From the NCBI GenBank assembly GCA_963664875.1, contig OY761611.1, positions 832,001 to 896,000 of the forward strand: a DNA stretch of 64,000 nt, read 5' to 3'. The first letter of the stretch is position 1, and each line of letters begins with the position of its first letter. Positions 1 to 64,000 of this stretch are shown here, in pieces. The notes under the pieces are model-generated. The model was not told where the DNA came from. It worked only from the letters and a program-made list of their open reading frames with translations, and did not search any database. Made by a program: the position numbers and the translations under genes. Origin of the DNA: Candidatus Kapaibacterium sp. GTDB lineage: Bacteria; Bacteroidota; Ignavibacteria; Kapaibacteriales; UBA2268.

Positions 1-86
1 GGAATTTTTAAAACAACCAATATACCTACAATCAAAAGCAAAAGTAGATATATCAGATATTTCAGTATTTTGAGAAATCTTTTCAT
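1..86 (-). CDS. 5' end of a membrane-anchored protein, truncated by the window edge (possibly TamB/AsmA-like)
   Basis: Manual translation from ATG at 86: MKRFLKILKYLIYLLLLLIVGILVVLKIP.., a basic N-terminus plus hydrophobic anchor, open to the window edge. The family is only a guess. Confidence 0.55.
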   Translation of the reverse strand, partial: MKRFLKILKYLIYLLLLLIVGILVVLKI

Positions 87-232
87 ATAGACAGTTTAAA
101 TGGAAACAAGCAAGACTAAAATTAGTCAAAAACTGTACCATTAGTTGAAATAATAGTACGTTTATTCGTTAAATGATACGTTTTATTTTGACGAATGTTG
201 AGTTTGATTTGATTGTCAAATCCTATTAAAGT

Positions 233-1261
233 TTAATCGCTGAGAGATTCGTATAAGTATATATAACTTTCGTATCTATCGTAATCTATTTCTCCATTTT
301 CCACTGCTTCTGCTACAGCACAGTTTGGCTCATGAGTATGCGAACAAGGCTTGTACTTGCAATTAAGCATAAAATCGTCAAATTCGTGGAAATAAAGAGG
401 TAAATTTTGTTTATCGACCCCGGCAAGTGCAAACTCTCTTATGCCCGGAGTATCAATAACAGTCCCACCAAAAGGGAGGTCAAACTCAGCGACAAAACTT
501 GTAGTATGCCTTCCCTTATTACTTTTGTCACTGATTTCGCTTACTACTTGTACCTGTTCACCTAAAAGACTGTTTACCAAAGTAGATTTGCCTGCGCCAG
601 ACTGACCGGAAAAGACTGATGTTTTGTCTTTTAAATGTTCTTCAAGAGGTTTGATCCCTTCACCATAAAGAGCAGACATATACAAGATAGTTATGCCTAA
701 ATCATGATAAGGCTGCAGAATATCCTGAACATTCATACCCTGTACCAAATCGATTTTATTAACAGCAATGATGGGTTTAATTTTACCAATTTCAGCGGCA
801 ACTAAGTACCTGTCAATAAGTCTTCTATTCAAATCCGGAGAAAGCAAAGGTGCCATAATAACAAGATTGTCAATATTAGCTGCAATAACATGTTCGGTGT
901 GCCCCCCATGGATAGCCACTCTGGAGAGCATCGATTTTCTGAGACCTACTTCGACTATAGAGGCACCGGGAAAATCTGAGGCTTCGTCGTAGTTAAGATC
1001 AGGTAAAATATGGACATTATCCCCTACTGCAATTATAGTTTGTCTGAGATTAGGAGAAATAATTTTACCTGCCGGCAAACATTCGTACTTCTCACCTGAC
1101 TGGTCTAAAGCATAAAAAAATCTGCCCTGAGCGGCAATGATTCGTGCTTTAATAGCACCTTCAGGTAATTTGCCTGATTCGCGAATAAGAATTCGTTTTG
1201 GAGCAGAGTTTTTCCTGATAGGAGTTTGTTTTGTTTCTTTGTTTTGATTTCTTTTTTTCAT
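233..1261 (-). CDS. rsgA: Ribosome small subunit-dependent GTPase A
   Basis: Circularly permuted GTPase motifs NKID, GQSGAGKS, GRHTT, DTPG and C-terminal Zn site CKYKPCSHTHEPNC. Confidence 0.96.
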   Translation of the reverse strand: MKKRNQNKETKQTPIRKNSAPKRILIRESGKLPEGAIKARIIAAQGRFFYALDQSGEKYECLPAGKIISPNLRQTIIAVGDNVHILPDLNYDEASDFPGASIVEVGLRKSMLSRVAIHGGHTEHVIAANIDNLVIMAPLLSPDLNRRLIDRYLVAAEIGKIKPIIAVNKIDLVQGMNVQDILQPYHDLGITILYMSALYGEGIKPLEEHLKDKTSVFSGQSGAGKSTLVNSLLGEQVQVVSEISDKSNKGRHTTSFVAEFDLPFGGTVIDTPGIREFALAGVDKQNLPLYFHEFDDFMLNCKYKPCSHTHEPNCAVAEAVENGEIDYDRYESYIYLYESLSD

Positions 1262-1292
1262 TCGTTTTATTACGCTAATATTAGATTCTCTT

Positions 1293-1328
1293 TAATTTAC
1301 ACAAAGTGTGGAAAATAATTTACACAAA
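1293..1328. promoter_or_regulatory. 13-bp direct repeat forming a cluster of three DnaA-box-like 9-mers
   Basis: TAATTTACACAAA at 1293-1305 and 1316-1328. TTTTCCACA on the minus strand (1307-1315) matches TTWTNCACA; ATTTACACA at 1295 and 1318 match 8/9. Confidence 0.5.
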
Positions 1329-1393
1329 TCTGTTTGAAAAGGTAAACAAAATTCGTAAGTTGCCTCTAATTAAAAAATAACACAGGATTCTAG

Positions 1394-3106
1394 TTGAATT
1401 ACCGTTGGACATTCAAGAAGCAAGAAGGTAATGAAGAGCATATCCCAAATTTAGCAAGATTATTAAAAATACCCAAAAGTCTTTCTACAGTTTTAGCCTC
1501 AAGGGGCATAAAAAATGAGAAAGAAGCTCAGGTATTTTTTGAACCCAAGTTAGAAGACTTGCACGATCCGTTCCTAATGGATGGAATGGATTTGGCTGTA
1601 AATAGAGTCTTGCAAGCAATCAACTCGGGTGAAAAAATCTGGATACACGGTGACTACGACGTGGATGGCACTTCAAGTACTTCTATGGTCTGCCAGTTCC
1701 TGAAAGAAATAGGCGGAACGGTGGACTATTATATACCCGACAGATTTGATGACGGGTACGGGCTTTCGCGTAAAAGCGTTGATTTAGGACAGGATTTCGG
1801 AGCATCTTTGCTGATAACCGTGGACGTCGGCATTACATCATTTGAAGCATTAGAATATGCCAAATCGCTCGGAATGGAAATCCTGATTTGTGATCACCAT
1901 GAGCCCGGTGATTATCTCCCTGAAGTAACTGCAATTTTAGACCCTATTAAACCCGGTTGTAACTACCCTTTCAAACATTTAGCAGCATGTGGAGTCGCAT
2001 TTAAGTTTGTTCAAGCAATTGCAAAATTTATTGGTGAACCTGACAGAGCTCTCCAATATTTAGATTTTGTTGCTTTGGCTTCTGCGGCTGACATGGTGCC
2101 TTTGATTGGCGAAAACAGAACTTTGGTTTACTACGGATTAGAGCAATTGAATAAACACCCGAGACCAGGCATAAAAGGCTTAGTCTATTGCACAGGGCTA
2201 CGATTAGGCAATATAACCGCATCCAACATTGTATATGCGATTGCTCCGCTTATCAATGCTGCAGGAAGATTAGGAGATGCACGACGCTCTGTTGAGATGA
2301 TGTCTCAGCAAGATGAGAATGCTGCTTTCAGAATTGCTCAGCAGCTCGAAGACGAAAACAGAAAAAGAAGATTCTTTGACCAAAAAACTTTTGAAGATAC
2401 TTTGCCTATCGCCGATAAAATACTTGAAGATCCTGAAAAAAGATCTCTTGTACTTCATGGCGATAATTGGCATGCCGGTGTAATCGGAATTGTTGCTTCA
2501 AGATTGGTGGATAAATATCATCTACCAACTGTGTTGCTTACAACTATTGAAGGCACTGCAAAGGGCTCTGCAAGAAGTATCAATGAATTTGACATACATA
2601 CAGCTTTGAAGCAATGCGAACACTTACTTATTGAATTTGGTGGCCATAAGCACGCTGCAGGACTTTCTATTCCGATAGACAAAATACCTGAATTTAGCAT
2701 TGAATTTAACAAAATTGCATCTTCGCAAATAACTCGTGAAATGCTAATACCTGAAATAGAAATAGATTCAGAACTAATGCTAAATGAGCTATCCCCTAAG
2801 TTTCTCAATATGTTAAGCAAGTTTGCTCCTTATGGTTTTGCAAATTATAAACCTATTTTTTATTCCCATAACGTTAAATCCGTTAACGGAGTAAAAATTG
2901 TAGGTACTAATAATGTTAGATTCAGAGCATTTCAAAATAATTTTGTGATTGATGCCATCGGTATCAACCTGGCATCTAAAATTGATATTATTGCCGGCGG
3001 AAGACCGTTCGATATGGTTTATAATTTAGAAGCCAACAATTTCAACGGTCAAAAATCTCCGCAGTTAACTGTAAAAGATATAAGACCATCGAAAAATGCA
3101 AAATAA
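1394..3106 (+). CDS. recJ: Single-stranded DNA 5'-3' exonuclease RecJ
   Basis: GDYDVDG, TVDVG, CDHH, and DHHA1 GGHKHAAG motifs. Confidence 0.97.
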   Translation: MNYRWTFKKQEGNEEHIPNLARLLKIPKSLSTVLASRGIKNEKEAQVFFEPKLEDLHDPFLMDGMDLAVNRVLQAINSGEKIWIHGDYDVDGTSSTSMVCQFLKEIGGTVDYYIPDRFDDGYGLSRKSVDLGQDFGASLLITVDVGITSFEALEYAKSLGMEILICDHHEPGDYLPEVTAILDPIKPGCNYPFKHLAACGVAFKFVQAIAKFIGEPDRALQYLDFVALASAADMVPLIGENRTLVYYGLEQLNKHPRPGIKGLVYCTGLRLGNITASNIVYAIAPLINAAGRLGDARRSVEMMSQQDENAAFRIAQQLEDENRKRRFFDQKTFEDTLPIADKILEDPEKRSLVLHGDNWHAGVIGIVASRLVDKYHLPTVLLTTIEGTAKGSARSINEFDIHTALKQCEHLLIEFGGHKHAAGLSIPIDKIPEFSIEFNKIASSQITREMLIPEIEIDSELMLNELSPKFLNMLSKFAPYGFANYKPIFYSHNVKSVNGVKIVGTNNVRFRAFQNNFVIDAIGINLASKIDIIAGGRPFDMVYNLEANNFNGQKSPQLTVKDIRPSKNAK

Positions 3107-6100
3107 TCAGATTGCTCATTACTTTTACGATAGATTAAGAGAACTGACTAATATGAGAAACCTTTCTGCTAAAGAAAGGTTTCTTTTCGTATTCTCTATT
3201 ATCAAAGAAATTTTTGCGAAACTGACCGAAGAAGATTCGAGATACTTCTCTTCCTTTTTTGCTCGTTCTGTATTTATTTTCGACAGACTCAATTTCTCCT
3301 CCGAGCTTAGAAAACAAATCGGCAAAGTCCGCTATTTAGCTTCTGAATTACATAAAAACCCAAATCTTTACTGCACAGAAGATAACTATCTTGCTTCCTT
3401 GCAGATATGTATAAATACACTGAAACATATTTCAGATATAGAAACGCCGGACTTTCTGACAGAGATTTTCCCGGTAAGTGTCGATCTTGATTATTCTTTT
3501 ATCAAAAGTAAATCTGAAAACAAAGATTATTATGACTTCAAAGGAGTAGTCATTGATAAAAGCAATACTCCATTCCTATCCGTAACAATTGAAACAGAGA
3601 GTGCAGAGCATATTACTCTCAGACTTTCTGAAAGTTGGAAAGAGTTATTCGCTCAAGTTTGGAAAGGTGTCGAGCTTAATATCATGGATTGTGAGTTACG
3701 CGATGAAGAAACATCACTCTATGGCTGCACATCACAAACAATCATTGTCCTTTTGCCGGATTATTTGTTCGATGTTACTGATCTTTCCGAGTGCTTCCAG
3801 CAGAAAGGAGCCAATATATTACTTTATTTTTTGAAGAAATTTGTGCCGCATCAAACCGGCTTACCACTATTAGTAGGTAATATCATAAATTCGATGTTAG
3901 ATGAATTGTTATATGATAAAGAAACAGATTTCGACGAACTCCTTGTTAACTCATTGAAATACAAACCACTTCAACTCTTTGCTTTGGCATCAAAGCATCC
4001 GGAAGCTATTAATAGAATAAGAACTATATGTGCTAATCATTTCAATGCTTTACAAAAAACAATTGAGCTTCTTGATTTTGACAATTTTTTTGTTGAGCCA
4101 TCTTTTATGAGCCCTGTCTATGGTTTGCAGGGACGTTTAGATGTGCTTTTGGAATACGACTCAGAGCCAAATAGAAAAAATGTAATCGAATTAAAATCAG
4201 GCTCTGCTCCTGCTACAGATATTGCTTTCAAAATTGATGAAAATCGCTCGGTTAGGGCGGGTATATGGCATAATCATTTCGCTCAGATTACTTGCTATAA
4301 TATGCTTTTAGATTCTACTTATCCCAATCGCAGTGGTAACTCTCAGATACTTTATTCTTCAGCGACAGAGTTCCCTCTGAGAGATGCACCTAATGTACTT
4401 CAAAAAAAGCAAGATATAATAAAAAATCGAAACAGAGCTGTAGCTATAGAATATGCTCTGACACAGAAACAATATTCAGTATTCAAATCACTTAATCCAA
4501 ATGATTTCGGAGACTATCCCCCATATTTATTAGGACAATTAAAATCTTTCGCTTCAATCTATAACGGTTGTGAAGAACATGAAAGAGATTATTTCCATGC
4601 TGCTGTTACTTTCATATTGAATGAACTATTCTTCGAGAAAACCGGATCTGAAGATCATAAACAGCGAAAAGGATTTTCAGCATTATGGAAAGATGGTTAC
4701 GAAGATAAATTGTCAAATATGTCAATAATTAGCAACCTAAATATTGATTTCGATAATTCTGATATGGACAAACTTCATCTTCGCTTTTTAAGAAATGAAG
4801 GAAGTACTAACTCTCAACCTTTCCGTAAAGGAGATATGGTAATACTTTATCCTCTAACGGATAGTACCAAACAAAATCCACTTTCAGGTCAGATAATCAA
4901 AGGCACTTTGAAAGAAATCAATCACGAATATCTATTAGTTAGTATCCGCAATAAATTATTCAAAACAGACTTTTTTACTCAAAATCCAATTTGGGCATTA
5001 GAACATGACCACCTTGATACAAACACTAAAAATTTGTTTAAACAAGTCTATAGCCTTCTTAGCTCTGATAAGCGTAAACGTGATCTGTTTTTCTGCATAG
5101 AAAATCCTCAGACTGATAATCTGAATCTTAACTTTGATGAATTAGACAGTAAGCAGAATAAAATCATTTCAGAGGCTGTAGCAGCAAAAGATTATTATTT
5201 GATACAAGGTCCACCCGGTACAGGAAAAACCTCTTATATCTTACGATATTTGGTAAAATACATATTTGAAAACACCACAGACAAAATTTTGCTTGTCGCT
5301 TATACTAATCGTGCGGTCGATGAGATTGGAAATGCGTTGAAGAAAATCCAACCGGATTTCCCTTTCATCCGATTAGGCAGTAAAGAATCTTCGGTTCATG
5401 AGGAACATATTATAGCTAATCTATCAGACAAGATGCGTCTTAGAGATTTGCAGAAAGTAGTTAAAAATACAAGGGTTTATATAAGCACCGTATCTTCTCT
5501 TAATTCCAATCCCGAACTATTTGAGATACATAATTTTGATGTTGCAATTATAGATGAGGCAGCCCAAATATTGGAACCTCAGCTATTGGGGATAATTTCT
5601 CAGGTCAAAAAGTTTATCATGATTGGAGACGAAAAACAGCTCCCCGCAGTAGTCTCACAAAACAAAGTCACTTTAACAACATCATATAACAGCTTAGTAA
5701 ATTTAGGCTTTACATCATTTTCTGAATCACTTTTTGAACGTCTTTTAAAAAATTCAATTTGCAAAAATCTCGATGGAGTCTTTGGACTTCTTGACAAACA
5801 AGGAAGAATGCATAGTGATATAATGTACTATGCTAATCAACTTATTTACAACAACCAACTAAGCTGTATAGACAGCCTTGAATGGCAACACTCTACTGAT
5901 AATATTTTTACACAAAATGCTTCAGAATTGAGCAAAATTTTGTCAGAAAAACGGGTTGTTTTTATAAACACTCCTAGAGAAAACCTCAGCAAACGTAATA
6001 TCACGGAATCAAAACTCGCTGCAAAAATAATTGAAGAAATCTATTTAATAACTCAAGATGATTTTACAGAAAATACTGTAGGTGTGATTTCTCCTTTCAG

Positions 6101-6437
6101 GATGCAATGTGCAGAGATAACAACATACATTAATAAAGACTTACAACATTTAGTTACCATTGATACAGTTGAAAGATTCCAAGGTTCCGAAAGGGATATA
6201 ATAATATTGTCTTACGCAATAAATTCCCAAACTCAAATAGATAACGCTGTTGCCGAATCCATGATTTCAGATCAACTTATTGACAGAAAGCTAAATGTGG
6301 CAATTACCAGAGCCTCAAAGAATCTAATTATTCTTGGCAATGCATCTGCACTAAGCACCAAGCCCTATTTTGCAAAATTTATTGATTTGATAAAAGAAAA
6401 AGGTAAGTATATTGATTATCAGCAGCTCAAATCTTAG
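3096..6437 (+). CDS. DNA2-like nuclease-helicase (PD-(D/E)xK nuclease fused to a SF1B Upf1/DNA2 helicase)
   Basis: Nuclease E..GLQGRLD..IELKSG..Q...Y; helicase QGPPGTGKT, AYTNRAVD, DEAAQ, GDEKQLP, TVERFQGSE, NVAITRA; overlaps recJ by 11 nt. Confidence 0.88.
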   Translation: MQNNQIAHYFYDRLRELTNMRNLSAKERFLFVFSIIKEIFAKLTEEDSRYFSSFFARSVFIFDRLNFSSELRKQIGKVRYLASELHKNPNLYCTEDNYLASLQICINTLKHISDIETPDFLTEIFPVSVDLDYSFIKSKSENKDYYDFKGVVIDKSNTPFLSVTIETESAEHITLRLSESWKELFAQVWKGVELNIMDCELRDEETSLYGCTSQTIIVLLPDYLFDVTDLSECFQQKGANILLYFLKKFVPHQTGLPLLVGNIINSMLDELLYDKETDFDELLVNSLKYKPLQLFALASKHPEAINRIRTICANHFNALQKTIELLDFDNFFVEPSFMSPVYGLQGRLDVLLEYDSEPNRKNVIELKSGSAPATDIAFKIDENRSVRAGIWHNHFAQITCYNMLLDSTYPNRSGNSQILYSSATEFPLRDAPNVLQKKQDIIKNRNRAVAIEYALTQKQYSVFKSLNPNDFGDYPPYLLGQLKSFASIYNGCEEHERDYFHAAVTFILNELFFEKTGSEDHKQRKGFSALWKDGYEDKLSNMSIISNLNIDFDNSDMDKLHLRFLRNEGSTNSQPFRKGDMVILYPLTDSTKQNPLSGQIIKGTLKEINHEYLLVSIRNKLFKTDFFTQNPIWALEHDHLDTNTKNLFKQVYSLLSSDKRKRDLFFCIENPQTDNLNLNFDELDSKQNKIISEAVAAKDYYLIQGPPGTGKTSYILRYLVKYIFENTTDKILLVAYTNRAVDEIGNALKKIQPDFPFIRLGSKESSVHEEHIIANLSDKMRLRDLQKVVKNTRVYISTVSSLNSNPELFEIHNFDVAIIDEAAQILEPQLLGIISQVKKFIMIGDEKQLPAVVSQNKVTLTTSYNSLVNLGFTSFSESLFERLLKNSICKNLDGVFGLLDKQGRMHSDIMYYANQLIYNNQLSCIDSLEWQHSTDNIFTQNASELSKILSEKRVVFINTPRENLSKRNITESKLAAKIIEEIYLITQDDFTENTVGVISPFRMQCAEITTYINKDLQHLVTIDTVERFQGSERDIIILSYAINSQTQIDNAVAESMISDQLIDRKLNVAITRASKNLIILGNASALSTKPYFAKFIDLIKEKGKYIDYQQLKS

Positions 6438-6537
6438 TACTTTACTATTATACTGAATTTTATTATATTTAGGTTTGCGGAAAAACCCTTTCAGACAACA
6501 AATTTTATATGTTAAATATATTTGAAGTGTAAGCGAC

Positions 6538-7290
6538 ATGGCTGGACATAGTAAGTGGGCTAACATAAAGCACAGAAAAGGCAGACAGGATGCCAAAAAA
6601 GGAAAAGTATTTACTCGCATCGCGAAAGAAATAACTATCTCAGCTAAAGAAGGTGGTGGCGATCCGGATGCTAACCCTCGTTTAAGATTAGCTATCCAGA
6701 ATGGTAGATCTCAAAATATGCCTAATGATAATATCATAAGAGCTATCAAAAAAGGTACAGGCGAAATTGAAGGTGTTACTTACGAAGAAATTACTTATGA
6801 AGGCTATGCTCCGAGCGGCGTTGCCGTAATCATTGAAACTGTAACTGACAATCGCAACAGAACTGTAGCTGAAATTCGTTCGACTATGAGTAAATTAGGT
6901 GGTAATTTAGGCGAATCAGGCTCAGTTGCCTGGAATTTCGAACGTAAGGGTGTTATTACAATCAACACTAACGGCAAAGCTGAAGATGAGCTTTTAGAAC
7001 TCGTTTTAGAATCCGGTGCAGATGACCTTGAATATGGAGAAGAATCTTGCCGAATTATATCTTCTATGGAAAATTTCTCTACTGCAAATAAATATTTTGG
7101 TAGTGCTTCCGGCATAGAAGTTACTGAAGCTAAACTTGAATATATTCCTAAAGATATGGCGAAAGTAACTGATCCTAAAATCGCGGAGAAAGTTATCAAG
7201 TTTATTGATACTTTAGAAGACCATGATGATGTTCAAAATCTATTTTCAAATATGGAAATCGACGAGAGTATCATTGATCAGCTCGACTAA
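6538..7290 (+). CDS. yebC: YebC/PmpR family protein
   Basis: MAGHSKWANIKHRK N-terminus, NPRLR, YEGY, TDNRNRT, LEDHDDVQN. Confidence 0.96.
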   Translation: MAGHSKWANIKHRKGRQDAKKGKVFTRIAKEITISAKEGGGDPDANPRLRLAIQNGRSQNMPNDNIIRAIKKGTGEIEGVTYEEITYEGYAPSGVAVIIETVTDNRNRTVAEIRSTMSKLGGNLGESGSVAWNFERKGVITINTNGKAEDELLELVLESGADDLEYGEESCRIISSMENFSTANKYFGSASGIEVTEAKLEYIPKDMAKVTDPKIAEKVIKFIDTLEDHDDVQNLFSNMEIDESIIDQLD

Positions 7291-7316
7291 TTCACATAAA
7301 GACTTTATATTCCAAC

Positions 7317-7347
7317 AAGTTCTTAGATATACCTAAGAACTTTTTTT
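7317..7347 (+). terminator. Rho-independent terminator after yebC
   Basis: AAGTTCTTAG-atatac-CTAAGAACTT followed by a T-run. Confidence 0.8.
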
Positions 7348-7493
7348 ATACATATTTTGATTTTTTTACTTTTCAAAATTAGTTCCTTCAATTAAGACTA
7401 GGGCGCTGCAAAAAAAATCAAACAAATAAATTTCTTATCTTACTCTTTCTTTTTTAAATTGCTTTATTGAAATATTTATAATTTGAGTTAGAC

Positions 7494-8471
7494 ATGAAAG
7501 AAATTAAGATTGCGGTTATAGGAACAGGGCATCTCGGCTCTATACATACAAAACTGTGGAAAAATATCGCAGGTGCGAAGCTTGAAGGCATTTATGATGT
7601 AAATCAAGAAAGAGTAAATGAGCTGGCTTCCGAACACGGTTGCACTCCGTTTAAAACTGTAGATGAAGCTATTGATGCAGTAGATGCTGTTACTATTGCG
7701 GCTCCTACTTCTTTGCACTATGAAATTGCCTGCAAAGCTATTAGAGCAGGAAAACATTGTTTTATTGAAAAACCTATCACAGCGACTAACGAAGAAGCTA
7801 CTAATTTGATAGAACTTGCAGAGAAGAATAATGTACTTATTCAGGTTGGTCATGTAGAAAGATTTAATCCGGCACTTGCTGCGATTAAAGATTATAAGGT
7901 TACGCCTCTTTTTATGGAAGCTCACAGATTAAGTCAATTTAGACCGAGAGCAATAGACGTTTCCGTTATTCATGATTTGATGATACATGATATAGATATT
8001 ATGCTTTCTATGGCAAAATCAAAAGTTACAAGCATAGATGCTAACGGCGTTGCAGTACTTACAGATACAACTGATATAGCCAACGCTCGCATAAAATTTG
8101 AAAACGGCTGTGTAGCAAACTTAACTGCTTCAAGAATATCAGCAAGTCCTATGCGTAAGATGCGTATTTTCGGCAAAGACGCTTATTTTTCTATTGATTT
8201 CGGGAAACCTGATGTTGATGTTTATCGCCTTTTAGAAGACACAGAAACACCTATGGAAGGTTCTCTCGCTACAATGCTTGGAACTATCGAAGCAGGACTG
8301 AAAAATAAAAATATTGTTTTTGAAAAACCTGAAGTGCCGCAATTGAATGCTATTGCTGAAGAGCAAAAAGCCTTTGTTGAAGCCATCAGCCAAGGCAAGC
8401 CTATAGCAGTAAATGCAAGAGACGCTGCCGAAGCTCTAAGAATAGCAGAAGCTATTGCTAAAATGGTATAG
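7494..8471 (+). CDS. Gfo/Idh/MocA family oxidoreductase (GnnA-like)
   Basis: GTGHLG Rossmann motif, EKP, VGHVERFNPA, DLMIHDID. Confidence 0.88.
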   Translation: MKEIKIAVIGTGHLGSIHTKLWKNIAGAKLEGIYDVNQERVNELASEHGCTPFKTVDEAIDAVDAVTIAAPTSLHYEIACKAIRAGKHCFIEKPITATNEEATNLIELAEKNNVLIQVGHVERFNPALAAIKDYKVTPLFMEAHRLSQFRPRAIDVSVIHDLMIHDIDIMLSMAKSKVTSIDANGVAVLTDTTDIANARIKFENGCVANLTASRISASPMRKMRIFGKDAYFSIDFGKPDVDVYRLLEDTETPMEGSLATMLGTIEAGLKNKNIVFEKPEVPQLNAIAEEQKAFVEAISQGKPIAVNARDAAEALRIAEAIAKMV

Positions 8472-8483
8472 TCATTAGTTAAG

Positions 8484-8516
8484 AAAAAACTCCCTTTTCC
8501 GTAAGGGAGTTTTATT
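8484..8516. terminator. Bidirectional terminator between convergent genes
   Basis: AAAACTCCCTT-ttccgt-AAGGGAGTTTT. Confidence 0.8.
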
Positions 8517-8519
8517 CTT

Positions 8520-9668
8520 CTAATAGTAGTGCATCAATATCTGTTTGCCGTCTGATTTGCATTTTGCTGCAATGAGAGGTATAATTTTTGCTCGAGTCAG
8601 AAGACCTTTCTGCTTGAACTTAATATCTTTTGTAGCAGGATTTTGAGAAGTACCAATCATAAAGCGAATTTTATCAGCAAATTGTAAAGCATCTAATAGC
8701 TTTACAGCTGAATTGTTATCGTCCATCAGCACTCTGTCTTCGTCCCAAATATTATAGACCTGATTCAAAGTAATAGCCCCCTCCGTTACTAAGTCGATAC
8801 CCTCGATTTTACTAATGGGTGGAGTAAGCTCATCATGCAAATCACCTTCGAGTTCAATAGATTTTCCTGTTACCTGAGATACAATTTTTGCAGTCGAAGC
8901 TCCACATACAATCTTGGTACCGTCAAAAGCGAGAAATTTTTCTATAACTTCTCTATCCAAACTTTTATTCGAAGGCGGCCCTGATAAAATATTTACTGTA
9001 GTTCCTTCTCGTCCCCAAGCAATGAGGGCAGTGGTGTCGTCGTCGTAGTTGCCTTTACATAGTTCATGTGCTTTCTGATTGATAGCAGAAGGCAATTCCA
9101 TGTAGTGCATTCTTTCATTGAGTCGTTCATTGATAAATCGATTTAAACCGGCAGACTCCCACCCCATACGAAGACCTCTTCCGAGACCTGCCTGAGTGAT
9201 ACCGTCACTGACAATTACTAAGGCTTCCCGGGGCTTCATAAAACAATTGGACTCCCCAATTATGGCATTTTCAACGGTATAAGTCCTTTGAGGCAGCACA
9301 TTTGAGTATGAGGGTGTCATAAAAATTGGTGCAGGCATATCGTAGGTCAACACAGTTGTTCCGCCGTCTTTCATTATGCGTGCAACAGTAAAAACTGCAT
9401 AAGGCAGCCCGTTTTTTGCAGCATGATTCATAGTTTTAACCAAGCTGGTGAAAGCTCTACGCAGTGAAAACTCAGTCGCCATAAGCTCTTTTAGTCTTGC
9501 TACACACATAGTAGCAGCAATATTGGCTTTGATGCCGTGCCCTAAGCCATCGCTGACTATAATATATGTATTTTCGTTTCGCCTTTCCCAATGCATCACA
9601 TCGCCACATGGTTTGTTTGGATGTTTAGAATTTTGGATAGCTTCTATTTCGATATGTAAGTATCCCAT
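8520..9668 (-). CDS. SpoIIE/PP2C-family Ser/Thr phosphatase of the hydrogenase-associated type
   Basis: PCGD, SDGLGHG, SDGITQAG, DDTT motifs plus C-terminal domain with GIDLVTEG; overlaps the upstream HydS gene. Confidence 0.85.
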   Translation of the reverse strand: MGYLHIEIEAIQNSKHPNKPCGDVMHWERRNENTYIIVSDGLGHGIKANIAATMCVARLKELMATEFSLRRAFTSLVKTMNHAAKNGLPYAVFTVARIMKDGGTTVLTYDMPAPIFMTPSYSNVLPQRTYTVENAIIGESNCFMKPREALVIVSDGITQAGLGRGLRMGWESAGLNRFINERLNERMHYMELPSAINQKAHELCKGNYDDDTTALIAWGREGTTVNILSGPPSNKSLDREVIEKFLAFDGTKIVCGASTAKIVSQVTGKSIELEGDLHDELTPPISKIEGIDLVTEGAITLNQVYNIWDEDRVLMDDNNSAVKLLDALQFADKIRFMIGTSQNPATKDIKFKQKGLLTRAKIIPLIAAKCKSDGKQILMHYY

Positions 9669-11434
9669 AGCCACTTATCATCTTTTTTGTTTTCAACTTT
9701 TTCTTCATCTTCTGTGAGTTTCATGAGGTTTTCTACAAGTTCTTCGCCTCTTGCAGTACTTTCTCCCAGTAACTTAGCAATGTTTTGTGCCATTGTTACC
9801 TGATGGTCAAACAATTCCTGAGCCTGCATGATAGTTTTGCGTTTCATGGAACTCAATTTTACTTTATCAGCCAGACTGTTGGTAATATTTACAAAGATAC
9901 CAACATATTGCTTTTCTTCTTTCAATTTATAGATAATCTGGTGGCAAGTGATACCATATCTTTCGTGTTTTACTGTTAGCTCCATTTTGTCAGTATCCCC
10001 TGAAGCTACTTTTTGGAAAGGCTCCGGATCCATAAGGTATGAAATGTGTTTACCATTTACAGAATGAGTTGCCTGGAAAAACTTTCTGAATGCATTATTG
10101 GTATGGATAATATTCAATCGCAAATCAAGTATCACAATACCGTTTGGTGATGTTTCAATAATCCTATCTGTCCTTTGTTCAGCAATTTTTCTGACATAAG
10201 GAAGACACATATTGAGTTCTGCCATGCCCATTAGCACAGCAATTGCTTTTTCACGGCAAGTGTCATAGCCGCAGGATCCACAATTCAGATGATCTTCTTC
10301 TTTAGTTTTTCCCGTTTTTTCGAGAACTGAATTTATTTCATCTTCACTAAAGTTTGGTACGCAAACAGGTCTTTCTTCTGTGTAAGAAGAACAAAGCTGA
10401 AGGCTATCGTACAAATCTTCCGCATTAGTTACAGAATCATAAGTAATTCTGTTCTTTGCGTAATTTAGAATTCTTCTTTTCCTCTCAAAGATGTTTTCTT
10501 TCAATTCCACACCGGGACCATTGATGCACCCCTGAGAACAAAAAAGAGGCTCTATAACTAAAGTACCTGCAGTTTGCTTTGCCAATGCCAGCGACTCTTC
10601 TATTTCATCAAATCCTGATACAGAAAATATATCTGCAGAGAGTAAATCTGTATCCATTTCACCTGTGCGACTGCTACCTCCCATCAATGGAAAAAGCCTC
10701 GAATCACCAAGAGGCAGCTCGTCAAACTCACTTTCTTCGAATGTTTTTAAATCTATTTTTTCCTCAGCAAACCAATCATTCAACTCATCGAAAGTAAGTA
10801 CAACATCTATAAGGTTATCGTATTCATTTCTTTGAGCTTCAGCCTTTTTGGCAACACATGGACCTACAAAAACTATTTTGACATCATCTCCAAGTTTTGC
10901 TTTTAGGTGTTTAGCATGAGCAGCCATAGGAGAAATCACAGGAACAATATTATCAACCAAATTTGGCTGGTATTTTTCAATATAAGACACAACAGCAGGA
11001 CATGCCGAGCCTATATGAGCTTTGCCTTTGTTTGATTCTATATATTCTTTAGTTTTTTTTGCGACATAATATGCACCCACTGCTGTCTCAGAAATATGGA
11101 AAAATCTCATTGAACGCAATGCAGCAACTAATCTTTTTCTTTGCCATGTTTGATAGAAAGCGGCGTAAGAAGGAGCAATGGAAATAGCTACTTTGTTGTA
11201 ATCTGACAGAAATTTTTTGACTTTATCGGCATCTTTCCGATAAGTTTTAGCTTTCTGAGGGCACTCTCTGATGCAAGTCCCACAGGATATGCACATATCA
11301 TTATCAACATAAGCCTGCCCGTCGTACATTCTTATTGCTTTTACAGGGCAATGCCTTATACATCTGTAACAATCATGGCATTTGGCTTCGTTGGTGAAGA
11401 CAATCTGCCCCTGGACGCGTGGTACAAACTCCAT
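9644..11434 (-). CDS. hydS: Group C (sensory, HydS-type) [FeFe]-hydrogenase with 2x[4Fe-4S], H-domain, FeS and PAS domains
   Basis: CHDCYRCIRHCP and CISCGTCIRECP ferredoxin motifs; H-cluster motifs GSACP, GPCVAKKAE, FCSQGCING; NCGSCGYDTC..C FeS domain; PAS region IIETSPNGIVILD. Confidence 0.85.
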   Translation of the reverse strand: MEFVPRVQGQIVFTNEAKCHDCYRCIRHCPVKAIRMYDGQAYVDNDMCISCGTCIRECPQKAKTYRKDADKVKKFLSDYNKVAISIAPSYAAFYQTWQRKRLVAALRSMRFFHISETAVGAYYVAKKTKEYIESNKGKAHIGSACPAVVSYIEKYQPNLVDNIVPVISPMAAHAKHLKAKLGDDVKIVFVGPCVAKKAEAQRNEYDNLIDVVLTFDELNDWFAEEKIDLKTFEESEFDELPLGDSRLFPLMGGSSRTGEMDTDLLSADIFSVSGFDEIEESLALAKQTAGTLVIEPLFCSQGCINGPGVELKENIFERKRRILNYAKNRITYDSVTNAEDLYDSLQLCSSYTEERPVCVPNFSEDEINSVLEKTGKTKEEDHLNCGSCGYDTCREKAIAVLMGMAELNMCLPYVRKIAEQRTDRIIETSPNGIVILDLRLNIIHTNNAFRKFFQATHSVNGKHISYLMDPEPFQKVASGDTDKMELTVKHERYGITCHQIIYKLKEEKQYVGIFVNITNSLADKVKLSSMKRKTIMQAQELFDHQVTMAQNIAKLLGESTARGEELVENLMKLTEDEEKVENKKDDKWLWDTYISK

Positions 11435-11560
11435 TTCGTAGCCTTAGTATGTATATTGTATAATCAAACAATGTAATGTAAACAGAAGGTAGTAAACAAG
11501 CAAGGTATTTGGAGTTAACTCTTTTAAAGTTAGGTTGGATTTTATATATGAAATTTTGAT

Positions 11561-11600
11561 AAAAAACAAGAGGCTACCTGAAACAAGCAACCTCTTTTGT
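11561..11600 (-). terminator. Terminator after the AlgE-like porin
   Basis: Minus strand AAGAGGTTGCTT-gtttc-AGGTAGCCTCTT (with G:U pairs) then GTTTTTT. Confidence 0.7.
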
Positions 11601-11624
11601 TTATATATATATGAGGAGAAGAAA

Positions 11625-12932
11625 TTACAATTTGACAACTGTACGGAAATACATCATTGCACCAAGATCTTCACGATATTTCACTTCTGTTCCTTCAGTA
11701 TAGGCATAAATGTCTTTCATGTATTCGCCTTGCATAAAGAAACCACTTCCCCATTCGAAGAATACACCTTTTGTTACATTGTATTTGATATTCAAGTCGA
11801 TTTCCTGACCATAATCAGATTTATCGCTTACTGTTTTAGCATTAGTTGTAAACATGTGAGCGGCAACTGTAAATACCCAATCAGATTTAGCTCCACCGTA
11901 AGCCAGTGCTAAATAGAAATCATTAACTCCGGCATTTTTATAAGGTGCCATAGATACGAAATAATCCATGTTACCCATAAATTTGTGTTTAGCCGCTAAT
12001 TTGTTGCTGTAAGTATTGTATTTTTCTGTTTCGTCATAAGCAGTACCGGAAAGCATATCTAAACCTACGGACAGCTTAAGAGGATTGAAGTTATAAGATA
12101 CGTCAACTGCAGCTGTATAAGCAGCAATGTCTTTACCACCGTTATCCCCAAACTGGTAAGCACCTTCGATTGTAGTACCTAAATCACCATACTTGCCAAA
12201 ATAACTCATAGCTAAAGTAAATCTTTCTAAGGCATCTTGAGTTTCACCATCAACTACTATGTCTTTTGCATCATTTTCCGCAAAAATTGTAAAATCGAGG
12301 TCTGACTTATCAGTAAGATTGATACGTGAATAGATACCTGTAATGCAAAGTGCGTCAAAATCTGAGGCTTCATCAACCGGCCAATTACTTGGAACAGCTG
12401 CTACTTGCTGACCTGTGATTGCACCGATTTTTCTTTCATTCAATCGGAATAAATCGATCATCCATTTTTCTTGTTTTAAACCAAACCTAACACCGTCAAA
12501 TGATCTTTCAGTATAGCTCCAAAATGAGTTGGAAATAAACCTACCGGTGCCATAATTCATTTGAAAACGACCAACCTGAGCACTTAGAGGTACGTTAAAA
12601 ATATTATCAAATTTGACATACCCTTGTATCATCTCCAAGCTGCTGTTATCGCTTGTCAAGCTTGGCTCCTGTCCCCAAATGCGCGAATCCTGCATTTCCA
12701 TATTAAAGCCCACATACTTATTCAGCCATTTTTCAACACCTACTCGTGTTTTCATGCTTGAATATGTCTGCATATAAGTAGAGTTGTCAAAATCACGACC
12801 ATCTACATAAGGAATAATTTGTGACATACCGGAAATTTTCCATCCATCGTACAAATCAGTTTTGATTTCCTTTTGAGAATAAGCAGGAATAGATAACGCC
12901 ACTAATAAAATCATAGCAAGTAGCTTTTTCAT
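11625..12932 (-). CDS. Alginate-export (AlgE) family outer-membrane porin
   Basis: Signal peptide ending AYS-Q; QDSRIWG, VGRFQMNYG, RSFDG, HKFMGNMDYF, GQEIDL motifs; alternating beta-strand pattern. Confidence 0.75.
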   Translation of the reverse strand: MKKLLAMILLVALSIPAYSQKEIKTDLYDGWKISGMSQIIPYVDGRDFDNSTYMQTYSSMKTRVGVEKWLNKYVGFNMEMQDSRIWGQEPSLTSDNSSLEMIQGYVKFDNIFNVPLSAQVGRFQMNYGTGRFISNSFWSYTERSFDGVRFGLKQEKWMIDLFRLNERKIGAITGQQVAAVPSNWPVDEASDFDALCITGIYSRINLTDKSDLDFTIFAENDAKDIVVDGETQDALERFTLAMSYFGKYGDLGTTIEGAYQFGDNGGKDIAAYTAAVDVSYNFNPLKLSVGLDMLSGTAYDETEKYNTYSNKLAAKHKFMGNMDYFVSMAPYKNAGVNDFYLALAYGGAKSDWVFTVAAHMFTTNAKTVSDKSDYGQEIDLNIKYNVTKGVFFEWGSGFFMQGEYMKDIYAYTEGTEVKYREDLGAMMYFRTVVKL

Positions 12933-13078
12933 ATTGTTTTACCCATAATTATACAATACTTCGTAAATACATTTCTACGCAGCAATATTATATTTATTGT
13001 TACTTTTAAATTCAAATAAACATATTCATATTAAAGATTATATGCTTTAATTATTGTATAGGTATTTAGGCAAGGCAT

Positions 13079-13104
13079 AAAAAAAGACTGCCCCAAGGCA
13101 GCCT
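13079..13104 (-). terminator. Terminator after the lipoprotein pair
   Basis: Minus strand AGGCTGCC-ttgg-GGCAGTCT-TTTTTT. Confidence 0.8.
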
Positions 13105-13148
13105 CAATTTATTTCTTATTCTGATTTCTTATTTGTTATTGCAAACAG

Positions 13149-13931
13149 CTATTTTACATTTAGACTAATGCAGTTGTCCTGATAGCCATCAACAGGCAAG
13201 GAAAGAGCACTCAATGTTACTTTTTGAGATGGGAATACATTTTTAAGCAATCCTATCCCTTCTGCATAATAGAAGTTACCAACTAAATCAAAACTTACAG
13301 GAATTGCAGTAGGAATGCCTTCAATCGTAGCATTACCGGATACATTGTATTTAATTTCTATTCTTCTTACGTTGTAGTCTTTATCACTTACTGTCAAAGT
13401 AGATTCCTCTTTCAAAGTACCTGTTATTTTCAAAGTGCCTGTGAGCACAGCTTTGACAGCCTCATAATTGATAGGCAAATTAGTCAAATTAAGAGAATAT
13501 ATCTCCCAAGAATTTTGAGTCAAATCTGCAATTGTTACCCATGACTGAGGTACAGGCAATTCAAATGGTAGAGACACCGGCAAAATATCAGAAACAAGAC
13601 TTTCTAATTTTTTACCGTTTGGAATAAAATGTTTATCTCTATTGTAACCGTCGCCGTCGAATTTGTAAATATAAGCATCTCTTGCTTGTATTGTTTCTTT
13701 ACCTGTTATAGTTACAGAATATTCTATGCGAGAGCTTTGGTCGATTTCGCCTGTAGATTCAGGTATATCAAAGGATTCGTATGTCCAAGTATCACCGACA
13801 GTTGCTGTGAAGAAATTTTCACCGACTGTAGGTGGATTAATCGGATTAGAATCATCATCATCGCTACAAGAGTTGATAAACACCATACCTGCAAAAAGCA
13901 AGATGATAGCAGCTAATTTAGTTTTTAGCAT
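13149..13931 (-). CDS. Predicted surface lipoprotein (paralog 1)
   Basis: Lipobox INS-C followed by SDDDD; VGDTWTY at the N-terminus and YYAEGIGLLK at the C-terminus, both shared with the neighbour. Confidence 0.75.
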   Translation of the reverse strand: MLKTKLAAIILLFAGMVFINSCSDDDDSNPINPPTVGENFFTATVGDTWTYESFDIPESTGEIDQSSRIEYSVTITGKETIQARDAYIYKFDGDGYNRDKHFIPNGKKLESLVSDILPVSLPFELPVPQSWVTIADLTQNSWEIYSLNLTNLPINYEAVKAVLTGTLKITGTLKEESTLTVSDKDYNVRRIEIKYNVSGNATIEGIPTAIPVSFDLVGNFYYAEGIGLLKNVFPSQKVTLSALSLPVDGYQDNCISLNVK

Positions 13932-13939
13932 AAATTCTC

Positions 13940-14701
13940 CTATTTTATATTATATCTTAAAAGTTTTCTTACCATTCCCGGCATTTGCTGTGAGCCTAAC
14001 ATAGGAATTTCGATTTCAAAAGGATTTTGCTTTTGTTGTACCATACCAATTCCTTTTGCAAAGGAAACTTCCTGATTCAAGTCAATGCTAAATGACATGC
14101 CCAACAACTTTAATTTTACATCTACCGACATGTCAATAGAATAGTTTTGGCAAAGTATATTCTGTCCGGCAACTTCGATCATTGAGTCATCTAACCTTGC
14201 TCCGTCAGCTTCTATCTGAACTTCAACTTCGAACTGTTGGCCTCCCATATCAATGGTACGGGTTTCTTTATCAGTCTTGATTATTTTCCAATCCGCGTCA
14301 GCAGAATCCACAACCTGCAACCATTGCTCCTCGAAAAGCTCATCAGTTGGAAATCCATCCATACTAACTGAAGCAAGATAGTTACTAAAAGTAAAAATTT
14401 TAGAGCCATCTACACTATAATACACTTCATTGGTCTCATTGGTTGCAGCGTTCACAGAAATAAATATTTTACCTGTTTTATCTAATTTTGTTATAGTACC
14501 TTTCACGTATGTAGAATCAGTTTCTTCCTCGGTTGAGCCTTCAATTTCATAGACAGTATTATATATCCAATAGCTACCTTCTGTCATTGGGAACAAATCA
14601 CTTGATTTGACTGAAGGATTTGGCGAAACCGGCGAGTCTTTATCATCAGAACAGGCAAATGCAATAAATGCCATGAACAGAAGCAATAGATATTTTTTCA
14701 T
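13940..14701 (-). CDS. Predicted surface lipoprotein (paralog 2)
   Basis: Start MKKYLLL at 14701; lipobox AFA-C-SDDKD; FPMTEGSYWIY and FAKGIGMVQ motifs. Confidence 0.75.
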   Translation of the reverse strand: MKKYLLLLFMAFIAFACSDDKDSPVSPNPSVKSSDLFPMTEGSYWIYNTVYEIEGSTEEETDSTYVKGTITKLDKTGKIFISVNAATNETNEVYYSVDGSKIFTFSNYLASVSMDGFPTDELFEEQWLQVVDSADADWKIIKTDKETRTIDMGGQQFEVEVQIEADGARLDDSMIEVAGQNILCQNYSIDMSVDVKLKLLGMSFSIDLNQEVSFAKGIGMVQQKQNPFEIEIPMLGSQQMPGMVRKLLRYNIK

Positions 14702-14765
14702 TATATTATTCCTAAGAGTAAATTTATACACATTATAAAGTCAATTTAAGATATTTTTAGCTAAT

Positions 14766-14797
14766 AAAAAAGGCTAACCTTTGTCAAGGTTAGCCTT
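14766..14797 (-). terminator. Terminator after the T9SS cytochrome
   Basis: Minus strand AAGGCTAACCTT-gaca-AAGGTTAGCCTT-TTTT. Confidence 0.85.
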
Positions 14798-14823
14798 CAG
14801 TTTATATTCTAATTTGATAAGCT

Positions 14824-16206
14824 CTATTTTGTAAGTAGCATTCTCATCGTTGCTGAATATTCTCCTGCTGTAAGCTTGTAAATATAGGTACCTTGTGGTT
14901 CTGAGCTCAAATCCACAGAAGGGGCGTATTCATTTGCATTCATTTCATTCTCAATAACTGTTCTAATAAGTGCACCCTTCAGATCATATACTTTGAGACT
15001 AACAAAAGCTTTCTTATGAAGTCTAAATTTAATCTGCGTTTGAGATGATAAAGGATTAGGATAGTTTTGATACAAACTAAACATTTGGTTTTCGCGTTCG
15101 ATTACACTATTGGGATCACGGGTAAATCCAAGCTTTTTCATTTCATCAGCAGTTAAAGGTTCTGCATAGAACAAATGTGCATTATTTATTTGATTGCCAA
15201 GATAAGACCATTTAGTCATATCAGTAGCAGCAGTCGGGTCACCATCGTAGTCAACAAAATCAAACTTTAATGTTTTGTCCCAATCCAATGGAAGAGGAAT
15301 GACACCTTTCATATTATCTAATTTGTGAGTTTCTTCATTATAGGTCAACATCTGAATAACACCGGTATCGTTGTATGATTTTATAGCAACATTGGTACCA
15401 CCCATATTGTAATGACAATCGCTACAGGATTTTCCGTCTTCAACAATCAAATGACCTGTCAGAGGTGCTATTATTACATTTGTTTTTCCATTATAAACAT
15501 GAGTCATAAATGAGCCTGAAGTGTATTTACCTCTGCGTTTCACTAACATTTGAAAATCTTTAGTTTGTGTGTTTGCTCTTTTTATGTGTCCATCTATAAC
15601 AGATTCCATGTGACAATTTTGACACTGTACAACAGCTTTGACATGGCAAGCCTGGCATTCAAATTTTCCTGATTTTGCATGCATATTGTGTGCAGAATTC
15701 GAAGGTAAGTTTTCCTCTTTATGGCAATTAGTACATTTGGCTTTAATTGCACCCTCCGCCAACATTGAAGCATGCTGAACACCATCATCACCATGCAATT
15801 CTGAAGGTAGGTGACAACTCCAACATTTCATGCCGTGCTCAGAATGTGGATTCTCATGATCAGGATACATATTTGTCTCAGCCGTTTTTCGACTGTGGCA
15901 TGTAAGGCAAGTAGATTCAGAAATTGAATAGTTGTCAGCTGTATTATGACAATCTCTACAAGAAGGTTTATACGTGGCATTATCAACAACCTCACCGTCA
16001 GGATATTGGGTTGCATGGCAATTCTTGCAAGGCAACTTATCAATTTCTATTCCAATAAGAAGCTCCATCCCACCATTTTCTTTTTTATAAGCAGTGGCTT
16101 TGCCCTCTCTTGTGCTGTGAAGACTAGTGCTAAAATTTGCCTGTGACCAAATAATAATCGGCATGGAAATAATAGCAAGCATAATGAGTAAAAATCGCCA
16201 TTTCAT
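14824..16206 (-). CDS. Octaheme c-type cytochrome with C-terminal T9SS type A sorting domain
   Basis: Sec signal ending WS-Q; 8 CxxCH (CKNCH, CRDCH, CLTCH, CWSCH, CTNCH, CQACH, CQNCH, CSDCH); C-terminal LYQNYPNP..VSLKVYDLKG..GTYIYKL..RMLLTK. Confidence 0.9.
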   Translation of the reverse strand: MKWRFLLIMLAIISMPIIIWSQANFSTSLHSTREGKATAYKKENGGMELLIGIEIDKLPCKNCHATQYPDGEVVDNATYKPSCRDCHNTADNYSISESTCLTCHSRKTAETNMYPDHENPHSEHGMKCWSCHLPSELHGDDGVQHASMLAEGAIKAKCTNCHKEENLPSNSAHNMHAKSGKFECQACHVKAVVQCQNCHMESVIDGHIKRANTQTKDFQMLVKRRGKYTSGSFMTHVYNGKTNVIIAPLTGHLIVEDGKSCSDCHYNMGGTNVAIKSYNDTGVIQMLTYNEETHKLDNMKGVIPLPLDWDKTLKFDFVDYDGDPTAATDMTKWSYLGNQINNAHLFYAEPLTADEMKKLGFTRDPNSVIERENQMFSLYQNYPNPLSSQTQIKFRLHKKAFVSLKVYDLKGALIRTVIENEMNANEYAPSVDLSSEPQGTYIYKLTAGEYSATMRMLLTK

Positions 16207-16255
16207 AACAAGCTCCTATTTTGAAAGATATTTCAATACTAAAATACTTGTTAGC

Positions 16256-16284
16256 AATATAAATGAAATTGGAATGTTTGTCAA
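16256..16284 (-). promoter_or_regulatory. Sigma70-type promoter of the T9SS cytochrome
   Basis: Minus strand TTGACA (16284-16279), 17-nt spacer, TATATT (16261-16256); AGGAG RBS before ATG 16206. Confidence 0.7.
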
Positions 16285-16315
16285 TTATTATTATTATGTA
16301 ACCATTGTGTTGGAA

Positions 16316-17671
16316 CTATAAATTAACTTTGTCGATTTTTTGCATTTTCCCGTAGAAAATATCTTCTCCTTTTAATGATAATTTCCGTGCTATGTGTGAG
16401 TTTTTTATCCCAAAACGCACTAAATCATGTACAATTGACTTTGGATGAGAAAAAGGACAGACTTTCATGCAAAGTCCGCAATCAGTTCCTATATGACGCC
16501 AGTATAACAAGCATTTTTCTGGGTTCATCTGCCATTTTTCTACTCCTCTGATTATGGATTTATCATTTGACGGAATAGCTCCAGAAGGACAATTATTGGC
16601 GCATTTTTTACATAATTCGCAAAACTCCTGCACACCAAACTTAATTGGTTCACTCTGTAATAATGGCAATTCAGTAGTTACAACTCCAAGTCTAATGCGT
16701 GCCCCATATTGAGGTGAAATAAGATATCCCAATCTTCCAAGTTCACCCAAACCGGCATCGTGAGCAATTGCCGGCAAAATTACTTCATAGTTAGAGCCCG
16801 GTATATGTGCTTTTGCATCATATCCCATATTTTTGATAAATAGTTCTAATGCCATAGATATTTTCTGAGTATCCATATACTTTAGAGCGGTTTCTTCGGT
16901 TATGCAAATATTGGGAGCTTCATCTACTTTGAAATAATCCATTTCTACAGAATAAACCAAAGCATAATTATGGGTTAGATTTATCTCTTCTCCCCAAATT
17001 CCTGGTCCTCTGCCTCTGTGAGAATATACCCATCTATGATTGATTAATGTTGTACCTACTTCTGCTGCCCCAAGATGAATTGCTTTCTCTTTAAGGATTG
17101 ATGTGAACTCTTCTATAGTTTTATCAATTTTCTTACTATTTGTTGTTTGTGTTTGTAAGTAGCAGTTATTGTGCTGTATTTGAAAGAGCGAAGCAATATA
17201 TTTCGATTTAACCTCATCGTAATACTTAGTACCTTCCGACAATAACTCTGGTTTACGGCGAATTTTTTCGTCTATATTTAGGTTTTGCGGACGTAATTTG
17301 TAATATTCAACATGCTTAGAAGTACCATTTGCATACTCTTCTCTTGAAAACATACCGTCACGCTCATCAAATCTCTCATTTGATTCAAGAATTTTTAAGA
17401 AACTAGTGTTGCCTAATGGAATAAAATATAAAATTATAACACACAAAACTGCAACAGCTATATAGAAGACAAGGATTTGACTTAGTAAAAAACTAAAGGG
17501 AACAAAAAGCGCAACAAGAATCGCTATTGTCGTAGCAATTTTGAAAGCTCTTACTTTTTTCTCTTTGTTTGCCTTAAATGCAAAAGTAAACAACACAGTA
17601 CTTAAAGTGCTGAAAAACGCGCAGTTTAAGAGTCCTAAAACAGAAATCAAATCACTCTCCAATATCTTCAT
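16316..17671 (-). CDS. Reductive dehalogenase-like (cobamide/2x[4Fe-4S]) protein with N-terminal transmembrane helices
   Basis: About three hydrophobic helices in the first 85 aa, no RR Tat motif; RFDERD, HLGAAEVG, AGLGELGRLG..GARIRL..TTELPL; CELCKKCANNCP and C-x10-CGLCMKVCP. Confidence 0.82.
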   Translation of the reverse strand: MKILESDLISVLGLLNCAFFSTLSTVLFTFAFKANKEKKVRAFKIATTIAILVALFVPFSFLLSQILVFYIAVAVLCVIILYFIPLGNTSFLKILESNERFDERDGMFSREEYANGTSKHVEYYKLRPQNLNIDEKIRRKPELLSEGTKYYDEVKSKYIASLFQIQHNNCYLQTQTTNSKKIDKTIEEFTSILKEKAIHLGAAEVGTTLINHRWVYSHRGRGPGIWGEEINLTHNYALVYSVEMDYFKVDEAPNICITEETALKYMDTQKISMALELFIKNMGYDAKAHIPGSNYEVILPAIAHDAGLGELGRLGYLISPQYGARIRLGVVTTELPLLQSEPIKFGVQEFCELCKKCANNCPSGAIPSNDKSIIRGVEKWQMNPEKCLLYWRHIGTDCGLCMKVCPFSHPKSIVHDLVRFGIKNSHIARKLSLKGEDIFYGKMQKIDKVNL

Positions 17672-18089
17672 TCCAAAGTTCCGGTTTTTCTATCATAAAC
17701 TTTTTCATTAGCTCTTTACTTTCTGTATCATCAAGGACTTCTATTTCAACACCACGTGATTTTAGAAGTTCTTCTTCTCCCATGAAACTAACATTTTCGC
17801 CTATTATTACTTTAGGAATCCCATAAAGCAAAACTGCACCCGAACACATTGGGCATGGTGACAGAGTTGTATATAATACAGATTCTCTATAAACTTTAGC
17901 AGGCAACCTTCCTGCATTTTCTAATGCATCCATCTCACCATGAAGTATAGCACTGCCATTTTGTACACGTCGATTATGTCCGCGCCCAATAATTTCACCG
18001 TTATAAACAAGCACTGAACCGATAGGAATGCCTCCTTCTTCATAGCCTTTTTTTGCCTCTTCTAAAGCTGCCTGATAGAACTTATCCAT
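17652..18089 (-). CDS. Cytosine deaminase (small, yeast FCY1-like nucleoside deaminase family)
   Basis: GGIPIG, HGEMDALE, SPCPMC zinc motifs, C-terminal WNEDIGE; likely start ATG 18089. Confidence 0.9.
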   Translation of the reverse strand: MDKFYQAALEEAKKGYEEGGIPIGSVLVYNGEIIGRGHNRRVQNGSAILHGEMDALENAGRLPAKVYRESVLYTTLSPCPMCSGAVLLYGIPKVIIGENVSFMGEEELLKSRGVEIEVLDDTESKELMKKFMIEKPELWNEDIGE

Positions 18090-18107
18090 AATTGCCACCA
18101 AATAATA

Positions 18108-18153
18108 AAAAACTATCTGAATAATTGAAAATATACGAGTATTCAGATAGTTT
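18108..18153. terminator. Inverted repeat, probable terminator or attenuator between the TonB receptor and the deaminase
   Basis: AAACTATCTGAATA ... TATTCAGATAGTTT, a 14-bp perfect stem; A-run on the left gives a T-tail on the minus strand. Confidence 0.6.
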
Positions 18154-18180
18154 ACAAAATCTTATTTATATCTTATTTTT

Positions 18181-20496
18181 TTAGATGGCTGTACTTACCC
18201 CAAGGGAGAAAGTTCTTGGGCGAACCGGTCCATATATATATCCGGAATCTCTATGCGCTCCCAAATCAAAGTCGTCCTGGAAGCTATTAAACATATTGTA
18301 AACGGAAAATGTTAGTTTAATCTCCGGCTCAATATCAATAAGCGTATAGGTAACTTTACTGTTAAATTCTACAAAACTTGGAGTTTCTACTAATTCATCT
18401 TCGGTAATTGCACCTTCAAATTCTGCACCTGCATAATGAGGTGTGAACATAGAGCCGGTAAACACTGCTGTTAAATCTAATTGCAATCTTTAATGCAGGG
18501 TCATAAATGCAGTCATGTAGCCGTACAAATCAGGAGTTCTTAGCATATTGTCAGTAGTTTTTGGTGCTATACCTTCGCTTGGAGTCCCTTCAGACCATCT
18601 CACAGGAGTGTCGTACTTGCTTGTTTGGTAAGTCAGTGCCGCCTGAAATTGGTAATCTCTCGAAAGTGAGACTTGTGCCTCGAATGTTAGTCCATTGACG
18701 TTTGCACCATCTCCGTTTGTTTTCAAAAAAACAGTATTTCCGGATCCGTCTTCGCCGATTTCTTCATTTACAAAAACATCTACTAAATTAATATTAAAGT
18801 ATTCTACTGAAAAAGAGACAGGCATACCAAATATTTCGTCACCATAATCTACAGAACCAGAGTATCCCCATGATCTTTCTTCTTTCAGATTTTCATCTAA
18901 TTTGATAATCTGTCTCACACCACCTCTAAGCTCTGCATGTAAATCATTGTCGTATGCCTGAGGAGCTCTGTAACCAGAAGTAAAACTTCCTCTAAGAGAG
19001 ATTTTGTCATTTAGTTTGAACATAGAGGTAACTCTCGGAGTGAGAATAACATTATCAACAAAGTTGTGCTTATCGGCTCTTAAACCAAAAAGCAAACTCA
19101 AATCTTCAGTAAAAAGCCAATCATTTTGGAAATAAAGTCCTAAGAGTCGGGTAGTTTGATTAAGACTAGCATTATAGCCTGTCGCTACATTTTCCACATC
19201 TTCATATTGAAAATCAACACCAGCTGAGAAAAAAGAACTACCGAACATGAACTCATCAAATGTATGTGTATATTGAGTACCTCCCACAGCTACAAGATTA
19301 TTTGTATAACCATAACCATTAGGATCTTTTTGTACACCGGTGTAGTTATCTCTATCTGTATGATTGAGAGAAGTAAATAGAGAGATTTGGTCTTTTCCGC
19401 CATTAAAAAAATGATTAAGAGTTAGATTACCCCCACTGACCTGATGCGTCAAATCTTCAGCCATAAGTGCAAGATGTGGCGGCAAATCTATATTATCACC
19501 ACCTCTTCTGTATTCGTTGAGACTATGGAGAGAGAGTGAGATCTTTGTAAAAGCATCAAAATTGTAGTATGCTTTTAGTCCTAAAGAATTTTCACGAATG
19601 TATGATGCTTCGGAAAAACCGTCACCATTTGCATCCCAAGCATCCCGTTCTCTGAAATTACCAAAAAGATAAACACCTGATTTATAATTATCACTAATCA
19701 TTGAGCTGTTTAACTGCAAGGTTTTGTCGGCAGAAGTTTCGTCTATTACACTATGCACATATTTTCCGGAAAATTGGTTTTTATTAGGCTCTTTAGTAAT
19801 AATATTAACTACACCACCTATTGCATTTCCTCCATATAATGCTGAACCGCCACCTCTTACAACTTCTACCCTTTCAACCATATTTGCCGGGATTTGATCT
19901 AAACCATATAATCCGTTTAATGCACTAAAAATGGGTCGGCTGTCAATTAGTATCTGTGTATATTGGCCATCTAAGCCATTCAGTCTGACTTGAGAAAAAC
20001 CACAATTCTGGCAGTTTGCTTCTACTCTTAGTCCGGGCTGGAATCTAATGCCATCTTTCAAAGATGCGGACTCGGTAGCTTCAAACACCTGAGAAGCTAC
20101 AAACGACATTTTGATTGGCACATCTTCGTACAGTTTTTCTGATTTAGTAGCAGTAACTACCACAGTGCCTGATTTTGAGGCTTTTTCCTTTAGAGAAAGG
20201 TTAATGTCAAATTTGTCGCCGTCTTCATGTTCAATCTTAACTGTGTAATAAAATGTTTCAAAGCCAACGGCTGTTATTCTTATCTTGTGTTCTCCGTCAG
20301 GCACATGTTTAAGTACAAATTCACCGTTTTTATTGGCAACAGCACCAATCATTGTGTTTTCAATCCTTACAGTCGCTCCCGGAATACCTTTTCCATCACT
20401 ATCGCTTACTTTGCCCCTAAGTATCCTGTCGTGAGCATATAAATGGTTTGTAATAACTACTAAGAATAAAAGAATAAAGACTATCGAATTACGCAT
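18181..20496 (-). pseudogene. TonB-dependent receptor interrupted by an in-frame TAA at 18492-18490
   Basis: CarboxypepD_reg-like N-domain, plug (VVVTATK, NCQNCG, ERVEVVRGGGSALYG) and barrel. ORFs 18490-20559 and 18181-18486 are in the same frame (..MTLH*RLQLDLTAVFTG..), and the second ends with the typical NMFN..YIYGP..PRTFSLGV terminus. Confidence 0.8.
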
Positions 20497-20513
20497 TTTG
20501 TGAAACCTTATCA

Positions 20514-20602
20514 TTAGTTGTAACTGAATTATTATGTACTGTCGCGATTCGCGAAACATACATATATTAGTTACGACTATATTTGATTTTAGTTACACAT
20601 AA
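20514..20602. promoter_or_regulatory. Three TTAG-N6-CTAA-like operators (DtxR/MntR-type) upstream of the TonB receptor
   Basis: TTAGTTGTAACTGA 20514-20527, TTAGTTACGACTAT 20567-20580, TTAGTTACACATAA 20589-20602; each has one mismatch to the palindrome. Confidence 0.55.
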
Positions 20603-20902
20603 TACAGAGGATTTAATATCTAGAGTTTAACTTTTATAAAAATAAATGGGAAGCAGATATAAAGCTACTCAGAAACACTTTTTTTACCATTGCTCTCTAC
20701 CCTAATTCAAATCATGTCTCTAACATGACTACTAAATCGAAATAGATTACAAATGAATTTTAGATATTTTGCATATAGTATTTTATATTATATTACATTA
20801 TTATATTCTTTACAAGCAATATATGCTTGATTTTCAGCGTTTTTTTGTATTGTTTTGTATAGTTGTTAGTTTATCAAGTTATATGTTTAAGGAGTATATA
20901 AC

Positions 20903-21361
20903 ATGGCTTTATCACAAGTATCAGTATGTTGCGAAATGAAACAAGGTTTTCGCACTGAAGTTACAGCATCTCATAATTTCATTATAGATCAGCCTAAGAC
21001 TTTAGGCGGCACTGACGAAGGAGCAAATCCTTTAGAAGTGTTTTTAAGCTCGCTGGGTGGTTGTGTCTGTGCTATTGGCAGAATCATAGCAATGCAAAGA
21101 AAAATGGACGTTAGAGCAATCACTTGCAAAGTGGAAGGCGATATTGACAAAAGTGTGCTAATGGGCAAAAGCAAAGATGGTCGTGCAGGTTTTACAGAAA
21201 TCAGAACTTATGTAAATATCGATGCAGATATGACATTGGAAGAGAAACAATCATACCTCGAAGAAATCGAATCGCGTTGCCCGATTGCTGATAATATTTT
21301 GCACCTATCTACAATCAAACCTATAGTTGTTAATGCTGAGGAATTAGCAGTAAACAACTAA
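20903..21361 (+). CDS. OsmC/Ohr family protein
   Basis: DQPKTLGGTDEGANPLE..LGGC and RCPIADN two-Cys signature; AGGAG RBS. Confidence 0.9.
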   Translation: MALSQVSVCCEMKQGFRTEVTASHNFIIDQPKTLGGTDEGANPLEVFLSSLGGCVCAIGRIIAMQRKMDVRAITCKVEGDIDKSVLMGKSKDGRAGFTEIRTYVNIDADMTLEEKQSYLEEIESRCPIADNILHLSTIKPIVVNAEELAVNN

Positions 21362-21394
21362 ACTATGATCTCCGATATATTGTAGAAGAAACAG

Positions 21395-21428
21395 AAACAC
21401 TCGCTTTAATCAAGCGGGTGTTTTTTTT
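21395..21428 (+). terminator. Terminator after the OsmC gene
   Basis: AAACACTCGCTT-taatc-AAGCGGGTGTTT-TTTTT. Confidence 0.8.
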
Positions 21429-21656
21429 AGATGCCTCACAAAAAGATTATATTGCTGAACAGTATTTTTTTACTATATTGCTACGGAGTATTTATAATAC
21501 TATTCTTAGACATACTTCTCTTTTGATATATATATTACAGATATTATATAATATTCTAAGAATTATTCGGGAAAGTAGCTTTTTCTTTAGCTGCATATAG
21601 TTCTTAAAGAGCTTACATATATATTTGTTATAGGGATTTTACAACAGGAGCATTTT

Positions 21657-23072
21657 ATGAAACTAAAACTTTTTGTGTCTGCATCTTTATTATTAGCAGG
21701 CATCATTGGGCTTTTTACTATTATTCAAAGTAAAGAAGCCACAAAAGAAAAGCACAATCATGCTGAGTACTTTGAAACAGCTTTTGCAACTCCTCAGGAC
21801 GTAACGAGAGCTTGCATTGAGTGCCATGAAGAAGAAGCTACAAATTTTCTTCATACACGCCATTGGAATTGGCTTGGTGATGAGTTTGAAAAAGAAGGTC
21901 ACGGCAAAGTAAGACTTGGGAAAAAAAATATTATCAATAACTTTTGCATCGCTGTTTCCTCAAATGAACCAAGATGCACCAGCTGCCATCCGGGATACGG
22001 TTGGAAAGATAATACTTTTGATTTTACAAATAAAGAAAATATAGACTGTCTTGTTTGCCACGATCAGACGGGCACTTACAAGAAAGTACCAACTGAAGCC
22101 GGCATGCCGGATCCGAAGGTTGATTTATTAGCAGTTGCAAAATCTGTTGGAAAATCTTCTGTAAATACATGCGGAAGCTGTCACTTTAACGGTGGCGGAG
22201 GTGCCTCAGTAAAACATGGAGATTTAGATCCTTCATTGCTCCAAAAAGACAAAAATATTGATGTCCACATGGGCGGTCAAGGTATGAGTTGCTCAGATTG
22301 CCACACTGCTTCTGATCACAAAATAAGTGGTGCAAGCCATGCTTCTATGACAGAAGGTAAAAACCACATTTCCTGCCAAAACTGCCATGAAGGTGCAAAA
22401 ATTCATAAAAATGAAAAAATCAACACCCACATGGAATCTTTAGCTTGTGAAACGTGTCACATCCCTGCTATTGGTAGAAACAATGCTACAAAAACATGGT
22501 GGGACTGGTCAACTGCAGGTACAAGAGAAGATGAAAAAGGACCTGACGGACATGATGTTTATGCTAAGAAAAAAGGCGATTTCAAATGGGAAAGCAACGT
22601 AATCCCTACTTACAAATGGACAAACGGCAAAGTTGACTATTACCTTGCAGGCGATAAAGTTGATGACACAAAAGTGCTCGAATTAAACATTTTAAAAGGC
22701 GATATTTCTGATCCAAACTCAAAAATTGCTCCTTTCAAAGTAATGCGAGGAAAGCAACCTTACGACCCTGTAAATAAATATCTGATTATTCCGAAGTTGT
22801 TTGGCAAAGACGGCTATTGGAAAACTTTTGATTGGGTGAAAGCATCTGAAATAGGTATGAAAAGCGTAGGGCTCGAATTTTCCGGCAAAGTAGATTTTAT
22901 CGAAACTGCCATGTATTGGTCTCAAAACCATGGTGTTACTCCAAAAGAAAAAGCACTCAAATGTACAGATTGTCACGGTACTAAAGCTACAAGAATTGAC
23001 TGGGCATCGCTTGGTTATGCCGCTGATCCTATGAAAAAAGGTGGCAGAAAGAAAAACAATCTTGTAAAATAA
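21657..23072 (+). CDS. otr: Octaheme tetrathionate reductase (OTR) family cytochrome c
   Basis: 8 CxxCH; HWNW, GKKNIINNFC, RCTSCHPGYGW, DCLVCHD, VKHGDLD, TWWDWSTAG, KIAPFK, NHGV..KALKCTDCH. Confidence 0.92.
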   Translation: MKLKLFVSASLLLAGIIGLFTIIQSKEATKEKHNHAEYFETAFATPQDVTRACIECHEEEATNFLHTRHWNWLGDEFEKEGHGKVRLGKKNIINNFCIAVSSNEPRCTSCHPGYGWKDNTFDFTNKENIDCLVCHDQTGTYKKVPTEAGMPDPKVDLLAVAKSVGKSSVNTCGSCHFNGGGGASVKHGDLDPSLLQKDKNIDVHMGGQGMSCSDCHTASDHKISGASHASMTEGKNHISCQNCHEGAKIHKNEKINTHMESLACETCHIPAIGRNNATKTWWDWSTAGTREDEKGPDGHDVYAKKKGDFKWESNVIPTYKWTNGKVDYYLAGDKVDDTKVLELNILKGDISDPNSKIAPFKVMRGKQPYDPVNKYLIIPKLFGKDGYWKTFDWVKASEIGMKSVGLEFSGKVDFIETAMYWSQNHGVTPKEKALKCTDCHGTKATRIDWASLGYAADPMKKGGRKKNNLVK

Positions 23073-23127
23073 TACTTTTTTTGTATCGGTTGTTTTTATA
23101 TAGTTGCTGACATCTAAAATACTAAAG

Positions 23128-23186
23128 AAAAAACAGGACATTGATTTTGTGGATTATTCAATCCCGAACAATGTCCTGTTTTTTTT
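23128..23186. terminator. Bidirectional terminator (long stem)
   Basis: AAAAAACAGGACATTG ... CAATGTCCTGTTTTTT. Confidence 0.8.
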
Positions 23187-23224
23187 ATATTCAACAAAGT
23201 ACTAACAAACTATTGTAGTTTTGA

Positions 23225-24421
23225 CTATAAATTCTCTTTCAAGATTTTAGAGAGATTTTTATCTAATTCCTTGTCGTAGCCTGAATGTTGGTACAATAAT
23301 TTGCCGTCTTTTCCAATAACATACAATGTCGGATAGCCCTGCACATTTAGTAGTTGAGCAACTTTATCTCCATCAACAAGAGTAGGGTATGATACTTTTT
23401 TCTCTTTCAAAAATTCTTTTGGATTAGCTCCTTCAGGTTCTCTGCAGCTTATTCCGTAGATGTGTATTTTATCTCCGAACTCTTGATATACTTCTTCAAT
23501 TTTCGGCATGGCTACAACACACCATATACACCAAGTACCCCAAAAATCGAGAATTACCGGCTTTCCTCTTAAGCTAGAAAGAGAGATTTCTTTTCCGTCT
23601 GCATCTTTTAGAGTCCAATCAGGCACTAAATCACCTTCTTTCATTTCGACCGGAGTGATAGTTTCGGCAGCCTTTTCCATTTCTTTTTGATTTTGAGCAG
23701 TTACATATTCTTCGTAGGTCATATAACCTGCTGGAACTTGCAAATCAAATTCTTTGTCTTCTATATCATTAACTACTTCAACTTTATTGATGAGCATATT
23801 GTCAACCTGGATGAGGTGATCTCCATTTTTTACAACGGATAGTATAGCCGTAGGGAAACCTGATTTTTTAGAAATTAACTGGTTTGAGTAAAAATCTAAA
23901 CCAAGTCTTTCGTCGAAAGATTTATTAGAAATATGGTAAGAATCTTCCGAATTAACAACAGTATCTGCTTCCCAAACAAAATCTTTGAACTGCGAGCTTG
24001 AATCTATTCCCTGTGCATATTCTTCATATTTTAGAAACGGCAAGAAGTTTTCTATTACTCTTGCTTTGCGTTGTAAGTCCTGAGCAAATTCCTGAGGATT
24101 TTCAGTACTGAAGAACCATTTGTCTTTGTTATTTATAACGGTAAGACGTTTGCCATTAAAAGCCACCTGATTATCGCCGTTGACTGAGTAGAATTTGAAG
24201 TCTTTGCCGTTTTCTGCAAATTCAGCTATTAGGGATTCTTTCTCGTTTTTGAGAGTAGCTTCAGAAAATCCGGTTTGATAACTGAGGTCAGCTCTGAAAG
24301 CCTGCACTGTTGTGCGTTTTTTGAATGATTCTTTGAATAAATCTTTTATGTCTTTCGGGCGTTGCTCCGAGCAAGCCAATAAAGCGCAGCACATAAGAAT
24401 AGAAGCCGCAATTTTTTTCAT
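23225..24421 (-). CDS. Lipoprotein with LolA-like N-domain and TlpA-family thioredoxin domain
   Basis: Start MKKIAA at 24421; lipobox LLA-C; C-terminal LDFWGTWCIWC..GYPTLYVI; N-domain is beta-rich and ends FDLQVPAGY. Confidence 0.8.
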   Translation of the reverse strand: MKKIAASILMCCALLACSEQRPKDIKDLFKESFKKRTTVQAFRADLSYQTGFSEATLKNEKESLIAEFAENGKDFKFYSVNGDNQVAFNGKRLTVINNKDKWFFSTENPQEFAQDLQRKARVIENFLPFLKYEEYAQGIDSSSQFKDFVWEADTVVNSEDSYHISNKSFDERLGLDFYSNQLISKKSGFPTAILSVVKNGDHLIQVDNMLINKVEVVNDIEDKEFDLQVPAGYMTYEEYVTAQNQKEMEKAAETITPVEMKEGDLVPDWTLKDADGKEISLSSLRGKPVILDFWGTWCIWCVVAMPKIEEVYQEFGDKIHIYGISCREPEGANPKEFLKEKKVSYPTLVDGDKVAQLLNVQGYPTLYVIGKDGKLLYQHSGYDKELDKNLSKILKENL

Positions 24422-24449
24422 TTTGAACTCGATATAAATAGATAAACAG

Positions 24450-25781
24450 TTATTTATTTTTGTTTGTTTTTGTTTGTTTTTCTCTCTTTTCAATTTCTTT
24501 CAGATATTCCTTTGTCTTCTCTTTGTTTCCGGCAAAATCATAAACAGCGGCAATATTTCTGAGAGTTTTTAATGCCATATCTGAGTTAGGCCCGTCATTT
24601 TTTTCAAAAATATCGAGAGCTTTTTCTAAATATGTCAGTGCATAGTCGTATTTATAAGTATTAGCCAGAATTGTAGCAAGGTTATTCATCAGATATGCAA
24701 TTTCATTATGATTGTTGCCGAGATATTTCTGTTTAGTTTCAAGTACTTTCAGATAAATCCTTTCTGCTGAAGCCAAATCTCCCTTTTCTTGATAAACAGC
24801 CGCGAGATTGTTAAATACAGTTGCAATTTTTATCTCGTTTGTGTCGCTTAGTTGCTGCAACTTTTCGGCAGCTTTGATGAAATATTCCTCCGCTTTCTCG
24901 AAATTTTGCTTTTGTCGATAAAAATCACCCAAATTGTTATAAAGAATGGCTATTGGTTCGTATTTTTCACCTTTGTTTTCTTTATAGATTTTGGCTACAG
25001 AAAGCATTACACTTTCAAATTTTTGGAGACTATCCATTTTTGCATATATACCTGCAACCTGATGCAAATCATCGACACTCGCCATTGAGTATTGGCCGTA
25101 GTTTTTGACTTTGATATCTATATTCTTTTCGATCAGAGCTTTTGCTGCCTCGAGGGAATCCTGTTGCAAATAAATATTTGCGAGGTATCCTATCGGGGTT
25201 ATTAAAGATTGGTGCTCACCTCCATAATTCATACCGCGGACTCTAACACAATAGAACAGCAGCATCTTTGCCTTTTCTTCATTTCCGAGCTCCATATTGA
25301 GCATAGCATAGTTAAAATAAGTATCTGAAATGGACATATCAGATTCTCCGAGCAAAGACTTTTTCAAATCAATTGATTTTTTAAAAAGCTTTTCTGCATC
25401 TTTATATTTTCCCAAACCGGTTTTTGTTTTTGCAAGGTTATCGATTGCAACTGCAGTCTCTTTTGTTGAATCTTTTTTGTTGTACTCAAATATTTTCAAA
25501 GCTGTTTCGAAATGCTGCTCAGCATCTTTTAGCTCCTGCAAATTCAGAAATGCAACACCAGCCATATTATGAGAGCTTCCCGCTCTGAGACTCATCAAAC
25601 CGTATTCGTTTTCAGCAAATTTTGCTGCTTTTATAGCATTCTCTGACGCAGTAACATAATCCTGCTTTCTGAGAGATTCTAAAGTATTATTCATCTGCAT
25701 TTCCCAAGGGTCATCTTGGGAATAAAGCTCAGTTGCAAAAATAAGCGATATAGCAGCCAAAAAAACAATCAATTTATTCAT
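24450..25781 (-). CDS. Secreted tetratricopeptide repeat protein (42-aa kinesin-light-chain-type repeats)
   Basis: Signal peptide ending YS-Q; repeated NNLA..Y...G....A...Y..AL.I motifs. Confidence 0.85.
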   Translation of the reverse strand: MNKLIVFLAAISLIFATELYSQDDPWEMQMNNTLESLRKQDYVTASENAIKAAKFAENEYGLMSLRAGSSHNMAGVAFLNLQELKDAEQHFETALKIFEYNKKDSTKETAVAIDNLAKTKTGLGKYKDAEKLFKKSIDLKKSLLGESDMSISDTYFNYAMLNMELGNEEKAKMLLFYCVRVRGMNYGGEHQSLITPIGYLANIYLQQDSLEAAKALIEKNIDIKVKNYGQYSMASVDDLHQVAGIYAKMDSLQKFESVMLSVAKIYKENKGEKYEPIAILYNNLGDFYRQKQNFEKAEEYFIKAAEKLQQLSDTNEIKIATVFNNLAAVYQEKGDLASAERIYLKVLETKQKYLGNNHNEIAYLMNNLATILANTYKYDYALTYLEKALDIFEKNDGPNSDMALKTLRNIAAVYDFAGNKEKTKEYLKEIEKREKQTKTNKNK

Positions 25782-25898
25782 ATTTTATCCGTTCCTACGT
25801 TAAATTTACCTAAGTTGTGTTCAAATTATTTGTTAATGTACCATTTTTTTTATTATATTATAGCATATTACTACTAAACAATATAAAGGGCATTTTTG

Positions 25899-26294
25899 AT
25901 GAAAGCAAAATACATCATTACGGCAATAATAGCAATAGCTTTTATAACTCTTGCATATTCTGCTTTTGATAGTAGCAAAATAGAATATACTGATTTTAGC
26001 TACGCAAAAAAAACCGGCAACAAAGTGCAGGTAACCGGCTCATGGGACAAATCGCAAAACTACACGTATGATGCAGAATCAAATACATTTACTTTTGTTA
26101 TGAAAGATGAAGCACAAAAAACATCCAAAGTAGTATATAAAGGTGCAAAACCAAACAACTTTGATATTGCCCCTATGGTAGTAATCAAAGGACAATTCGA
26201 AGGAGACACTTTTATTGCATCAGAAATTTTGACAAAATGTCCTTCTAAATATGAAGCAGATTTTGAAGAAATTAAAAAGAACACTAAAGTTTAA
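25899..26294 (+). CDS. ccmE: Heme chaperone CcmE, CxxxY variant
   Basis: N-terminal anchor, VVYKGAKPNNF, FIASEILTKCPSKY. Confidence 0.92.
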   Translation: MKAKYIITAIIAIAFITLAYSAFDSSKIEYTDFSYAKKTGNKVQVTGSWDKSQNYTYDAESNTFTFVMKDEAQKTSKVVYKGAKPNNFDIAPMVVIKGQFEGDTFIASEILTKCPSKYEADFEEIKKNTKV

Positions 26295-26321
26295 ACTCTC
26301 AACTACTAATACTCGAAAGGA

Positions 26322-28694
26322 ATGCCTATGTTTGGCTCAATAATTATAAATGGACTTTTGATACTGTCCATCATTACAACTATTCTATACTATCTTTCCT
26401 TTAAAAAGGAAAACTTGCTGAAAACGGCTAGATCTTTTTACCATGTCATTACTTTAGGCATGATAGTAGCCTCTGCATATTTGATGTATAATGTGATGAC
26501 TCACAACTTCTCATTTACCTATATTTGGAGATATTCCTCTACAGAGCTGCCAAAATTTCTTTTGGCAACAACCTTTTATGCAGGACAAGAAGGCTCCTTT
26601 GCCTTATGGGCATTGATGCTATCTGTAATAGGTAGCTTGCTGATACCTTATGTAAAAAAACATAATTATGAAGCACCAGTGATGACAATATATTCTCTAA
26701 TTCTGGTATTTATCTTCTTAATTATGATAAACAAAAGTCCTTTTGAATATATTTGGGATTCGTTTCCGGATCAGAATATAGAGGCCGGATTTATGCCGGC
26801 TAATGGTAATGGGCTTAATCCTATTTTGCAGAACTACTGGAACGTGATACATCCACCGATATTATTTTTGGGCTTTTCCGCTATGTCTGTTCCTTTTGCA
26901 TTTGCATTTGCAGGCCTCATCAAAAGAGAATACCATAACTGGATAAAAGTATCTATGCCATGGACATTGTTTGCGACAGGTCTGCTCTCTCTCGGCATCA
27001 TGCTTGGAGGTTTCTGGGCTTACGAAACACTTGGTTGGGGTGGATTTTGGGGTTGGGATCCGGTAGAGAACGCTTCTCTGATTCCGCTGCTTACTGCTAT
27101 AGCACTTGTCCATACTATGCTTGTGCAAAAGAAGACCGGAGGTTTAATTCGTACTAATTTTGTTTTAGCGATTATAAGTTTTGTACTGGTAATATATTCT
27201 ACATTTTTAACAAGAAGCGGAATATTGGGTGATTCTTCTGTCCATTCATTCGGTGATCCGGGTAAACTGACTTATACATTATTGTTGGCATTTTTATCAT
27301 TTTTCACTTTAATTGGTATAATTGCTCTATTTGCAAGATTCAAAGACATAAGTAGAGTTGCCGGTAAATTAGAATTTCAGATGAGCTCTCGCGAATTTAT
27401 GCTATCACTCGGCTCTTTAGTTATCCTTGCTATAGCGGGCTTTGTTCTTGTTGGTACCAGCTGGCCTATTATACAGGAAGTTTTGGGACAGGCAAAAACA
27501 GGAGTTCAAATTTCCATCTACGATGCAGGCTCTCTCCCACTTACAGCTGTTGGATTAATTTTGATGGTATTTTCGGTATTTCTGAATTGGAAGATGACAC
27601 CTGCCGAATTATTAGTAAAAAAGATGTGGTTAGGTGTGCTTCTTGCTGCTATATTTACTAATGTTTTTATCTTTTTAGGCTATAACGAGTTTAAACATAT
27701 TGCTTTGGGATTTGCAGCATTTTTTGCTTTATTCTCAAATTTGGAATATTTAATCAAGACCGCAAGAAAGTACCCGAAATTGATTGGGGCTTACCTATCA
27801 CATTTTGGATTTGCTCTTCTTATTCTTGGGGTTATTGCTAGTGGTGGATATTCAGAATCTCAACAAATGACTTTAAAAGTCGGCCAGACTAAAGAGTTCA
27901 ACGGATATACATTCAAGTTTGTCGGTAAAAACCAAATAGAAAAGGAATTTAAAGACAGAGAAAAATTCCAGTATCTGGTCGAAGTAACTCATGACGGCAA
28001 AACAGATGTAGCTAAACCAATAATTTACTACAGTGACTTTAATCAACGCCAGCAACCATTTTTGGAACCGGGAATTTTGGAATCATTTTCTAGTGATATT
28101 TACCTGTCTCCAAACGTAGCAGACTACAAATATGATATTCCTATCATTTCCCTAGGAAAAGGCGACAAAATTGATGTACCTTTGGCTTCCGGTCTTGCTA
28201 TGACTGTAACAGGTTTTGACATGCAGTCTATGATGGGCGGAGATACAAACAACGGCACTCTTCCTTTTGGTGCGATAGTAGAGTTTTCCGATTCTGAAAG
28301 TACTTTTGTTGATACACTCTACTCCAATTTGGATCCACAATCATTTGTAGGCGAACCTAATTGGTTTACTTTAGAAAAGTACAATACAGACATTTCCTTT
28401 GTGCAGTTTATGCCTGATATGCAGGATATGGGCAAGTCAAAAGTTGCCTTTATTTTGAAAGAAGCAGGCAATGAGATGCCGGCACCGGTTGAATACTTTA
28501 GCTTCGAAGCATCTGTCAAACCACTGATTAATTTAGTTTGGGCAGGAACTATAGCCATAGTTGCCGGTTTCTTTATTGCTATCGGAAAATACACTAAATC
28601 GAAAGAAGCAGGCAATAATTTAGAAGATAATTCGGACAAAACAAAAACTGACAGCAATATTTTAGAAGAAAAACCGTATATTGCTAATAAGTAA
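26322..28694 (+). CDS. ccmF: Cytochrome c heme lyase CcmF
   Basis: YAGQEGS, GLNPILQN, IHPP, WAYETLGWGGFWGWDPVENAS, FLTRSG..SVHSF, KPLINLVW. Confidence 0.95.
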   Translation: MPMFGSIIINGLLILSIITTILYYLSFKKENLLKTARSFYHVITLGMIVASAYLMYNVMTHNFSFTYIWRYSSTELPKFLLATTFYAGQEGSFALWALMLSVIGSLLIPYVKKHNYEAPVMTIYSLILVFIFLIMINKSPFEYIWDSFPDQNIEAGFMPANGNGLNPILQNYWNVIHPPILFLGFSAMSVPFAFAFAGLIKREYHNWIKVSMPWTLFATGLLSLGIMLGGFWAYETLGWGGFWGWDPVENASLIPLLTAIALVHTMLVQKKTGGLIRTNFVLAIISFVLVIYSTFLTRSGILGDSSVHSFGDPGKLTYTLLLAFLSFFTLIGIIALFARFKDISRVAGKLEFQMSSREFMLSLGSLVILAIAGFVLVGTSWPIIQEVLGQAKTGVQISIYDAGSLPLTAVGLILMVFSVFLNWKMTPAELLVKKMWLGVLLAAIFTNVFIFLGYNEFKHIALGFAAFFALFSNLEYLIKTARKYPKLIGAYLSHFGFALLILGVIASGGYSESQQMTLKVGQTKEFNGYTFKFVGKNQIEKEFKDREKFQYLVEVTHDGKTDVAKPIIYYSDFNQRQQPFLEPGILESFSSDIYLSPNVADYKYDIPIISLGKGDKIDVPLASGLAMTVTGFDMQSMMGGDTNNGTLPFGAIVEFSDSESTFVDTLYSNLDPQSFVGEPNWFTLEKYNTDISFVQFMPDMQDMGKSKVAFILKEAGNEMPAPVEYFSFEASVKPLINLVWAGTIAIVAGFFIAIGKYTKSKEAGNNLEDNSDKTKTDSNILEEKPYIANK

Positions 28695-28719
28695 TATACT
28701 ACATTTTTTAGGAGATCCT

Positions 28720-29325
28720 ATGTTTTTCAAAAAATTATCAACTTTAGCTTTAGTTCTTAGCGTAGCTTTTTCAACTGCTTGTAGCAGTGATGCAGACAAA
28801 GTTCAAACAAAAGATGTTGCATCAGCAACATTAAGTGCAGAAGCTCCTGCAAAAGAAAAATCTGTTTTTGAAATCAAAACAGTAAACCTAGGAGATCAGG
28901 TTTTACCTGATTTTACATGGGAACAAAACGGCAAAACAATCAAATTCTCTGACTATATAAAAGACAAAGTTGTATTTATAAACTTCTGGGGCACTTGGTG
29001 TCCTCCATGTAGAGCAGAAATACCTTATATCGTACAATTACAGAAAGAATATAAAGATAAAGATTTCGTAGTTGTTGGCTTTGCTTTAGAAAGAAATCCG
29101 GGCACAGAAGGTGTACAAAAATTTGTAGATGCTCAGGGTATTAACTATATAAACTTCATATCTTCGAGAACTGACCAAAATGCAATGCAAATTGTAAGTC
29201 ACTTTGGTCAAATCAATGCAGTACCTACTACAATGATTTTCAACAAAAAAGGTGAAAAGGTCGAAACAATCGTAGGTGGCAGAGATTACAAATCCTTCAA
29301 GGCTTCGATAGACAAAGCGATGTGA
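28720..29325 (+). CDS. TlpA/ResA-like thiol-disulfide oxidoreductase lipoprotein (probable CcmG role)
   Basis: Start ATG 28720 with AGGAG RBS; lipobox STA-C; NFWGTWCPPC, AVPTT; directly follows ccmF. Confidence 0.85.
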   Translation: MFFKKLSTLALVLSVAFSTACSSDADKVQTKDVASATLSAEAPAKEKSVFEIKTVNLGDQVLPDFTWEQNGKTIKFSDYIKDKVVFINFWGTWCPPCRAEIPYIVQLQKEYKDKDFVVVGFALERNPGTEGVQKFVDAQGINYINFISSRTDQNAMQIVSHFGQINAVPTTMIFNKKGEKVETIVGGRDYKSFKASIDKAM

Positions 29326-29347
29326 AATCGCATCTTATAAAATATAT

Positions 29348-29418
29348 AAAAAAAACTCCGACTTTTTTTTATATCCTCTAAACTGTGGGATAGACAAGAA
29401 AAAGTCGGAGTTTTTTTT
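29348..29418. terminator. Bidirectional terminator (long stem)
   Basis: AAAAAAAACTCCGACTTTTT ... AAAAAGTCGGAGTTTTTTTT. Confidence 0.8.
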
Positions 29419-29466
29419 AACTATTATATATTTGAAAACTCAATCAAATAATCATACGAACAAAGC

Positions 29467-30585
29467 TTATATTTTTATTTGCATAGAAAGTTTAAGCATA
29501 GTTTTGTCGGTAGATTCTTTGTCATTGTTAGTGGTTTCTAAATCAAGTACAAGCATATTTATATCATCAAACAAATACGCTACTCCCGCTATCATTCTTC
29601 TTTGGATATCGTTATCGATATCAATATTTAAATCAAGATAATCATATCTACCCATCAAACTAAACGACTCTGAAATCTTGTATTCGGCAAAAACAGAAGC
29701 TCCTTCGAACTCACCTGTCTGGAAATCAGTAATCTTATCATCGGTATATAAAGGCATATAATTATCACCTTCCATATTACCTTTTCCAAAAAGATATTGC
29801 CCAATAAGGGTAACGGATGATGATTCGTAAGTAGTCATAACATAATGATTTTGCCAATCAGCAAATTCTTCTTCTTTTTCTATATCAAATTCAATTGGTG
29901 AGTTACCTTCACCCAATACTGTAGAATAACTGAATTGAAGCCCCGGAATAATTGCCGGCATAGGACGGAAAGTTACTCGTCCATGAGCGGCAACAGAATT
30001 ATTTTCATTTATACCATTATAACCCGCACCGTTATAGACACCTAAGGCATAAGAACCATACTGTCCTGCATATTTTTTATTTTTGACCTTTTCTGTATAT
30101 TCTTTGGACATTTGACCACCAAAGTTACCAAACCAAACAATCCCTAAGTCTGCAGATTTTGTCAGTTTAGCACGTTCGGCAAACATTTTGCCCTGAACTC
30201 TATATCTGTTGATAGATTGTTCAAAATCTATATATGGAGTTTGTACCATACCGAATTCAAATTCGTTTTTGGTAAAAACTGACCAGTCTCCAACATCTAA
30301 AAGCCCGTAGAAATATTTAAAGCGCAATTCCAAACCATCATCATCTTCGTAGGTATCTACTGTCATTCTCATGGATAGATTGCCGTAAGCCTGCTTTTTT
30401 AAGGTAAGATATGCTCTGTCCATCTTTATGCCGGTGTGTGTAAGTTCTCCATTATCAATTTCTGATTCGGCAGAAATAAATCCAAGTAAGCTGATTTTTA
30501 ATTTGTCTTCCTCTTGTTTTTTTGCTTCCTCAGCATTAGCAAATACGCAAAGGAATAGACTGAATAGAAGAATATATTTCTTCAT
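29467..30585 (-). CDS. Outer-membrane porin, probably phosphate-selective (OprO/P-like)
   Basis: Signal peptide; RAYLT, RFKYFY, SADLG, GVYNGAGY, GRYDY motifs; Pho-box-like repeats upstream. Confidence 0.65.
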   Translation of the reverse strand: MKKYILLFSLFLCVFANAEEAKKQEEDKLKISLLGFISAESEIDNGELTHTGIKMDRAYLTLKKQAYGNLSMRMTVDTYEDDDGLELRFKYFYGLLDVGDWSVFTKNEFEFGMVQTPYIDFEQSINRYRVQGKMFAERAKLTKSADLGIVWFGNFGGQMSKEYTEKVKNKKYAGQYGSYALGVYNGAGYNGINENNSVAAHGRVTFRPMPAIIPGLQFSYSTVLGEGNSPIEFDIEKEEEFADWQNHYVMTTYESSSVTLIGQYLFGKGNMEGDNYMPLYTDDKITDFQTGEFEGASVFAEYKISESFSLMGRYDYLDLNIDIDNDIQRRMIAGVAYLFDDINMLVLDLETTNNDKESTDKTMLKLSMQIKI

Positions 30586-30632
30586 TCCGTTCTCCAAATA
30601 ATTAAATAAGAATTACCAATAACAACAACGTG

Positions 30633-30687
30633 CAAAAGTAGTTCTTGATTGTTAAGAAATTATAAAGATTTGAAGAAGTTTGTTAAG
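30633..30687 (-). promoter_or_regulatory. Promoter with Pho-box-like repeats for the porin
   Basis: Minus strand TACTTTTG (TAnnTTTG) at 30640-30633; CTTAACA 30656-30650, CTTTATA 30667-30661, CTTAACA 30687-30681. Confidence 0.55.
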
Positions 30688-30820
30688 ATGTAATAAATTT
30701 AATCAATTTTCCTTGATTTTCCTTAGCTCATTCTTAGCTATTGAAACAAATAATATATTTTCTCAATTATCAGGATTATGCTAAATTGCTTGATTGTATT
30801 GCAACTACATTTGAAATGAC

Positions 30821-33610
30821 ATGAGTGAAATTATCAATAAAAGTATAAAAATCAGCAGAGCAAGTCTCCACAACCTCAAGGATGTTGATGTAGAGATACC
30901 TCACAACAGACTAACAGTTATAACAGGCGTCAGCGGATCAGGCAAATCTACCCTTGCATTTGATACTCTTTACGCTGAGGGGCAAAGACGTTTTGTTGAG
31001 TCTCTTTCCTCTTATGCAAGACAATTTTTGGAAAGAATGGGAAAACCTGATGTCGAGTCTATTACCGGGCTCCCACCTGCAATAGCTATAGAGCAGAGAC
31101 CTCATTCGAGGAATCCACGTTCCACAGTCGGCACAAGCACCGAGCTTTATGACTATCTGCGTTTATTATTTGGTAGAATCGGAAAAACCAAATGCAAAAA
31201 ATGTGGAAGTGAAGTCAAAAAAGATACACCTGCGTCCGTCGTAAAATCTCTTATGAACTTGGAGGAATCTGATAGGCTATTCGTTTGTTTTGAGCCTAAA
31301 ATCAACGGAAGTAAATCAGTTGAAATTGTTGATAAATATAAAACTCTTGGCTTTTTCAGAGTCGTTAAAGCCGGGACAACTAATCTAATAGATCTTGAAG
31401 GTGAAGGAATTCCTGAAGATTTTCTAAGCTCTAAATATTACTTTTTAGTTGATAGAATTGTCTTTCGCAAAGATGATGAGAGTATTTCAAGACTAACAGA
31501 ATCTATAGAATCAGCTTTCCATTATGGAGAAGGAAGAATCTGTATAATCAATATCACAAATCAGTCAGAATATACTTTTAGCTCTGTTTATGAGTGCCCT
31601 GACTGCGATATTGTTTACTTAGAACCTGAACCTAAACTGTTTTCTTTCAATAATCCTTATGGTGCCTGCCCCTCTTGTCAGGGTTTTGGCAGAACAATCG
31701 GAATTGATGCAGATTTGGTGGTACCCGATAAATCACTTTCTTTGAAAAAGCATGCAATCCACCCTTTCAAAGGCGAAAAATTTGCAAAACATGAGACTGC
31801 ACTATTAAAGATTGCAAAAAAATATGATATACCTGTCAATGTACCTATCGTAAAAGTTCCAAAAGACAAAATGGAAATTATTTGGAACGGTGCAGATGAC
31901 TACATCGGGCTCAAGGCATTTTTCAAATATTTAGAGTCTAAAAGCTACAAAATGCACTATAGAGTGATGCTTAGCAAATACAGAGGCTACACTGAATGTG
32001 AAGCCTGTAGCGGTTCACGATTAAGAACCTCTGCCCGTCAGGTATTTGTGGAAGAGAAAAATATTACAGAATTGATTAAAATGCCTCTTGGCACTTTAAA
32101 CTCATTCTTCCAAACTCTTCAGCTTGGTAAGTTTGATGAAATGATAGCAGGTCAGCTACTGATAGAAATAAAGTGGAGATTGCAGCTACTTGTCGATATC
32201 GGACTCGAATATCTAACATTGTCTCGATTGACTCATACACTTTCCGGCGGTGAAGCACAAAGAATCAATTTGACTACTGCTCTGGGATCTTCTCTTGTGG
32301 GAACACTCTATGTGCTCGACGAGCCAAGTATTGGTATGCACCCAAGAGATACTGACAGATTGCTCAACATCCTTTTCAAACTCAGAGGCTTGGGCAATAC
32401 TGTGGTAGTTGTGGAACACGATCCTGATATTATTAAATTTGCGGATAAGATAATTGATATGGGACCAAACGCAGGTGAGTTTGGCGGCGAAGTGGTGTAT
32501 TCCGGCTCGTTTGAAGATTTGTCGAAAGCGACAAACTCTTTGACATCAGATTATTTTTCAGGAAGAAAGCAAATTGCTATACCTATTGAAAGAAAAGCAT
32601 TTGGGAATGAGAAAATAACCATTCATAACGCACAGGAAAACAATCTTAGTATAGAAAAAGTAGAATTCCCTCTCGGTTGTATGACATGCGTTACAGGCGT
32701 CTCGGGTTCGGGTAAAAGTACATTGATTCATGATATTCTATATGCAGGTATTAAGAAGTACAAAGGCGGCTATATGGGGCATACGGGTCGCTACGAACGC
32801 ATTGAGGGCATGGAACATATAGAAGTAATTGAGATGGTAGATCAGTCTCCTATTGGGAAATCTTCACGTTCAACTCCTGCTACTTATACAAAAGTGTTTG
32901 ATGCAATCCGAGATGTATTTGCTCAAACACAATTAGCACGTCAGTTAAGCTATAAGCCCGGTCACTTTTCGTTCAATGTCGCTGGTGGCAGATGCGACGA
33001 ATGCGAAGGAGAAGGAACAATAAAAGTAGATATGCAGTTTTTGCCTGACGTTACTCTAATTTGCGAAAGCTGTAAAGGTACACGCTATAAAAAAGAAATT
33101 CACAATATACTTTACAAAGATAAAACTATTGTAGATGTCTTAAATATGACTGTAGATGATGCACTGATTTTCTTTGAAGATAAATCCAAAATCACTAAAA
33201 AACTGCAGATATTGCAAGATGTCGGTCTCGGTTATTTACGATTAGGACAACCAAGCACCCACCTTTCGGGCGGAGAAGCACAAAGAATAAAACTTGCAGG
33301 GCACCTTGATGCGAAATCCGGAGACAAAACTCTCTTCATTTTTGACGAGCCGACAACTGGCTTACATTTAGATGATATTTCTAAATTGATAAACTCATTT
33401 AAAAAACTCACTGATACCGGACATTCGGTAGTGATTATTGAACATAATTTACACGTAATAGCATCTGCTGATTACATCATAGATTTAGGTCCAGAAGCAG
33501 GCGAAAATGGCGGAAAAATTGTTATCACAGGCACTCCTGAAGAAGTAGCGGAATGCTCTTTTTCATATACGGGAAAATACTTAAAAGAATTTTTCAGTCC
33601 AAATGTATAA
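30821..33610 (+). CDS. uvrA: Excinuclease ABC subunit A
   Basis: Two GVSGSGKS Walker A motifs, two LSGGEAQRI signatures, zinc fingers, FSFN motifs. Confidence 0.96.
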   Translation: MSEIINKSIKISRASLHNLKDVDVEIPHNRLTVITGVSGSGKSTLAFDTLYAEGQRRFVESLSSYARQFLERMGKPDVESITGLPPAIAIEQRPHSRNPRSTVGTSTELYDYLRLLFGRIGKTKCKKCGSEVKKDTPASVVKSLMNLEESDRLFVCFEPKINGSKSVEIVDKYKTLGFFRVVKAGTTNLIDLEGEGIPEDFLSSKYYFLVDRIVFRKDDESISRLTESIESAFHYGEGRICIINITNQSEYTFSSVYECPDCDIVYLEPEPKLFSFNNPYGACPSCQGFGRTIGIDADLVVPDKSLSLKKHAIHPFKGEKFAKHETALLKIAKKYDIPVNVPIVKVPKDKMEIIWNGADDYIGLKAFFKYLESKSYKMHYRVMLSKYRGYTECEACSGSRLRTSARQVFVEEKNITELIKMPLGTLNSFFQTLQLGKFDEMIAGQLLIEIKWRLQLLVDIGLEYLTLSRLTHTLSGGEAQRINLTTALGSSLVGTLYVLDEPSIGMHPRDTDRLLNILFKLRGLGNTVVVVEHDPDIIKFADKIIDMGPNAGEFGGEVVYSGSFEDLSKATNSLTSDYFSGRKQIAIPIERKAFGNEKITIHNAQENNLSIEKVEFPLGCMTCVTGVSGSGKSTLIHDILYAGIKKYKGGYMGHTGRYERIEGMEHIEVIEMVDQSPIGKSSRSTPATYTKVFDAIRDVFAQTQLARQLSYKPGHFSFNVAGGRCDECEGEGTIKVDMQFLPDVTLICESCKGTRYKKEIHNILYKDKTIVDVLNMTVDDALIFFEDKSKITKKLQILQDVGLGYLRLGQPSTHLSGGEAQRIKLAGHLDAKSGDKTLFIFDEPTTGLHLDDISKLINSFKKLTDTGHSVVIIEHNLHVIASADYIIDLGPEAGENGGKIVITGTPEEVAECSFSYTGKYLKEFFSPNV

Positions 33611-33767
33611 TTTTTTCTAAATAAAATTACTTTTTATATGGATTTTTTAATTTTTTTCAATATATTAGGTATAATCTAAAACAATAACTCTGCATTATTC
33701 GTGTTAGGTATTATATCAAATTGCAGTTTAGAAAAATAAATTTAGAAAATAAATCTCCGGAGTACTT

Positions 33768-34247
33768 ATGGCGAAGCCTTTTATTTTAGTTGTGGATGAT
33801 AACAAGATAACGACCAAACTTTTGAGACGATATTTAGAAGCTAACGGCTATGAAGCTCAGGAAGCATACGACGGTGTGGACTGTCTCGAAAAAGTAAAAG
33901 AAAGACACCCTGACGCTATAGTATTGGATGTAATGATGCCTCGAATGGATGGTTATGAAACAGTTAAGCATCTCAAAGAAGATGACGCTACCAAACATAT
34001 TCCGGTAGTTATAGTTACTGCTCTGAATGATGTTGCCAATCAGCTCAAATCAATTGAAGCAGGAGCTGATGACTTCTTGAGCAAACCTATTGAGGAAAAA
34101 TTGCTGATCGCAAAAGTTAAGCTTCTAAGCTCACTCAATATCCAAAATATGAAAGTCAATAAAATCACTGAAATACTTAACAAAGTAATAAACGATGGTA
34201 TTCCGGCTGATACAATAAAGAACTTGTTGGACGAAGCAGGTTTATAA
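33768..34247 (+). CDS. Single-domain response regulator with short C-terminal helix
   Basis: ILVVDD, LDVMMPRMDG, VTAL, GADDFLSKP; no output domain. Confidence 0.9.
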   Translation: MAKPFILVVDDNKITTKLLRRYLEANGYEAQEAYDGVDCLEKVKERHPDAIVLDVMMPRMDGYETVKHLKEDDATKHIPVVIVTALNDVANQLKSIEAGADDFLSKPIEEKLLIAKVKLLSSLNIQNMKVNKITEILNKVINDGIPADTIKNLLDEAGL

Positions 34248-34257
34248 AACTAAAATC

Positions 34258-34303
34258 AAAAAAAAACACCTATTATGCTGAGAAAGATAATAGGTGTTTT
34301 TTT
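34258..34303. terminator. Bidirectional terminator
   Basis: AAAAAAACACCTATTAT ... ATAATAGGTGTTTTTTT. Confidence 0.8.
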
Positions 34304-34327
34304 ATATGCTTATTTTTTTATTTTGAT

Positions 34328-35248
34328 TTACTTGCTCAAATCGATTAAATATTCTTTGCCTTTGCGTTTCAAACTTTCAAGGGTATATTTAACGTCAATG
34401 AAGTGCCATCCCGGAACTACTTCGGAATCTCTGCCGCTCTGCATTCTTATTTTGTGTTCCAATTTGTTATTTGCCCATACAGGGATTCGATGTTCGAGGC
34501 TCATAAAATAGTCATTGAACCCGGTAAGTACAGTAGTAACATCTAAAAATATATTTTCTGCTTCTAATTCAAAGCTCCCCTGCCCTGTTTTAATAAATTC
34601 TATTCGATAGCAATTAAATCCTAAGGTGTCTTTTTTGGGTTTCATTTTATAAAGACAAGTTTGGTTTACAAGTGGAGCCGGAACTGCGTTTTCATTCCAG
34701 TCAACTAACTGTTTCGTAAGACTCCAGCTCTGATAAGTCAAAGCTTTCCTTTCCTTCAAATCTTCTACCAAAGGTGGATTGAACACACTACCCGGAGCAA
34801 TCGCAGCTTTTAAAGAATCATCTGGATAAGAGGCAACTCTTTTGCCGGTAGAATCAATAACTAAATGTGCTTTTCTGTTTATCCAGTTAGAAGATTCTCT
34901 TTTGACATTTTCAATTTCACCTTTGCTTTCCAAAGCAACATATTCCAGAAGCTCTTGTGTCAAATGGAAATTGCCTTTTTTACTTACAGAGTCACAGGTA
35001 AGCATCCACTTTTCATAGCGTATCCGGAGGAGTGGTGATTCGAAACCACGAATGATACTATCATGAGCTTCAGCTCTATAAATCAAAGTGTCACCTTTGA
35101 CAAAATTATATCTGATGTCTAATGTATCAATAGGAACCCGCATCTCAGTAATGGGGTCATAAACGCTGTCAGCTTTTAGAACCTGAGCTTGCATACGTAG
35201 AAAAGAAGAAAGCAGAAAAACAAAACATACTAAATAATACTTTTTCAT
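34328..35248 (-). CDS. Secreted hypothetical protein
   Basis: Long ORF; signal peptide MKKYYLVC..MQA-Q from ATG 35248; beta-rich; family not recognised. Confidence 0.7.
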   Translation of the reverse strand: MKKYYLVCFVFLLSSFLRMQAQVLKADSVYDPITEMRVPIDTLDIRYNFVKGDTLIYRAEAHDSIIRGFESPLLRIRYEKWMLTCDSVSKKGNFHLTQELLEYVALESKGEIENVKRESSNWINRKAHLVIDSTGKRVASYPDDSLKAAIAPGSVFNPPLVEDLKERKALTYQSWSLTKQLVDWNENAVPAPLVNQTCLYKMKPKKDTLGFNCYRIEFIKTGQGSFELEAENIFLDVTTVLTGFNDYFMSLEHRIPVWANNKLEHKIRMQSGRDSEVVPGWHFIDVKYTLESLKRKGKEYLIDLSK

Positions 35249-35352
35249 ATAACTTCTTAATATTTTTAAACATATAAAAGTAAGATACATCTTTTTTATG
35301 ACAAAGCAAAGACAATGCAGCCTTTAGACTATTTTGAAATAAAACTGACTGT

Positions 35353-36015
35353 TTATATTTTAAATTTCGCAGAGTTGTCGTTTAGCCATTTCAATCGTTT
35401 TTCGTAATCAGGGAGCATCTTTTCTACAGTTTCCCAAAACTCTTTGCTATGATCCATGTGAAGCAAATGAGCCAATTCATGCACAATGACATAATCAATA
35501 ATCTCAGTAGGTAACGGCATAAGGTGGTAACTTAGGTTAATATTACCACGTCCACTGCAAGAGCCCCATCTTTTTTCAGCACTTGAGATTTTAAAAGCTG
35601 AGGGCTTTAACTTGACCTGTTCTGCTACCTCCCACCCTCTTTTGATTAAGAAGTGCTTGGCATTTTTTTTATAGAAAGTATTGATTAGCCCTTCTGCTTG
35701 ATCACTTAGCAGAGAGTTAATTACAAACTGATCGTTTTTGTGCTCAAAAGCATACTCAGTGTCTATTTTAAATTTCAGAATCTTTTCTTTCCCTAACAGA
35801 TAAAAAATTTCTCCATCTTCATATTTATGCGTATTTGAATATTTCTCTGCCATTTGCTTGGTTTTTTTATTGAGCCAGTCACGATATTTTTCGAGGAACT
35901 TATCAATTTCGTTCTTCTTCATAGATTTCGGAGCCCGAACAATTATATTGGAATCAGTATCAACCTGAATACTGACAGTTTTTCTATCAGACTTTATAAT
36001 AGTTATCTTGTTCAT
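35353..36015 (-). CDS. YgjP/DUF45 (SprT-like) zinc metallohydrolase
   Basis: RKTVSI, KRWGSCS, DYVIVHELAHL..HSKEFW. Confidence 0.9.
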   Translation of the reverse strand: MNKITIIKSDRKTVSIQVDTDSNIIVRAPKSMKKNEIDKFLEKYRDWLNKKTKQMAEKYSNTHKYEDGEIFYLLGKEKILKFKIDTEYAFEHKNDQFVINSLLSDQAEGLINTFYKKNAKHFLIKRGWEVAEQVKLKPSAFKISSAEKRWGSCSGRGNINLSYHLMPLPTEIIDYVIVHELAHLLHMDHSKEFWETVEKMLPDYEKRLKWLNDNSAKFKI

Positions 36016-36120
36016 TCGATTTAATTTACTGTAAAACACATTTACAAATCTATTGAAAATTGAGCAAAATATTTTATAATTTGCATGATAATTTTCTGTA
36101 TCTATCAGAAAGGATTAAAC

Positions 36121-37392
36121 TTGTACGAAACTTTAGAAAAACAAGAAAGAGCTGTTGCCATTTCGGTAGTCCGCAAAGGAGCAGATCGTGAAAAAACCAG
36201 AGAAAACCTCGAAGAATTAGCTTTCCTTGCTGAAACAGCAGGAGCTGAGGTTGTGGAATTGATTTATCAGGAACTTGCAAAACCAAGCAAAAGTACTGCA
36301 ATCGGCAAAGGAAAAGTCGCTGAGCTCAGAGAGCTTATCATAGAAAGAGAAATAAATCTTGTAATTTTTGATGATGATTTGACTCCTGCTCAAGTCAGAA
36401 ATCTCGAAACCGAATTGCAAGTCAAGGTTATGGACAGAAGTGGAATTATTCTTGATATTTTTGCTGAAAGAGCTCAAACCAACGAAGCTAAAACTCAGGT
36501 AGAACTTGCTCAGCTGCAATATATGATGCCGAGACTTACAAGAATGTGGACTCACCTTTCCAAACAATATGGTGGTATAGGTACTAAAGGTCCGGGTGAG
36601 ACACAAATTGAAACTGACAGGCGTATTGTCAGAAACAGAATACAAGCTCTCAAAGAGAAGTTAGATAATATTTCTACACAAAAAGAGCAACAGAGAAAAG
36701 GACGTAAATCTATGCCAAGATTTGCATTAGTTGGATATACCAATGCCGGCAAATCTACTTTAATGCAAAATATCACAAACGAAAATGTTTACATAGAAGA
36801 TAAGCTTTTTGCGACTCTTGATACCACGGTTCGCATTTTTGCTTTGCCTTCAGGTCAGGAAGCATTGCTTTCTGATACTGTTGGTTTTATTAAAAAACTT
36901 CCTACACACTTGGTTGCTTCTTTCCGTTCCACTTTAGCAGAAGCTTCTGAGGCAGATATTATTTTGCACGTAGTAGATGTTTCTAATCCTTTCTTCAGGG
37001 AGCATATCGAAGTTGTAGAAAAAACATTAGCCTCTTTGAACATAACAGAAATCCCAACTATTTTGGTATGCAACAAAATTGACAAATTAGAAGATTTGGA
37101 CGGACTAAAGCATATAGAAGAGGAATACAAAGACTGTATCTTCGTAGCTGCCGCTAAGGGTTTGAATATTCAAACTTTACTTGAAAAAATGCAGGAAAAA
37201 TATAACGAAAATTGCAAGACTACTACAATTTTGATTCCTTATGTAGAATCTCAAAAAGTAGCCTGGATTTATAAATACTGCGAAATCATCGAAAGAAATG
37301 ACATCGACGAAGGAACTGAAATAATCATTCGAGTGCCGACAGAACAGGAAGATTATTTTGCGAGCCACTATAAAAACTATATACAAGAATAA
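36121..37392 (+). CDS. hflX: GTPase HflX
   Basis: QVELAQL, GPGETQIETDRR, GYTNAGKS, LFATLD, DTVGF, NKID; probable TTG start at 36121. Confidence 0.95.
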   Translation: MYETLEKQERAVAISVVRKGADREKTRENLEELAFLAETAGAEVVELIYQELAKPSKSTAIGKGKVAELRELIIEREINLVIFDDDLTPAQVRNLETELQVKVMDRSGIILDIFAERAQTNEAKTQVELAQLQYMMPRLTRMWTHLSKQYGGIGTKGPGETQIETDRRIVRNRIQALKEKLDNISTQKEQQRKGRKSMPRFALVGYTNAGKSTLMQNITNENVYIEDKLFATLDTTVRIFALPSGQEALLSDTVGFIKKLPTHLVASFRSTLAEASEADIILHVVDVSNPFFREHIEVVEKTLASLNITEIPTILVCNKIDKLEDLDGLKHIEEEYKDCIFVAAAKGLNIQTLLEKMQEKYNENCKTTTILIPYVESQKVAWIYKYCEIIERNDIDEGTEIIIRVPTEQEDYFASHYKNYIQE

Positions 37393-37408
37393 GAGAAAAG
37401 GTAAGAGC

Positions 37409-40400
37409 ATGTTCCATGATTTGATAAGCAAAATCAAATCTCTAAATAAAGTTAACGAAATCAACTCGATTATCAGCCAAGGCAACAACTTAGATATTAA
37501 ACTAAATGCCAACTCTTCTACTGCTTTTTTCGTAAGTGCTCTCAGAGAACTTACGAATAAGCAGTTTTTTGTCATAACTCAAAATTACGACTCTGCCGAA
37601 AGATGGTATAATGATTTGAAATTATCCATGCCGGATGAAAATATAGCTTTTTTATCGAAACCTAAAAAGCATATCAAATTTGAAGCAGAAGACGATGACT
37701 CACATTTTGGGTGGTTGGTTGATGGACTCAGAAAAATTTCTGAAGACAAAAAATCAATCGCTATTATTGACGAAACTATATTTGAGCTGGAAATCCCTCT
37801 TCCTGCCGAAATATCGGAAAACAAGAAAACGATTTACAAAAATCAAAATATAGATTTTGAAGATTTTGTAAAATCTAATATCCTTAATGGATTCAACAGA
37901 AAAGATTTTGTGGAGCAGGAAGGCGATATAGCAATCAGAGGCGGCATTGTAGATATATACCCCCTTGCTTGGACAAATCCTCTCAGAATTGAGTTCTGGG
38001 GCAATGACATAGAGTCCATCAGAGAGTTTGATGTGCTTTCGCAAAGAAGCATTATGGAACATAAAGAAGCCACTTATATTGCAAATGTTTTCCATAAATC
38101 CAACTTAAACAAAACTTGTTCGATTTTAGAATATATCTCTCAAAACAATCTAATAATAATTGATGGCAAAAACTCTTTAAGCATTGATATTGATTCAATT
38201 TTTTCGACAAGACAAACTCTTAGTATTTCATATTTGGGTGCGACAGATTACTCATTTACAACGAAATCACAACCACCTTTTAACAGCTCTGTAAAATCTA
38301 TTTGCCTAAACCTAAGAGAATACTCTCTTCTTGGGTATGATTTGTTTTTGTCCGCAGATGGTTTTAATGCTCTCAACAGATTGCAGGATTTGATAACTAA
38401 TTTCCTTGAAAATGATTCTTCAACTGATTCTGCATTAGACGATCCATTAGTAACTTTGAATAAAATACACTGGAGCGACACAACTCCTGCTTATGGTTTT
38501 GTCTCAGATGATTTTAAATTGGTTTGCTATACAGAACACCAACTTTTTGAGCGCTTAAGAGCTAAATCTACTCAAAGAAACAAACAAAAAGGAATCACAT
38601 TAAAGGAACTGAAGCAACTCAATCCGGGTGATTATGTAGTTCACGAAGATAAAGGTGTTGCAAAATTTCAGGGGTTTGAAAATGTCAAATTAGGTGATTC
38701 TCTTCAGGATTGTGCTAAGCTGATGTTCGCCGGAAATGACATTTTATATGTGCATCTCAATTATATCAACAAAATACAAAAATACTCAGCCGGCGAAGGA
38801 CATATGCCAATTTTATCCAAACTTGGCGGCACTGAGTGGTTGAGAAAAAAGCAAAGAACAAAAAGCAAATTAAAGGACATAGCACGAGATTTGATAAAAC
38901 TCTATGCAGAAAGAAAAATGCAGCCCGGTTTTGCGTTTGATGCTGACAATGTATGGCAAAAAGAATTTGAAGCTTCGTTTATGTATGAAGATACACCTGA
39001 TCAGGCTTCTGCCACCGACGAGTTCAAGAGAGATATGGAAAGCTCTACCCCAATGGATAGACTTGTTTGTGGTGACGTTGGATTTGGTAAAACAGAGATA
39101 GCAATCAGAGCTGCTTTTAAAGCTGTGCAGAGCGGTAAGCAGGTCGCCGTACTTGTACCTACTACAATATTAGCTCAGCAGCATTATATGACCTTTATGG
39201 ACAGACTCAACAGATACCCTGTCAATCTTGATGTAATCTCACGTTTCAGAAGCAAGAAAGAGCAAACTGAAATATTAGAAAAACTGAATATGGGCGGTGT
39301 CGATATTCTGATTGGTACACATAGATTGCTATCTAAAGATATTAACTTTAAAAATCTCGGATTAATTGTAATCGACGAAGAGCATAGATTTGGCGTTTCA
39401 GCTAAAGAAAAACTCAGACAATTAAAGGCTACAATAGATACTTTAACTCTGACAGCAACGCCTATCCCCCGCACCTTGAATTTTTCGCTAATGGGTGCGA
39501 GAGATTTGAGCATTATCGAAACACCTCCAAGAAACAGAATTCCGGTGGATACTCAAATCATCGAGTGGGACAATGAGCTAATCAAATCTGCTATTCTTAA
39601 AGAATTGGCAAGAGGCGGGCAAGTATTTTTTGTAAATGACAAAGTGCAAGACCTAGAAAAGCTAATGCTTGATCTCAAGATGATACTCCCTGAAATTAAG
39701 ATAGCTATGGCACATGGTCAGATGAAAACCAGCGAACTCGAATCAGTAATGCAGAAGTTTATTTCAGGAAAGTTCGAAGTTTTGCTTGCAACTAAGATAA
39801 TCGAATCAGGTATCGACATACCTAATGCAAATACTATGCTTATCAACAAAGCACAAAACTTTGGTCTTGCAGAGCTTTATCAGCTCAGAGGTAGAGTCGG
39901 CCGAGCTAATAAGCAGGCATACTGCTATCTCATAATCCCGGAAATGAAGAAACTACCTCAAAAAGCTTTGCAAAGATTGCAGGCTATAGAAGAGTTTACA
40001 GACTTGGGCAGTGGGTTCAAACTTGCCATGAAAGATATGGAAATTCGCGGAGCCGGTAACCTTTTGGGTGCTGAGCAGAGTGGATTTATCATTGATATGG
40101 GGTTTGAATTATTCCATAAAATATTAGATGAAGCTGTCACTGAACTTAAAGAGCAGGAATTCAAAGACTTCTTCTCAAATGGATTAGACACTTCGCAAGC
40201 AGATTTTCTGAATAATGATATAGCAATTGAGCTCAATACAGATGCTTTACTACCGGAGACTTATGTAAAAAGAGATACGGACAGGTTTGAGCTTTATAAG
40301 AAAATGTACTCTCTCAAATCTTATTCAGACTTGGAACTGCTTGCTCAGGAATTAGAAGATAAATACGGCAAGCTACCGGTTGAAGCCAAAGAACTACTTT

Positions 40401-40678
40401 TTGCTGTTAAAGTAAGAATAGTTGCTCAATTTACGGGATTCTCCAGAATTATTTTCAAACCTACAAGAATTATATGCGAGTTTCCTACTCAAAGTGACGA
40501 GAATTTTTATAATTTTGCATTCCCACTCATTATGGATTTTGTACAAGACCATAGCGGAGCTAATCTTAGACAGACTCCCAACAAGCTGTTTTTGGAATTT
40601 GATATAAAGAACAGAGAGCAGGCTATTGAAATTTTGTGGAAGATTAAACGTATTTTGGAATTTGCAGAAACGGAGTAA
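37409..40678 (+). CDS. mfd: Transcription-repair coupling factor
   Basis: RGGIVD, GDYVVH, MDRLVCGDVGFGKTE, DEEHRFG, TATPIPRT, QLRGRVGR, EIRGAGNLLG. Confidence 0.97.
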   Translation: MFHDLISKIKSLNKVNEINSIISQGNNLDIKLNANSSTAFFVSALRELTNKQFFVITQNYDSAERWYNDLKLSMPDENIAFLSKPKKHIKFEAEDDDSHFGWLVDGLRKISEDKKSIAIIDETIFELEIPLPAEISENKKTIYKNQNIDFEDFVKSNILNGFNRKDFVEQEGDIAIRGGIVDIYPLAWTNPLRIEFWGNDIESIREFDVLSQRSIMEHKEATYIANVFHKSNLNKTCSILEYISQNNLIIIDGKNSLSIDIDSIFSTRQTLSISYLGATDYSFTTKSQPPFNSSVKSICLNLREYSLLGYDLFLSADGFNALNRLQDLITNFLENDSSTDSALDDPLVTLNKIHWSDTTPAYGFVSDDFKLVCYTEHQLFERLRAKSTQRNKQKGITLKELKQLNPGDYVVHEDKGVAKFQGFENVKLGDSLQDCAKLMFAGNDILYVHLNYINKIQKYSAGEGHMPILSKLGGTEWLRKKQRTKSKLKDIARDLIKLYAERKMQPGFAFDADNVWQKEFEASFMYEDTPDQASATDEFKRDMESSTPMDRLVCGDVGFGKTEIAIRAAFKAVQSGKQVAVLVPTTILAQQHYMTFMDRLNRYPVNLDVISRFRSKKEQTEILEKLNMGGVDILIGTHRLLSKDINFKNLGLIVIDEEHRFGVSAKEKLRQLKATIDTLTLTATPIPRTLNFSLMGARDLSIIETPPRNRIPVDTQIIEWDNELIKSAILKELARGGQVFFVNDKVQDLEKLMLDLKMILPEIKIAMAHGQMKTSELESVMQKFISGKFEVLLATKIIESGIDIPNANTMLINKAQNFGLAELYQLRGRVGRANKQAYCYLIIPEMKKLPQKALQRLQAIEEFTDLGSGFKLAMKDMEIRGAGNLLGAEQSGFIIDMGFELFHKILDEAVTELKEQEFKDFFSNGLDTSQADFLNNDIAIELNTDALLPETYVKRDTDRFELYKKMYSLKSYSDLELLAQELEDKYGKLPVEAKELLFAVKVRIVAQFTGFSRIIFKPTRIICEFPTQSDENFYNFAFPLIMDFVQDHSGANLRQTPNKLFLEFDIKNREQAIEILWKIKRILEFAETE

Positions 40679-40683
40679 AAATC

Positions 40684-41349
40684 ATGAAAAAAGAATATAT
40701 ATTATCAATCGAAACAAGCGGCAATCTATTAGGATTAGGCTTATCTACTCCGGATAAACATATTGCAAAAATAGAATTTTATATGCCAAACCTCCATGAC
40801 AGGCTACTTGCACAAACGGTAAGATCTATGCTTACTGACCTTTTGCTATCATTTGATGATATTAAGGCAGTTGCGGTCTCTGCAGGTCCGGGTTCGTTCA
40901 CAGGTCTCAGAATAGGATTAGCATTTGCGAAAGCTTTATGCTTCGACGGCAGAATTAAATTTATTCCGGTTCCTGTTTTAGATGCCTTTGCTAAGACTGC
41001 ATCTTCTTATTCAAACATGTTAAGTGCCGAAAAAATAATAGCAACCGTGCCTTCTCACAAAGACTTATTGTATTATTGTGAGTATGATAATACAGGTAAT
41101 GCTCAAGGCGAGATAATAATGTCTAACCTTGCAGACTTCCGAAGTTTAAACTTTGATAACACTATGTTGGTAGGTGACTTTTTAGAATTCGAATCAACTT
41201 ACAAAACAATCAGAAGTATAAACTCTTTGAATATAAGCAACATTATGGATTACGCTCAAATGAACTATATGAATGGTTTATTTTCTGATGCTTCAGACTT
41301 TACTCCTATTTATGTGCAGGAATTTATTCCTAAAGGATACAAACAATAA
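40684..41349 (+). CDS. tsaB: tRNA threonylcarbamoyladenosine biosynthesis protein TsaB
   Basis: ILSIETS, GPGSFTGLRIG, C-terminal PIY. Confidence 0.92.
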   Translation: MKKEYILSIETSGNLLGLGLSTPDKHIAKIEFYMPNLHDRLLAQTVRSMLTDLLLSFDDIKAVAVSAGPGSFTGLRIGLAFAKALCFDGRIKFIPVPVLDAFAKTASSYSNMLSAEKIIATVPSHKDLLYYCEYDNTGNAQGEIIMSNLADFRSLNFDNTMLVGDFLEFESTYKTIRSINSLNISNIMDYAQMNYMNGLFSDASDFTPIYVQEFIPKGYKQ

Positions 41350-41445
41350 TATTTTACATTCCAATAAAATATTTATTATGGTATTATAATATTTCTTTAT
41401 TATATTAGCACCATGTTCGACTTACTAATTTCAAGGTGTTATTTT

Positions 41446-42471
41446 ATGAAGAAATACAATCTTCTATTACTTCTTACTTTCATATTTGCATCCGGCTTTC
41501 AGTTGTTTGCTGCTGAGTCAGACAATATCGAAATAAGTAAAAACTTTACTTTAATGACCTCAAAACAAATGCAGGGTTACTTCAAGCCATTATTTACAAC
41601 AATTGAGCAAGGTTTAAACTCAAATTTGTTTACTCATGCAACTTATGAGAAAAAATGGTCGATTGCTTTTAATATCAGTGGCGGATTTAACTTTATTCCC
41701 GGCTCTCAAGACACTTACACTGCAGAATTGCCGGCTGCATTTGCCGATGAATCTAAGGTATTGACTTCTACTCCTGACGGTACCAGACACGTTTATGGCA
41801 CAATAGAACAGCCAACTGTTTTCGGCGGCAGTTCGACAACTGTATTTGCAACTCCGCAAAACTATAACTATCCTGATTCGATGAATAAAAGTTTGTCTTT
41901 TGTAGAAGGGAACGACATTGGAACGATGCTTAACATGCCTGCGGCTCAGTTTATCATAGGTTTCCCTACTCAAACGCAATTAAGAGTAAGATTCTTTTCT
42001 CTTCCACTCCAAGAAGTCTCTATGACTTATTATAGCTTGATTTTGAATCAGCGTTTAGATGACTTTGTGCATCTTTTTGGTGTAGATACTACTATGGGAT
42101 TGGCACTTCATGGTGCCTACCACAGCATTTCGAGAGATCCTGGTATTGACATCAGCTCCTGGGCAGTCGGGCTTCATTATAGCAAAATGTTTGAATTTGG
42201 ATTGACTGCATATACTGCTTTACAATTTGAAGGTATGTCCGGCGAGTTTCAGGCGATAAGAACAGGCTCTGCAGCTGAAATATTAGATACACCATACGAA
42301 GAGCTTAGAAACTCGACTTTGATAAAGTTTGACGTTGAAAGTTTCAATAGTGCAAGATTTTTATTAGGTGCAACCTATAAATTAGGATTTTTAGAATTAA
42401 ATACTGATTTTGCAATCGCTTCTCAACCAACATGGAATTTCGGTTTCACGTTTTGGTTTGGTCAGTGGTAA
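41446..42471 (+). CDS. Predicted outer-membrane protein (DUF6588-like)
   Basis: Signal peptide; YFKPL...GLN, PTVFG, C-terminal amphipathic strands ending FGFTFWFGQW; family recalled, not searched. Confidence 0.6.
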   Translation: MKKYNLLLLLTFIFASGFQLFAAESDNIEISKNFTLMTSKQMQGYFKPLFTTIEQGLNSNLFTHATYEKKWSIAFNISGGFNFIPGSQDTYTAELPAAFADESKVLTSTPDGTRHVYGTIEQPTVFGGSSTTVFATPQNYNYPDSMNKSLSFVEGNDIGTMLNMPAAQFIIGFPTQTQLRVRFFSLPLQEVSMTYYSLILNQRLDDFVHLFGVDTTMGLALHGAYHSISRDPGIDISSWAVGLHYSKMFEFGLTAYTALQFEGMSGEFQAIRTGSAAEILDTPYEELRNSTLIKFDVESFNSARFLLGATYKLGFLELNTDFAIASQPTWNFGFTFWFGQW

Positions 42472-42492
42472 ATAATATAACAGGAGAATAAG

Positions 42493-43113
42493 ATGAAAAA
42501 AATATACACCGCAATTGCAGTAGTTATGGCAATGTTTGCTCTTTGGGCATGTGGATCTGTTGACTCTTTAGAAACATTTACGTTTCAATATACTGTAAAT
42601 TTCGAAGACGAAAGATTTAATGAATGGGTACCGAGTATCTCTTATGATGTAACTAATCTAAACGACTATGAAGAATACCGCGACAACAAAGATAAAATAA
42701 AAAAGTCTGAAATTTTGCATTTCAATTTTTGGATTGACTCACTTGTTTATGACAAAAATGGATCAAAAGTAGTTTTTGATCCTACCAAAAACATAGATAA
42801 TAAAGCAATCTCATTTGAATACGTCAAATTTTCTATTACATTTGACAACCTAGAATACTTCGAATTAGCAACATTCGAAAATGTAGATATCAGAGAATAT
42901 TACAGAAATCCTTTCCATATTGACGAAATCCCAGTAGCTACCAGAGAAAAAGTAATGGAAAAGCTTAAAACTAATCCAATTTTTTCTACTCGCTCGGAGT
43001 ACAGCATCATCCATATCGAAAATTCTTCTGTAGGATCAGAAAATGATTCTATAAGAGTGCCTTATTTCAAATACAAAACAGATCTTGTTCTTAGATTTGA
43101 AGTAGAATTATAG
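42493..43113 (+). CDS. Hypothetical lipoprotein
   Basis: AGGAG RBS; lipobox LWA-C; co-oriented with the upstream barrel gene. Confidence 0.75.
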   Translation: MKKIYTAIAVVMAMFALWACGSVDSLETFTFQYTVNFEDERFNEWVPSISYDVTNLNDYEEYRDNKDKIKKSEILHFNFWIDSLVYDKNGSKVVFDPTKNIDNKAISFEYVKFSITFDNLEYFELATFENVDIREYYRNPFHIDEIPVATREKVMEKLKTNPIFSTRSEYSIIHIENSSVGSENDSIRVPYFKYKTDLVLRFEVEL

Positions 43114-43144
43114 ACCACATTTTTTTGATGAAACAAGATAATTT

Positions 43145-43182
43145 AAACCGATGTTAGAGATTTATCAAAACATCGGTTTTTT
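43145..43182. terminator. Terminator between convergent genes
   Basis: AAACCGATGTT ... AACATCGGTTT-TTT. Confidence 0.7.
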
Positions 43183-43990
43183 ATTTTAGTTTCTTGACTT
43201 TGATCGCAATATTATAAGCTAAACAGCCATAAGATATTGCATAATCTGCATGACCTAATGCTTTAAAAGGCAAGTTAAACAAGTGATGCAGCTTACCTTT
43301 CAATGTAATACCGGACAGAACATCCATATTTAAAGCTATCGGCTCTAACAGTAATCCGGAGCGTTTTATGCGAACTATTTGATAATTACTGCCAAAGTCT
43401 GATTTATTCAACATTTCTTTAAGTTCAGCAAGATTGTAATGAAAGTGCTTTTCTTTATGTACCGGATTAAAAGTGCTCGGCAATTTACCTTCTTTTATAA
43501 GTCTAATTACTTTGTATAAAGATTTATACAGAGGTGATAAATATTTTTGAAGGTAATAACCGTAGTTATAAGGATCTAAAAAGCCAAATAAACTTTTGTG
43601 CGGGGTGCTAATAATTATCTCCCCCCCGGGTTTTAGCACTCTGTAAAGCTCAGAAAGTGATTTTACTTTGTCTTGAGTATGCTCCAAAACGTCAGTAAAT
43701 ACAATACTATCGAAGAAGTTATCTTCAAAACTCAGATTTTCTAAATAGTCCACTCTAAAGTCATGTTGAGGATAAAGAATTTTTGCCTGCTCAATATGCT
43801 CATTATTTATATCAATTCCGTATGTTTCATTCGATTTTTTTGCATAATGACAAGTCATATAGCCATAGCTGCAACCGGCATCCAAAATTCGATTGTTATT
43901 GTCATTTAACCACTCGAAGGCAAGTTTTGATCTGCCTTGCAATTTGTGTTCGACGAATACACTTTTTTTGTTTATCTTAGACTGAACCAT
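43181..43990 (-). CDS. Class I SAM-dependent methyltransferase
   Basis: ILDAGCSYG, GIDIN, DVLEH, RVLKPGG..STP; likely start ATG 43990. Confidence 0.88.
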   Translation of the reverse strand: MVQSKINKKSVFVEHKLQGRSKLAFEWLNDNNNRILDAGCSYGYMTCHYAKKSNETYGIDINNEHIEQAKILYPQHDFRVDYLENLSFEDNFFDSIVFTDVLEHTQDKVKSLSELYRVLKPGGEIIISTPHKSLFGFLDPYNYGYYLQKYLSPLYKSLYKVIRLIKEGKLPSTFNPVHKEKHFHYNLAELKEMLNKSDFGSNYQIVRIKRSGLLLEPIALNMDVLSGITLKGKLHHLFNLPFKALGHADYAISYGCLAYNIAIKVKKLK

Positions 43991-44054
43991 AATGTTCCAA
44001 AGTGATATAATATATTGCGACAAAAATACTATTTTTCTATGAAACATTGACACT

Positions 44055-45497
44055 ATGCTTACATTTTTATTTATCTTAGCCTTCTTCTCATATTTCACAA
44101 ACTCATGGCAGCTTTTTTCCGTAGCGGGTTACGGAGTGCCCTCTGTAGATATAGCACTGCTATTTATATACATTTATTTTATAAAAGAAATTGCCTGGAA
44201 TGGTACACCTTTAAAAATAAGATTGAATGCAGCAGTAGTTTTTTACTCTATTTTTATCATTGGTGTCATTATTTCCGGTTTTGGAGTGTTGTTGTCAAAT
44301 AATCCCATGATGATGACTCAGTTTATTAAGACTACACTTCATTTTCTTTTTCTTGCGTTTATAGCGTTCGTCAGTTTTTCTTATAAAATCGAAATGTCGT
44401 TATGGACAAAAGTCCTAAGGGCATGGCTCATTGCGTCAGTGTTTATAAACGTTTTTGGAGTCTATCAGATAGTTGCAAGAGCATTTGATTTGCCTTTTGC
44501 ATGGTTAGAGTATAACAACCTTAATATGCTTGGAAGAGGCAATTTATCAAGCATAGATGAAGTTTCTCAACTTAGTTTGAGATTTCAAAACTTTTACAGA
44601 GCAACATCTGTACTTCCCGAACCTTCAGCTCTCGCAGCTTTTAATGTGCTGATTCAGATTTTTATTATCGTCCCCTTTATGCAAAGAAGCAAACCATTTT
44701 TCAAATCAAAATTACTAACAGCAACTATATTCATCAGCTCTCTTATTGCTCTATTTCTTACATTCTCTTTGACAGGTGTACTTGGTTTGTTTTTGGTACT
44801 CGGATCTATATTTATATTTGAGAAAAGAATAAAGCTCAAGGCAGTACTGTCGATACTAACAGTGTCGGTAGTGCTTATTGTCATCACCGATTCCATTGTA
44901 GAATCTTATTCTGATATAAGCGTACTCAAATTATTTGGCAACCGTGTAACAGCTATTGTTTCCGAACGCGAAGGCAGAAAAGGCGGTATGTCAGGAGAAT
45001 CTTTCGGTACCAGAGTTGAATCCGCAGAGCAGAGTTTAGATATATGGTATAGACATCCATTGCTGGGTATCGGTATGGGATTAACTGATTTCGATAAGGA
45101 AGCTGAGATAGGGTTTGCAGATTTCGGCATTCTATCAGCATTTTCTGAGACAGGAATCGTTGGAGGCATATCCTTTTTAGGTCTTTTTGTAAGTTTTTTT
45201 ATTATATCATTCAAACTTATGAAATATCGACTGATAAATCATTTAGATGATGACGAAGACAGGTTATACGGATTAGCTTATTATGTAGTACTCCAACTTT
45301 TTCTTATAAATTTTATTGTAAGCAATAATATCGTAAATATGGCTCTCTGGTTGCCGGCAGCAATGATTTTTTCCATATTCAACAGCTACGGCGAAAAAAC
45401 CGATAATAAAGCATATATTATTCCGTGTTTAAAATCATCTATGAAGCTATCGATATTCTCATATTTAAATCGGGCATTAGTATCCAAAAATAAATAA
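44055..45497 (+). CDS. O-antigen ligase/polymerase (Wzy/WaaL-like) membrane protein
   Basis: More than 10 TM segments; RATSVLPEPS, TFSLTG, S..TR...W..HPLLGIG, SETGIVG. Confidence 0.78.
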   Translation: MLTFLFILAFFSYFTNSWQLFSVAGYGVPSVDIALLFIYIYFIKEIAWNGTPLKIRLNAAVVFYSIFIIGVIISGFGVLLSNNPMMMTQFIKTTLHFLFLAFIAFVSFSYKIEMSLWTKVLRAWLIASVFINVFGVYQIVARAFDLPFAWLEYNNLNMLGRGNLSSIDEVSQLSLRFQNFYRATSVLPEPSALAAFNVLIQIFIIVPFMQRSKPFFKSKLLTATIFISSLIALFLTFSLTGVLGLFLVLGSIFIFEKRIKLKAVLSILTVSVVLIVITDSIVESYSDISVLKLFGNRVTAIVSEREGRKGGMSGESFGTRVESAEQSLDIWYRHPLLGIGMGLTDFDKEAEIGFADFGILSAFSETGIVGGISFLGLFVSFFIISFKLMKYRLINHLDDDEDRLYGLAYYVVLQLFLINFIVSNNIVNMALWLPAAMIFSIFNSYGEKTDNKAYIIPCLKSSMKLSIFSYLNRALVSKNK

Positions 45498-45511
45498 TAA
45501 AGATAATAGTT

Positions 45512-46291
45512 ATGGCAGATCTTTTTGCAACGTATAGTAAAAACATTACAACAATATTTTCTATCGGAGTCGAAGTACTGAATGGCTCAAGAGCTTTAAA
45601 AAATATTAGTTTAGACCTGAAATTGCTCGCAATCAATGGCATAGTTCAGGCAGCAAAAATTGGAACAAATCAAGGTCAATCTTTGATTACTCTTTCCGGA
45701 TTTTTGTCAGATTTACCTGTGCAGATTGCTCCTGAGCTAAAGGAACTTGAAGATATTTCAAGCAATCTCGCTGCCGAAATAACTTTGTCTTCGATTTATG
45801 TAAAGAAATTTCTACAATATACTATAACGCTTTCTAAGTATATTGATAACATACTGAAACCTCTTAAAACAAGTTACTCAGCTTCAGATTTTAATCTTCT
45901 AAATGTTCGCGAATTAGAAAGGTTACATAGGCATGAAGTCTTTACAAGAGTTACATCTAATCAACTTCAAACTCTTAGATATTTTGCAGATAACAATATT
46001 ATTGCCCTAAAAAAAATAAACGAAATGCTTTTTGATGGGCATACATCATTTATCCGTGCTAGAACTAAAATTGATAACATCACTCGCAACGGAGTAATTG
46101 CCAATTATATGGGTTCTAATATTTTGATAGAAGCATCTTACCTTACAGATAATCAACGAAGCTTCGAAGGCTTAGTAAATAATATTAAGCTTATCATAAA
46201 CACCTTGGATTCGAGTCTCTATACCATACAGGAAATGATAATCAAAGGTGATAATACATTGACTCAGATGATAAACCTTAGAAATTCATAA
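45512..46291 (+). CDS. Cytoplasmic chemoreceptor-signalling-domain-like protein
   Basis: Two degenerate MCP hairpin-tip motifs: LKLLAINGIVQAAKIG..GQSL and NYMGSNILIEASYL..QRSF. Confidence 0.6.
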   Translation: MADLFATYSKNITTIFSIGVEVLNGSRALKNISLDLKLLAINGIVQAAKIGTNQGQSLITLSGFLSDLPVQIAPELKELEDISSNLAAEITLSSIYVKKFLQYTITLSKYIDNILKPLKTSYSASDFNLLNVRELERLHRHEVFTRVTSNQLQTLRYFADNNIIALKKINEMLFDGHTSFIRARTKIDNITRNGVIANYMGSNILIEASYLTDNQRSFEGLVNNIKLIINTLDSSLYTIQEMIIKGDNTLTQMINLRNS

Positions 46292-46305
46292 ATTCGGATT
46301 TGAAC

Positions 46306-47100
46306 ATGAAAAGTGAAATTATTTTTGAGAAAGGCGACCATAAATGGGTTGTTCTTGGCAGAGACCCTTCAAAAAAAGAACAGGTCATCGATACCAATGA
46401 ATACATCATCATCAACGAAGGACAGGCGGTTCTTTTAGATCCGGGTGGAATTGAAATCTTTCCACAAGTTTTAGCAGAGATGACACGCCATATTTCTCCT
46501 AATCAGATTAAATCTATATTTGCAAGCCATCAAGACCCGGATATTGCGTCCTCTTTAGCTTTATGGACAGATTTGTGTCCTGATGTGAAAGTTTACTGCC
46601 CGTGGATTTGGACTGGATTTTTGTCTCACTTTGGCATGGGCAATACTCTCAAATTTACACCTATCCCGGATTATGGCATGGAGATTCCAATTGGCGACAC
46701 AAGACATTCTATATATTTTGTGCCGGCTCATTACTGCCACTCTTCAGGTAATTTTGCAGTATATGACCCAATTGCTGATATTTTATTTACAGGTGATATA
46801 GGTGCGGCTCTCTTGCCTCCTGACTATCCACTTTTTGTGGAGAATTTTGAAGAGCACATCAAGTATATGGATAAATTCCATATGCGTTGGATGCCTTCTA
46901 AAATTGCTCTACAAACTTTTGTAAGAAGGGCCAGAGCAATCAATCCTAATATTATAGCACCTCAGCATGGAGCTATATTCAAAGGCGAAAATGTAAATAA
47001 GTTCTTGAATTGGTTGGATAATATTGAAGTTGGAAGATGGGATTCGGGTGAAGAAGCCGTTGACATCAACAAAACAGTCTGGATGAAATGGAAAAAATAA
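46306..47100 (+). CDS. Oxygen-binding di-iron protein (ODP; metallo-beta-lactamase fold)
   Basis: IDTNEY, LLDPGG, SHQDPD, PAHYCHS, FTGDIG, APQHG. Confidence 0.82.
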   Translation: MKSEIIFEKGDHKWVVLGRDPSKKEQVIDTNEYIIINEGQAVLLDPGGIEIFPQVLAEMTRHISPNQIKSIFASHQDPDIASSLALWTDLCPDVKVYCPWIWTGFLSHFGMGNTLKFTPIPDYGMEIPIGDTRHSIYFVPAHYCHSSGNFAVYDPIADILFTGDIGAALLPPDYPLFVENFEEHIKYMDKFHMRWMPSKIALQTFVRRARAINPNIIAPQHGAIFKGENVNKFLNWLDNIEVGRWDSGEEAVDINKTVWMKWKK

Positions 47101-47115
47101 GTTCTATTTTTTAAG

Positions 47116-47153
47116 AAAAGAGAGGCTATAATTGATTTTATGCCTCTCTTTTT
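47116..47153. terminator. Bidirectional terminator between ODP and argS
   Basis: AAAAGAGAGGC ... GCCTCTCTTTT. Confidence 0.75.
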
Positions 47154-47179
47154 GTATATATTTGAAATAATGTTTTGCT

Positions 47180-48820
47180 TTACATTCTTTCAGGAGCGGA
47201 AACTCCGAGTATTTTTAGTCCGTTAAGCAAAGCATTACGAGTAATATCTAAAAGCTTAATCCTTGCCTGCATCAAATCATTTTCGATACCCAAAATCCTA
47301 CACTCATGATAGAACAAATGGAAATCTGAAGCTAATTTTCTCAAGTAATCTGCAAGAATATGTGGTTCAAACTTGTTAGCTGCAGTCATAATTGATTTTT
47401 CAAACTGCATCAGTGTTTTAATCAAGTTGATTTCATTTTGATGAGTAAGCAACGTCAAGTCTGCTTTATTTTCAACACTAATTTCGTTTTCTTTCAACTT
47501 TTCGAATATTGAAGAGATTCTAGCATGTGCGTACTGAAGATAAAACACCGGATTTTTGTCGCTCTGTTCTTTAGCCAAAGACAAATCAAATTCTAAGTGA
47601 GTCTGAATGCCACGCATAAGTAAGAAAAATCTGACAACATCTTCCCCTACTTCATCTAAGAGCTCATCTAATGTATAAGATTTTCCGGTTCTTTTTGACA
47701 TCTTTACCTGCTGTCCATTTTCAGTAAGAGTAACAAACTGATGAAGCAGTACTTTGACTTTTTCAGGGTCATATCCTAATGCTTTTACACCTGACAGTAC
47801 ATCAGGCACAGTAGCTATATGATCAGCACCAAAAACATCAATCATCAAATCAAAGCCGCGTCTGAATTTTTCTCTGTGGTATGCTATATCAGGCAATCTA
47901 TATGTTGGCTCACCACTTGACTTAACAATAACTCTGTCGTCGTCCTGTCCAAGCTCTGAGAGCTTAAGCCAGAGTGCACCGTCTTTTTCGTAAGCAAGAT
48001 TATGTTCTTTAAAGTATTCTATGATTTCGTCTATCTTCCCCTCTTCATATAGAGAGTTCTCATTGTAATAAACATCTTGAATGATACTCATTCTATTGAG
48101 GGTTGCTTTAATTTTGGCAAAGCACCACTTTTCGCCCAACTCTTTAAAGAGCTTTAGATTTTCAGGGCTTGGCTCTTCATATCCTGCACCATAGTTATCA
48201 AAAAATTCCTGTGCTATGGTTTTGACATACTCACCATGATAAGCGTCCTCAAACATAGGAAAATCAGGATTATTAAGCTGCATATAACGAGCGTGGATGG
48301 ACTTCGCTAAATTATTCATCTGGTTGCCGGCATTATTGAAGTAATACTCTCTCGTTACTTCGTAGCCACACCATTCATACAAATTAGCAACGGTATCTCC
48401 TATACAGGCATTTCTTCCGTGTCCGAGATGCAACAATCCGGTAGGATTAGCACTTACATATTCCACGTTTACTTTTACGCCTTTGCCAATCTCTAACTTC
48501 CCGAAATTTTCTGCTTTGTTCAACATCTTTTCGAGTTGCACAGCAAAGAAATTATCTGAGAACTTAATATTTATAAAACCTGCTCCGGCAATAGAAACTT
48601 CCGTAATAACAGCATTATCATAGGATAGATTAGCGATTATTTCTTCAGCAATAGCACGCGGAGCTTTTTTTAGCAATCTGGCAAGCTGCATGGCAATATT
48701 GGAAGACAAATCGCCATGCTCTTTGTTTTTCGGAACTTCAAAAATAATTTCACCGTCAAAATCAACGCCTAATTTACTTAGAGCCGCTTGAAAAATAGGT
48801 AATGCGTATTCCTGATACAT
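47180..48820 (-). CDS. argS: Arginine--tRNA ligase
   Basis: EYVSANPTGLLHLGHGR, GADH, MSKRTG, YLQYAHAR, APERM. Confidence 0.97.
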   Translation of the reverse strand: MYQEYALPIFQAALSKLGVDFDGEIIFEVPKNKEHGDLSSNIAMQLARLLKKAPRAIAEEIIANLSYDNAVITEVSIAGAGFINIKFSDNFFAVQLEKMLNKAENFGKLEIGKGVKVNVEYVSANPTGLLHLGHGRNACIGDTVANLYEWCGYEVTREYYFNNAGNQMNNLAKSIHARYMQLNNPDFPMFEDAYHGEYVKTIAQEFFDNYGAGYEEPSPENLKLFKELGEKWCFAKIKATLNRMSIIQDVYYNENSLYEEGKIDEIIEYFKEHNLAYEKDGALWLKLSELGQDDDRVIVKSSGEPTYRLPDIAYHREKFRRGFDLMIDVFGADHIATVPDVLSGVKALGYDPEKVKVLLHQFVTLTENGQQVKMSKRTGKSYTLDELLDEVGEDVVRFFLLMRGIQTHLEFDLSLAKEQSDKNPVFYLQYAHARISSIFEKLKENEISVENKADLTLLTHQNEINLIKTLMQFEKSIMTAANKFEPHILADYLRKLASDFHLFYHECRILGIENDLMQARIKLLDITRNALLNGLKILGVSAPERM

Positions 48821-49261
48821 TTATTCTTCTTCCCAATCTCTATTGTTAAATATATAACTAATGTCGTCGAATTTTATCTTTTTAGGTTCGCCTTTTTCAT
48901 TGAGCTTATAGAATTTTCCATCAGCCCATAGCTTTTCGATAGCATAATAAGCACGTTTTTTATCAAGCATGATGTGCATCATCACATCAAAAAAGTCAAT
49001 GATGACCCATTCTGCATTGCTCAAACCTTCTTCACGAGGTTTATCTAAACCTATGTTTTTAGCTGTGCGGAGTACTGAGTCTGCTATGGCTCTGACTTGA
49101 ATATCAGAATCGCATGAGCATAGTACAAAAAAATCAGACGGAGTGGATTCGAGTGCAGATAAATCAAGCAACACTACATCTTTAGCAATCTTATCTTCTG
49201 CAAGTCTTGCACAAAATGTAGCTAATCCTTTAGAACTTCTGGGTTTTACAATTTTAGCCAA
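48821..49261 (-). CDS. rsfS: Ribosome silencing factor
   Basis: DKIAKDV..LDL, FFVLCS..QVRAIAD, WVIIDF, YYAIEKLW. Confidence 0.9.
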   Translation of the reverse strand: MAKIVKPRSSKGLATFCARLAEDKIAKDVVLLDLSALESTPSDFFVLCSCDSDIQVRAIADSVLRTAKNIGLDKPREEGLSNAEWVIIDFFDVMMHIMLDKKRAYYAIEKLWADGKFYKLNEKGEPKKIKFDDISYIFNNRDWEEE

Positions 49262-49343
49262 AGTATTTCCGATATTTTACTTTAAGAACAACATAATTTG
49301 ACTTAGCAAAATAAGAATTAAATACAGAAGCTAAAAATAATAT

Positions 49344-49814
49344 TTATTTAAAGAGACTTAGGTTCTGATAGTCACTGCCAATAATTACTGTAGCGTGCAG
49401 ATAAACTTCCGGTTCCTGTGCTTCCACAATACAATTGTCTTCCAATCCAAGTGCATAAGCAAGTTTTCTTGCATTTTTATCGTCTGTGCTGCGATTTATT
49501 ACGACTGTTTTATCAAGTAACTCTTTAGCATTGCCTATTTCCACAACGTCAAATCCTTTTCCACGTAAAAATTCTTTAGTTTGTGCTGCTAACCCTTTTA
49601 CATCGCATGCATTCAATATATTTAGCTGCACAGTGCTTTCAAGAGCATATTTTTCGTAATCGTCATCAAGACTTGCACCGTCGGGTGAATAAATAACATT
49701 TCTAACAATAAAAGAGCTTAGCATTGTAATTACTACTATACCAAGTACTGACATCCAGAAAGTTTTCAAAATTTGTTCCGGAGAAAATCTGCTTAGCATT
49801 TCACGAAGATTCAT
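49344..49814 (-). CDS. Membrane protein with LytR C-terminal domain
   Basis: One TM helix; ILNACDVKGLA..LRGKGF..GNA, TVIIGSDY. Confidence 0.85.
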   Translation of the reverse strand: MNLREMLSRFSPEQILKTFWMSVLGIVVITMLSSFIVRNVIYSPDGASLDDDYEKYALESTVQLNILNACDVKGLAAQTKEFLRGKGFDVVEIGNAKELLDKTVVINRSTDDKNARKLAYALGLEDNCIVEAQEPEVYLHATVIIGSDYQNLSLFK

Positions 49815-49881
49815 ATTATATTGTTCTTTAGTGTTATACATTGTTTCTTGAGATAATTATCTATCAAATACTGAGCCAATC

Positions 49882-51129
49882 ATGCAAGTTTTTAGAGCTT
49901 CTATTATAAATCCTACAAATTTTGAGTCCGCAGAGTATATAGCTGATGCAGGTATAGCTATTGATGAGGGTATCATCTTACAGTATGGAGAATTTAATTT
50001 TTTAAAAAAAATATATCCTAATGCAGACATTATAGATTATACTGATTATATCATTACTCCCGGCTTTATTGATTTGCATACTCATATCCCTCAATTTCCT
50101 GCAATAGGGCTTGGCAAAGGAAATCTGCTACCGTGGCTCAATCAAAACATTTTTCCTTTAGAGAAAAAATTTGAAAATTATGATTATGCCTTATCGCTCT
50201 CTGATTTCTTTTTTCAGAAGGCAATCTCTTGCGGCACAACAACCATAGTAGCTTACAGCTCCCTTCACAAAACAGGAACCCGAGCTGCAATTGATGCTGC
50301 CTACCACTCCGGAATCAATCTCTATATTGGAAAAGTGATGATGGATTTAGGTAATGATTTCTATAAACATACCACTGAGCAAAATGTAGAAGATACTTTA
50401 GAACTCATTGATTATGTAAATTCTCGCAATTCGAAGAATATCAATTATGTAGTTACACCACGATATGCAGGTTCTTGCTCTTTCGAGCTTCTCACAGCTG
50501 CTGCAGAAATTGCAAGTCAGCACAATCTTTTAATACAGACACATTTGGCAGAAAACACTTCAGAATTAGATTACGTTGCAAGCCTTCATCCAAATTGCAG
50601 TTCATACACTGATATTTATTTCAAATCAGGGATAATGGAATGTCAGCCATTACTGGCTCATTGCATATATTTAGATGAAGAATCTTTAGATATTATTAGT
50701 TCTACATCCTCTCCGATTGTCCACTGCCCATCTTCCAATAGGTATCTGATGAGTGGTAAAATGCAGTTCATGAAATATCATAATCTTGGGTTAGAAGTTG
50801 GATTGGGTACAGATGTCGCAGGAGGTTACAGTCTTTCCATGATTAACGAGATGCGTGAAGCAATAGAAAACTCGGGAGATTTGATTCAAGACAATAATTC
50901 AGGGCAAATACTTTCTGCTCATAATGCCTTCTATGCAGCTACTTTGGGAGCTGCTTCAATCCTAAATCGCAATGATATTGGCAAAATAGAGGCTAAGAAA
51001 AATGCTGATTTGGTTGTACATAAAGTATTTCGTAAAACCAACTCAGAATCTGATTTGTTACAAATCATATATGGAAATTCGGCAGTCAAATCTGTTTACA
51101 AAGACGGAATTCTAAAGTTTAGTCTTTAA
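49882..51129 (+). CDS. guaD: Guanine deaminase (amidohydrolase)
   Basis: PGFIDLHTHIPQ, TPRYA, QTHLAEN, HCPSSN, GTDVAGG. Confidence 0.88.
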   Translation: MQVFRASIINPTNFESAEYIADAGIAIDEGIILQYGEFNFLKKIYPNADIIDYTDYIITPGFIDLHTHIPQFPAIGLGKGNLLPWLNQNIFPLEKKFENYDYALSLSDFFFQKAISCGTTTIVAYSSLHKTGTRAAIDAAYHSGINLYIGKVMMDLGNDFYKHTTEQNVEDTLELIDYVNSRNSKNINYVVTPRYAGSCSFELLTAAAEIASQHNLLIQTHLAENTSELDYVASLHPNCSSYTDIYFKSGIMECQPLLAHCIYLDEESLDIISSTSSPIVHCPSSNRYLMSGKMQFMKYHNLGLEVGLGTDVAGGYSLSMINEMREAIENSGDLIQDNNSGQILSAHNAFYAATLGAASILNRNDIGKIEAKKNADLVVHKVFRKTNSESDLLQIIYGNSAVKSVYKDGILKFSL

Positions 51130-51730
51130 ACAGATAAATCTTGTTTCTAAGTTCTTCTAATAAGAGCTTGCGTGCTCTGAACAGATGAGCTTTGACAGTA
51201 CCCAAAGGTAAATCTAATAATTCGGCTATATTTTTATAGTCCATTTCTTTTTCGTGTCGCAATTTGATAATCTCTCTGTAGTTTTCAGGTAAATTATCAA
51301 TAGCCTCTCTCAAGGCAGCCAGTTTTTCTTCGGACATGACCGAATCATCAGGCATATAGGTTTTATCCTCAATTTCGAAGAAATGATTATCTTCGCTATT
51401 GCCTATAGGCTTATCTATGGAAATAGTTGGAAATCTTTTTTTGCGTAAAAAATCTATACAGGTATTAGAAGCTATCCTATAGAGCCAAGCAGAAAAGGAA
51501 TAACCAAACTGGAAAGTCGAAAGTGCATTAAAAGCCTTAATAAAAGACTCTTGAGTCAAATCATCAACATCATCTTCGTTTTGCACCATCTTGCGTATCA
51601 GAGACGCAATAATTCTTTTGTATTTTTTTTGCAAAAAATCAAATGCAGCATGATTACCGTCTAAGACTTCTCTGATAGCCTGAAAGTCTTCTTCTTGGTT
51701 CTGTTTGTTAGGTTGAATTTTAGTTGACAT
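51119..51730 (-). CDS. ECF RNA polymerase sigma factor (SigW/RpoE-like)
   Basis: DLTQESF, FSAWLYRIA.N.CID, YKNIAELL..PLGTVKAHLFRAR. Confidence 0.92.
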   Translation of the reverse strand: MSTKIQPNKQNQEEDFQAIREVLDGNHAAFDFLQKKYKRIIASLIRKMVQNEDDVDDLTQESFIKAFNALSTFQFGYSFSAWLYRIASNTCIDFLRKKRFPTISIDKPIGNSEDNHFFEIEDKTYMPDDSVMSEEKLAALREAIDNLPENYREIIKLRHEKEMDYKNIAELLDLPLGTVKAHLFRARKLLLEELRNKIYLFKD

Positions 51731-51807
51731 ATTGTATTACTCAATTGCACATTGCGACTATACCAAATTTACTAACAATTAAATTTCCTTACAAACTGTA
51801 ATTTCAA

Positions 51808-53538
51808 TTATTGAATAATTGGCATAGTAATAACAAATTTAGAGCCTTCGGAATATTGTGGATCAACATAAATGGAGCCGCCGTGCAACTGCACTATATG
51901 TTTCACAATAGATAGCCCCAGCCCTGTTCCTCCCACCTTCCTTGAACGTGATTTGTCCACTCTGTAGAACCTTTCAAACACTCTGTCTTTATCTTCGTCG
52001 GGAATTCCGACGCCGGAATCTGCAATTTCGATAACAGCATTTTGGTCTAACTTAAATACTTTGAGATCAATTTTGCCTGATTCTGTATATTTGATTGCGT
52101 TATCTATCAGATTTACAAAGACCTGCTCAATTTTGAAATTATCTATCAACAATTCAGGGAAGTTTTCTTCTACAGACACATTAAACTTCAAATTCTTTTC
52201 TAATAATTTCGGATCAAAGATTTTTGAGACATTTTCAATTAACTTTCTTATATCAACATGGCTTTTCAGCAAAGTTTTGTTGACATTTTCAAGTTCGCTC
52301 AGCATCATTAAATCCTGAACTATGTTTATCAATCTATTTGTATGTCTTTTTATGATATCAACGTATCTTTTACCTGTTTCTTCGAGGACTTCATCTTCGA
52401 GAGTCTCTATAAATCCTTTTATTGCTGTCAAAGGAGTTCTAAGTTCATGCGAAACATTTGTAACAAAATCCTTTTTAAGCAATTCGAGTTCTTTTGCTTT
52501 TGTTACATCTCTAAGTAAAAACACAATCTCATTTTTAGATTCGATATAGTTAGCACTTACAGCAAAGAATTTTTTTTCTATTTGCAAATCCTTATGTATA
52601 GATTTCTTGTTATCTACAACCTCTCTAAATAATTTACCAAATTCTTCGCTGTCAATCACTTCCCAATAATATGTGTCTTTGCAATTTTTGCATGCAATCA
52701 TCTTTGAAAAAGAGTAATTGGAAAGTAAAATCTTACCTTTAATATCAAATACAGCTAAACCCTCGCTGATAGAGGCTATGATAGTATTTAGCTCTTCTTT
52801 TTGACTTGTTACTTTTGTGAATAGTTCTTTGATTTTTTGAGTCATAAAATTGAAATTGTCAGAAAGATCTTTTATTTCAGACTTCCCATGAAGAAAAACT
52901 TTGACATCAAAATCACCTGAAGCAACTTTCTGAGCAGCCATAGATATTTTTTGGAGCGGTTTGGTAATTGAACGAGTGAAAAATAATACAGCAAATAAAG
53001 TAAACAGTACAAAAATGGAAACCACTTCCAAAATTTCAAATAAAATATCTATGATTAGTGTATCAATCTCATTGGCATATAATGATACTCTGCTAAGTGC
53101 AATAATTTTACCTCTGTCTATTATCGGATGAGCTACATATAGCATCCTTTCTTTGACTGTAGTAGAATATCTTAGAGTAGTACCAAAATCTTTAGACAGG
53201 GCTTTTACTATTTCCGGACGGCTTTTGTGGTTTTCCATCATTAGCGGATTTTTTTCAGAATCAGCAATCACCTTCCCACTTGTATCAATCACAGTAATAC
53301 GTGTGTGGATTTTTTTGCCCAAATTTTTTACATAGTTGTCTAAATCCGAGTATTCTTGATTTTTAAGATACTGGAGTAAATTCGGATGAATAGTGTTATT
53401 TAAATTGATAAGCTGATTGGTCAGAGAATCCTGGTAATGAGTTTTGATTTTCTGATAAGAAAATAGTACTATAATAGCAGTCAGGCTAACTATTACCAAT
53501 AGATAGCCTGAAAAGATTTTTGAAGATAAGAGTTTCAT
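51808..53538 (-). CDS. phoR: PhoR-like sensor histidine kinase (Cache-HAMP-PAS-HisKA)
   Basis: ENHKSRPE, FVTNVSHELRTPLT, NLIDNAIKY, FYRVDKSRSR..GGTGLGL. Confidence 0.85.
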   Translation of the reverse strand: MKLLSSKIFSGYLLVIVSLTAIIVLFSYQKIKTHYQDSLTNQLINLNNTIHPNLLQYLKNQEYSDLDNYVKNLGKKIHTRITVIDTSGKVIADSEKNPLMMENHKSRPEIVKALSKDFGTTLRYSTTVKERMLYVAHPIIDRGKIIALSRVSLYANEIDTLIIDILFEILEVVSIFVLFTLFAVLFFTRSITKPLQKISMAAQKVASGDFDVKVFLHGKSEIKDLSDNFNFMTQKIKELFTKVTSQKEELNTIIASISEGLAVFDIKGKILLSNYSFSKMIACKNCKDTYYWEVIDSEEFGKLFREVVDNKKSIHKDLQIEKKFFAVSANYIESKNEIVFLLRDVTKAKELELLKKDFVTNVSHELRTPLTAIKGFIETLEDEVLEETGKRYVDIIKRHTNRLINIVQDLMMLSELENVNKTLLKSHVDIRKLIENVSKIFDPKLLEKNLKFNVSVEENFPELLIDNFKIEQVFVNLIDNAIKYTESGKIDLKVFKLDQNAVIEIADSGVGIPDEDKDRVFERFYRVDKSRSRKVGGTGLGLSIVKHIVQLHGGSIYVDPQYSEGSKFVITMPIIQ

Positions 53539-53539
53539 A

Positions 53540-54268
53540 TTAGACTTCTAATTTATAACCAACGCCACGAATGTTTTTGATATATTTGCCGCAAATACCA
53601 AGTTTTTCTCTAAGATTTTTGATATGCACATCTACGGTTCTGTCCAGTACACCTTTGTCCTGCACTCCAAGATAATCTAAAATTTGATCTCTGGCATATA
53701 CCCAACCTTTCCTTTCAGAAAGAAGTCTTAATATTCTAAACTCAGTAGAAGTAAGTTCAATTTTTTGATTATCTACTCTTACTTCATATTTTTGAAGATC
53801 TATTTCGAGGTTCTCAGAGACTTTGATTTTTTGAGTTTTCACAGTAGTATTTTCTCTTCTGAGTACTACTTTCACTCTTGCTACAAGTTCACGAGGAGAA
53901 AAAGGTTTAGTAACATAATCATCAGCACCTAATTCCAATCCTAATACCTTGTCGGTTTCGTCGCCTCTTGCTGTTAGCATTATGACAGGGATATTTGCAA
54001 ACTTTTCTTCTTTTTTGAGAAATTTGCATATCTCAAATCCATCTGCATCCGGTAGCATCAAATCAAGAATAAACAAATCCGGAGTGTTATTGTTGATGAA
54101 TTTAAACAAAGCGGTAGCATCTTCGAAGGATTTGACTTTAAAGCCAGCCTTTTCTAAGTGCAAAGACACTAATTCCACTATATCGGGCTCATCATCAACT
54201 ATGGCAATCATTTTTGAATTTCCCGGTTGAATGGAAGCTAAGGGACCATTGTTAAAATTTGCAGACAT
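53540..54268 (-). CDS. phoB: PhoB/PhoP-like OmpR-family response regulator
   Basis: LDLMLP, GADDYVTKPF, RTVDVHI..LREKL, RGVGY; operonic with phoR. Confidence 0.82.
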   Translation of the reverse strand: MSANFNNGPLASIQPGNSKMIAIVDDEPDIVELVSLHLEKAGFKVKSFEDATALFKFINNNTPDLFILDLMLPDADGFEICKFLKKEEKFANIPVIMLTARGDETDKVLGLELGADDYVTKPFSPRELVARVKVVLRRENTTVKTQKIKVSENLEIDLQKYEVRVDNQKIELTSTEFRILRLLSERKGWVYARDQILDYLGVQDKGVLDRTVDVHIKNLREKLGICGKYIKNIRGVGYKLEV

Positions 54269-54306
54269 TTGTTTTCCCTGATTAAATAATGTAACATCAA
54301 GCTATA

Positions 54307-54341
54307 CAAAGATAGTCTTTCACTGTGAAGTTTTTGTTTAG
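54307..54341 (-). promoter_or_regulatory. phoBR promoter with Pho box
   Basis: Minus strand CTAAACA-aaaa-CTTCACA (54341-54324, 11-bp period) and TATCTTTG at 54314-54307. Confidence 0.6.
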
Positions 54342-54363
54342 TTTATACTTATAACGGGTTAAA

Positions 54364-55704
54364 CTACCTTTTATTAAGCCAATTAAAGATTACTTCAATC
54401 AATATCTTATCTACACTTCCTGTTCTTAGGTAGTCTTCTTGAGTTGGATTTGCAGACGATTGGTGGAATAAATGATTTAGCCCATGCAGTCTCATCATAG
54501 TAGTCTGCTGTTTGTTCCCAAATAGTTCTTCCCAGATTTGCCAGTCTTTGTCGCTTGTCTGGAAATCATTTGTGCCTTGTAGAAACAGCATTGGTTTATC
54601 GAGTTTCGAAGCATAATCAGCGAGATTATAATTCTCCAAGTATTTCCAAAATGAAGCTGTCAGCCCTAATGGCAATTGTCGCGGCATTAGCTTGTCATTT
54701 TGAGAAATATTTTTAGCATTTTGTACTTTTATTGCTAATTCCTCCAAAAATTCTTTTTCCTGCTCATCAATATTGCCATCTAAATTAGCAAGATATTGGA
54801 ATTGATCCGTTACTGCATCTGCAAGATGTCTTCCCAAAGGAGCAAGATAAATACCACCAATAGCTTTAGAAGACTGATCTAATATTTTTGGAAGAAGATA
54901 ACCGCCAAGACTATGCCCGGCTACAAATATCTTGGACTTATTAATCAAATTGCACTTGTATAAGGTATCTATAGCAGCAATCACATCATCTACAACTACT
55001 TTGTCAAAATCAACATCTACAAGCTTTGACATTTTGTTTTTGTAAGTATATGTTCTCTTGTCGTATCTAAAAACAGCAATTCCATTGCTCGAAAGTCCAT
55101 AAGCTATATCTCTAAAGATTTTGTTTTCACCTATCGTCATGTCTTTATCATGAGGACCTGAACCATGAACGAGAATTACAACTTTGGGTTTACCTATAAC
55201 GTTTTTTGGGATTGTAAGTATTCCGTCTAACTCCCAATCTTTGTAACCAAATCTGATATTCTTTTCTTCGAACAAGGAAGTATCTGCGTATGCAGGTATT
55301 TTATAATTGTCGCTTCTTCTATTCATCGGCGAAAAAAACAAGCCGGCAATTCGATTTGTTGTATCATAAGTAATTTTGGTACTTACATCTTGATTAGTAA
55401 ATCCAACTATAACATCTACCATCCAATAATTATCATTGGGCAATAGCTGCGAGGACTTAATTACTTCAAATTTGCCGTAAACTTTTTCTAATTGTTCCCA
55501 GATTGCTTTGAGTTGCTCTGCTTTGAGCTGCTGTGCCATATTTTCATCAAACTTTTGGTATAATGAATCATACTTGTTTTCTGCAAATAATCTGATTGAG
55601 TTATTTGCATCTTCGATATACCCAAAATCTTTTTGCTGGGCATATACATTAGATGCAATAAAAAACAGACCTATCCAAAGAGCAAATTGAGCAATTCTAT
55701 TCAT
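54364..55704 (-). CDS. Secreted alpha/beta hydrolase with DUF3887-like N-domain
   Basis: VHGSGPHD, RYDKR, GHSLGG nucleophile, QGTND, LNHLF. Confidence 0.85.
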   Translation of the reverse strand: MNRIAQFALWIGLFFIASNVYAQQKDFGYIEDANNSIRLFAENKYDSLYQKFDENMAQQLKAEQLKAIWEQLEKVYGKFEVIKSSQLLPNDNYWMVDVIVGFTNQDVSTKITYDTTNRIAGLFFSPMNRRSDNYKIPAYADTSLFEEKNIRFGYKDWELDGILTIPKNVIGKPKVVILVHGSGPHDKDMTIGENKIFRDIAYGLSSNGIAVFRYDKRTYTYKNKMSKLVDVDFDKVVVDDVIAAIDTLYKCNLINKSKIFVAGHSLGGYLLPKILDQSSKAIGGIYLAPLGRHLADAVTDQFQYLANLDGNIDEQEKEFLEELAIKVQNAKNISQNDKLMPRQLPLGLTASFWKYLENYNLADYASKLDKPMLFLQGTNDFQTSDKDWQIWEELFGNKQQTTMMRLHGLNHLFHQSSANPTQEDYLRTGSVDKILIEVIFNWLNKR

Positions 55705-56641
55705 TTATTTCTCCTAATTTGAAGTTTATATATTCTACTGATTCTGCAATTACCTCTGTATCTGCAGGACTTATATATTTAACATTTTCTATACTTCTGT
55801 TCCATGTCATTTGACGCTTTGCATAGCGCCGGGTGTTTTTTTTCATTTCTTCTATTGCTTCTTCTTTAGTCATTTTACCTTCGAGAAAGGCAATACACTC
55901 TTTGTAACCAACAGTATTCAAAGAATTCAAATCTTTAGTATATCCCATATCCAAAACTGATTGTGTTTCTTCGATAAGCCCCTGCTCCCACATCAGTGCG
56001 GTTCTACGATTGATTCGATTATATATAGTCTCTCTGTCCCAATTTAGGGCAATATATATCGGTCGGTATTTACTTTTAACAGAGTCTTTTTCGTGAGCTT
56101 CCGAAAACAATTTACCTTCTGAGTAGTAAAATTCTAGTGCTCTTATAACTCTTCTTGTATTTTTGTCGGCATACTTTTCAGCTGAAACAGGATCGACTGA
56201 CATCAGTTCATTATAAAGATAATCTTTACCAAAGTCGGAAAGTTTATCATTTAACTCTTTCCTTATGCTAAGAGTTTTTTCTGATTTGTTATCGCCAAAC
56301 AATCCTTCGACTAAAGCTTTTACATAAAGCCCTGAACCACCTGCAATGATAGGAATTTTGCCTTGCAAATGCAAGTTATGTACAATTGCGTCTGCATCAT
56401 CTTCGAACATACCTGCACTGTAAGTTTTATCAGGTTCAAAAATATCTATTAGATGATGCTTTATTCCCTGCATTTCTTCCGCATTTGGCTTTGCGGTGCC
56501 AATAGTAAGATATTTGTAAATCTGTCTCGAATCTGCAGAAATAACTTCAGTATTGAAGTGTTTTGCAAGTTCCACAGCTAAACTCGTTTTACCCGAGGCA
56601 GTAGGTCCGATAATAATTATTAAGGGCAATTTTGAAGGCAT
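55697..56641 (-). CDS. miaA: tRNA dimethylallyltransferase
   Basis: GPTASGKT, SADSRQIY, GTAKP, GGSGLY, YAKRQMTW. Confidence 0.96.
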   Translation of the reverse strand: MPSKLPLIIIIGPTASGKTSLAVELAKHFNTEVISADSRQIYKYLTIGTAKPNAEEMQGIKHHLIDIFEPDKTYSAGMFEDDADAIVHNLHLQGKIPIIAGGSGLYVKALVEGLFGDNKSEKTLSIRKELNDKLSDFGKDYLYNELMSVDPVSAEKYADKNTRRVIRALEFYYSEGKLFSEAHEKDSVKSKYRPIYIALNWDRETIYNRINRRTALMWEQGLIEETQSVLDMGYTKDLNSLNTVGYKECIAFLEGKMTKEEAIEEMKKNTRRYAKRQMTWNRSIENVKYISPADTEVIAESVEYINFKLGEINE

Positions 56642-57279
56642 TATTTGTCCCAGCCGTATTTTCCAATAAGCGGTACAAATTTAAACTTATCTAAGTACTT
56701 TTGAAAGACTTTTCCGTTCTTTTTTTCAATCAGTAGCATTTGCTGTGAGTCTCTTTCTCCGACAGGTATTATCATCCTGCCATTAGTCGAAAGCTGATTA
56801 AGTAATTCGGGCGGAACTGCCGGTGCTGCAGCAGTTACTATGATTTTATCAAAAGGGGCATTTTCTTCCCAGCCGTGGGTGCCGTCAGCTAATTTAAAAC
56901 AAATTTTGCCTTGATAATCCTTCAATCTTAGCTTTACCTTATCGTAAAGGGCAGAAATTCTTTCAATGGTGTAAATCTTTTTAGCAATGCAGGCAAGAAT
57001 GGCTGTCTGATAGCCACTACCGGTACCAATTTCTAAAATGTGGTCAGAAGATTTGATTTTAAGTTTTTCTGTCATATATGCCACTGTATATGGCTGTGAG
57101 ATAGTTTGTAAGCAATCAATAGGCAGAGCCTTATCGAGGTAGGCATAAGGTTTAATGTCATCAGGCACAAAATCTTCACGAGGCACATCGTATATTGCAC
57201 GAAGCACCCTTTTATCTTTGATACCTTTATTTATCAGCGTTTCTATTAGTTTTTTCTTGTCCTCTATGATATTTACCAC
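56641..57279 (-). CDS. pcm: Protein-L-isoaspartate O-methyltransferase
   Basis: QTISQP, LEIGTGSGY, APFDKIIVTAA, FVPL. Confidence 0.95.
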   Translation of the reverse strand: MVNIIEDKKKLIETLINKGIKDKRVLRAIYDVPREDFVPDDIKPYAYLDKALPIDCLQTISQPYTVAYMTEKLKIKSSDHILEIGTGSGYQTAILACIAKKIYTIERISALYDKVKLRLKDYQGKICFKLADGTHGWEENAPFDKIIVTAAAPAVPPELLNQLSTNGRMIIPVGERDSQQMLLIEKKNGKVFQKYLDKFKFVPLIGKYGWDK

Positions 57280-57285
57280 CTCACC

Positions 57286-58056
57286 TTAGTTAGAAGCTAA
57301 TTTAGCACTTAACAATGTAGGAAGTTGATCTACAGGAATATTAATAATTAAGTCACCGCTATCCGCAATAGAAATCCCTCCTGTCTCTTCAGAAACAACG
57401 AGTATCACTGAGTCTAATTGTTCACTCAAGCCTAATGCAGCTCGGTGTCGGGTCCCAAGATTTTTGCCTTTCATTTTTTTAGCATTTGATAGCGGCAATA
57501 CACATCTTGCAGCCAATATCATTTGATTGTCTATAATCACAGCACCATCGTGTAAGGGTGCTTTAGTGTTAAATATTGAAACAAGCAATTCTCTCGATAC
57601 AACCGCTTGGATAGGAATTCCGGTGTCAATAGTCATCTGCACATTCTGAGAACGTGGGAACACAATGAGAGCTCCAATATGCTTATCCGATAATTCCAAA
57701 ACTGCATCTATTACTTCATCTATTGTTTCAGCAATTTTGGTTTTGACAAACAGTTGGAAAATTGGCGATCTTGTAATCAATAACAAAAGTTTTCTGAGTT
57801 CGGGTTGGAACAGTATTATGAATGCAACAAGCCAAATATCAGAGATAGTACGAAGTATCCAGTTGATTGATTTTAGATTGATGGCTTCTGTTACAAACGA
57901 AACTCCAATAATTATCACAAGTCCAAAAAGGATTTGAACCGCAATGGTATCTTTCAAAGCTCTATAAAGCCAGAATACGAGTACTGCAACTATTGTAATG
58001 TCTATTACATCTATTAGAGTAAAAGACAAAAAACCAATTTTGAATAGCTCTATCAT
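57286..58056 (-). CDS. cdaA: Diadenylate cyclase CdaA
   Basis: Three TM helices, FQPELR, PLHDGA, GTRHRAA, VSEETG. Confidence 0.93.
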   Translation of the reverse strand: MIELFKIGFLSFTLIDVIDITIVAVLVFWLYRALKDTIAVQILFGLVIIIGVSFVTEAINLKSINWILRTISDIWLVAFIILFQPELRKLLLLITRSPIFQLFVKTKIAETIDEVIDAVLELSDKHIGALIVFPRSQNVQMTIDTGIPIQAVVSRELLVSIFNTKAPLHDGAVIIDNQMILAARCVLPLSNAKKMKGKNLGTRHRAALGLSEQLDSVILVVSEETGGISIADSGDLIINIPVDQLPTLLSAKLASN

Positions 58057-58068
58057 GTAGTGTTTTGA

Positions 58069-59028
58069 TTAATCCGAAAATTTGTCGTATGCTTTAATTA
58101 TTCTTGCAACAAGCGGGTGTCTGACCACATCTGCATCAGTAAACTCAGCAAATTCTATGCCCTTAACATCTTTTAGTATTTTCGCTGCATCAATAAGTCC
58201 GGACATACTATCTTTTGCTAAATCTATCTGCGTTACGTCACCGGTAACTATTGCTTTGGAGTTGGCACCTAAACGCGTCAGGAACATTTTCATCTGCATT
58301 TTCGTCGCATTCTGTGCCTCATCTAAGATGATAAAGCTGTTGTTTAGTGTTCTCCCCCTCATGTAAGCAAGTGGGGTAATTTCAATAATATTTTTTTCCA
58401 GTAATATCTTCAATTTTTCTGATGTTAGCATAAATTGTAAAGCATCAAAAAGAGGTCTGATGTAAGGATCTATTTTTTCACGCATGTCACCCGGAAGAAA
58501 TCCGAGAGACTCCCCTGCTTCGACAGCAGGACGGGTAAGAATAATTCTCGAAACTTCATTATTGCGAAGAGCTGCTAATGCCATAGCAACAGCTAAAAAC
58601 GTTTTCCCTGTTCCAGCAGGTCCTATTGCAAAAACCAAATCATTTTTTAGAACTTTCTGATAGTAATCTACCTGTTTTGGAGTTCTTGCTTTGATGATTT
58701 CTTTCCGTCCTTCATAAATCTCATTGTCGCCGGGTTGGTTCCCGTTTTCTTTAGGGGCAATTTTATTGACATCAATCAGGTTAAGCACTGTAAAAACGTC
58801 CTCGGAAGAAAGTTTGCCATTGCGTTTAAGCATATAAAGCAGTTCTTTGAAGACAAGTGAAATGACTTTAACTTCGTCAGGTTCACCTTTGATAACTAAA
58901 TTATTGCCACGCACCATCACAAGCGATTTGAAGCGATTTTCTATTATAGAAAGATAGCTTTCGTTCACTCCAAACAAATCCAATAAACTAATATTTTCGA
59001 GTTTAATTTTTTTTTCTATTGCATCCAT
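58069..59028 (-). CDS. phoH: PhoH family ATPase
   Basis: GPAGTGKT, RPAVEAGESLGFLPG, YMRGRTL, DEAQN, DVVRHPLV. Confidence 0.94.
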   Translation of the reverse strand: MDAIEKKIKLENISLLDLFGVNESYLSIIENRFKSLVMVRGNNLVIKGEPDEVKVISLVFKELLYMLKRNGKLSSEDVFTVLNLIDVNKIAPKENGNQPGDNEIYEGRKEIIKARTPKQVDYYQKVLKNDLVFAIGPAGTGKTFLAVAMALAALRNNEVSRIILTRPAVEAGESLGFLPGDMREKIDPYIRPLFDALQFMLTSEKLKILLEKNIIEITPLAYMRGRTLNNSFIILDEAQNATKMQMKMFLTRLGANSKAIVTGDVTQIDLAKDSMSGLIDAAKILKDVKGIEFAEFTDADVVRHPLVARIIKAYDKFSD

Positions 59029-59052
59029 AGCGTTAACTTCAACAATGTGTTT

Positions 59053-59093
59053 AAAAAATAAATGAGCCCCTTAGTAAAAATACTAAGGGGCTT
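59053..59093 (-). terminator. Terminator after the LysM gene
   Basis: Minus strand AAGCCCCTTAGTA-tttt-TACTAAGGGGCT-CATTTATTTTT. Confidence 0.75.
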
Positions 59094-59130
59094 GCATAAA
59101 TAAAAATTTTATTTTGAGAAACTACAGACA

Positions 59131-59907
59131 TTATTCACCTGCAGAAGCACTTTCAGTTTGAGCTTCAGCTTCTTTTTTCATTCTGTAGTATTTTCTTTCT
59201 GCTTTTAATTCTTCACCGGATTTAGGACCTTTTTCAGGTAATTTCAATTCTTGACCAGGGAAGATAATATCAGGGTTTCTTACGATATCTTTGTTAGCCT
59301 GCCATATTTTTGGCCACAAGAAAGCGTCACCATAGATTTCAGTTCTGTTTGCGATGTTCCACAAACAGTCTCTTTCTTTAGACCAAGATTTAACGATATA
59401 AGTAGAAATTCTTTTTTCTCTGTAAAGACCTTTAATTTCGCGGGCTAAATCAAGAATTCTGTTATAGAATTCAGGAAGTAAAGCAACTTTTTCTTTTCTA
59501 AGTTCGTTCAACTGGTTTTCCAAATCGATAACTTCGTTTTGTCTGTCAGCTAAAGCATCATCATTAAGGGCTTTCAATTCTCTGACTTTACCTGCAATCA
59601 CGCCTAATTTTTGACGGAAAGCTTCGATGTCTTTATCAGTAACACCCAACATTTTTTTGAGTTCGTCCAAGCAATCTTCTAAACTTTTGTTAGTATTGCG
59701 AAGTTGGTTTTGAGCTCTTTCCAATTTAGTTTTTTCTTCGTTCAAAGTATTTTCCAAATCAGCAACTTTAGCTTGGAAATCTTTGATTCTGTATTCAGCT
59801 TGCTCTTTTGTAAGCTGATTATCCGGTAAGTTTGCAGGCGGCATCTGTGCATTAGCATAAACCCCGGCAGCAAAAAAAGCTATAAATAGATATATTATCG
59901 TTTTCAT
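59131..59907 (-). CDS. Periplasmic coiled-coil protein with C-terminal LysM domain
   Basis: Signal peptide ANA-Q; long heptad region; YIVK..DCLWNIA..IYGDAFLWPKIWQANKD..NPDIIFPGQELKLP. Confidence 0.88.
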   Translation of the reverse strand: MKTIIYLFIAFFAAGVYANAQMPPANLPDNQLTKEQAEYRIKDFQAKVADLENTLNEEKTKLERAQNQLRNTNKSLEDCLDELKKMLGVTDKDIEAFRQKLGVIAGKVRELKALNDDALADRQNEVIDLENQLNELRKEKVALLPEFYNRILDLAREIKGLYREKRISTYIVKSWSKERDCLWNIANRTEIYGDAFLWPKIWQANKDIVRNPDIIFPGQELKLPEKGPKSGEELKAERKYYRMKKEAEAQTESASAGE

Positions 59908-59958
59908 GACTCTCCAATTGGGATTATTTTACATTATAAAATAGTAAGTGTAAAAGAA

Positions 59959-60288
59959 TTATTCAGCACCTTCTTCAGTTTTTGGCTGTTCCGGTGACCA
60001 GTCAGGCCATACATTTGGCCATGCCTGCAATTTGCCTTGTACAAAGTTTTTGTCTTCTTTACATTTTTCTAATTCCGCTTGGCGAGCTTTCAATTCTTTT
60101 TCCAACTTTGCGTATTCACTTTTCGTGTTAGCAATCTCTTGGTTCAAGCTTCTTTCTTGTCTTCTTAGTTCGTCTAATTGAGCCAGTTGCTCCTCAGTAA
60201 CTTTTGGCGTACAACTTGTAAATGAAGCTGCAGAAAAAATTAAAGCTGAGCTTATGCCTAAAGCAGTAATAAAGCTCTTTACACGCAT
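59959..60288 (-). CDS. Small coiled-coil lipoprotein
   Basis: GGAGG RBS before ATG 60288; lipobox FTS-C; roughly 55-aa heptad repeat. Confidence 0.8.
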   Translation of the reverse strand: MRVKSFITALGISSALIFSAASFTSCTPKVTEEQLAQLDELRRQERSLNQEIANTKSEYAKLEKELKARQAELEKCKEDKNFVQGKLQAWPNVWPDWSPEQPKTEEGAE

Positions 60289-60659
60289 AAGTCCTCCGAA
60301 AAATAATTTATTTAACATCTATTTGAAATCAATGGAAATACTAAATACAGTCGTCCAAAACATTATTATATTTTAAATTACGTTCAAACTTAAGATTTGT
60401 TCGGACACTCCATAGGCAAATATCGTAAAATTCTGCTTATTTAGCTAATATTTCTCCAAGTATCATAAAAAAATAATACACATCCACTAACATTCGGTAT
60501 TAGAGGATATTACATTTGTTTAATGTAAAACTTTTATTTGATATTTCCAAACATGTTGATAAATATCATCAAAATATTTTTCAACGAGTAGCTATTATTA
60601 GTTATCTTTGTAAGCTGAAAAAGAATAATTTGTATTATAATAAGATAAATACTACGACT

Positions 60660-63365
60660 ATGAAAAAAGAATTCCCTAAGGCTTACGAACCTATTTTATC
60701 CGAAGACAAATGGTACCCTCTCTGGTTAGAAAATAAAATTTTTGCTGCAGATAATAATTCAAATAAAGAAGCATACAGCATTTTGATGCCTCCTCCTAAC
60801 GTTACAGGCATCCTGCATTTTGGCCACGTTCTCAATTCAACTTTGCAGGATATTTATATCCGCTGGAAAAGAATGCAGGGATACGAAGTTTGTTGGTTCC
60901 CCGGCATGGATCATGCAGGAATAGCAACTCAGGCACGGGTTGAAAAAGAATTAAAAGCTACAGAAAATCTCTCTCGCTATGATTTAGGTCGAGAAAAATT
61001 CGTTGAAAAAGTTTGGGAATGGAAAGAAAAATATGGTGGTATTATCTTTAATCAGCTCCAAAAGTTAGGTATTTCCACAGATTGGGACAGAACTCTTTTC
61101 ACTATGGACGAATCTGCCTCTAATGCTGTCAAAGAAGTATTTATCAGATTGTTCGACGAAGGACTGGTATATAAAGGTAAACGAATTATCAACTGGTCGC
61201 CATTGGCACAGACAGCTCTTTCCGATGAAGAAGTAGAATTCAAAGAAATAAACGAAAAACTTTATACTCTACGATACTACTTTGAAGATAGCAATGATTA
61301 CCTCATGGTAGCTACTGTTCGTACTGAAACTATATTCGGAGATATTGCAGTTGCTGTCAATCCTAATGATGAAAGATATAAACATCTTATCGGCAAAAAT
61401 GTAATTGTGCCGTTAGTTGGTCGTAAAGTTCCGGTGATTCCGGATGAGCATGCCGATCCTGAATTCGGAACGGGTTGTGTGAAAATAACTCCAGCTCATG
61501 ACCCTAATGATTTCCTTGTAGGTGAAAGACACAATCTCGATATAATAAATACTATAAATCCTGATGCCACTTTGAATGAAAATGCAGGTGAATTTGCAGG
61601 ATTAGATAGATTTGAAGCTAGAAAACGAGTGTCTAAAAAGTTAGAAGAGCTCAATCTCATAGAAAAAGTAGAAGACTATGCTCATAACGTAGGTATATCT
61701 CAGCGTGGTGGCGAACCTGTCGAACCGCTTCTTTCTGATCAATGGTTTGTTAAGATGAAGCCTCTCGCAGAATTAGCTTTAAAAGTTGTCCAAGACGGTG
61801 AAATTAAATTCCACCCTAACCACTGGATTAAAACCTATGAGCATTGGATGAACAACATCAAAGATTGGTGCATTTCGCGTCAGTTATGGTGGGGTCATCA
61901 GATACCTGTTTATTACACTGAAGACGGAAGATTTACTGCTGCAATAGATGAAGCTCATGCAAGAGAAAAACTTGGCTTAGATGCAAATGTAGCTTTAAAA
62001 CAAGAAGAAGATGTATTAGACACTTGGTTCTCATCTTGGCTTTGGCCGATGACAACAATGGGCTGGATGAATGACCACAAAACCGAATCTACTCCTGATT
62101 TGGAAAAATTCTTGCCTACTGATTTGTTGGTAACAGGACCTGACATTATTTTCTTCTGGGTTGCACGAATGATTATGGCAACAGAGAAGTTCAAAGGTGA
62201 AATACCATTCAAAGATGTTTATTTCACTTCTATGATTAGAGACGGTCAGGGCAGGAAGCTATCAAAATCGCTTGGCAATTCACCGGATCCACTTAATATT
62301 ATTGCTAAATACGGTGCGGATGCTGTTCGATTTACCATGATATTCCTTGCTCCTCTTGGCCAGGATGTCAGGATGGATGTGGACGTTGATGCTCAGGATA
62401 TACCGTCTATGGAGATTGGAAGAAACTTTGCCAATAAAGTTTGGAATGCCGGTAGATTCTTGAATATGAAATTGGATCAGGCTATTGAAAATAACAATGG
62501 TAATTCCGATGTATGCATTGACGAAAATACTCTAACAACAGCGGACAAATGGATTCGTTCTCGTTATAATACCACTATCGAAAAATTGAACCAATCTCTT
62601 AGCGATTTCAAGGTAACGGAATACTCCAAAATGCTTTATGACTTTATTTGGAGAGATTTCTGCGACTGGTATGTCGAAATTGTAAAAATTCAGTTTAACG
62701 ATGCAGATAGTGCCAAACAAGTAGCTATTGCCAAATTTGCAATCGAAATATACGAAGGTATTTTGAGAATGCTTCACCCTGTAATGCCTTTCATTACAGA
62801 AGAACTTTGGCACTTGCTTTCAGGAAAAGACGACAATGAGACAATCAGCACTCAGGCTACGCCTATGCCGAATAATACTCATATAGATTCTAATATCGAA
62901 GATAAATTGGCTCTTGTGCAGAATATTGTCGAAGAAATAAGAAAACTAAGATCATCAACTTCAATTCCTCCATCTCAAAAATTGCCTGTTGCTATAGCAA
63001 TTAAAGAAAATGCTATAAGAGAAGTTTTCAGCGAAGCCAAAAACGTAATTGCAGGCATGGCAAAATGCTCCGAATTGGAGATTGCAGAATCAGTAGAAAA
63101 ACCTTCTTCATCTTTGAGCTCAGTGGTTCGAGAAATAGAAATCTTTGTTTCTCTTGGCGATGCAATTGATTTGGATAAGGAAAGAGAACGACTTGAAAAA
63201 GAAATAGCCAGATTGGAAGGAAATATCAGAGCTTGTGAGAAAAAACTTTCAAACGAAAAATTTGTAAGCAATGCACCTGCTGATGTGGTTGCCTACGAAA
63301 AAGAAAAGTTAGATTCTATGAAAGAGTCTCTTTTGAAAGTAAAAGACAATCTTGCTAATCTGTAA
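60660..63365 (+). CDS. valS: Valine--tRNA ligase
   Basis: PPPNVTGILHFGH, DHAGIATQ, DWCISRQLWWGH, KLSKS, C-terminal coiled-coil arm; likely start ATG 60660. Confidence 0.97.
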   Translation: MKKEFPKAYEPILSEDKWYPLWLENKIFAADNNSNKEAYSILMPPPNVTGILHFGHVLNSTLQDIYIRWKRMQGYEVCWFPGMDHAGIATQARVEKELKATENLSRYDLGREKFVEKVWEWKEKYGGIIFNQLQKLGISTDWDRTLFTMDESASNAVKEVFIRLFDEGLVYKGKRIINWSPLAQTALSDEEVEFKEINEKLYTLRYYFEDSNDYLMVATVRTETIFGDIAVAVNPNDERYKHLIGKNVIVPLVGRKVPVIPDEHADPEFGTGCVKITPAHDPNDFLVGERHNLDIINTINPDATLNENAGEFAGLDRFEARKRVSKKLEELNLIEKVEDYAHNVGISQRGGEPVEPLLSDQWFVKMKPLAELALKVVQDGEIKFHPNHWIKTYEHWMNNIKDWCISRQLWWGHQIPVYYTEDGRFTAAIDEAHAREKLGLDANVALKQEEDVLDTWFSSWLWPMTTMGWMNDHKTESTPDLEKFLPTDLLVTGPDIIFFWVARMIMATEKFKGEIPFKDVYFTSMIRDGQGRKLSKSLGNSPDPLNIIAKYGADAVRFTMIFLAPLGQDVRMDVDVDAQDIPSMEIGRNFANKVWNAGRFLNMKLDQAIENNNGNSDVCIDENTLTTADKWIRSRYNTTIEKLNQSLSDFKVTEYSKMLYDFIWRDFCDWYVEIVKIQFNDADSAKQVAIAKFAIEIYEGILRMLHPVMPFITEELWHLLSGKDDNETISTQATPMPNNTHIDSNIEDKLALVQNIVEEIRKLRSSTSIPPSQKLPVAIAIKENAIREVFSEAKNVIAGMAKCSELEIAESVEKPSSSLSSVVREIEIFVSLGDAIDLDKERERLEKEIARLEGNIRACEKKLSNEKFVSNAPADVVAYEKEKLDSMKESLLKVKDNLANL

Positions 63366-63379
63366 TTTTTTTGAAGTTT

Positions 63380-63413
63380 AAAAAGCAGTTCTCAATCAGA
63401 ACTGCTTTTTTTT
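63380..63413 (+). terminator. Terminator after valS
   Basis: AAAAAGCAGTTCT-caatc-AGAACTGCTTTTT-TTT. Confidence 0.85.
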
Positions 63414-63659
63414 GACATTATATTTCCATTCGGCAATATTATTTAAAATTGACATATAACTTTAATTGCGAACATTTTTTTTGAACAATGTTCTTCTATT
63501 TGCTTATATTGCAATAGCATCTAAGCAGAATTGATATATTAACTTGATATAAATATTGTCTTATAATATTGAAAACTGTCAGTATTTGCAATATTTCTAC
63601 TCAATTTTGAGTTAAGATATACGTTTAGGATTTGGGTTTGTAATTAGGATAATAGATAA

Positions 63660-64000
63660 ATGAAAATTTTAGCTTTCAATTGTTCTCCAAAACAATTTGA
63701 CAATCTAACTCCTCTAATGATTGAAGCTTTCTTAAAAGGAGCAGAAACCGCCGGAGCCAAGATTGAGCAGGTTAACACCTGCGATTTGGAAATAGGTCCG
63801 TGCAGGGGCTGCACTGACAATATGCTTTTCGAATACAAGCATACTTGCGACTGCAACGATGACATGATTCCATTGTACCCTAAACTCAAAGAAGCAGATG
63901 TTTGGGTATTTGCAACTTCTGTATTCGAAACCGGAGTTCCTAAGGTATTTACTAATGTATTGGATAGGCTGGAACCTCTTTTCCATCCTTTTATACTTAA
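63660..64000 (+). CDS. Flavodoxin-fold / iron-sulfur flavoprotein family protein, truncated by the window edge
   Basis: Manual translation MKILAFNCSPK..FLKGAETAGA..IGPCRGC..CDCNDDM..LKEADVWVFATSV..; absent from the ORF track because it has no stop in the window. Confidence 0.8.
   Translation, partial: MKILAFNCSPKQFDNLTPLMIEAFLKGAETAGAKIEQVNTCDLEIGPCRGCTDNMLFEYKHTCDCNDDMIPLYPKLKEADVWVFATSVFETGVPKVFTNVLDRLEPLFHPFIL

Follow-up and report, generated by a model that had tools for sequence, protein, structure and literature searches.

An octaheme c-type cytochrome carrying a type A C-terminal sorting domain (CTD) belonging to the T9SS (type IX secretion system) is encoded on the reverse strand at 14824..16206 of the window, i.e. 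the whole stretch of 64,000 nucleotides that was analysed. The protein belongs to a large uncharacterised family and, in our judgement, there is an even chance that it is an octaheme reductase or electron conduit exported to the surface. The original prediction had proposed a surface or released terminal reductase or wire; the octaheme protein with its CTD stands, but this is not the sole reading, since the heme domain has, in its model, the fold of the enzyme octaheme tetrathionate reductase (OTR), which makes a secreted enzyme a live rival. Extracellular electron transfer is known mainly from Shewanella and Geobacter, where the surface cytochromes are lipoproteins secreted by the type II system. 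That no biochemically characterised T9SS-exported multiheme cytochrome was known had also been stated, and our literature searches found no paper joining the T9SS and multiheme cytochromes. The way in which the cytochromes of FCB bacteria and Ignavibacteria reach the surface was not addressed in the searchable literature, and a 2024 review of T9SS cargo contains neither the word cytochrome nor the word heme (PMC11205867).

The gene, recognised as an open reading frame and by its family matches, encodes 460 amino acids and ends with a stop codon at 14824-14826, its product being entry P0001 in the homologue search (100% self-match). In the source genome it is monocistronic, no porin-cytochrome cluster adjoins it, and the genes beside it in the window encode a protein of the reductive-dehalogenase family and unknown lipoproteins. 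The gene had been predicted to possess its own promoter, ribosome-binding site and terminator, and the three elements were located on the reverse strand: a sigma-70-like promoter at 16256..16284 (TTGACA-17-TATATT, 11/12, a match to the consensus only), the ribosome-binding site AGGAG at 16213..16217, read from the sequence 6 nt before the ATG, and, 26 nt past the stop, an intrinsic-terminator-like hairpin of 13 bp with 5 GC pairs at 14769..14798, followed by TTTTATT. Two strict patterns of the sigma-54 -24/-12 consensus, which leave room for sigma-54 promoters, had no match upstream of nine homologues or of the window gene. The signal peptide (residues 1-21; 16144..16206, reverse strand), read from the translation by eye, follows the n-h-c pattern, with MKWR, the hydrophobic middle FLLIMLAIISMPIII and a WS-QA junction; cleavage is predicted between WS and Q, with Gln22 as the new N-terminus. 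This pattern is conserved in 57 homologues, Q22 being kept in at least 90%. The mature heme domain then covers residues 22-375 (15082..16143, reverse strand), to which the AF2 model and the fold and profile comparisons assign an OTR-like fold with eight hemes and a beta-rich C-terminal half.

The eight CxxCH motifs extend from C60 to H265 (15412..16029, reverse strand): CKNCH 60-64, CRDCH 83-87, CLTCH 100-104, CWSCH 128-132, CTNCH 158-162, CQACH 184-188, CQNCH 195-199 and CSDCH 261-265. The span is of 206 residues, in agreement with the approximately 210 originally reported together with the Sec signal, and none of the protein's 16 Cys falls outside the motifs. Such a count cannot be attributed to chance, since approximately 0.03 motifs are expected by arithmetic from the protein's own composition and only 17 of the genome's 7744 open reading frames with 60 aa or more contain two or more. 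Moreover, all eight motifs are invariant in 57/57 aligned homologues. More than eight additional His had been proposed as possible distal ligands, and 14 His were counted outside the motifs. In the 57 homologues, five of these (H30, H121, H138, H176 and H252) are invariant, while H173 (86%), H344 (79%) and H236 (56%) are mostly conserved; with only five strictly invariant distal His for eight hemes, there is room for an open catalytic heme. As regards heme maturation, ccmE (25896-26294), ccmF (26322-28694) and a ResA/TlpA-type thiol-disulfide oxidoreductase gene occupy 25896..29325 on the forward strand, so that the distance of 10 kb originally given for ccmEF is measured as 9.7 kb. CcmE is of the CxxxY type, its CPSKY being the heme-binding motif in its Cys variant, which we take to be a marker of 'System I*', and these Ccm genes would load the hemes of the octaheme protein in the periplasm.

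The CTD (residues 382-456; 14839..15063, reverse strand) had been recognised as type A by eye, and the profile models agree, with 39.2 bits for PF18962 (cut-off 27, residues 382-453) and 37.8 bits for TIGR04183 (cut-off 23, residues 382-456); in the whole-genome scan the CTD model score was 41.5 bits. In the model, the domain is an Ig-like beta-sandwich, and residues 370-460 match the translocon-bound CTDs of RemA and NucA (8gl6_D, 8glk_D) at TMt 0.62, with further matches to RgpB (7pq4), PorU (6za2, Z 9.4), mirolase (Z 8.7) and PorZ (Z 8.4). Since unrelated Ig domains score alike, the modelled fold is compatible with solved T9SS CTDs and is not proof of the assignment. The CTD is present in 113 of the 120 best homologues, which come from Ignavibacteria, Bacteroidales and KSB1, and tandem 16-heme and triple 24-heme forms exist, each ending in one CTD; this retention, including that of a single terminal CTD in the duplicated forms, indicates that the domain is under selection. 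Many relatives are devoid of a CTD, and among 111 near-full-length module representatives, 82 stop where the module does. Several CTD-less relatives combine lipoprotein-type signals with long low-complexity linkers, a build resembling that of tethered extracytoplasmic proteins, and some of those with plain signal peptides are probably periplasmic. The distribution of the family is patchy, since it was found in 10 of 401 genomes of the phylum, including the source genome, and in 0/6 of the same taxonomic family, while a metagenome scan provided five relatives, three of them on contigs below 3 kb. A second candidate CTD multiheme protein of the source genome (608 aa, 5 hemes, C1:2573211-2575037) was discarded, as it has no PF18962 match at E <=0.01. 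A contig search seeded on the CTD motif LxQNYPNPFN was uninformative on the cytochrome, since at none of the 75 loci does the match extend beyond query residues 319-460, so that they correspond to other CTD proteins; their titles, mostly from Ignavibacteria, Melioribacteraceae, Balneolales and KSB1, give a hint of lineage only.

The core T9SS genes that the genome had been expected to contain were recovered in part. The source genome is closed (3.83 Mb) and holds at least 150 CTD-bearing frames, together with the translocon SprA/Sov (a single 2324-aa frame scoring 786+205 bits, cut-off 200), the sortase PorU (864.7 bits, cut-off 420) and, adjoining PorU, the shuttle PorV (256.8 bits, cut-off 250). 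The expectation failed for porKLMN: the best GldK match reaches 64 bits against a cut-off of 350 and belongs to an FGE-sulfatase lipoprotein, downstream of which no gldLMN is located, and GldL, GldM, GldN and PorP have no model match in this genome. GldM was likewise found in 0/48 genomes of class relatives (families f1-f14) and in 0/5 carriers of the octaheme cytochrome, a model which works elsewhere, being matched in 51 of the 201 genomes of the phylum sample. Divergent PorKLMN analogues may be present in the source genome.

The nature of the heme domain was approached through its AF2 model (pLDDT 91.7, pTM 0.90), which was compared with 48,161 solved chains by the VIA-align wide search. Only eight chains were found at Z >=2 and a sole one at Z >=5, the OTR of Shewanella oneidensis (1sp3_A; Z 9.3, rmsd 4.3, 230 residues aligned, model residues 1-343 covered), the runner-up being MtrA (Z 3.0). 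Foldseek against the PDB also ranked 1sp3 first for the heme domain, at E 0.049 and with no chain at E <=0.001, and returned only Ig-like domains for the whole octaheme model. The sequence-profile search of the PDB gave 1sp3 as the best match (E 7.6e-8), ahead of NrfB, MccA and NrfA, and hhalign aligned the protein to OTR with 96.8-97.4% probability at 15-16% identity. In this register, hemes 1-6 of the octaheme protein fall on OTR hemes 2-7, heme 1 thus taking the position of OTR heme 2, which we take to be the OTR active-site heme; three distal His (DVH, HG and the H before heme 6) also align. OTR shares eight c-hemes, the overall modelled fold with its beta-rich C-terminal half, the order of six heme motifs and three distal His, Sec export and Ccm maturation with the octaheme protein. 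In the latter, counterparts of OTR heme 1 and of the C-terminal heme 8 are missing, two additional motifs occur at 195 and 261, the GK...NNFC loop appears to be absent, and an invariant SLHxTRxG of its own lies near the N-terminus. OTR itself is periplasmic, whereas the octaheme protein bears a T9SS CTD. For the family model TIGR04315 (cut-off 375 bits), no row was obtained with the octaheme protein at E <=0.1; a canonical OTR-family octaheme cytochrome without CTD, encoded in the window at 21657..23072 on the forward strand and serving as comparator, reaches 576 bits, and two canonical copies occur in the source genome, separate from the CTD octaheme. On the evidence of the model and the profiles, the heme domain is a distant OTR relative lying outside the OTR family model. 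According to a protein-atlas lead, its nearest clusters are 350-aa multiheme proteins of Thermodesulfobacteriota and Chloroflexota, at 0.85.

This kinship sustains the main rival to surface electron transfer, namely, a secreted OTR-like enzyme with one reactive heme that would reduce, on the cell surface or further out, a compound of sulfur, nitrogen or selenium (tetrathionate, polysulfide/S0, nitrite, hydroxylamine and selenite are the candidates) and would provide no general electron outlet; we consider it unlikely, although with an appreciable share of the probability. It is favoured by the position of 1sp3 as the sole strong fold match and best profile match, by the alignment of heme 1 with the OTR active-site heme, by the small number of invariant distal His, and by the invariant residues S28, R33, G35, Y40, E201 and R210, near the N-terminus and past heme 7, as expected of a pocket. 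Nevertheless, the OTR family model is not reached, and the GK...NNFC loop, invariant in a 31-sequence OTR alignment, corresponds to a gap in the octaheme family, at a place where the profile alignment is of low confidence. The Lys of this loop is reportedly the remote ligand of the active-site heme. K36 was considered as its counterpart, but neither the profile alignment nor conservation in CTD-less homologues supports it: position 36, the sole Lys candidate, is K in 86% of the CTD forms, and the wider homologues have K, M, F, L, H or I there. Furthermore, the invariant His30 could simply close heme 1 as bis-His, and an exported enzyme for a soluble substrate would have no evident advantage over one kept in the periplasm, as is the canonical OTR encoded 5 kb away.

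The weak GldK score and the unmatched GldL, GldM, GldN and PorP, together with the lack of GldM in class relatives and carriers and the 82/111 CTD-less module representatives, some probably periplasmic, would agree with a CTD unused for export in a lineage without the PorLM motor and the PorKN ring, the protein staying in the periplasm as electron carrier or reductase. We regard this as improbable: with at least 150 CTD proteins kept alongside SprA, PorV and PorU above their cut-offs, a dead signal is very unlikely, the CTD is maintained in 113/120 best homologues and at the end of the duplicated forms, and BLAST evidence given in the accessible part of one paper suggests that a T9SS may occur in Ignavibacteriae (PMC5837995). 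A surface octaheme could also work inwards, with Fe(II), reduced sulfur, a cathode or a syntrophic partner as electron donor, since multiheme chains are reversible in principle; hypA, hypB and hypF beside the gene in one relative (G317) fit this direction, and a PAS-type sigma-54 activator beside it in six loci suggests condition-dependent use. Nothing in the sequence sets the direction, however, and the Ignavibacteria literature, as far as the accessible text extends, concerns Fe(III) reduction and anodes (PMC7399161), so that we give electron uptake little credence. Highly improbable, finally, is the polymerisation of exported subunits into a cytochrome filament or nanowire. Filament cytochromes use an N-terminal-type His to ligate the heme of the neighbouring subunit, to which the invariant H30, eight residues into the mature chain, offers a loose analogy, and the tandem 2x and 3x module fusions might point the same way; against it, single molecules are the typical form in which cargo with a type A CTD is anchored at the surface, and no filament cytochrome (OmcS/OmcE/OmcZ type) appeared among the eight chains at Z >=2, a search over representative chains only and inconclusive by the tool's own caveat.

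In the preferred reading, that of a surface reductase or conduit, the Sec signal would take the precursor to the periplasm, where the Ccm system with its CxxxY-type CcmE would add eight covalent hemes; the Ig-like type A CTD would then direct SprA and PorV to carry the folded protein over the outer membrane, PorU would remove the CTD, and the octaheme domain of approximately 39 kDa would stay on the cell surface or be released. The OTR-derived fold would hold a chain of eight hemes, passing respiratory electrons to acceptors unable to enter the cell, candidates being Fe(III)/Mn(IV) minerals, humics, elemental sulfur/polysulfide, electrodes and partner cells, and would probably receive them from a conduit of the porin-cytochrome type. 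We infer heme loading, export, CTD cleavage, surface location, the direction of electron flow and the partners from the features described; likewise, we infer extracellular electron transfer from the sorting tag, the gene order in relatives and the literature on Ignavibacteria. In two relatives (G265 and G041), the gene for the CTD form comes immediately downstream of a porin-cytochrome-like cluster encoding a 4-heme protein, a 425-aa protein that is probably an outer-membrane barrel, a 14-heme and a 6-heme protein. The source genome has homologues of the 4-heme (43-45% identity) and 14-heme (25-26%) members in a multiheme cluster at C1:1262365-1266241, while the relatives' barrel and a small TPR protein had no match at 1e-5 by BLASTP against all its open reading frames. 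A 404-aa barrel candidate of the source genome has no significant similarity to the 425-aa protein (pairwise BLASTP, E 0.62). In the protein atlas, the 425-aa protein leads to Ignavibacteriota hypothetical-protein clusters, the nearest named ones being outer-membrane barrels at 0.92. From the literature, Geobacter-like porin-cytochrome clusters are described in Ignavibacteria, including Pcc clusters of Ignavibacterium album, in the accessible part of one paper (PMC4245776), anode enrichment and Fe(III) reduction in that of another (PMC7399161), and predicted secreted multi-heme proteins have been reported in Bacteroidota including Ignavibacteria (PMC11495043). Against the preferred reading count the modelled enzyme (OTR) fold instead of one like MtrC/OmcA or OmcS, the undetected PorKLMN and PorP, the location of the gene away from any porin-cytochrome cluster, the dissimilar 404-aa barrel candidate and the patchiness of the family.

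A CTD-tagged octaheme is indicative of a link, not described so far, between respiration and extracellular substrates. Members of the Ignavibacteria and further FCB bacteria recur on anodes and in iron-reducing settings, according to the accessible text of the same source (PMC7399161), and a conserved family of this kind represents a concrete, testable answer to how FCB cytochromes are delivered to the surface. TIGR04183 together with several CxxCH motifs would provide a simple genomic marker for extracellular electron transfer capacity, the known T9SS cargo, made up of hydrolases and adhesins, would come to include redox proteins loaded with cofactors, and the lineage lends itself to asking how large a part of the T9SS is required without PorKLMN. 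Somewhat short of an even chance, we would place the wider proposal that FCB bacteria possess their own, undescribed multiheme export, in which an OTR-derived module (8, 16 or 24 hemes) would pass through SprA folded and heme-loaded by means of its type A CTD, to become the surface-attached terminal reductase of a porin-cytochrome pathway, with Ignavibacteria-like lineages using a reduced T9SS (SprA, PorV and PorU only) without the PorLM motor or the PorKN ring. If true, this would imply a so far unrecognised energy source or motor-independent type IX secretion.

Compared with known systems, the proposed role resembles that of MtrC/OmcA/UndA with MtrAB and of OmcB with OmaB/OmbB (Pcc, Geobacter), outer-face multihemes fed by a porin-cytochrome conduit, and the relatives place the octaheme gene beside a Pcc-like cluster. 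However, MtrC/OmcA/UndA and OmcB are lipoproteins exported by type II secretion, whereas the octaheme protein has a signal of the signal-peptidase-I type and a T9SS CTD, with no lipobox Cys, as all its Cys are in CxxCH motifs. The fold also differs, the similarity to MtrA being that of the distant runner-up already mentioned, while the UndA match (E 0.0053) covers a generic heme stretch, and PF22113 (MtrC/MtrF domain II/IV) gave no row for the protein at E <=0.1. With classical type A cargo (RgpB, RemA, NucA, mirolase) it shares a Sec signal and an Ig-like CTD matching TIGR04183 and PF18962, but it carries eight covalent cofactors and is a redox protein, not a hydrolase or adhesin, and its host has no detectable PorKLMN. 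A parallel in function may be OcwA and SmhA/OmhA, surface or secreted multihemes for Fe(III) or electrode reduction which are tied by fold or phylogeny to NrfA/OTR-type octahemes and not to MtrC, although their hosts are Gram-positive (monoderm) and their targeting does not involve a T9SS; OmhA (6qvm) reaches only Z 2.1 against the heme-domain model, and OcwA is absent from the chains at Z >=2. In the accessible part of the source, OcwA of 'Thermincola potens' is described as structurally similar to NrfA/OTR-type octahemes and SmhA of Carboxydothermus ferrireducens as belonging to a clade rooted with OTRs (PMC7829351), and the putative OTR ancestry of the CTD-tagged protein adds to the view, raised there for OcwA and SmhA, that surface reductases arose on more than one occasion from octaheme enzymes of the periplasm.

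The 460-aa octaheme cytochrome, encoded at 14824..16206 (-), was described by the original prediction correctly on every point that could be checked. Its translation begins with a typical signal peptide and holds eight CxxCH motifs (C60 to H265), which account for every cysteine of the protein, together with 14 histidines beyond the motifs; all eight motifs are invariant in the aligned homologues (57/57), and at least two CxxCH occur in only 17 of the 7744 genome ORFs of 60 aa or more. The type A C-terminal sorting domain (CTD) of type IX secretion (T9SS) was recovered with both models over residues 382-456 (PF18962, 39.2 bits against a cut-off of 27; TIGR04183, 37.8 bits against 23). As had been claimed, the gene is framed as a single transcription unit by a promoter-like consensus match, TTGACA-17-TATATT (16284..16256, -), an AGGAG spaced 6 nt from the ATG, and a hairpin of 13 bp with a T-run behind it (14798..14769, -). 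The predicted signal-peptidase cut would leave Gln22 as the first mature residue, and in the alignment of 57 homologues (A1) at least 90% of the CTD family share this Gln, in keeping with the 'Q-rule' described for Bacteroidetes (PMC5837995).

The AlphaFold model of the whole protein reached a pLDDT of 88.6, and that of residues 23-375 a pLDDT of 91.7 with a pTM of 0.90. When the heme domain alone was used in a structure search, only 8 of 48,161 representative chains gave a Z of at least 2, the best being 1sp3_A, the octaheme tetrathionate reductase (OTR) of Shewanella (Z 9.3, rmsd 4.3 Å, 230 residues aligned, covering 1-343 of the model and 31-438 of the chain), followed by MtrA (Z 3.0). Foldseek also ranked 1sp3 first for this domain, weakly (E 0.049), and the family profile matched 1sp3 in the PDB with an E of 7.6e-8, above NrfB, MccA, UndA and NrfA. 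Moreover, hhalign gave a 96.8% probability against the canonical OTR of the window, whose gene lies 5 kb from this one (21657-23072, +; TIGR04315, 576 bits) and 97.4% (E 9e-12) against a profile of 31 OTR sequences. Sequence comparison therefore agrees with the structure match in pointing to a heme domain related to OTR, cytochrome hemes 1-6 aligning onto OTR hemes 2-7. Nevertheless, judged from its sequence, the cytochrome is not a member of the OTR family, since TIGR04315 gave no match at E up to 0.1, the first and last hemes of OTR are missing, two CxxCH are its own, the GK...NNFC loop, invariant in OTRs, appears to be absent from the cytochrome family in a low-confidence part of the profile alignment, and an invariant N-terminal SLHxTRxG motif belongs to the cytochrome family instead. 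In OTR, the GK...NNFC loop supplies the lysine that ligates the catalytic heme. Heme 1 of the cytochrome may have His30 as its distal ligand or be an open heme. The window's genome (G000) encodes one more canonical OTR, at C1:6323-7903 (+), which scores 569 bits and ends in a hydrophobic tail.

The closed genome (3.83 Mb; the window corresponds to C1:832001-896000) contains at least 150 frames above the TIGR04183 cut-off, a lower bound as 150 of 202 candidates were scored. The core T9SS expected from the original prediction was recovered in part. SprA (786 bits, C1:2282358-2288867), PorU (865 bits) and the directly adjoining PorV (257 bits; pair at C1:3725439-3729973) are present, but the counterparts of porKLMN (GldK/L/M/N) were not found: profile searches of the genome gave zero matches for GldL, GldM, GldN and PorP, and at best 64 and 48 bits for GldK against a cut-off of 350. 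Both weak matches are lipoproteins of the FGE-sulfatase type, and gldLMN do not follow them. GldM was likewise found in none of 48 genomes of families f1-f14, labelled as the family, order and class of the window, and in none of five genomes that have this cytochrome; the model is not at fault, since it did match in the phylum sample (51/201 genomes). The lineage thus seems to combine SprA, PorV and PorU, as an outer-membrane module, with a great many cargo proteins, while no motor or ring was recognisable. PMC5837995 says no more than that BLAST results suggest a possible occurrence of T9SS in Ignavibacteriae.

As regards function, we give about an even chance to a route in which heme would be loaded in the periplasm, the CTD would direct export of the folded protein via SprA and PorV, and PorU would trim it, leaving a terminal reductase or conduit on the surface. 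The main rival, distinctly less probable, is an exported OTR-like enzyme whose substrate would be a compound of sulfur, nitrogen or selenium. In its favour are the OTR fold, the non-heme residues that are invariant and the scarcity of invariant distal His; against it are the apparent loss of the GK...NNFC loop and the variability of position 36. A periplasmic role with the CTD left as an unused tag is unlikely given so many CTD cargo proteins, inward electron flow is equally improbable, and filament formation would be a very long shot.

On predicted features, the protein is a candidate for a multiheme cytochrome of the cell surface whose export route and OTR-derived scaffold would both be new. 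No paper joining T9SS with multiheme cytochromes or extracellular electron transfer was found in a search of main texts from mostly non-subscription journals, an earlier mention being possible. Neither 'cytochrome' nor 'heme' occurs in a 2024 review of T9SS cargo (PMC11205867), and secreted multi-heme proteins have been predicted in Bacteroidota, including Ignavibacteria, in a paper where 'T9SS' is not mentioned (PMC11495043). Some family members are already named 'T9SS type A sorting domain-containing protein' in database records.

A word-indexed search with an E limit of 1e-3 returned 917 proteins, and PF18962 was present in 113 of the best 120 of them, the database sources of the CTD form including Ignavibacteriales, Bacteroidales, Bacteroidia and KSB1. 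The remaining seven (620-637 aa, two labelled Acidobacteriota) have another C-terminal domain; in P0081, P0085, P0100 and P0104 this is a conserved region of ~270 aa ending in FPVIPGRAD, which has no Pfam match and may likewise serve to target or anchor the protein at the surface. An exhaustive search of 50%-identity representatives gave 150 clusters within an E of 1e-30, and HMM re-scanning found the CTD in 31 representatives and a near-full octaheme module in 111, of which 18 have the CTD, 82 stop exactly at the module and 11 bear another tail. Several CTD-less forms combine N-terminal lipoprotein-type signals with long low-complexity linkers, and in other forms two or three modules (16 or 24 hemes) stand in tandem ahead of a single terminal CTD, as in P0006, P0008 and P0011 (786-798 aa) and P0121 (1150 aa). 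The distribution of the module is patchy (10/401 phylum-sample genomes, including the window's own; none of 6 genomes of the same family; 8 genomes of the same class), canonical OTR being commoner (48/301). In G285, an unrelated 732-aa octaheme (L088:2726-4924, +), 3 kb from a family member, ends in an NYPNP-type tail matching FlgD_ig rather than PF18962, so multiheme proteins of more than one family may bear CTD-like tails.

The neighbours in the genome itself are of little help on function. The claimed proximity of ccmEF holds: 9.7 kb away are ccmE (25896-26294, +; its heme-binding motif is the Cys-type CPSKY, not the usual His form), ccmF and a ResA-like gene; CcmF is long (790 aa), and the overlapping ResA/TlpA-like gene comes next after it. 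Immediately upstream is a reductive-dehalogenase-family protein (16316-17671, -; TIGR02486, 182 bits against 160) with two 4Fe-4S motifs, membrane-anchored through an N-terminal multi-helix region and having no TAT signal. Downstream are lipoproteins of no known function, two such genes separating the cytochrome from a protein of 435 aa, 2 kb away, that contains an outer-membrane barrel domain of the alginate-export type (11625-12932, -; PF13372, 82.7 bits). Further on, overlapping genes for a [FeFe]-hydrogenase-like protein (596 aa; its N-terminus is a ferredoxin, and it has a further Fe-S domain) and a SpoIIE/PP2C phosphatase (8520-11434, -) suggest, from family matches, a sensory hydrogenase paired with a phosphatase.

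In relatives, 6 of the 11 loci whose upstream sequence is long enough have a PAS-domain sigma-54 activator and a TPR-like protein of ~150 aa encoded immediately upstream of the CTD cytochrome (L089:3313-5299, L091:5341-7974, L092:9118-11089, L093:6000-7972, L131:1800-3760 and L133:1615-3508). The small protein is cytoplasmic and begins with MSEMLGNQYF or MHEMLGHHHF; BLASTP against the ORFs of the window's genome found no homologue of it at E up to 1e-5. In G265 and G041 the pair is preceded by 4-heme, probable outer-membrane barrel (425-aa), 14-heme and 6-heme genes, and homologues of the 4-heme and 14-heme genes form part of a multiheme cluster at C1:1262365-1266241 in the window's genome, where the barrel candidate showed no detectable relation to the 425-aa barrel in pairwise comparison. 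Porin-cytochrome (Pcc) clusters are reported for Ignavibacterium album (PMC4245776). For Ignavibacteria, PMC7399161 reports such clusters along with large multihemes and enrichment on anodes, and the word 'secretion' is absent from it. In G317 (L090:3960-7383, -), hypA, hypB and hypF, for hydrogenase maturation, come after the gene of the CTD cytochrome.
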